Source: Xylella taiwanensis (GTDB taxonomy: Bacteria > Pseudomonadota > Gammaproteobacteria > Xanthomonadales > Xanthomonadaceae). From it: DNA of 32,000 bases. The number at the start of each line of letters is the position of its first letter. Position 1 is the stretch's first letter. A program made the position numbers and the translations under genes. The stretch is from NCBI RefSeq assembly GCF_013177435.1, contig NZ_CP053627.1:2310001-2342000 (forward strand). Direction: 5' to 3'. This document shows positions 1-32,000 of the stretch, piece after piece. The notes under the pieces were generated by a model. That model made no database searches. It saw only the letters and a list, made by a program, of their open reading frames with translations, and had not been told where the DNA came from.

Positions 1-401
1 TATCCGAAAGCTTCCCCAGTGGCTGACACCCAGCGCAGCACCTCCGTCATGACCCTGTGCCTGCCACTGTGGATATCCAGAGAAACGGCTTGATGATGAG
101 CACAATCAGCGTCGAGCACGAGGACCACCAGCAGCCCGAAGTGATGTTGGATTACCGCACCCTGAGCGCAGATAACTGCGTCATGCTTTTGTACACGCTG
201 CCATACAAGCGCTCAGGGAGTCCGGAGCCGTTCCTTTGTATGACGAGGAGCGATACATCATCCGACCATCCAAAGCGCGTCCAGCAATGTCATGTCCACG
301 TCGGGTCCGACCAAGACAGCGTCACAGCGCCCCAGCTGTGAGCAAAGGAGTCACCGGAGGAGAAGTGTGCACAGATGAGAGGTTAATCACACATCGCTGA
401 T

Positions 402-1376
402 TCAATCCGCAAAGTGCTGATAACCTTTTCTGGAAGGTTGCCAGGGTACACCCTCAGCATCGAGAACCTGAACAGTCTCACCAACCAAAATACGCCCAAT
501 GCGTGTCACTTCAACACCAAGCGTGGCAAACACGGCCTGTATTTGCACACGGCACTGCGGCGCAGCTGTAAAACAAAGTTCGTAGTCATCACCACCAGCC
601 AACTGCCAACAAGCAACCTGTGCCTCATCCCATCCACCATGCGCCGCAACACGCGGTAACGACCCACTTTCCAACACGGCTCCAACTCCACTGCACGCAC
701 AAATGTGTCCCAGATCGGCGAGAAGACCGTCGGAAAGATCCACCGCAGCATGCACCAGCCCCCGCAGACACAGGCCAGCCTCGACCCGCGGGGTCGGACG
801 CAACAACCGCTGGCGCAATGTCTCACGCTGCGGATCAGTCTCAGACTGAGTCATGTCGAGCATCCCTGCACGCCACAGCGCCAGCGCCGCAGCAGCCTCG
901 CCAGGACAGCCACTCACCCAGATATCGTCGCCAACACAAGCACCATCGCGACGGAACGCCATACCCGGTGGCACGCTGCCAATCGCGGTGACCGAAGTGG
1001 CGAGGGGGCCGTAGGTCGTGTCGCCACCCACCAGAACAATATCGTGCAGATCAGCCAGCTCGAAAAATCCGTCAGCAAAAGCATCGAGCCAAGCCATATC
1101 GGCCTGAAGCAACGACAATGACAACGTACACCAGCGTGGTGTTGCACCCATCGCTGCCAGATCCGACAAGTTAACCGCCAGAGTTTTCCAACCAAGATCC
1201 TCAGGATGGGTCTCAACCGGGAAATGCACACCGGCATTAAGCGTATCGGTAGTGACCACCAGTTGCTCACCTAGTGGCGGTTGTAGGAGTGCAGCATCGT
1301 CGCCAACGCCCAACAGCACGTCCCGGCGCCCACAGATACGCGCACGCAAACGGGCAATCAGATCGAACTCAAGCAT
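402..1376 (-). CDS. thiL: thiamine-monophosphate kinase
   Basis: 324-aa ORF with an AIR-synthase-like/ThiL pattern (LLGVGDDAALL, DLSDGLLADL). Lies directly downstream of nusB, as in many proteobacteria. ATG at 1374-1376. Confidence 0.9.
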   Translation of the reverse strand: MLEFDLIARLRARICGRRDVLLGVGDDAALLQPPLGEQLVVTTDTLNAGVHFPVETHPEDLGWKTLAVNLSDLAAMGATPRWCTLSLSLLQADMAWLDAFADGFFELADLHDIVLVGGDTTYGPLATSVTAIGSVPPGMAFRRDGACVGDDIWVSGCPGEAAAALALWRAGMLDMTQSETDPQRETLRQRLLRPTPRVEAGLCLRGLVHAAVDLSDGLLADLGHICACSGVGAVLESGSLPRVAAHGGWDEAQVACWQLAGGDDYELCFTAAPQCRVQIQAVFATLGVEVTRIGRILVGETVQVLDAEGVPWQPSRKGYQHFAD

Positions 1377-1459
1377 TGACGCGACGCAATACTAGTTAGT
1401 ACGGGGAAAATCCGCCTTTGCGGGTCGCTGCTACGCGCCCACGCACGGCACCGCAGGCC

Positions 1460-1930
1460 TCATCTAGCCACCTCAACTTTACGCAAGACAAGCGCGGCAC
1501 GATCAAGGACACCATTGACGTAAGTGTGACCATATTCAGAACCGAACCTTTTGGTAGTCATGATCGCCTCGTTGATCACCACTCGGTAAGGTACATCCTG
1601 GCGATACAGCAATTCGTAGGTCCCTAAACGCAACACCGCCCGCTCGATCGCATCAACCTCCTCTATCGTGCGGTCCAAATACGGTGCCAGCGTCTCGTCC
1701 AATTCGGCACAGTGCAGCAATACCCCCTCAACCAAATTCTCGAAATAGGCTAAATCAGCCACCTCATACGCCTGCTCATGTGCAAACTGGGCAATCACCT
1801 GCTTAGCAAAGCCACCAGAAATCTGCCAAGCGTACACCGCCTGCAGAGCACGACGACGCGCACGTGAACGCAGCACTGGATCGACGCCGTCCCGGCGTCT
1901 CGGGCGCACGGTGCCGGAAGACTTGCTCAT
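1460..1930 (-). CDS. nusB: transcription antitermination factor NusB
   Basis: 156-aa ORF with a basic N-terminus followed by a NusB-like helical core ([11 protein letters not shown]...YELLY). The ATG overlaps the ribH stop (ATGA), giving the classic ribH-nusB coupling. Confidence 0.95.
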
Positions 1931-2391
1931 GGCAACTGCTCCAATAAACTCACCATCTCCAAAGCGGCCAAGGCGGCTTCCTCACCCTTGTTGCCATGAC
2001 TCCCACCGGCACGCGTCTCGGCATCTTCAATGCGCTCGACAGCAAGCACACCATTCAGCACTGGCACCCCGGTCTGCATCTGCACACGCATCATTCCCTC
2101 AGCACATAGATCAGCCACATGCTCGTAATGACGGGTATCACCGCGAATCACACACCCCAATGCAATGATGGCAACATGCTGCCCTGCCTGGGCAAGACGG
2201 TTGGCAACGATCGGGATCTCCCATGCACCCGGCACACGCACCACATCCACTGCGTCGTCCGGTACACCATGATCAGCAAGACTTTGACAAGCCCCGGCAA
2301 CCAGTGCATCGGTAATACGAGCGTTCCATCGGCTGGCGAGGATTACAAAGCGGACCGCCGGGGGGCGCAGATCGCCTTCGTAGTGGCTCAT
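1927..2391 (-). CDS. ribH: 6,7-dimethyl-8-ribityllumazine synthase
   Basis: Lumazine synthase-like sequence ([13 protein letters not shown]...VPGAWEIP...ALGCVIRG). I prefer the ATG at 2391, which is preceded by GGAG about 11 nt upstream, over the longer ORF start at 2421. Confidence 0.9.
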
Positions 2392-2421
2392 CTGAGGTTG
2401 GACTCCGGAATGAGGAAACAT

Positions 2422-3555
2422 TTAATCGACACGCTGGGGGCCGACCGGAGCCTGGCCGCGGCATTCCACGTACTCTAGCACTTCCAGACCAAACCCGGCC
2501 AAGGCAATCTGGCGGCGCGGCGTACCAAGCACGCGCAGTTTGCCTAGACCCAGGTCGGCCAGAATCTGTCCCCCAGCACCGTTACGCCGCCACTGTCCCA
2601 CGTCCTTCACGTTGGGGACCACTTCCGGCTCACGCCGGAGCCTTGCCAACAATGCATCACTATCCCGTGGAGCTGCCAACACCACCATCACCCCACACTC
2701 GGCCGCAGCGATCATGCGCAATGCATCCGTCGCAGCCACACCAAAGTCGTCACGGCGCCAGTGCAACATATCGGCGAGGGGATTCTCCACCTGTACCCGC
2801 ACAAGGGTTGGAATCGAAGCATCCAGGGTGCCGCGCACTAGCGCAAAGTGCAGGTCATGAGCGATACGATCACGATAGGTGACCAATAAGAACGAGCCAT
2901 ACTCGGTCTCAATCTCACGTTCGTCCACACGCTCGACGGTATGTTCGTTAACAAGACGGTAAGCAATCAGATCAGCGATCGAGCCGATCTTCAACCCATG
3001 TTGATGCGCAAATACCTCCAATTGTGGGCGACGTGCCATCGTCCCATCAGGATTCAGGATCTCCACAAGCACACCAGCCGGCTCCAGACCGGCAAGCATT
3101 GGCAGATCACTCGCTGCTTCAGTGTGACCAGCACGCGTGAGTACCCCCCCCGGCTGCGCGATCAAGGGAAAGATGTGACCGGGTTGATGCAGATCGCATG
3201 GTTTAGCGTTCGGACGTACCGCCGTACGGATGGTATGGGCGCGGTCGTAGGCGGAAATGCCGGTAGTCAACCCTTCAGCAGCCTCAATGCTGACCGTGAA
3301 ATTCGTCTGGAACCGCGTCGTGTTGCGCTGCACCATCGGCACCAATCCAATCTGGGCACAGCGCTCTCGTGTCAACGACAAACAGACCAAGCCGCGCGCG
3401 TGTGTCACCATGAAATTAATGTCCTTCGGTGCAACCAACTCGGCAGCCATGATGAGATCACCCTCGTTTTCACGATCTTCGTCATCGACGATCACCACCA
3501 TGCGACCGGCACGAACCTCCTCGATCAACACAGGAACCGCTGCAAAAGAGCTCAT
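2422..3555 (-). CDS. ribB: 3,4-dihydroxy-2-butanone-4-phosphate synthase fused to a degenerate GTP cyclohydrolase II-like domain
   Basis: The N-terminal half has the DHBP synthase signature (VVIVDDEDRENEGDLI). The C-terminal half aligns to RibA but lacks the HSECLTGD / RCDCG / EGRNIG motifs. The ATG at 3555 overlaps the ribE stop by 1 nt (TGATG). Confidence 0.9.
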   Translation of the reverse strand: MSSFAAVPVLIEEVRAGRMVVIVDDEDRENEGDLIMAAELVAPKDINFMVTHARGLVCLSLTRERCAQIGLVPMVQRNTTRFQTNFTVSIEAAEGLTTGISAYDRAHTIRTAVRPNAKPCDLHQPGHIFPLIAQPGGVLTRAGHTEAASDLPMLAGLEPAGVLVEILNPDGTMARRPQLEVFAHQHGLKIGSIADLIAYRLVNEHTVERVDEREIETEYGSFLLVTYRDRIAHDLHFALVRGTLDASIPTLVRVQVENPLADMLHWRRDDFGVAATDALRMIAAAECGVMVVLAAPRDSDALLARLRREPEVVPNVKDVGQWRRNGAGGQILADLGLGKLRVLGTPRRQIALAGFGLEVLEYVECRGQAPVGPQRVD

Positions 3556-4154
3556 CACTGCTTCTCCGCCACCAACAAACGCTCGACGTAGCGTGCAATC
3601 AAGTCGATCTCCAGGTTCACTGCATCGCCGATCACGGCACGGGCAAAACGGGTATGCGCCACTGTGTGAGGGATCAGCGCCACCTCAAACCCCTCTGCAT
3701 CAACGGCATTGACAGTCAAACTGACTCCATCGACGCAGATCGACCCCTTCTTCGCCACATATTTCAGCAACGGTACCGGGGCAGTGAAGCTCCAACGCTG
3801 CGCACGCGCATCCTCATGTACCGACAGTACCCAACCAATGCCATCAACATGACCACTGACGAGATGACCACCGAACCGATCAGTCGGGCGCATTGCCCGC
3901 TCCAAATTAAGCACTGCTCCCTCAGGTAACTGACCCAACGTGGTCAAGGCTAGCGTCTCAGTGGACGCATCAGCTTGAAAGCACCGTGCATCGAATGCGG
4001 CAACCGTCAAACAAACGCCGTTCACCGCGATACTTTCTCCGTACTGCACATCGGAGAACGGCAGGGTGCCGACCTCGAAGGTAAAACGCACATCCCCCCC
4101 CTGCGAGACCCGCGCAGCCAGACAACCGACCCCCCCGATAATGCCAGTGAACAT
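3555..4154 (-). CDS. ribE: riboflavin synthase (alpha chain)
   Basis: The canonical N-terminus MFTGIIGGVG begins at the ATG at 4154, with GGAG 8 nt upstream, giving 199 aa. The 56 codons further upstream in the ORF track overlap the riboswitch platform and are not homologous. Confidence 0.9.
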   Translation of the reverse strand: MFTGIIGGVGCLAARVSQGGDVRFTFEVGTLPFSDVQYGESIAVNGVCLTVAAFDARCFQADASTETLALTTLGQLPEGAVLNLERAMRPTDRFGGHLVSGHVDGIGWVLSVHEDARAQRWSFTAPVPLLKYVAKKGSICVDGVSLTVNAVDAEGFEVALIPHTVAHTRFARAVIGDAVNLEIDLIARYVERLLVAEKQ

Positions 4155-4328
4155 CAGCACCACTCCGGACGTGTGGTACGCACTAACACAACAATGGACT
4201 GCCAGGATGGATGGCAGAGAGAGTCGATGACTTCCACAAAAGTTTGCATTTACGTTTCCTGCGTTGTAATGAAAGAAAAACGCCACTAAGCACAACGGAG
4301 CGCGCGCAACAGAAACACGCATGTGTGA

Positions 4329-4478
4329 CGTTTTATTTCATCCGAACTGTCACTGTCGGATCCGGTATTACATCGGATCTACCGACCTGTACGGACAAGC
4401 CGACACAGCGCATCACAGGCTCATGCGCCACAATGCTCTTAGCATCGACTTGAAATTTCACCCTGTCCTGAAGACATT
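4329..4478 (-). promoter_or_regulatory. FMN (RFN) riboswitch-like leader of ribE-ribB-ribH-nusB
   Basis: The minus-strand RNA reads GUCUUCAGGACAGGGUGAAAUUU...GGUCGGUAGAUCCGAUGUAAUACCGGAUCCGACAGUGACAGUUCGGAUGAAAUAAAACG. The blocks AGGGUGAAAUU and GAUCCG-N-CCGGAnCCGACAGU-N-AGUUCGGAUGAAA match the conserved RFN core as I recall it. Internal perfect hairpins are present (AUGCU-AAG-AGCAU and GCGCAU-N9-AUGCGC). The 5' half deviates from consensus. Confidence 0.6.
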
Positions 4479-4507
4479 CACAATCACCAGCCTAGCCGGC
4501 AGCGGCC

Positions 4508-4516
4508 ATTCTAACA
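4508..4516 (-). promoter_or_regulatory. candidate extended -10 promoter element (TGTTAGAAT) upstream of the riboswitch
   Basis: On the minus strand, TGnTAGAAT lies about 30 nt upstream of the riboswitch 5' end. No good -35 hexamer is present. Sequence inspection only. Confidence 0.3.
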
Positions 4517-4840
4517 GGCATCCAGCAGCGCCCCCAGCACTGATGCCAATATGGAAATAGCACATTGCGTGCCAGCCGATACAACACTCAAGAAAAATAC
4601 GAATTAAACAGGTTCATCGACACATTCCTTATTCCAACTCAAGTCTTCTAAATCTGATAGACGGTCAATGCGTTGCAAGTCATCGACACTCTTCCCCCAA
4701 TACATAGTCGACATCCATATACTTTCTTCATCGCCTCCATGTAATAACCACAGCAACACCACTGGCCCTACGATGCAAACAGGCGTAGGCCGACATGCCC
4801 CGCGGACACCTGAGATGCCACTCGGCATATGTACGAAAGT

Positions 4841-5935
4841 TCAACCCAGCGGACGCAGTAACAATCGCAGATCGTTACCGACCTGGAGTACCTCCAGCAC
4901 CTTCAAACCGATGCACTGGTCCATGCGTCCGATGTCCAGTCCGGTCAGTAACGGCCGGGCCACATCACCAAGCAGCAATGGTGCAATGTAAATCAGTAAT
5001 TCATCCACCAAACCAGCGTGCAGCAACGCCCCGCACAGTGTCGCCCCAGCCTCGACCTGCACCTCATTGACGCCACGCTCACCCAGCAGACACAGCACAG
5101 CCGCCAGGTCGAGCCCACCATCACGTTGCGGGACCTCGGCAAAGGCGACGTGCTGCAGCGCCGGTGGTGTGGTCGCAAGCCCATGCAGATACAAGGTTGG
5201 CGCTGTACCGTCACGCACCTTCTCGCGACTGAGTGAACGTAACCTGGAGTCAAGCACCACACGCAACGGCGGCAAAAATGCTTCCTCCTCCTCGTCCAGG
5301 CGTACGGTCAATGCCGGATCATCGGCAAGCACCGTGCCGGCACCGGTCAAAATCGCACTGGCACGCGCGCGCCAACGCTGTACATCAGCACGTGCAGCCT
5401 CTCCGGTGATCCACTTCGATTCGCCACTTGCCAACGCAGTACGTCCATCCAAACTAGCACCGAGCTTGATCCTTACCCATGGCCGGCCACGCTCAACACG
5501 CGACAAGAATCCGCGGTTGAGTGCACGCGCCTGAGCCTCCATCAAGCCGTGCTCGACGATCACCCCAGCCGCTCGCAAGCGTGTGAAACCTCCACCATTG
5601 ACTAACGGAAACGGATCGACCATCGCCGCCACCACACGGCTCACTCCAGCATCGATCAACGCCATAGCACACGGCAGAGTGCGCCCATAGTGCGCACAAG
5701 GCTCCAGCGTCACGTAAGCCGTTGCACCCCGTGCGCAGTCCCCAGCCGCACGCAATGCGAACACCTCAGCATGCGGACCACCAGCACGCTGGTGCCAGCC
5801 CTCCCCAACCACTTCATCATCACGCACAATCACACAACCCACCATTGGGTTCGGACGCGTCGTGTACGCACCACGCTCAGCCAAGCACAAGGCCCGTTCC
5901 ATGTAGCGGTGATCATCGACGGAAAACGCACTCAT
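4841..5935 (-). CDS. ribD: bifunctional diaminohydroxyphosphoribosylaminopyrimidine deaminase / 5-amino-6-(5-phosphoribosylamino)uracil reductase
   Basis: 364 aa with the CDA-type zinc motifs HAE and PCxxxxxxLPC (TLEPCAHYGRTLPC), followed by a reductase domain. Confidence 0.95.
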   Translation of the reverse strand: MSAFSVDDHRYMERALCLAERGAYTTRPNPMVGCVIVRDDEVVGEGWHQRAGGPHAEVFALRAAGDCARGATAYVTLEPCAHYGRTLPCAMALIDAGVSRVVAAMVDPFPLVNGGGFTRLRAAGVIVEHGLMEAQARALNRGFLSRVERGRPWVRIKLGASLDGRTALASGESKWITGEAARADVQRWRARASAILTGAGTVLADDPALTVRLDEEEEAFLPPLRVVLDSRLRSLSREKVRDGTAPTLYLHGLATTPPALQHVAFAEVPQRDGGLDLAAVLCLLGERGVNEVQVEAGATLCGALLHAGLVDELLIYIAPLLLGDVARPLLTGLDIGRMDQCIGLKVLEVLQVGNDLRLLLRPLG

Positions 5936-6334
5936 CGGTCAGGCTCCCTATCCAAGCGCATCACCATACTCGGCAACTACCGTAGCCGCCGCTGCGTCAA
6001 GGACACCACCATCCAAGCACAGTACCCAGCCAACGACAGTAAAAAAATGCCGGCGCAGATGACGGCATGCGCAACCAGCCCAGGTCTTCTGCTCTGCACA
6101 CACTTCCAAACATGTGATGACCAGCGCGAACCAGGATGAAAATTGCAGAAACTCAACGCTGCACTCCCCCAACACACTAACCCGGCCGAAGCATCGCACA
6201 GCCCTCCACCCCACAGTCAGCAGCATATCCCCATCAAAGCAGGTAAGCCGCTCGACTTCGGCCAAATCCGAGCATAGGCAATCACATTCGCATCAACAAA
6301 CAATCGCAACACGTGGGCAACATGACGCTGTACA

Positions 6335-6880
6335 TCACGCGCCGTGCTTACCTCCCTTGTCAATGGGAGGATGTGGAATCGATTCCATGGCAGCTTCTAA
6401 CAACGGCAATTGCTCCCTGCTCACCGGCAATTCGCGCTCCAGCCTTTCGATCTCCTCGCGAAAATCGGCAACGTCCTGAAAGCTGCGATAGACCGAAGCA
6501 AAACGCACGTAACCCACATGATCGAGCTTACGCAATTCGGCCATGACGTACTCACCGACCAAGATCGACGGCACCTCACGCTCACCCATCATACGCAACT
6601 GGTGGATCACCGCGCGCATCGCCATCTCAATGTGCTCCTCAGCCACCGGACGTTTCTGCAGCGCGCGATCAAAACTGGTGCGCAGCTTGCGTCCATCAAA
6701 TGCTTCGCGTCCACCATCATTCTTGACGATGACTGGCAACTTCAGCTCGATCGTCTCCAGCGTACTGAAACGCTCACCACAGGCTTCGCACTCGCGGCGC
6801 CGTCGGATGGTCGCGCCGTCTTCAGAGACACGTGAGTCAATCACTCGAGTATCGGTATGCTGACAAAAAGGACAGTACAT
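6335..6880 (-). CDS. nrdR: transcriptional repressor NrdR
   Basis: [17 protein letters not shown]...CEACGERF zinc ribbon plus an ATP-cone. 181 aa. Conserved position between glyA and ribD. Confidence 0.95.
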
Positions 6881-6897
6881 GCACCCGAGTCTACTCG

Positions 6898-7404
6898 TCA
6901 GCCAGCATTATTGGGATTCACACCGTCAGCAGCGTGACATTGATCTGATCGCCAACACCCTACGAAACGCAGCCAGAATAAATGCAGCGCCAGCGGTAAC
7001 ACCGCAAGACCAACGCAGAAGGAAACGAACCAGGTAAACCCGACACCGCTGTGAAGTTGATGACCGTTAAAGAGCATTTGGATCTCCATCAAGACGGGCC
7101 ACAAAAAAAAGACAGCCCCAGGTATACCGATCATCAAACAGAGCCACCATGTCCAACTCCGTTGTACCAAACGAGATCGCCCTCCGGTCAGGAACGCATA
7201 CGACAACACCAGCCAGCCAATCAAGCACAACAAACGCGCTCCAAACCACACCAAAAACAGCCCAAGCAAGATCATCGAACCAGTCATTGCATCAAGCAGC
7301 CAATATAAGGATATAGGCCCACCAATCAAAAGGATGGGCACACCCAATAACAAAGCATGCGTCAGATAAAGCAAACGGCTTCTATCAAGCGATCTAACGT
7401 TCAT
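6898..7404 (-). CDS. hypothetical polytopic membrane protein
   Basis: 168 aa counted from the ATG at 7404; the longer ORF would overlap the glyA 3' end. Four or five hydrophobic segments. I do not recognise a family. Confidence 0.5.
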
Positions 7405-7487
7405 CACCAAAAATCCCTTTAAACAACACACAGCAGGATATGCGAGAAGCCCCGGCACAACCCAAGCACCACCCCAGATCCATCCAC

Positions 7488-8741
7488 TCAGCGATACACC
7501 GGGTACTTCCTGCACTGCGCTGCGACCTTCTCACGAACCGCGGCGATGACCGCCGCATCCGCAGGTGCATCAAGCACATCGGCAATCCAGTGAGCCAAAT
7601 CCACGCAATCCTGCTCCTGGTAACCACGCGTCGTGACGGCGGGAGTACCCAAGCGTAAACCAGAGGTCACGAACGGAGAGCGTGGATCGTCCGGCACCGC
7701 GTTCTTGTTGACGGTGATATGAGCCTGACCCAAGGCGCCCTCCGCGTCCTTCCCGGAGATATCCCTGCCGATCAGGTCAACTAACATCAAATGATTTTCT
7801 GTACCGCCGGAAACGATCTTATAGCCTCGTAACATGAGGGTCTTGGCCATCGCCTTGGCATTCTTCACCACCTGCTCCTGATACACCTTGAACGCAGGCT
7901 CCAGCGCTTCCTTAAAGGCGACTGCTTTAGCCGCGATCACATGCATCAATGGCCCACCCTGCATCCCGGGAAACACGATCGACTGCAACTTCTTGACCAA
8001 CGCCTCCTCCGGTGCCTGCGCCACAATGAGGCCACCACGTGGGCCACGCAGTGTCTTATGGGTCGTCGAAGTCACCACGTGGGCATGGGGCAGCGGATTC
8101 GGATACACACCGGCCGCCACCAAGCCAGCCACATGCGCCATGTCCACAAACAGGTAAGCGCCCACTTGATCGGCAATCGCACGGAAACGCGCCCAATCGA
8201 TCTGCTGCGAATACGCCGAGAAGCCCGCCACAACCATCTTCGGCCGATGCTCTAACGCAAGCGATTCAACAGCGTCGTAATCGATCAAGCCCTGACCATT
8301 CACTCCGTACTGAACCGCGTTGAACAGCTTGCCAGAAGCATTAACCTTGGCACCGTGAGTCAAGTGGCCGCCATGCGCCAAACTCATCCCGAGGATGGTA
8401 TCGCCTGGTTGCAACAGTGCGAAGTACACCGCTTGATTGGCCTGTGAACCGCTATGGGGCTGCACATTGGCATAGTCGGCACCGAACAATTGTTTGACGC
8501 GCTCAATCGCCAATTCCTCAGCAATATCAACATACTCACACCCACCGTAGTAACGCTTCCCCGGGTAGCCTTCGGCGTACTTGTTGGTCAGTTGACTCCC
8601 CTGCACCTGCATCACCAACGTGCTGCAATAATTTTCGCTGGCAATCAGCTCAACGTGGTCCTCCTGACGCATCACTTCAGCAGCGATGGCCTGAGCCAAG
8701 TCGGGATCGTACATTTCAAGACGGACATCGCGCGGGAACAT
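7488..8741 (-). CDS. glyA: serine hydroxymethyltransferase
   Basis: 417 aa counted from [15 protein letters not shown] (ATG at 8739-8741). PLP-lysine motif [12 protein letters not shown] is present. The upstream 74 codons of the ORF track are non-homologous. Confidence 0.95.
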
Positions 8742-9183
8742 GGCAACTCCAGGAAGGACGCGGGGGATGCAATAGGCATCTAAACAATCAGATTGTAAAG
8801 CCCACCACACTGGACTGAACAATTCGCCGACTGAGGCGTTCCACTCGGCCCCTTTTTCTCCTGCACACACCGTGCATCGGAACACACTCTGCCATTGTTG
8901 TTGCACCAACGCACACCACGACCACCTTTGCGATAGCCACGACAATGAAGCCGTTGCAACCACTCTAACGGAACATCATCCCGACAATGCCACAGAGGGT
9001 TAAAACAGATCCCAAACAATGAAATATCCAAGTGAAGACTACGAATACCCCGGAATACCTTAGCAATTCCATCTGACTGAAACAGGTCTGCCCCAACACC
9101 TAATCAAACAGACTTGGCACAACACTTAACATGCCCACGTTGCGCGATTAACTGCACCTACACATAAGCCCCGATCCATCGGC

Positions 9184-9211
9184 TTGACATATAATTGGCG
9201 GATCTTATTTT
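9184..9211 (+). promoter_or_regulatory. candidate sigma70 promoter of ettA
   Basis: TTGACA (9184-9189), a 16-nt spacer, then TATTTT (9206-9211), ending 50 nt upstream of the ettA ATG. Pattern match only. Confidence 0.4.
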
Positions 9212-9261
9212 ACCGGCTTCCGGCCCTGACCGGCTGACAACACTGCGTCTACGGAGACTGC

Positions 9262-10926
9262 ATGTCCTCGCAATACATCTACACTATGAACCGCGTCAGC
9301 AAGGTGGTCCCGCCCAAACGGCAGATCATCAAGGACATTTCGCTCTCGTTTTTTCCCGGTGCCAAGATCGGCCTGCTCGGTCTGAACGGCGCTGGCAAAT
9401 CCACGGTGCTAAAAATCATGGCCGGCGTGGACACCGACTTCGAAGGTGAGGCTCGCGCACAGTCTGGTATCAAAGTTGGCTACTTGGCCCAAGAACCGGA
9501 ACTGGATCCAAACAAAACCGTACGCGAATCGGTCGAAGAAGGTGTGGGCGAAGTCATGCAAGCCCAAGCAGCGCTAGAAAAGGTCTACGCCGCCTACGCT
9601 GAAGATGGTGCCGACTTCGATGCACTCGCCAAAGAACAGGAACGCCTGGAAGCCATCTTAGCCAGCAATGACGCACATACACTGGAACAGCAACTGGACG
9701 TGGCCGCTGACGCACTGCGTTTACCACCATGGGACGCAAACATCAGCCATCTGTCAGGCGGTGAGAAGCGCCGCGTGGCATTGTGCCGTTTGCTGCTGCA
9801 AAAACCAGACATGCTGCTGCTGGACGAACCGACTAACCACTTAGATGCCGAGTCAGTCGAGTGGCTGGAACAATTCCTGCAACGCTACACCGGTACCGTC
9901 GTCGCCGTGACCCACGACCGCTACTTTCTTGACAACGCCGCCGAATGGATCCTGGAATTAGACAGAGGCCGCGGCATTCCATGGAAAGGCAATTACACCG
10001 AGTGGCTGGTACAAAAGGAAGAGCGCCTGAAGCAGGAAGAAAACCAGGAAAAGGCGCGTCAGAAAGCCATCCATCGAGAACTGGAATGGTCACGCCAGAA
10101 CGCCAAGGGCGGGCGTTCCAAGGGTAAAGCGCGCTTGACGCGCCTGGAAGAACTACAGTCACAGGAATACCAGAAACGCAACGAAACCAACGAAATATTT
10201 ATCCCGCCAGGCGAACGCCTAGGTGCCTCAGTCGTCGAATTTAAAAACGTCTCCAAGACATTCGGAGACCGTCTACTCATCGACAACCTCAGCTTCCTCG
10301 TCCCGGCAGGTGCAATCATTGGCATTATCGGTCCGAACGGCGCCGGCAAATCCACACTGTTCAAGATGATTACCGGCCAAGAAAAACCCGATGCGGGCGA
10401 AATCATGATCGGGTCAACGGTAAAACTGGCTTACATAGACCAGAGCCGCGATACGCTGGAAGGTAACCACACCGTATTCCATGAAATTTCCGGCGGTTTG
10501 GATATCCTCAACATCAACGGTGTGGAGATCCAATCACGCGCCTATATCGGACGTTTCAACTTCAAAGGCCAGGATCAGCAGAAAATGGTTGGTTCGCTGT
10601 CCGGTGGTGAACGCGGGCGCTTGCATATGGCCAAGACCCTGCTACAGGGCGGTAACGTGCTTTTGCTCGACGAACCCTCTAACGACCTGGACATCGAAAC
10701 CCTGCGTGCGTTAGAAGATGCGCTTCTGGAGTTCCCAGGCAACACCTTCGTGATCTCGCACGACCGCTGGTTTCTGGACCGTATCGCAACCCATATTCTC
10801 GCCTTTGAAGGCAACTCGCACGTGGAGTTTTTCCAAGGTAACTACCGCGAGTACGAAGAAGATAAGAAACGCCGCTTCGGCAATGACGTCGGCCCCAAAC
10901 GCCTACGCTTTAAAGCACTCAAGTAA
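9262..10926 (+). CDS. ettA: energy-dependent translational throttle protein EttA (ABC-F ATPase)
   Basis: 554 aa. Two Walker A motifs (GLNGAGKST, GPNGAGKST), two ABC signatures (LSGGEKRR, LSGGERGR) and no TM domain. GGAG lies 5 nt upstream of the ATG. Confidence 0.95.
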   Translation: MSSQYIYTMNRVSKVVPPKRQIIKDISLSFFPGAKIGLLGLNGAGKSTVLKIMAGVDTDFEGEARAQSGIKVGYLAQEPELDPNKTVRESVEEGVGEVMQAQAALEKVYAAYAEDGADFDALAKEQERLEAILASNDAHTLEQQLDVAADALRLPPWDANISHLSGGEKRRVALCRLLLQKPDMLLLDEPTNHLDAESVEWLEQFLQRYTGTVVAVTHDRYFLDNAAEWILELDRGRGIPWKGNYTEWLVQKEERLKQEENQEKARQKAIHRELEWSRQNAKGGRSKGKARLTRLEELQSQEYQKRNETNEIFIPPGERLGASVVEFKNVSKTFGDRLLIDNLSFLVPAGAIIGIIGPNGAGKSTLFKMITGQEKPDAGEIMIGSTVKLAYIDQSRDTLEGNHTVFHEISGGLDILNINGVEIQSRAYIGRFNFKGQDQQKMVGSLSGGERGRLHMAKTLLQGGNVLLLDEPSNDLDIETLRALEDALLEFPGNTFVISHDRWFLDRIATHILAFEGNSHVEFFQGNYREYEEDKKRRFGNDVGPKRLRFKALK

Positions 10927-10934
10927 GTACAGCC

Positions 10935-10972
10935 GCGGCCCGCCCAGTGCGGGCCAGGCCGCACAGTTTTTT
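10935..10972 (+). terminator. intrinsic terminator candidate after ettA
   Basis: Perfect 7-bp GC stem GGCCCGC-ccagt-GCGGGCC (10937-10955), followed a few nt later by T6 (10967-10972). Confidence 0.55.
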
Positions 10973-11573
10973 CAGCACTGACGGTATACCCGTCCAGCAT
11001 CTCTACACGTTCCATACATCCAACAAGAACGCAGAGGATGCGCTACAAAAGTCCCTGACGCAGCAGCAGAACTTTGAACGTTTCAGCATGTAACCACCCA
11101 ACCATGCACTCGGCTGCATGGAGCACTTTGGCGAGCCATTTTCTAGCACCTGATACAGACACCGTGGTTAGTTTCAAATGGAAACGTGCCGGGATCCAAC
11201 GTTTTTCCCAGCACCAGCCGACAGATGGAACAGCACAAACAGCAAAATGTGCAGCAACGCCAAGTAGCTCACCAGATCACCATCCCCTATTTCATTACGA
11301 AATAGGGCACAAAGTTATGCAAATCGAAAACGGATCAAACACAGGCAGGTATTACTCAAACGCTTGCAACGCAACCACGATCATCCACTGGCGCCAGAAA
11401 GCCACTTTACGAACACGATGACAATCCACAGCAGTAGCGTCATGCCTCATGCCATTAAGCACTGCATACGTCCGATATGAAACAACATTCATATCATGCG
11501 CCACCAAAATACCGGCATTAACAAGCTTTAAATTCAAAATTTCACAATAAAAATCTAAAAAACAAAAAATAAA

Positions 11574-11602
11574 TAGACTTAAGTCACATTTTCAAGTACG
11601 AT
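11574..11602 (+). promoter_or_regulatory. candidate promoter of mqo in a very AT-rich patch
   Basis: TAGACT, a 17-nt spacer, then TACGAT, each matching 4 of 6 consensus positions. Pattern match only. Confidence 0.25.
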
Positions 11603-11698
11603 TTGCTGGTTTTCAGCCAAAACAGCGCATCTCTTCCCCGCGCATCCGGCTTCCCAGCAAGTAACGCGCTAACTTTCCTTCTCGACATTACGCATCCC

Positions 11699-13387
11699 AT
11701 GAAGAAATCCCTTAAGGCTCTAACAGGCCTCATCGTGGCGTTTGCTCTGGCGACCCTCTTATTCTTGTACTGGCCGCTTTACCAGCGTTCTGTTCCAACC
11801 GCGAACAACGACACACCAGTGGACGTGGTGCTCATCGGTGGCGGCATCATGAGCATCACCCTAGGTACCTACTTACAAGAGCTGCAACCAGATTGGAAAA
11901 TCGAGTTGTTCGAACGCCTGAACGGTATCGGCATGGAAAGCTCAGACGGCTGGAACAACGCCGGCACGGGTCATTCCGCCTTCGCTGAACTGAATTACAC
12001 CCCCGAACTACAAGACGGCACCATCGAAACCAAACGTGCGATCAAGATCGCCGAACAATTCGAGATCTCGCGCCAATTCTGGTCCTATCAAGTCCATCAT
12101 GACCGCTTGCCCACACCGTCAGAGTTCATCACTCCGACCCCACACATGAGCTTTGTCTGGGGCGAAGATCGGATCGAATACCTACGCAAGCGCCACAACG
12201 CGCTCATTAAGAATCCCCTGTTCTACGGGATGCAGTTTTCCACCAATCCAACGGAGATCCAACAGTGGGCACCACTACTGATGGAGGGCCGGCCACCAAA
12301 CCAGAAAGTCGCTGCAACCTATATGCCGTTGGGAACTGACGTCAACTTCGGCGTCATTACCAGGAGTCTTGCCAAGCATCTGCAACAGAACCCAAACTTC
12401 ACACTGCGCCTGCGCCATGAAGTCACTGCACTGCGCCAAAACGCTGACAAGACGTGGAACGTGACCGTCAAGGACCTGATCAGCAATCAAGAACGCACTA
12501 TCAAATCACGCTTTGTGTTTATCGGGGCTGGTGGCGCTGCACTGAAACTGCTGCAAATGTCTGGGATCCCCGAATCCAAAGATTATGCTGGCTTTCCGGT
12601 CGGTGGCCAGTTTCTAGCCTTCGAGAACGCAGCAATCACGCAACGCCACAACGTTAAGGCCTATGGCATGGCCGAGACAGGCTCGCCGCCGATGTCGGTA
12701 CCGCACCTGGACGCCCGCAAACTCGACGGCAAATCCATCGTTCTCTTCGGGCCTTTTGCGCTTTACAGCACCAAATTCCTGAAGGATGGCTCCTGGTTCG
12801 ACCTGTATTCCTCGATCAACCATCACAATGCCGCTGGCATGCTGAGCGTCGGCGAAAAGAATCTAGACTTAGTTAAATACCTGTTGAAACAAGCCAGACT
12901 CAGCGATGCAGACCGCCATGCCGAACTTTTGAAGTACTTCCCCAACGCCAAACCGACCGACTGGACACTGGTCACGGCCGGCCAACGTGTACAAGTGATC
13001 AAACGTGATCCGGAGAAGGGCATGATTCTGCAATTCGGCACCGAAATCGTCATCGATAAGGCCCGCACCATCGCCGCCCTGCTAGGGGCCTCCCCTGGTG
13101 CATCGACCTCCCCGCCCATCATGCTGGATCTGCTGGCCAAAGCATTCCCGCAACAAATGAAAGATGGCTGGGAAACGCAATTGAAGAACATCATTCCTTC
13201 CTACGGACAGCACCTCAACGACAGCGTGATGCTGACCAACAGAATTCGACGGATGACCAGTGAGACGCTATCACTGCCATATCTGGAAGTACCGGACATA
13301 TCGGCCAACCGCCCTGCCCCTACCGCTGCCCCGAAGCCACAGCATTCCTCAACCCACAACGCCAATTCGGAAATGCAAACGCTCTAA
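11699..13387 (+). CDS. mqo: malate:quinone oxidoreductase (FAD-dependent)
   Basis: 562 aa counted from the ATG at 11699. An N-terminal hydrophobic segment ([18 protein letters not shown]) is followed by the dinucleotide-binding motif [12 protein letters not shown] and Mqo-like sequence throughout. Confidence 0.9.
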
Positions 13388-13392
13388 CAACG

Positions 13393-13415
13393 GCCCGCTG
13401 GAGCGTCCAGCGGGT
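13393..13415. terminator. stem-loop between convergent mqo and the DCC gene
   Basis: Perfect 8-bp stem CCCGCTGG-agcgt-CCAGCGGG (13394-13414). There is no clear U tract on either strand, so the function is uncertain. Confidence 0.4.
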
Positions 13416-13566
13416 CATCATCCAGATACAAAATCCCCCCACCCCCAGTACCCCATATTGCTTTCTTCAACATGCGCTACGATGCGGCATCGGCTTCGTA
13501 TGCTAACGATAGATAGATATGCCAAATCGAGGTACGCCACGTCGCCGTACTCATAAAGGCAGAGCG

Positions 13567-14004
13567 TCAATCAAGGAAGCGCTCACGCTCCGCCGGCTCT
13601 GGGATCAGGCATTGAGCATGGCGCCCGAACCAACGATAGCGATTGCGCGCCAGCCAGCGATAACAGGCATCTCGCCAGCGACGCGGAAACACGTGCAGCC
13701 AAGCAGCAGCGCGCCAGAAACCACCTAAACCGGCCAATACACGCAACACTGCATCTGAGTCAGTCCAAGCCTTCCCATCCTCAACCAGCAAGAACGAAAT
13801 CGGATCCTCTGGATCCAATCCATATGCACGCAGCAGTACCTGACCATGCGCTCCCTGCATCGTGGCAAAACGGTAGCGTTTTTTTCGGTCACGGCGCAGC
13901 AGGAAACGCACCCCACCATTGCATAGCACGCAGACGCCATCGAAGACGATCACAACGGTAGTTGCATCAACCTGACGCAAAACATCCCTCATATGCGGAT
14001 ACAC
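13567..14004 (-). CDS. thiol-disulfide oxidoreductase, DCC family (DUF393)
   Basis: The FDGVCVLCNG motif (DGxCxxC) is near the N-terminus and the protein is about 140 aa. The start could be 14004 or 13992. Confidence 0.8.
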   Translation of the reverse strand: MYPHMRDVLRQVDATTVVIVFDGVCVLCNGGVRFLLRRDRKKRYRFATMQGAHGQVLLRAYGLDPEDPISFLLVEDGKAWTDSDAVLRVLAGLGGFWRAAAWLHVFPRRWRDACYRWLARNRYRWFGRHAQCLIPEPAERERFLD

Positions 14005-14480
14005 GGCCCCACTCTCGGTAGGCCCATCTGAATCAGAAAACGGCAGCGTCTATCCTTTGCCGATTCATGGTACGCGCAACCGTAGAACAAACGTACTGAT
14101 AAAGGCAACCACCCCACATATTCGGGTCACACAATAATGGAGCCAATGCACTCGCATGTCAGGCACACTCCAATCGAACTAAACCAAACTGCGAACCACT
14201 CGGCATAACAGCGCATGTATCGACCATCCATTAAAGCAACGGCGCCAATGCTAGCGCCCCTCATGACTGACAAAAATCACTGAACCGGTACCGTCCCGCC
14301 AAGTCGCAAACGCATCATGGCAGGCAACCCAAGCAGCCACCTGTGACGGCCACGCTACACCCAATATTCCCCTTATGGAGTACAACCAACACCCCTCACG
14401 TGGACAACACAGAGTATCTCCAGCAACACAGCAAATATCTCAGCACTCAACACTTACTAGAATTATTAAGAGAAGCACGT

Positions 14481-15263
14481 TTAACACGCGATCCATGCCA
14501 ACGTAGCAAAGCGTCCGCTGCGACGGTCGCGGCGGTGGGAGAAAAATCGCTGTGGATCAGAGATTGTGCACAAACCGCCACCATAGATAGAGGCAGCGGA
14601 GAGCCCCGCACGCATCAAGCGCTGCCGTGCCAACGCATACAGATCAACACACCAATGCCCGGGACGGGTTGCTGAGAAAGCACAAGCCGCACCCGAGTCA
14701 CGCTCAACGAACGCGGCATACACATCCAGACCAACCTCGTAGGCATGTGGGCCGGCTGCAGGCCCAAGCCACGCTTGCAAACGCTCTGGCGCCGTCCGCA
14801 ACGCAGCCACCGTTCGCTCCAGCACATCATGAGCCAAACCACGCCAACCAGCGTGTATAACACCGATCTCACTACCATCACCAGCAGCCAATACGACCGG
14901 CAAGCAATCAGCGGTCAGGATCGCCAAGACCACGCCAAGCACACTGGTAATCGCAGCATCAGCCGTCGGCTCGACCACGCGGCCGATCGACTGCGGAGGC
15001 GCATCGACACGCAACACCTCGGCACCATGCACTTGCTGCAACCAGTGCGGCACTGACGGTAAGCCCAACATCTCGACCAAACGGGCTCGATTCCGCTCCA
15101 CACACACGGGCTCGTCACCTTCAACCACACCACAGTTCCCAAGATTCAACCGATCGAACGGTGCTACGGATACACCAGGCCCATCACGCAACGTGCTCAA
15201 TACGATGACACCGGGCGGGGCCGGCCAATCCGGCATTAGCACCCAAGATGGAAGCGTCCCCAT
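14481..15263 (-). CDS. pgeF: purine nucleoside phosphorylase / polyphenol oxidase-like protein YfiH (PgeF)
   Basis: 260 aa counted from the ATG at 15263, 8 nt after the rluD stop. DUF152 motifs are present (ILTADCLPVVL, VIHAGWRG, CT...FFSHRR). The rluD-pgeF pairing is conserved. Confidence 0.85.
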   Translation of the reverse strand: MGTLPSWVLMPDWPAPPGVIVLSTLRDGPGVSVAPFDRLNLGNCGVVEGDEPVCVERNRARLVEMLGLPSVPHWLQQVHGAEVLRVDAPPQSIGRVVEPTADAAITSVLGVVLAILTADCLPVVLAAGDGSEIGVIHAGWRGLAHDVLERTVAALRTAPERLQAWLGPAAGPHAYEVGLDVYAAFVERDSGAACAFSATRPGHWCVDLYALARQRLMRAGLSAASIYGGGLCTISDPQRFFSHRRDRRSGRFATLAWIAC

Positions 15264-15270
15264 CTCAGCG

Positions 15271-16248
15271 TCACTCCCGTTCAGAAAACACCACACTGTC
15301 CTCACGCAGCACCGCCAGAAGCTGACATAAATCCTCTGGCACCGGCGCAGCAATACGCACAGCCGCACCACCCACAGGATGGAGGAACTCCAACACTTCA
15401 GCATGCAATGCCTGACGCTTGAATCCGCGCAGCATGACGACCAACGCCTCAGTGCCGCCCTTGGGTAGCTTCAGCAATCCACCGTACAGCCGATCACCGA
15501 CAATCGGATGACGCAGATGCGCCATGTGCACGCGGATCTGATGAGTGCGCCCAGTATCCAGGCGGCACTCCAATGCCGTGTGGGCACGGAAGCGCTCCCT
15601 CAGCCGGTAATGAGTGACCGCTTCCTTACCTCTCTCGGACACCGCCATCCGCAGTCGGTCACGTGGGTGGCGTTCAATCGCCGCATTGGCCGTGCCACCG
15701 GAAACCAGCGCGCCAACGACTACCGCCAAATACTGGCGATGTACCTGACGTGTGGACAATTGCTCCACCAGCGCCGTCTGCGCCAGCAGCGTACGTGCCA
15801 CTACCATCACCCCACTCGTATCTTTGTCCAGTCGATGCACGATCCCAGCGCGCGGCAACGCCGCTAAAGCCGGATCGCGATGCAGCAAAGCATTGACCAA
15901 AGTACCATCGGGATTGCCAGCACCCGGGTGCACTACCAGCCCCGCAGGCTTATTGAGGACGAATACATGTTCGTCCTCGTACAAAATATCCAACGGAATA
16001 TCCTGTGGTACGGCATCGGTCCGGGTCTCCAACATCGCCTGTAACCTAACCGTTTCGCCACCGTAAACCGGATCACGCGGCCGTGCCAGCAATCCGTCCA
16101 ACAGCACATCACCGGATTTGATCCATTCGGCCAAGCGTGAACGCGAGAATTCCGGGAAAAGTTCGGCCAACACAGCATCGAAGCGACGGCCAGCAGCGCT
16201 GTTCGGCACCGTGACCTGACGAGAAAATGCAGGGATGTTATCGGGCAT
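15271..16248 (-). CDS. rluD: 23S rRNA pseudouridine synthase RluD
   Basis: 325 aa counted from the ATG at 16248. S4-like N-terminus and catalytic motif HRLDKDTSG. The 150 extra upstream codons in the track are antisense to bamD and non-homologous. Confidence 0.9.
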
Positions 16249-16362
16249 AGACACCAACAAAAACAGCGAAATTCGGCACCGGCAGGAGCATAAGTCATTC
16301 ACAGGACAGGCCATTAGGCTATCATCAATACTTCGTATTCTTGATGCGTGCCACGCAACCCC

Positions 16363-17241
16363 ATGACCCAACGTCCTGCCTTCTTCGCACCTACCCACCT
16401 GTTGGTCATGCTGCTGGCCACCTTGATCGTCATCACCGGCTGTCACCGCGAGGCCAAAAAGAATCCTGAAGATGGCATGCCGGTGGAACACCTGTACGAC
16501 AAGGCACACAACCTCATGAAGAAAGGCAACTGGGCCGGCGCCGAGGTCAGTTTCAAGCGTCTGATCGCACAATACCCATATGGCCCGTATACCGAACAGG
16601 CGATGATGGAGAACGCCTACGCACAGTACAAATCGGGCAAGCACGATGACGCTGTATCGTCGATCGACCGCTTCATACGTATTTATCCGACACACCATAA
16701 CATCGCCTATATGTACTACCTGCGGGGTCTGACCAACAGCAACCGCGACACAGTGTTTTTGCGCAAGGTCTGGTCACTGGACCTCAGTCGCCGTGACTTA
16801 TCCGCACCACAGCAGGCCTATAACGACTTCAAGACCGTGCTCGACCGCTACCCGGACAGCCGCTACGCTGCAGAGGCCCGCAAGCACATGATCGAGCTAC
16901 GCGACATGTTCGCTCAGTACGAGATGAACGTTACGCTGTACTACCTACGCCGTAATGCTTGGGTCGCAGCCGCAGGTCGCGCCAACTTGCTGCTGGAAAC
17001 CTACCCAAAGAGTGCGTTCCAATACGATGCCGTGGCCGCCCTTGGAGAGGCTTACACCCATTTGGGTAACAAAACACTTGCAGATAATGCACGCCAAGTA
17101 TTGCAAACAAAAGCCCCTAACCACCCATGGCTCAAGGGCCAATGGCCAAAGTACCCAGCAACAATCCGCAAGCTAAACCCATTCGCAGGTGAAAAATCAG
17201 CTGCTACCGGACAGGCTAACGCCGTCGTAGATTCCAGGTAA
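16363..17241 (+). CDS. bamD: outer membrane protein assembly factor BamD (lipoprotein)
   Basis: Signal peptide with lipobox VITGC and TPR-like repeats ([10 protein letters not shown]...). Divergent from rluD as in other gamma-proteobacteria. The start is 16363 (ATG) or 16348 (GTG). Confidence 0.9.
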
Positions 17242-17611
17242 GTTTCAATGAAAAATCGCAATATGTACTTAATCTGGATGCAAGCTCGGTGCAATGAAAT
17301 TGCTTTACGGCCAGTGTTATAAACCCGTGAATTGGTCTCTGGTTGCTTAATTAGCAAGAAGACTCTGGATCGGGAAACATTCTCATTTTACGAAGCAACT
17401 TCATTTTCATTAAAAACCTCATCGTCATTGTGCGGTTAAAACACTTGCTCCATCTCTATAAAGTGTTATCAACTCGCATTCTCTCTATAAATTAAAGCAT
17501 CCGGATTTGATGCTTGGCCCTGATTCCCACGGATGCCCCTTAAGTTCGGATACTTGGACGTAGGGGGCCACAGATGACATTTCGACCATTCTGGACTTGC
17601 ACAGGGATCAC

Positions 17612-18280
17612 TCAGCCGCCCTTATGCAAGTCCCTCCGAACATACAATGGACCGGCTCCGCATCTGGGTGACACACGATACTTGCGGAACCTGTCTGGAA
17701 CATTGGGATGCTCGAGAGGCCCCACATATTCACAGCAGTTCAAACACATCTGGACAGTATGACCGCAGACAGGAATCCTCTCTCCCGTCAGCAGTGTATC
17801 TTTCATCTTGATCCTGAAGACACTTCTCCAAAGGGGCAAAACACACTCCTTCGATCTGATGGTGAACTTCTGTGTGCCCCAGCCAGAGACACTTCCGCCT
17901 CGCTGAACACCTGATCCGAGTAATGCACCGACTGGAACGCGACGACAGCGTCAAAGCACTCCAGACCAAGATACTGTTCACGCATCACGTCCACACCACA
18001 CACCCTCCCGGCTCACGTACGCACACTCTGCCACGCAGCACGTGCAACATCACAACGCCACCTTCAGCATTGCACTCCTCATGTTCAATACACTGAAACA
18101 CTCTGGAGCGGACATCACCTGATGACTGAGATGTTGAAACAAACAACACTGTGATCCAGTCATGTCAGCAACAGAAAATACACCACCGGACACTGCCGCC
18201 AAATCAATCAGGACATATGGAAAACCGTTTTTACCCGCATCTCCAAGAACCACTAAAAAAATCACGAAGATCCCAACCAC
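17612..18280 (-). pseudogene. relic of a class I SAM-dependent methyltransferase-like gene (multiple frame breaks)
   Basis: My hand translation of the minus strand gives consecutive fragments in three frames. These are ...YVLIDLAAVSGGVFSV... (degenerate motif I VLDLGxGxG), ...HLSHQVMSA..., ...ECFDAVVAFQSVHYSDQVFSEAEVSLAGAH... (the FDxVxxxxxLHH...VLKPGG region), then a Cys-rich tail (CGHTVQMCLNCC). All are interrupted by stops. Confidence 0.4.
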
Positions 18281-18373
18281 AGATAACAGAACATCCCTTG
18301 CCTATGACCAACATTGCACCAAACGGTATCAATGCATCGACCTATTATTGTTCAAAGAGTTTTTCTGCCTCTC

Positions 18374-18622
18374 TTAACACCGACGGGAATCTGAGGTGCA
18401 ATTGCCACAACGATGACAAGCGCCGACACGACGCATCTCTGGCACCAAGCGATGCCCGAAACGCTGTATCCAGAGAGGTCGACCTGATCGGGTCAAATGC
18501 CACGCCAGTACAGTACAGACTCGACTCCAGGTACCGGGCAGATACTTGCGCACCACCACAAGCACACTGACAACCACCACCAACGCAATCACCACATATT
18601 GCAGTAGCAATGACACGCTCAT
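18374..18622 (-). CDS. small FeoB-associated Cys-rich membrane protein (FeoC-position gene)
   Basis: 82 aa starting 3 nt after the feoB stop. One N-terminal TM helix (LLLQYVVIALVVVVSVLVVV) and a C-terminal CxxCxxC (GACHRCGNCTS). Confidence 0.6.
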   Translation of the reverse strand: MSVSLLLQYVVIALVVVVSVLVVVRKYLPGTWSRVCTVLAWHLTRSGRPLWIQRFGHRLVPEMRRVGACHRCGNCTSDSRRC

Positions 18623-18625
18623 GGG

Positions 18626-20476
18626 TTAGCTCGCCCCCAGTAGCAATGCAACTTGGTAAGTTGCCAACGCCGCCAGGTAAGCCAAACCAAATAGATACCC
18701 TGCCGTCATCGCCATGTGCTTCCAAGAATTGGTCTCACGCTTAATCGTAGCCAAGGTGGAAATACACATCGGTGCATAGATGTACCAGACCAGCAGCGAC
18801 AGCGCCGTAGCCAATGACCAGCCGTCTTGAATCAGCGGCGACAATGCCCGCACAGCCATATCGTCATTGGACACTGACAATGCATAGACCGTTGCCAGCG
18901 AGGAGACTGCCACCTCGCGAGCCGCCAATCCTGGAATCAACGCAATGCAAATTTGCCAGTTAAAGCCTAATGGGGCAAAAAACACTGCCAGCACATGGCC
19001 AATTCTTCCAGCAAAGCTGTAATGGATCGCTGAATCAGTCACCCCGGACGGTGCCTCCGGAAACGACAGCAAAAACCACAGCAGGATGGTCAACGCCAAG
19101 ATGATGCCACCGACTCGCTTAAGAAAAATGGCCGCTCGCTCCCACAAACCCAGCACCAAATCACGCGGATGAGGCAATCGGTAAGATGGCAGCTCCAACA
19201 GCAATGGATGCTCGCTTTTGTTGCGACGCCACTTTTTTATCGTCCAAGACACAGTAAGCGCGCTGAGGATGCCCGCCATGTACAACCCAAATAGCACCAA
19301 CCCCTGTTGATTGATCGGGCCCCACAGGGATTTAGGCGGCACAAACGCACCGATCAGCAACGTGTACACCGGCAACCGCGCCGAGCAGGTCATCAACGGC
19401 GCCACAAGCATGGTAGCAAGGCGATCACGTGGGTCCTGAATACTGCGCGTTGACATGATGCCCGGCACCGCGCAGGCAAAACTAGACAACAGTGGAATGA
19501 ACGAACGCCCGGAAAGACCAGCCAACACCATCGGCCGATCGAGGAGGAACGCCGCACGCGGCAGGTAGCCAGACTCCTCAAGCGCCAGGATGAAAGCAAA
19601 CAGGATCAAGATCTGCGGCAGAAACATCACCACCGCGCCAAGACCAGCAATGATCCCATCTACCACTAAACTGCGTAGCGGGCCGTTCGGCAACACATCC
19701 CCAATCCCATGACCCAACGCCGAGGTGCCCACTTCAATCAGATGCACCAGCGGTGCAGCCCAGGCGTATACCGCCTGAAAAATCAAGAACATCACCACGG
19801 TCAGCACCATCAAGCCGAACACCGGGTGCAACAACCAGCGATCCAACGCATCGTCCACGCGCGATGTCCGACTGGGCATCCTTACCGCCGCTTCCAGGAT
19901 GTGCCGTACTTGCGCGTGATACTGGTCACCGGCAGGTGACGTGGGTGTGGGTGCAGGCAACGTTGTCACCACCGTGTCGAGTTGCTCGATCAGCGCGCGC
20001 GCGCCATGACGGCGTACCGCCACCGTTTCCACCACTGGCACCCCTAACATCTGCTCCAGCATCTCGCGATCGATGCGAATGCCACGCCGCTGTGCAGCAT
20101 CAACCATGTTCAGCGCCACCACGACTGGCCGCCCCAACTCAAGCAACTCCAGTACAAAACGCAAATGCAGCCGCAGGTTGGTCGCATCGATCACACAGAC
20201 CAGCACATCCGGCGGAGCCTCACCAGGATAGAAGCCACGGCAGAAATCGCGGGTAATCGCCTCGTCCAGACTGGCAGGCTGAAGACTATAAGCTCCCGGC
20301 AGATCAAGAACCACGCACTCACGCCCAGACGGTGCATGGAAATGCCCTTCCTTACGCTCAACCGTGACACCAGGATAGTTAGCCACTTTCTGTCGGCTAC
20401 CCGTCAACTGATTGAACAACGCTGTCTTGCCGCTGTTGGGATTACCCACCAGAGCCAACCGCACCTGCTTATTCAT
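18626..20476 (-). CDS. feoB: ferrous iron transporter FeoB
   Basis: 616 aa with an N-terminal G domain (GNPNSGKT, DLPG) and a polytopic membrane domain. The ATG overlaps the feoA stop (ATGA). Confidence 0.95.
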   Translation of the reverse strand: MNKQVRLALVGNPNSGKTALFNQLTGSRQKVANYPGVTVERKEGHFHAPSGRECVVLDLPGAYSLQPASLDEAITRDFCRGFYPGEAPPDVLVCVIDATNLRLHLRFVLELLELGRPVVVALNMVDAAQRRGIRIDREMLEQMLGVPVVETVAVRRHGARALIEQLDTVVTTLPAPTPTSPAGDQYHAQVRHILEAAVRMPSRTSRVDDALDRWLLHPVFGLMVLTVVMFLIFQAVYAWAAPLVHLIEVGTSALGHGIGDVLPNGPLRSLVVDGIIAGLGAVVMFLPQILILFAFILALEESGYLPRAAFLLDRPMVLAGLSGRSFIPLLSSFACAVPGIMSTRSIQDPRDRLATMLVAPLMTCSARLPVYTLLIGAFVPPKSLWGPINQQGLVLFGLYMAGILSALTVSWTIKKWRRNKSEHPLLLELPSYRLPHPRDLVLGLWERAAIFLKRVGGIILALTILLWFLLSFPEAPSGVTDSAIHYSFAGRIGHVLAVFFAPLGFNWQICIALIPGLAAREVAVSSLATVYALSVSNDDMAVRALSPLIQDGWSLATALSLLVWYIYAPMCISTLATIKRETNSWKHMAMTAGYLFGLAYLAALATYQVALLLGAS

Positions 20477-20721
20477 ACGACCGTCTCCATCGGTACCACT
20501 CGGATGCGCTGCGCCTCAGCCCGCCGTAAAGCAAAACGGGTGTAACCAACCTGCACCAGGAGCGGCTCACGCCCCAACGGGCCAGTCGCCAGCACCGTGA
20601 TCTCTTCGCCGGCAACGAAACCCAGTTCGCGCAAGCGTCGTGCAATCACATCGTTAGGCTGACGATCCTCCACCGCTTCCACGACCACGGTGCGGTGCAA
20701 CACCATATCCAACAACGTCAC
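20473..20721 (-). CDS. feoA: ferrous iron transport protein FeoA
   Basis: About 80-aa SH3-like FeoA (RRLRELGFVAGEEITV) translationally coupled to feoB. The start is GTG at 20721 or ATG at 20706. Confidence 0.9.
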   Translation of the reverse strand: MTLLDMVLHRTVVVEAVEDRQPNDVIARRLRELGFVAGEEITVLATGPLGREPLLVQVGYTRFALRRAEAQRIRVVPMETVV

Positions 20722-20738
20722 AAAACGCTCTTAATGAC

Positions 20739-20757
20739 AAGAATGGTTCTCAATATT
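20739..20757 (-). promoter_or_regulatory. Fur-box-like operator upstream of feoA
   Basis: The minus-strand sequence AATATTGAGAACCATTCTT matches 13 of 19 positions of GATAATGATAATCATTATC. It lies 18-36 nt upstream of the feoA start. Confidence 0.4.
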
Positions 20758-20760
20758 AAC

Positions 20761-22328
20761 ATCGCCTGTCGAAGTCAGCGCAGTGCATCATCACTGCACA
20801 GCACATCCCAGGGATGGTCGTCTCCCAACACTGTGAATATTGAGGCTGTTACTGGCGTGCCTGACTCCATGACTGTCGATCGTGGATCGCAAACCTCCTT
20901 GTTGCGCCTGTACCAACCAGACACCCTGCACAACACCTGCAACGCCACGCTAAAGTACATGTTGTCACCCTTGTCAGGAGCGATGCTCCGCTGTGACTTC
21001 ACCCCAATGGGTAACAAAATCCAGCCGTTTCAAAGGCAGTGACGAGAACCCGGAGTCTGTTAACACTTATGTCACTGAGGCAATTTCGCTGCGGGACTGA
21101 ACGTATGGAGATCCCAGCTACCCAATTCATGCAAGTTGACCACTGCTTTTTTTAGTCACTCTGCCGAAGCAACGCGGCAACGTCAGTCCGACGAATATGC
21201 AGGTACGCGACACTATCCTGTATCTTTTGAATACCGCTGCCAATGACGTGACCTGCCCAAGCGCTCAGCGACTGGCACACGATCTACACACGCATAAGCC
21301 GGGCATGACAGCGACCCTCGGTCACTTTCATGACAACAGTCCACCGGAGGACATCACCTTTGGAGAGCAGTTCCGGCCTCCTACCTTACAGACGCGAAGG
21401 GAAACCGTGTAAGCATTAGCCCATGAGCAACCCGCATCGGCGAACCATGCCTGAATTTTGGTCATCTGCAGAGAACACTCGACTTACCCTTAGGCCTACC
21501 GACCCAATGGCAGACCACCACAACGGGTTTGCCGAGAATGCCGTCAAGATGGAACTGCCTGTTGGCAATCACCTTGAGTCGTCACTGATTGGCACGTGCC
21601 CACGATCACCGAATCAACCGCCCCTCGGAAACGTCCGACTGTCGTAGCATTGCGATCTACACCTGAGCGCAGCGCATTACCTCCCCCCTTCACACTAGCC
21701 AGTACTGCGCTTGGCCGGATCATGCTTACGGGAAACCATATCGACCAAATCACGACCCACCGCCGGGTCACACCTCCGGGTACCAGTATGGATCACCACC
21801 AAAAGGTGCTTGCAGATATCGGTGAGCTGCTGACTATGACGACACCAGGATTGAAGTCACTGCGGAATGCTTCCCCTGACATCACGTCACCTGCATCACT
21901 TGAACAACTGCAACCGCCAACACGTGCAACCAGTGATGTGCAAAGTACTGACAGCATTGCTTTGCAATCGATATCCAAGAAACCGTGCAAGGTCATCTTC
22001 AATGGATCACCCAACTTACGTTAGGCAATCGGCAACACCTGATCGAGCTACGAAGAATGCAACGCACCGCAACAACAGCACAGGGTTAGGTGAAGACATG
22101 ATCGACTCCTGAAACACAAGGACCACGCCCACTGTTACAGATGCCTGAGTGTTTAGGCACTTCACAGTAACCGCAACAGCCGACCATCGCACTTCGCCTA
22201 CTCCCTTTCGGCTTCCGGCCCCTTGCACCAGCAGGTAATCAGCACTGCTCCCTTTATGACGTCATACGAAGATGCTGGTTTAAACTCCAGAACGACGGTG
22301 GCTTTATTATTTAGGACTGTGTCTCGGC
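20761..22328. other. ORF-poor tract with only short mutually overlapping ORFs (probable decayed DNA)
   Basis: No ORF longer than 142 aa occurs on either strand over 1.6 kb. The listed ORFs overlap in different frames and have low-complexity P/T/S/H or R/G/V composition. Confidence 0.55.
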
Positions 22329-22629
22329 CTATCTAATCAGTAAAAGATCTCCAGACGCCACTCCAGGACCTCCATGGGACTGAAGGCAAATACGATAGCC
22401 ACCATCGTACAGATGCACATTAAACAGCTCGGACCGACGCTGCACACACGCATCGTTCCTTGGGCATACGACCGCAAGAGGTACAAGCGCCGCAATTAAG
22501 ATCGAGTGCCTGTTCCGGAGACTCAAGAGCTATCAACGCATCTGCTCCAGATGCGAGACACTCGCTGCCATGTTTATCACCGTTATCTGATTGGCTCCGA
22601 TTGCGGATGGCTTGCAATCGTGTTAGCAA
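22329..22629 (-). pseudogene. possible relic of a 4Fe-4S ferredoxin-type domain gene
   Basis: Two overlapping minus-strand ORFs in different frames join as ...ALIALESPEQALDLNCGACTSCGRMPK / NDACVQRRSELFNVHLYDGG.... The CxxCxxCxxx-P pattern resembles CxxCxxCxxxCP with the fourth Cys missing. Confidence 0.3.
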
Positions 22630-22881
22630 ATGATGCTTTTTATCTTTAGAAACAGGTCAGATGAAAAGCACCAGCGACAAGAAGAACGCTCCAATAACGA
22701 ATTTAAGGAAAAAACATTCACTGTCGGACTCGTACACATACCAAAGATCACGTCTCAAGCGATGATGACCCCATACATGCCCCGATTCACCTTGCAATCT
22801 GAATATATCTGCACTCTTTTCGTGATTCACACATTCAATACACATCTTAGATTGTTTTAAAGGCGAACCTATCAACCTCGC

Positions 22882-23658
22882 TCAGAAACCATAGCGCATA
22901 AAACCGCCATCCACCGCGATGCATTCGCCGGTCACATAACTCGACGCTGGCAGACAAAGGAATGCCACTGCCGCAGCCACTTCCTCAGGTTCTCCAATGC
23001 GGCGCATCGGCGTACGCTCAATGACCTGCTCGTAATAGTACAGCTCGGAGAGCGGCGCCGACGTGCGACGAGTACGGATATACCAAGGTGCCACTGCATT
23101 GACACGGATGCCATCCTCAGCCCATTCGACAGCCAAATTACGGGTCATCTGGTGCAACGCCGCCTTGCTCATTCCATACGGCACCCCGGTACGCACATGA
23201 GTCAAGCCAGACACACTACCAACATTGACAATCGCTGTACTGGCATGACGCGCCAACAACGGCTGCGTGTAACGACACAACTCAAACGCAGAGAACAAAT
23301 TAATCTCAAAAATTTCACGCCACTCGTCTTCTGTATAGTCAAGCGCTGCACGCATAACATTGCCGCCGGCATTGTTGATCAACACATGCAAGCCATTGCT
23401 GCGGTCTTCGACCCAGTCCAGAATCGCGCGGCGGTCCTCATCGTCGGCAACGTCAGCAGACAACCCATGTAGCTCACGCTCAGGGAACTCGTCTGCCAGT
23501 TCGTCGCGTACTCGCGCCAACAAATCAGCGTCGCGCGCTACCAACAGCACATCGGCACCCAATCCCAACAACTCACGAGCAACCGCCAAACCGATACCCG
23601 TACTCGCACCAGTGATCAAAGCCGTGCGGCCATCCAAACGCCAACGGGATTGGATCAT
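22882..23658 (-). CDS. short-chain dehydrogenase/reductase (tropinone-reductase-like SDR)
   Basis: 258 aa counted from the ATG at 23658, with GGAGA upstream. Contains [12 protein letters not shown] and the catalytic YGMSK. Confidence 0.9.
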
Positions 23659-25086
23659 CGTATTCTCCATTCGCTCATGGAAAACATCCACCAGATGGTC
23701 ACGGGTAACGGCATAAAATATCTTCCTCGCACCAACGGATGTCTGCCGTGAAACTGCTCTGCATCCTTACCATCCTACTGCCAACCCTGGCCACTTATTG
23801 TCACCCACCATCGGTACACATCGATGGGCCGCCTACACCATCAACGAGGCCAGTGACGCGCATCAGTACAACAGCCACTGACACGCACTCCGAACAGGCA
23901 TCCATTGCGTGCTGCCCTCTCATAGCAAATCAAGAACACATCACCTCCAGCGGCATACTTGATGCGTATGCGATCATTGCAAAGGCACTCAGATGACTTA
24001 GCAAGCAGAGCCATGTAAAGATCGATCAAGGCTCAAAGCCTCTCATGGGATCTTGAGAAATGCCAGCCCTGACAACCGATGGTCTGCTTGGATTAAACAT
24101 TGGAATTTTTATTCTGATTGCATTTTGAGCGGTTACCAAGCTTAAACACACCCTCACCGCTCATCCAACAAGCGTCATCCTCGCAACGTGCCTTCAGAGT
24201 TATAGCAACAGATGAACTTGCAGATGACTGCATCGCTTAGAGACATCACTGAATAGCAATCGCTCATGCTTTCACCTCGTGGAAACGCTCATGTTGTGCA
24301 GCTTCACTGAAGCTGCGCATTGGGACGACAACACGACATCCCAAGTGCGAACGCTTTAAAGAGCTTAAGCTACACAATACAAGGTGTTAGCGATGTACTC
24401 CAGGCAGACAACCGTTGGTATTCACGGGGACGAGACTTGACCTCAATCACTGCACCTGCGCACAGTCGCATTTGAGCATGCACAACACATCACAGCCTGC
24501 AAATTCAAATCTCCGACCTCTATACATGACATGCTGTGCTTAGCCTTCATGCATTTAAAAATCAACCAGGCCAAACACGCCACCGGACAAACTTTAATAC
24601 CGCCGTACAAGCCCCAACTCATTGGCGGTTAACCCGATGACCAGCTCGATAGAAATGATCAATATTCTTCACATCCATTCTCGTGGATTGCAGAACATGA
24701 CAACCTGGTTAAAACAACTCCCGTGAGCAAGTCAAATTTGCACAGACTCCTAAAATCGATTGAATGCCCGCACCGAACGCATTAAGCAAATCGGCCGCAA
24801 TGTCCTACCAGGTGGTCAGCGATGGCGATGGCTGAATCAACGTACCCATAGAACTATTCTGCGTGCCTTACGACAAGCTCGGCTTGGAACGCCACTTTTG
24901 CTTGGATATACAAGACGACAACAACGACCAACCCAACAGCAGGCTAATACTCCACAGATAAACCTCTTCACCTTCCAATGTCCCACAATCAACTTGGTAA
25001 TACTGACCTAAAGCACCTACAAATGGCATGCATCAGCCATAGATATCCAGCCGTCCCCAGGATGAAGCAACAGACCCCACCAGTGA
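23659..25086. other. 1.4-kb tract without credible ORFs
   Basis: Only three short ORFs of 62-85 aa are listed. Stops occur in all six frames at intervals under 60 codons elsewhere in the tract. Confidence 0.55.
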
Positions 25087-25521
25087 CTACTTGACTACAC
25101 GCAAGTGCGATCGCTTCCCTGAAACAGATGGGGGATCTTTCCCGCCATTAGGCGTGGTAGGCGGGGGCACGTCGTCTGGTGGCTCACCCGAGATGATATC
25201 CTCCGGCAATGCCATACCCTGCCCCGTTTCACGCGCGTACACCGCTAATACCGCTGGCATTGGCACCTGCACCGGATAGCTGACTCCAGCGAAACGCGCA
25301 TTAAAGCTGACACTCTCATCGCCGATATGCAAATGCATCACTGCACGTCCAGCAATGTTCAAGACCACCCGACCATCCTTGACGGCACTTGCCGGCACTT
25401 GCACCCCCTGGACGCAAGCATCGACCAGGATATGTGGCGTCATCCCATTGTCGTTGATCCATTCCACCAACGCTCGCAATAGATAGGGCCGATGACTGGT
25501 CATTCGTGGAAATTCACTCAT
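25087..25521 (-). CDS. sspB: ClpXP adaptor / stringent starvation protein B
   Basis: 144 aa with an SspB fold N-terminus (RPYLLRALVEWINDNGMTPHI), a flexible P-rich linker and the C-terminal ClpX-binding tail LRVVK. Confidence 0.9.
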   Translation of the reverse strand: MSEFPRMTSHRPYLLRALVEWINDNGMTPHILVDACVQGVQVPASAVKDGRVVLNIAGRAVMHLHIGDESVSFNARFAGVSYPVQVPMPAVLAVYARETGQGMALPEDIISGEPPDDVPPPTTPNGGKDPPSVSGKRSHLRVVK

Positions 25522-25557
25522 AAATAACAGTGTATGCCCGAACGCAATGCAAGGCTA

Positions 25558-26193
25558 TCAAACAGCCAAGTCACGTAATTTCTTTTCCTGCTCGGTGAGA
25601 CTGCGGAGGAACCCTGGATTGCGGAAAATACGGTTACCGTAATCCTCGATCACCTTACCATCCTTTGGCAACGGCACGTCCAGCGCCTGTAAGCGCCAAA
25701 TAATCGGTGCCATCGCGCAATCGGCCAAGCTCATCTCCCCATTTAGAAAGAACTTGCTAGCCTTGAATAACGGTACCGAGGCAGTCAGCAATTCCTTGAG
25801 CCGCTTACGCCCAGCCTCGGCTTGAATCTTGTTGCCAAGTTGGATGGCCTGTACCTGAGGAACCCAATCATGTTCGATACGCAACATAGCCAGACGGAGC
25901 CGCGCACGCGACAGCGGATCCATCGGCATGAGCGGCGGATGGGGGTAACGCTCATCGACGTATTCGCTCACCACGGAAGCAGCGTACAGCACCAACTCAC
26001 GCTCAACCAGTGTCGGTACAGAATGATAGGGATTAAGGTCAATCAGATCCTCGGGAGGATTCTGCGGATCTACAGATACCATGTCATAAGTCACTCCCTT
26101 GGCCGCAAGAACCAAGCGCACTCGATGACACAACACATCATTGGTCGCGGAAAACAGGGTTAAGGTATTTCGCATACGCACACTCATCGCCAT
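25558..26193 (-). CDS. sspA: stringent starvation protein A (GST-like)
   Basis: 211 aa resembling E. coli SspA (MTLFS...VRLVLAAKGV...NPYHSVPTLV). Lies immediately upstream of sspB. Confidence 0.9.
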   Translation of the reverse strand: MAMSVRMRNTLTLFSATNDVLCHRVRLVLAAKGVTYDMVSVDPQNPPEDLIDLNPYHSVPTLVERELVLYAASVVSEYVDERYPHPPLMPMDPLSRARLRLAMLRIEHDWVPQVQAIQLGNKIQAEAGRKRLKELLTASVPLFKASKFFLNGEMSLADCAMAPIIWRLQALDVPLPKDGKVIEDYGNRIFRNPGFLRSLTEQEKKLRDLAV

Positions 26194-26290
26194 TCAAGGC
26201 TCTCCAACGACCGGAATCCGCCGGCCGCATCAACAACCACCGGCCCAATGCCGAAGGTCTCCACAATATCAGCGAGTTTGCAATCAGCCA

Positions 26291-27065
26291 TCATAAAAGC
26301 CAATAGCAGATACAGGCCACTGATATCACGTCCCTCAACGCACGTCCTCTCAATAGGCCTTCTTGAGTAGACAGGCCAAGAAAGTCAACAAGGCCAGAAA
26401 AAACATTACACACACTCTCAAAGAGTGCCGTTGTAACACCGCAGGCTCGGCGGCATATTTTGCAGGAAATTGACAATATCACGCACAGTCTGGTCGAACT
26501 CTGTAGCATTCTAATGACCGGGCTGACCGATCAGCATTAGCCTGCGATGCCCCTACATATTCTGCCCGTTGCACGCCCTGCAGCTGCCACAATGGATTGG
26601 GCACAGAAACGTCGACAAACAACCGATTGTTCCAACCCAGCGAGCAAGTCGAGTCTACGTAGAAAAACCTCAGAATAAGCGTAGATCCAATCACTTCCAC
26701 GTACACGGGCCGTCAAACCCAGATCCGGCGGCATCTTACCAAACCACTGCGCGGCAGCGTCAACCCGCATCGCTGTCATGATCGTATCGCTGATCTTGGC
26801 AAGGTTGAAGTTGAGATGACGCATCACTTGCACTTCACTCCGAACCACATCGGCAGCGATACGTGAATAACGCAGATACTGCAACGAATGGCAGTCCACG
26901 CCGTAATTCATGTCCAACTACGCGCTGCGCTGTCACGAAATACGGTGGCTAACGTCAGTACCGGCACTCCAACGGGACACCACCAGCCACTTGCGTAGCC
27001 GGCATCACTACAAACGGCAACAGCAAACACAGCATCCAACACGACCAGCACCGTAACGTCCTCAT
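26291..27065 (-). pseudogene. petC: cytochrome c1 (bc1 complex) pseudogene
   Basis: The signal-peptide ORF from the ATG at 27065 stops after about 36 codons. Homologous pieces then continue in other frames: MNYGVDCHSLQYLRYSR...WFGKMPPDLGLTARVRGSDWIYAY, then FYVDSTCSLGWNNRLF..VPNPLWQLQG, then DIVNFLQ. The heme attachment motif CxxCH reads GVDCH. Confidence 0.8.
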
Positions 27066-27066
27066 A

Positions 27067-28325
27067 TCAGCCATAGAAAGTCAATCGTTCCGGCACCGGC
27101 TTCTTAGCATCCAATACCGTCCACAATGGCATAGTGATGAAGAAGGTGAAATACAAAAAAATCAGCACACACCTTACATAAGATTTCCAAAACAACCGTA
27201 CCTGGCCGCCCCAATCACCGCCAGCCACACAAAACACACCACAAGCACGCCGCATCCCATCCGTGCCATCCAGCCATGATCACCAATCGAGCACACCCTG
27301 GCGCGGTCCAACCAGGGCACCAGAAACAAAAGCGATCGCAAAAAACATCACTAACACGCCCACGGATATTTACTGCGTACCAAACGCAACATCGCGTAGT
27401 ACACGGCGTAGTACCAGACCAGCTTGATGTCCTCAGGAGTGACCAAGCGATTAGCTTCAACAAAGTTGCCGTACTCCAGGAACAAACCGCCACACTCCGA
27501 AGCAAAGAAAATCACGAAAGCTGCCAACAACAAGATGCAAACACCAACCAGGTCCTTCACCATGTCATACGGATGGAACGGGATACTGTCAGCTGGCTTA
27601 AGAGTGGTCCAACAATTGCCATTAGCAGCCGGTTCGATGTCGATACCATCCGGATGGTTGCCACCAACCTCGCGCAACGCACCGAGATGCAGCACCACCA
27701 ACAGCAGCAGCAGTACCTCAATCACGTGCAATGCTAAAGACGAAGGGTTGAACGTAACATCTGACCGCAAATCATCGCCCATGATCCACTCGGCCAAACC
27801 ACGACCGATCGCCGAGATCACACCGAACAGCGACATGATCGCCTGCGCGCCCCACAAAACGACACCTGCCCCACGGCAACACGCACCCCATGAATGCCTC
27901 GACCATCAGTACCAGGTCAATCAACATACCCAGGACCCAGCCTCAGTCAGGGGGCTTCTTGCCACTGCCGTATATCAGTCCACGGAACATATGCAGGTAT
28001 GCCACGATGAAAAACAACGAAGCCCCCATACGGGGCATATCACAGATCAACCAGCCCCCATTCGATGTCCCACATGATCCTCATTTCGATCGACTGGAAC
28101 ACCTCAGCAGCACTGGGTTTGTCATGCATCACCCAAAAGATGCCAGCGACGATCTGATTCACCAGGACCACCAGTAACAGCGATCCGCAGCAATACCAAA
28201 TGTTGAAATTTTTAGGTAAGTAGTACTTCGGTGACGTGTTTACGATAAAACAACAATGATCCCGGAGCACGCATCTCGATCCAGTCCAACAGCCCCCGAG
28301 CACCACAAGCAATGATGCTGTGCAT
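27067..28325 (-). pseudogene. petB: cytochrome b (bc1 complex) pseudogene
   Basis: Cytochrome b homology is spread over at least 5 frame segments. They run MHSIIACGARGLLDWIEMR..HVTE / YYLPKNFNIWY...HDKPSAAEVF..EWG / [57 protein letters not shown] / WGAQAIMSLFG...FHPYDMVKD..VWYY / a C-terminal fragment. An in-frame TGA lies at 27943-27945. Confidence 0.85.
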
Positions 28326-28916
28326 GGCTCCAGCACCCCGTGTTCCGTTCACGTTTTCTGGATCTAGACCGATCACGAACGTGCACTCATCGCGATAACG
28401 ATGCAGCGGCACCAGCAAAGTCTTCTGAGCTGGCATGCCACTAAAAACACATCCAGACATATCAAAACGCGACTTGTGGCAAGGACAGAAATAGCCCCCC
28501 CCCTTCCATTGTGGATCGAACGGCTGCGGGCAAATCTCAGCCACCATCTCTGGGAAACACCCTACGTGCGTACAGACACCCACCAAAACCGAAATCTCGG
28601 GCCTGATCGAACGCACATCAGGAGTGCGAAGCACATCACCAGGCTACTGACTCTTTACCTCAGACGTAGGATCCTTCAACCGCCCCCTCAAGCCGGACAA
28701 AGCATCGAGCATTGCCTTGGGACGCCTGACCACCCAGACCGGCTGACCACGCCACTCCAAAATCAAGCGCTGGCCTTCTGGCAACCCACTGATATCAACA
28801 ACCACTGGCACACCCGCCAATTTGGTCTTAGCACTGGAATTCAAAGACTTGAAAAAATGAACCGAGAGAAACCCTGCACCGATCAACGTCGTCGTCAGAA
28901 AACGTCGCCGCTTCAC
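28326..28916 (-). pseudogene. petA: Rieske iron-sulfur subunit (bc1 complex) pseudogene
   Basis: A Tat-type signal (MKRRRFLTT) and anchor are followed by an in-frame TAG at 28644-28646. Downstream in the same frame is the cluster-binding half (CTHVGC ... CPCHKS, versus canonical CPCHGS). The frame runs without a stop into the petB ATG. Confidence 0.8.
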
Positions 28917-29096
28917 GTTGCTAGACGCATGGCCCTCATCACTTCACCATGTCGCACTCCCCGAATCGTCCCCAAATATCTTAGACCTACGCATGCACCA
29001 CTGGAGATACAACCCACGAAGATCACTGAGGCATACCAAAAAGCACTGGAGTGATGAACAACACGCGTACGCACCGCAACGCGAAACCACATACCT

Positions 29097-30005
29097 TCAT
29101 TGAGTACTCCGCAACGCCACGCGATAGCGTCCAAGAAGCACATTGACGCGTTCAACGTAACGCTGCGTCTCACTGTACGGCGGCACACCGCCATAACGGT
29201 CAACCGCACCCTCCCCGGCATTATAGCCAGCCGCCGCCAGTGTCAGATTGCCGTTAAAGCGCTTCAGCAACCAAGCCAAGTACTGCACACCACCACGGAT
29301 GTTTTGTATCGGATCATAAGCATCGGTCACCCCGAAACGCTGCGCCGTGGCTGGCATCAGTTGCATCAGCCCCTGTGCACCAGCACTACTCAGCGAAAGG
29401 GGGTTATACGAGGATTCAGCATGAATGATCGCACGCACCAACGCTTCTTCGACCCCAAATTGGCGTGCAGCGGAAGCGATTTCACCCTGGTAAGACGAAG
29501 TATTGAGACGCACCGATCCGAAATTGACCCCAGGATTAGCCGCACACGCATAGCAAGTTTCGATGAAGCTATAAGAAATCGTGCGCAATCCATACACATT
29601 GGCCACTTGCGTCGGAGGTTTACTGGTGTAATGACGCACACCATCCTCGATGTAGGAGTAAACCTGACCGCTGACCAAACGCTTCGCCCCCCCCACCGCC
29701 ACGGTGGAACGCGCCAACGCCGGCGTGGCTGAAGCACCAGCCACCGGAGGCGATGACACTGCAGCGTCTTGGGCAGACTCGGACATCGGCACCACGAGAG
29801 GCACAACCGCAGGGCGCGCGGGCAGAACCACAGATGGAGCACGACGCACGTTGCTGACCACGACAGTGCACTTAGCACCAGGAACGCGCTTGCTGACATA
29901 ACTAGGGATACCGTCAACGTTGAAACACTTGTAGAGTGCCGCCCCCCAAGCAGGCACCGCTATCATGGCCAGCAACAACCCGACAATGCGGAAGACCCTC
30001 TTCAT
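29097..30005 (-). CDS. lytic transglycosylase (SLT domain) with DUF4124-like N-terminus
   Basis: Signal peptide, YKCFNVDGIPSYVSK (DUF4124-like), an Ala/Pro/Val-rich linker, and the SLT catalytic motifs AIIHAESSYNP and GLMQLMPATA. Confidence 0.85.
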   Translation of the reverse strand: MKRVFRIVGLLLAMIAVPAWGAALYKCFNVDGIPSYVSKRVPGAKCTVVVSNVRRAPSVVLPARPAVVPLVVPMSESAQDAAVSSPPVAGASATPALARSTVAVGGAKRLVSGQVYSYIEDGVRHYTSKPPTQVANVYGLRTISYSFIETCYACAANPGVNFGSVRLNTSSYQGEIASAARQFGVEEALVRAIIHAESSYNPLSLSSAGAQGLMQLMPATAQRFGVTDAYDPIQNIRGGVQYLAWLLKRFNGNLTLAAAGYNAGEGAVDRYGGVPPYSETQRYVERVNVLLGRYRVALRSTQ

Positions 30006-30173
30006 AGCATCCAGTCTCCCAAACTTTATCCATCATTGCCAAGCATGACCGATGACAACCGCACAGCCAGCGATCCCACATCACCCCCCTCCCGTATCCT
30101 TCGCCCCTGAAGCACCTGCAACAACCCGCTAAACTATCCAACCTTACCCACACACCCGACTGGATTAAGCACC

Positions 30174-31667
30174 ATGACCGGGACATCAGACATGGCCACA
30201 CCCAGCAAAGACGCCGCCGCCGCCCTGCTGCCATTGCCCAACCCAAACCAACACCATGCCCTCACCGAACCCACGGGCGACCATGCGCACCACCATCCAC
30301 CGGCGCGCGGCAAACTATTTATCAAGACCCACGGTTGCCAAATGAACGAATACGACTCGGCCAAGATGGCCGACGTACTCATCGCCACCGAAGCACTGGA
30401 ACTGACAGACAATCCCGAGGAAGCCGACATTATCCTGGTCAACACCTGCTCGATCCGCGAGAAGGCCCAGGAGAAAGTATTCAGCCAACTCGGACGCTGG
30501 AGAGCCCTGAAAACCAGTGGCCGTGACGTGATCATCGGCGTCGGCGGTTGCGTCGCCTCACAAGAAGGCGAAGCGATCATCAAACGCGCCCCTTACGTCG
30601 ACTTGGTCTTTGGCCCGCAAACGTTGCATCGCCTGCCAGACATGATCCGCGCCCGACGCGAACAGAACCGACCGCAGGTAGACATCAGCTTCCCAGAAAT
30701 CGAAAAATTCGACCGCTTGCCCACACCGCGCGCCGAAGGTCCGAGCGCATTCGTCTCAATTATGGAAGGGTGCTCGAAGTACTGCTCATTCTGTGTGGTG
30801 CCTTACACCCGCGGCGAGGAAGTCAGCCGCCCGTTCGAAGACGTGCTGATCGAAATAGCACACTTAGCTGCACAAGGCGTGCGCGAAATCAACCTGCTCG
30901 GTCAGAACGTCAACGCCTATCGCGGACCGATGGATCGTGCCCCCCATGGGAACGATCGTCCGGGTGAGCCCCCCTATGCCGACCTCGGTCTCCTCATCCG
31001 TGCCATCGCACAGTTCGAAGGCATCGGACGTATCCGCTTCACCACCTCGCACCCCCTGGAATTCTCGGACTCGCTCGTGGAGGCCTACCGCGACGTGCCA
31101 CAACTCGCCAACCACCTGCATCTGCCGGTTCAATCCGGCAGCGACCGTATTCTCTCAGCCATGAAACGGGGCTACACCGCCCTGGAATTCAAATCCAAAA
31201 TCCGCAAACTGCGCGCCGTCCGCCCGGACATTTCGATCAGCTCGGATTTCATCGTAGGCTTCCCCGGAGAAAGTGACGCCGACTTCGAGAAAACTATGAA
31301 ACTCATTGAGGACATCGGTTTCGACCAGAGCTTCTCTTTTATCTACTCGCGCCGCCCCGGTACACCCGCCTCCACCCTTGAGGACAGCACCCCCGATGAA
31401 ATCAAACGCTCACGTCTGGAACACCTCCAAAAACACATCAATGCCTATGCCGCCAACATTTCAAAGCACATGGTGGGCACTGTGCAATCCGTGCTAGTGG
31501 AGGGCCCGTCAAAAAAGAATCCGAACGAACTGACTGGGAAAACCGAAAATATGCGTTCCGTCAATTTCCCTGGCCACCCACGCCTCATCGGACAATTTAT
31601 CGACGTACTGATCACCGAAGCACTGACCAACTCATTGCGCGGACGCGTGTATACCAGCGACAACTAA
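30174..31667 (+). CDS. miaB: tRNA-2-methylthio-N6-dimethylallyladenosine synthase
   Basis: UPF0004 domain ([13 protein letters not shown]), radical-SAM motif [15 protein letters not shown] and a TRAM domain at the C-terminus. The exact start (30174 or 30192) is uncertain. Confidence 0.95.
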
Positions 31668-32000
31668 AACATCACCACCCACCTACGTTCTGGCGATTTT
31701 TTCATCAATGTGTAAAAGATCCTTACACAGCAACACATCGCAGTGGTTACTCACAGCTTTTTCAAAAAGCAATCCACATCATCTGTGGAGAAAAAACGGT
31801 CATGGCGAAACTTCACCAACACACCCTCACCCCAAGTGAAGAAAATCTCACACAACATCATCCATCAGCGACTCCATGCATCAAGCGGGAAACATGCTCA
31901 ACGGAGCTACCCCTTGAATACGCAATCAACCTTAATCCTAGCCCTGGGTACGCCCACACAGGCCCCTTCATCTTCGCCTGCCGACACCACAATCGTCTCG

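Follow-up and report, generated by a model that had tools for sequence, protein, structure and literature searches.

Does the pear pathogen Xylella taiwanensis still make a cytochrome bc1 complex (complex III), and if not, at what point in the history of its genus was the complex lost? The question is raised by a 32,000-nucleotide stretch of its genome (contig NZ_CP053627.1, positions 2,310,001 to 2,342,000; hereafter the window, in whose coordinates all features are given), in which a preliminary description took the genes petA, petB and petC to be recognisable but dead.

A petABC remnant in conserved gene order

On the minus strand of the window, from 26335 to 28950, petA, petB and petC survive as full-length remnants, flanked by an SLT transglycosylase gene and by intact sspA-sspB. 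In tblastn searches of the window, PetA of Xanthomonas albilineans matches with E = 6e-82, PetB with E = 4e-114 (four HSPs in three frames) and PetC with E = 7e-50 (two HSPs in two frames). The fragments also match the Pfam families Rieske, Cytochrome_B and Cytochrom_B_C, with a further match to Cytochrom_C1 below the cut-off; judged by such sequence comparison, the homology is far above chance. Each of the three genes combines this full-length homology with several disabling lesions, so that the description of the operon as dead stands, as does that of the organism as Xylella-like. The start of the remnant, however, had been misplaced at a GTG at 28916: the ancestral ATG is at 28950, and the 3' limit of the remnant is the petC stop (26335-26337).

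The order petABC-sspAB, expected for Xanthomonas-type genomes, is indeed kept in Xanthomonas, Stenotrophomonas and Xylella (Xylella loci were located with the SLT protein and by exact-protein look-ups). Upstream, petA adjoins an intact lytic transglycosylase gene with an SLT domain (29097-30005, minus strand), as it does in every Xanthomonadaceae locus examined. Downstream, and also on the minus strand, lie sspA (25558-26193; 211 aa, GST_N/GST_C), whose product shares 93-94% identity with the nearest Xanthomonas SspA proteins among the matches listed, and sspB (25087-25521; 144 aa, Pfam SspB E = 5e-32). No remnants of Xanthomonas neighbour genes turned up in the ORF-poor stretches 20477-22881 and 23692-25086, and scanning the window for Rfam families and tRNAs gave no match. 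Three antisense ORFs over the operon (27424-28077, 28401-29054 and 27276-27737) were set aside as composition artefacts; they match no family and are present in the intact X. albilineans operon.

Lesions in the three genes

We counted lesions against the intact orthologues of X. rufipogonis and X. fastidiosa. Within petABC there are 12 frameshifting indels, 5 in-frame indels and 6 in-register stops, and the petA stop codon is lost; none of the three genes can be read here as an uninterrupted ORF.

The petA pseudogene (28326-28950, minus strand), for the Rieske iron-sulfur subunit, breaks almost at once: from the ancestral ATG (28948-28950) a +1 insertion (T) at 28941 makes the start read ATG GTG AAG TGA, a stop after three codons. 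The membrane anchor then loses five residues to a 15-bp deletion after 28883, and the TAG seen earlier at 28644-28646 is codon 107, a change from Gln to stop relative to intact Xylella DNA. Further on, three bases (GGG) are inserted at 28501-28503, inside a G run, and, as had been noticed, the frame reaches the petB ATG at 28325 without a stop. The second Rieske box, CPCHKS, had also been listed as a lesion; it is not one, because the same box is found in PetA of X. albilineans, X. fastidiosa and X. rufipogonis, all of them intact. The Rieske boxes and Tat signal that would be expected of a functional bc1 operon can in fact still be read in the remnant (Tat motif KRRRFLT, cluster boxes CTHVGC and CPCHKS), but they are split by the TAG, with the frameshift and the anchor deletion before them. 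All ligands of the Rieske cluster are still present, and for this reason we regard petA as less decayed than petB and petC.

The petB pseudogene (27067-28325, minus strand), for cytochrome b, contains 11 listed indels and one TGA. Against X. rufipogonis and X. fastidiosa DNA, the shifts that had been placed near 28226, 28050 and 27870 are found as a +1 at 28228, a +1 at 28059, and a -1 after 27873 followed by a +2 at 27855-27856. The TGA at 27943-27945 is present at codon 127, and the breaks suspected below 27360 resolve into a +2 at 27368-27369, a -2 after 27332, a -2 after 27210 and a +1 at 27181. Three in-frame indels accompany them (+3 at 27741-27743, -6 after 27702 and -3 after 27534). 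The context of the first heme ligand, RYMHSTGAS when intact, reads CDMPRMGAS as first described, with His replaced by Pro, and the His-His spacing in helix D is two residues shorter; the set of four correctly spaced His ligands of hemes bL and bH (helices B and D) is no longer complete. The Qo motif, generally PEWY, is PVWY in X. albilineans, X. fastidiosa and X. rufipogonis and LVWY in the remnant.

The petC pseudogene (26335-27074, minus strand), for cytochrome c1, starts at an ATG (27072-27074) that overlaps the end of petB, as in intact operons. Its N-terminal ORF spans only 39 codons (26955-27074), in keeping with the early stop first reported, and its indels are a -2 after 26967, a +1 at 26675, a -3 after 26523 and a +2 at 26460-26461. 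Four in-register stops fall at codons 31, 36, 172 and 225 (X. rufipogonis register). The heme-attachment motif does read GVDCH, where intact genes have CVGCH or CSGCH, and the conserved M of the MPNP motif, probably the axial Met, is changed to V; the pairing of CxxCH with an axial Met that would mark a cytochrome c1 is gone.

The breaks are present in independent genomes

Could these breaks be errors of sequencing or assembly, with the operon intact in the living organism? Two homopolymer runs do differ between assemblies: one at 28495-28503 is G8 or G9 (CP011800.1, JAJPPU010000001.1), and one at 27950-27954 varies between C3 and C5 in a short Logan contig. Outside those two runs, however, every lesion recurs unchanged in separate complete genomes and in an assembly of raw reads. 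The window is identical to CP087686.1 and CP087695.1 over 12.4 kb, and the raw-read Logan assembly SRR16971283 agrees at 100% identity over 10.65 kb. A 98-aa fragment that begins at the petA/petB junction, crosses the +1 at 28228 and ends at the stop made by the +1 at 28059 recurs exactly in 24 assemblies. Moreover, the indels mostly lie outside homopolymers, the six stops and the ligand losses arose by substitution rather than by indel, and the amino-acid changes are spread evenly over codon positions, which errors cannot explain. The early judgement that sequencing error is unlikely is borne out across all assemblies read; we give an origin by error practically no probability, and it is already refuted. 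The locus instead has what marks a fixed pseudogene, full-length homology with multiple disabling mutations and lesions common to independent isolates and assemblies.

A second possibility is that the genes, although broken, are still expressed through programmed frameshifts, stop read-through or split subunits to give a working bc1 complex. All that speaks for it is that the genes have kept their overall similarity and that the Rieske ligands are intact. Such recoding would need 12 frameshifts of varied size and sign together with 6 read-throughs, and its product would still have substitutions at a heme b His ligand, the c1 CxxCH Cys and the Qo-motif Pro; omega on the branch is, in addition, raised to 0.53. 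We consider this next to impossible.

Relaxed selection and the timing of loss

Substitutions unique to the X. taiwanensis lineage are distributed over the three codon positions as 44/43/59, compared with 23/20/81 in X. rufipogonis and 43/24/87 in X. fastidiosa. The branch omega of petABC is 0.53 (95% CI 0.37-0.84) in X. taiwanensis, 0.13 in X. rufipogonis and 0.20 in X. fastidiosa, and, taken gene by gene, X. taiwanensis gives 0.49-0.52 for petA, petB and petC alike. This pattern shows selection relaxed relative to the intact orthologues, to an equal degree in all three genes. An omega below 1 would be expected if inactivation came part-way along the branch. Constraint may have been lifted from the whole operon in one step, at a point some 40% back along the X. 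taiwanensis branch, but the same value also allows a more recent event.

The loss can be dated because the closest relatives still keep the genes. In X. fastidiosa (at least seven loci among the matches listed) and in X. rufipogonis, petABC is intact with all cofactor ligands. Their operon (fbcFBC, XF0908-XF0910, in X. fastidiosa) has the same position (SLT-petA-petB-petC-sspA-sspB), order and lengths and is 81-83% identical in nucleotides to the X. taiwanensis remnant. It consists, however, of uninterrupted ORFs of 210, 420 and 229-253 aa, held under purifying selection with all heme and Fe-S ligands, whereas X. taiwanensis has breaks in all three genes and has lost ligands. The bc1 operon of Xanthomonas and Stenotrophomonas is likewise orthologous, sharing the CPCHKS box II and the petB/petC overlap; its Qo motif is PVWY, and the Xanthomonas genes are, unlike those of X. 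taiwanensis, strongly constrained (omega 0.01-0.05). Among 5.8 billion clustered proteins, no intact PetB exceeds 75% identity to the PetB reconstructed for X. taiwanensis; the best match in this protein collection, at 75%, is from X. rufipogonis. We found no sequence of the Japanese Isodon-associated strain that has 94% ANI to X. taiwanensis.

Taken together, petABC of X. taiwanensis was very probably inactivated after the split from X. rufipogonis and X. fastidiosa, became fixed in the sampled population and has drifted neutrally since. It is a real but ordinary gene loss in a shrinking pathogen genome. Decayed electron-transport genes are also found in Mycobacterium leprae, a host-restricted bacterium with genome reduction. 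There too the respiratory pseudogenes carry many lesions, are fixed, belong to a dispensable energy module and are left in conserved synteny, but they concern another complex and lineage, and the X. taiwanensis loss follows a reported earlier oxidase loss in the genus.

The decayed DNA might nevertheless have been kept for a new role, for example to serve as a leader or promoter for sspAB or to encode small proteins. About 2.6 kb remain undeleted, RefSeq names at least one fragment, that of 98 aa, as a hypothetical protein (WP_425511068.1), and the petC-sspA intergenic region (26194-26334, minus strand) is well conserved, with an identity of 0.88-0.90 to X. fastidiosa and X. rufipogonis, higher than in the body of the pet genes. 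The promoter and ribosome-binding site of sspA presumably lie in that spacer. Within the remnant there is no Rfam match, promoter- and terminator-like sites are not above shuffles, the antisense ORFs have no Pfam match, the fragments are plain pieces of PetA, PetB and PetC, and the substitutions appear neutral. Bacterial pseudogenes are, besides, normally retained for some time, and WP_425511068.1 is an annotation artefact. A new role is accordingly very improbable, and we keep to plain neutral decay.

Probable consequences for the respiratory chain

The preliminary description saw in the loss a trait of fastidious, oxidase-negative Xylella-type organisms. This fails, since X. fastidiosa and X. 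rufipogonis keep petABC intact. In favour of a pseudogenisation ancestral to the genus, the intact Xylella genes are less constrained than those of Xanthomonas (omega 0.15-0.19 against 0.01-0.05, at similar dS; for sspA omega rises only from about 0.012 in Xanthomonas to 0.05 in Xylella). Yet in both relatives the ORFs are unbroken and every ligand is in place, X. fastidiosa transcribes petB in a medium-dependent way (PMC3036931), and petC serves as a housekeeping MLST locus throughout that species. A genus-wide origin is very unlikely, and for the gene breaks themselves it is already refuted.

In Xanthomonas, which carries the constrained operon, bc1 passes electrons to cytochrome c oxidases. 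A passage of PMC7112962 (citing Bhattacharyya 2002) reports that X. fastidiosa has no cytochrome c oxidase and uses cytochrome bo3 for respiration. Because X. fastidiosa would thus lack the oxidase yet keeps bc1, loss of bc1 cannot explain oxidase-negativity. From the reported absence of the oxidase it follows that the genus probably gave up the cytochrome c route to oxygen before it diversified, and that bc1 decayed afterwards, specifically in the X. taiwanensis lineage. With these genes X. taiwanensis would make no bc1 complex, and its quinol would then be oxidised only by quinol oxidase(s). Such a loss may have been tolerated because the genus had already given up its cytochrome c oxidases, which lowered the value of bc1.

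This suggests X. taiwanensis as a natural bc1 knockout, with the oxidases lost first in the genus and a purely quinol-oxidase chain as the end point, a reading that we hold tentatively, the balance tilting slightly against it. In X. fastidiosa and X. rufipogonis bc1 would have lingered under weakened selection, perhaps passing electrons to nothing but periplasmic acceptors, such as azurin or a peroxidase. If so, Xylella would be able to complete its entire life cycle, in xylem and in insects, without complex III, and a chain without bc1 could contribute to the physiology and narrow host range of X. taiwanensis. Complex III would then separate this pear pathogen, predicted to have none, from the quarantine pathogen X. 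fastidiosa, in which its genes are intact. The petABC loss, together with the reported absence of the oxidase, raises the question of what purpose bc1 has in X. fastidiosa. The comparative-genomics papers PMC8176220 and PMC12542735 contain no mention of the petABC difference between the two species, and we found no literature under accessions CP011800, CP087686 and CP087695.

petC as a typing locus

As one of the seven loci of the Xylella MLST/MLSA scheme, petC is treated as a housekeeping gene across X. fastidiosa. Its primer sites lie at 26874-26895 and 26340-26360 in the window, and in X. taiwanensis the MLST fragment lies entirely within a pseudogene that evolves neutrally and carries indels and stops. 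It inflates the distance of X. taiwanensis in MLSA trees, and caution is advised when typing Xylella-like sequences.

An eroded petA-petB-petC operon between intact neighbours

Remnants of petA, petB and petC, which encode the cytochrome bc1 complex (complex III), lie on the minus strand at 26335-28950, recognisable but broken, with an intact SLT-domain lytic transglycosylase gene (29097-30005) upstream of the petA remnant and intact sspA (25558-26193) and sspB (25087-25521) downstream of the petC remnant. With the intact proteins of Xanthomonas albilineans as tblastn queries against the window, PetA aligns at E = 6e-82 in one frame with one internal stop, PetB at E = 4e-114 in four HSPs across three frames, and PetC at E = 7e-50 in two HSPs across two frames. 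Given these E values, homology at the sequence level is certain, and it covers the full gene lengths.

We called lesions by DNA alignment against the intact operons of X. fastidiosa M12, X. albilineans and a second Xylella lineage (locus L091, ~83% identical to the window). The operon is also intact, and arranged as in L091, on the circular chromosome CM127491.1; this lineage fits X. rufipogonis, a newly proposed wild-rice species (PMC12542735), and we use that name below. All of the following indels (+, insertion; -, deletion) are specific to X. taiwanensis. In petA, +1 at 28941 turns the ancestral start into ATG GTG AAG TGA, -15 after 28883 falls within the membrane anchor, and +3 lies at 28501-28503. 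The petB remnant carries +1 at 28228, +1 at 28059, -1 after 27873, +2 at 27855-27856, +3 at 27741-27743, -6 after 27702, -3 after 27534, +2 at 27368-27369, -2 after 27332, -2 after 27210 and +1 at 27181. Four more affect petC: -2 after 26967, +1 at 26675, -3 after 26523 and +2 at 26460-26461. Substitutions have created stops in the ancestral register of petA (TAG, 28644-28646), petB (TGA, 27943-27945) and petC (four), and petA has lost its own stop codon.

Functional residues are gone as well, judged against positions common to X. albilineans, X. fastidiosa and X. rufipogonis. In cytochrome b, RYMHSTGAS has become CDMPRMGAS, removing the first heme-ligand His; the His pair of helix D stands two residues closer together, and the Qo motif PVWY reads LVWY. 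In cytochrome c1, CxxCH has become GVDCH and the conserved Met of MPNP, presumably the axial heme ligand, is Val. Homology, indels, stops and lost ligands thus bear out the preliminary description of a present but broken petABC, and nearly all of its lesion coordinates agree with our alignment. Two details need correction: CPCHKS, which it had counted as a lesion, is the usual second Rieske box in this PetA family (both cluster boxes of the petA remnant are intact), and the remnant starts at 28950, the GTG at 28916 being fortuitous.

The lesions recur in independent assemblies

The preliminary description judged sequencing error unlikely, and the lesions are indeed no artefact: they are present in independent assemblies and in one derived directly from reads. 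The window is identical to CP087686.1 and CP087695.1 across 12.4 kb, and a Logan assembly of the SRR16971283 reads matches at 100% identity over 10.65 kb, including the entire pet region. A 98-aa ORF, extending from the petA/petB junction across the +1 at 28228 and ending at the stop that the +1 at 28059 introduces, recurs without change in 24 assemblies. The sole differences seen among assemblies are homopolymer lengths, at 28495-28503 (G9 in the window versus G8 in CP011800.1 and JAJPPU010000001.1) and at 27950-27954 (C5 versus C3 in a short Logan contig of SRR11805344), which represent either sequencing noise or slippage-prone runs within pseudogenes. Gene callers leave the pet region blank or call only small fragments; RefSeq lists the junction fragment at 28040-28336 (minus strand) as the 'hypothetical protein' WP_425511068.1, although it is a piece of pseudogene.

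Close relatives keep the operon

At the same position X. fastidiosa has uninterrupted petA (210 aa), petB (420 aa) and petC (called at 230-253 aa), in seven loci and 17 further, similar places, and petABC of X. rufipogonis is likewise uninterrupted; both species keep all ligands. The X. fastidiosa petB is transcribed and medium-regulated (PMC3036931). When the reconstructed X. taiwanensis PetB was searched against the clustered protein collection, the closest match reached 75% identity and came from X. rufipogonis; no intact X. taiwanensis PetB is recorded. On these sequence comparisons the loss is lineage-specific and not a genus trait, and we hold with high confidence that petABC is a fixed, non-functional, lineage-specific pseudogene cluster.

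Constraint on the operon

Unique substitutions in X. taiwanensis are spread near-evenly over codon positions (44/43/59), whereas third positions dominate in X. rufipogonis (23/20/81) and X. fastidiosa (43/24/87). In a three-taxon estimate, branch omega is 0.53 for X. taiwanensis (bootstrap 95% CI 0.37-0.84) versus 0.13 and 0.20 for X. rufipogonis and X. fastidiosa. Because the X. taiwanensis value is nearly equal in the three genes (0.52, 0.51 and 0.49), we infer that constraint was lifted from the whole operon simultaneously, as expected of an obligate three-subunit complex. Taking a functional omega of ~0.16, we roughly estimate that the operon was already a pseudogene for some 40% of the X. 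taiwanensis branch.

The intact Xylella operons (X. fastidiosa, L089 8032-10685; X. rufipogonis, L091 1107-3738) have omega 0.15-0.19 versus 0.01-0.05 in Xanthomonas at similar dS, a rise of ~5- to 15-fold. Since this exceeds the rise in the flanking genes (~4-fold for sspA, ~2-fold for sspB and the SLT gene), it suggests a genus-wide loosening of constraint on bc1 in Xylella.

Relatedness across 30005-25127 is mosaic. From the SLT gene through petA, X. taiwanensis is closer to X. rufipogonis, in agreement with the published genome tree. The segment made up of the 3' half of petB, petC, sspA and sspB is closer to that of X. fastidiosa (petB/petC dS 0.42-0.44, versus 0.54-0.62). An ancient recombination event that broke within the operon could account for this, as could heterogeneous rates.

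Physiological context and prior description

The interpretation in the preliminary description is partly supported. It suggested that the loss would fit an oxidase-negative organism, but bc1 loss does not account for oxidase-negativity: X. fastidiosa reportedly lacks cytochrome c oxidase with petABC intact. According to PMC7112962, citing Bhattacharyya et al. 2002, X. fastidiosa is without cytochrome c oxidase and depends on the cytochrome bo3 quinol oxidase. If the lack reported there holds genus-wide, the main downstream partner of bc1 would have gone before bc1 was lost in X. taiwanensis, and that loss would complete a gradual reduction of the respiratory chain. The weaker constraint on the intact Xylella pet genes relative to Xanthomonas fits this order of events. 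Electrons would then pass from dehydrogenases to ubiquinone and on to quinol oxidase alone. Among such dehydrogenases, malate:quinone oxidoreductase has an intact gene at 11603-13387.

Weng et al. counted 132 pseudogenes in X. taiwanensis PLS229 (PMC8176220), and petABC is an ordinary unitary pseudogene cluster of a reduced pathogen genome. That genome paper leaves bc1 loss unmentioned, the word 'cytochrome' appearing nowhere in its text; nor does it appear in a 2025 Xylella survey that compared KEGG pathway completeness with PLS229 included (PMC12542735). The loss has probably not been discussed before.

One practical consequence concerns typing, as the seven housekeeping loci of Xylella MLST include petC (XF0910) (PMC5462928; bioRxiv 10.1101/2020.06.08.140194). 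The petC primer sites of Yuan et al. fall at 26874-26895 (3 mismatches) and 26340-26360 (2 mismatches), inside the remnant, so the entire X. taiwanensis fragment (26340-26895; 556 bp, compared with 576 bp for X. fastidiosa and 555 bp for X. rufipogonis) is pseudogene sequence, with three indels and stop codons. Its MLSA distances reflect neutral decay.

Other features of the window

A 1.4-kb ORF-poor spacer (23692-25086) separates an SDR gene (22882-23691) from sspB. Homologous DNA, also non-coding, is present in X. rufipogonis (L091 ~4984-6322), but X. fastidiosa lacks the spacer and has just 20 bp between the two genes. No remnant of a Xanthomonas neighbour gene and no Rfam match turned up in it. 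Between feoA/feoB and the SDR gene, ~2.3 kb (20545-22882) contain a single unannotated 142-aa ORF (21596-22024) without a Pfam match, and may be another decayed region. Two further ORFs without Pfam matches, of 205 aa (6898-7515, minus strand) and 139 aa (18151-18570, plus strand), sit among housekeeping genes in the nrdR/glyA and feoB neighbourhoods. Over the whole window (1-32000) GC skew stays strongly negative (-0.03 to -0.26) and AT skew strongly positive, neither changing sign, and the minus strand carries the majority of genes, which places the window within a single replichore.
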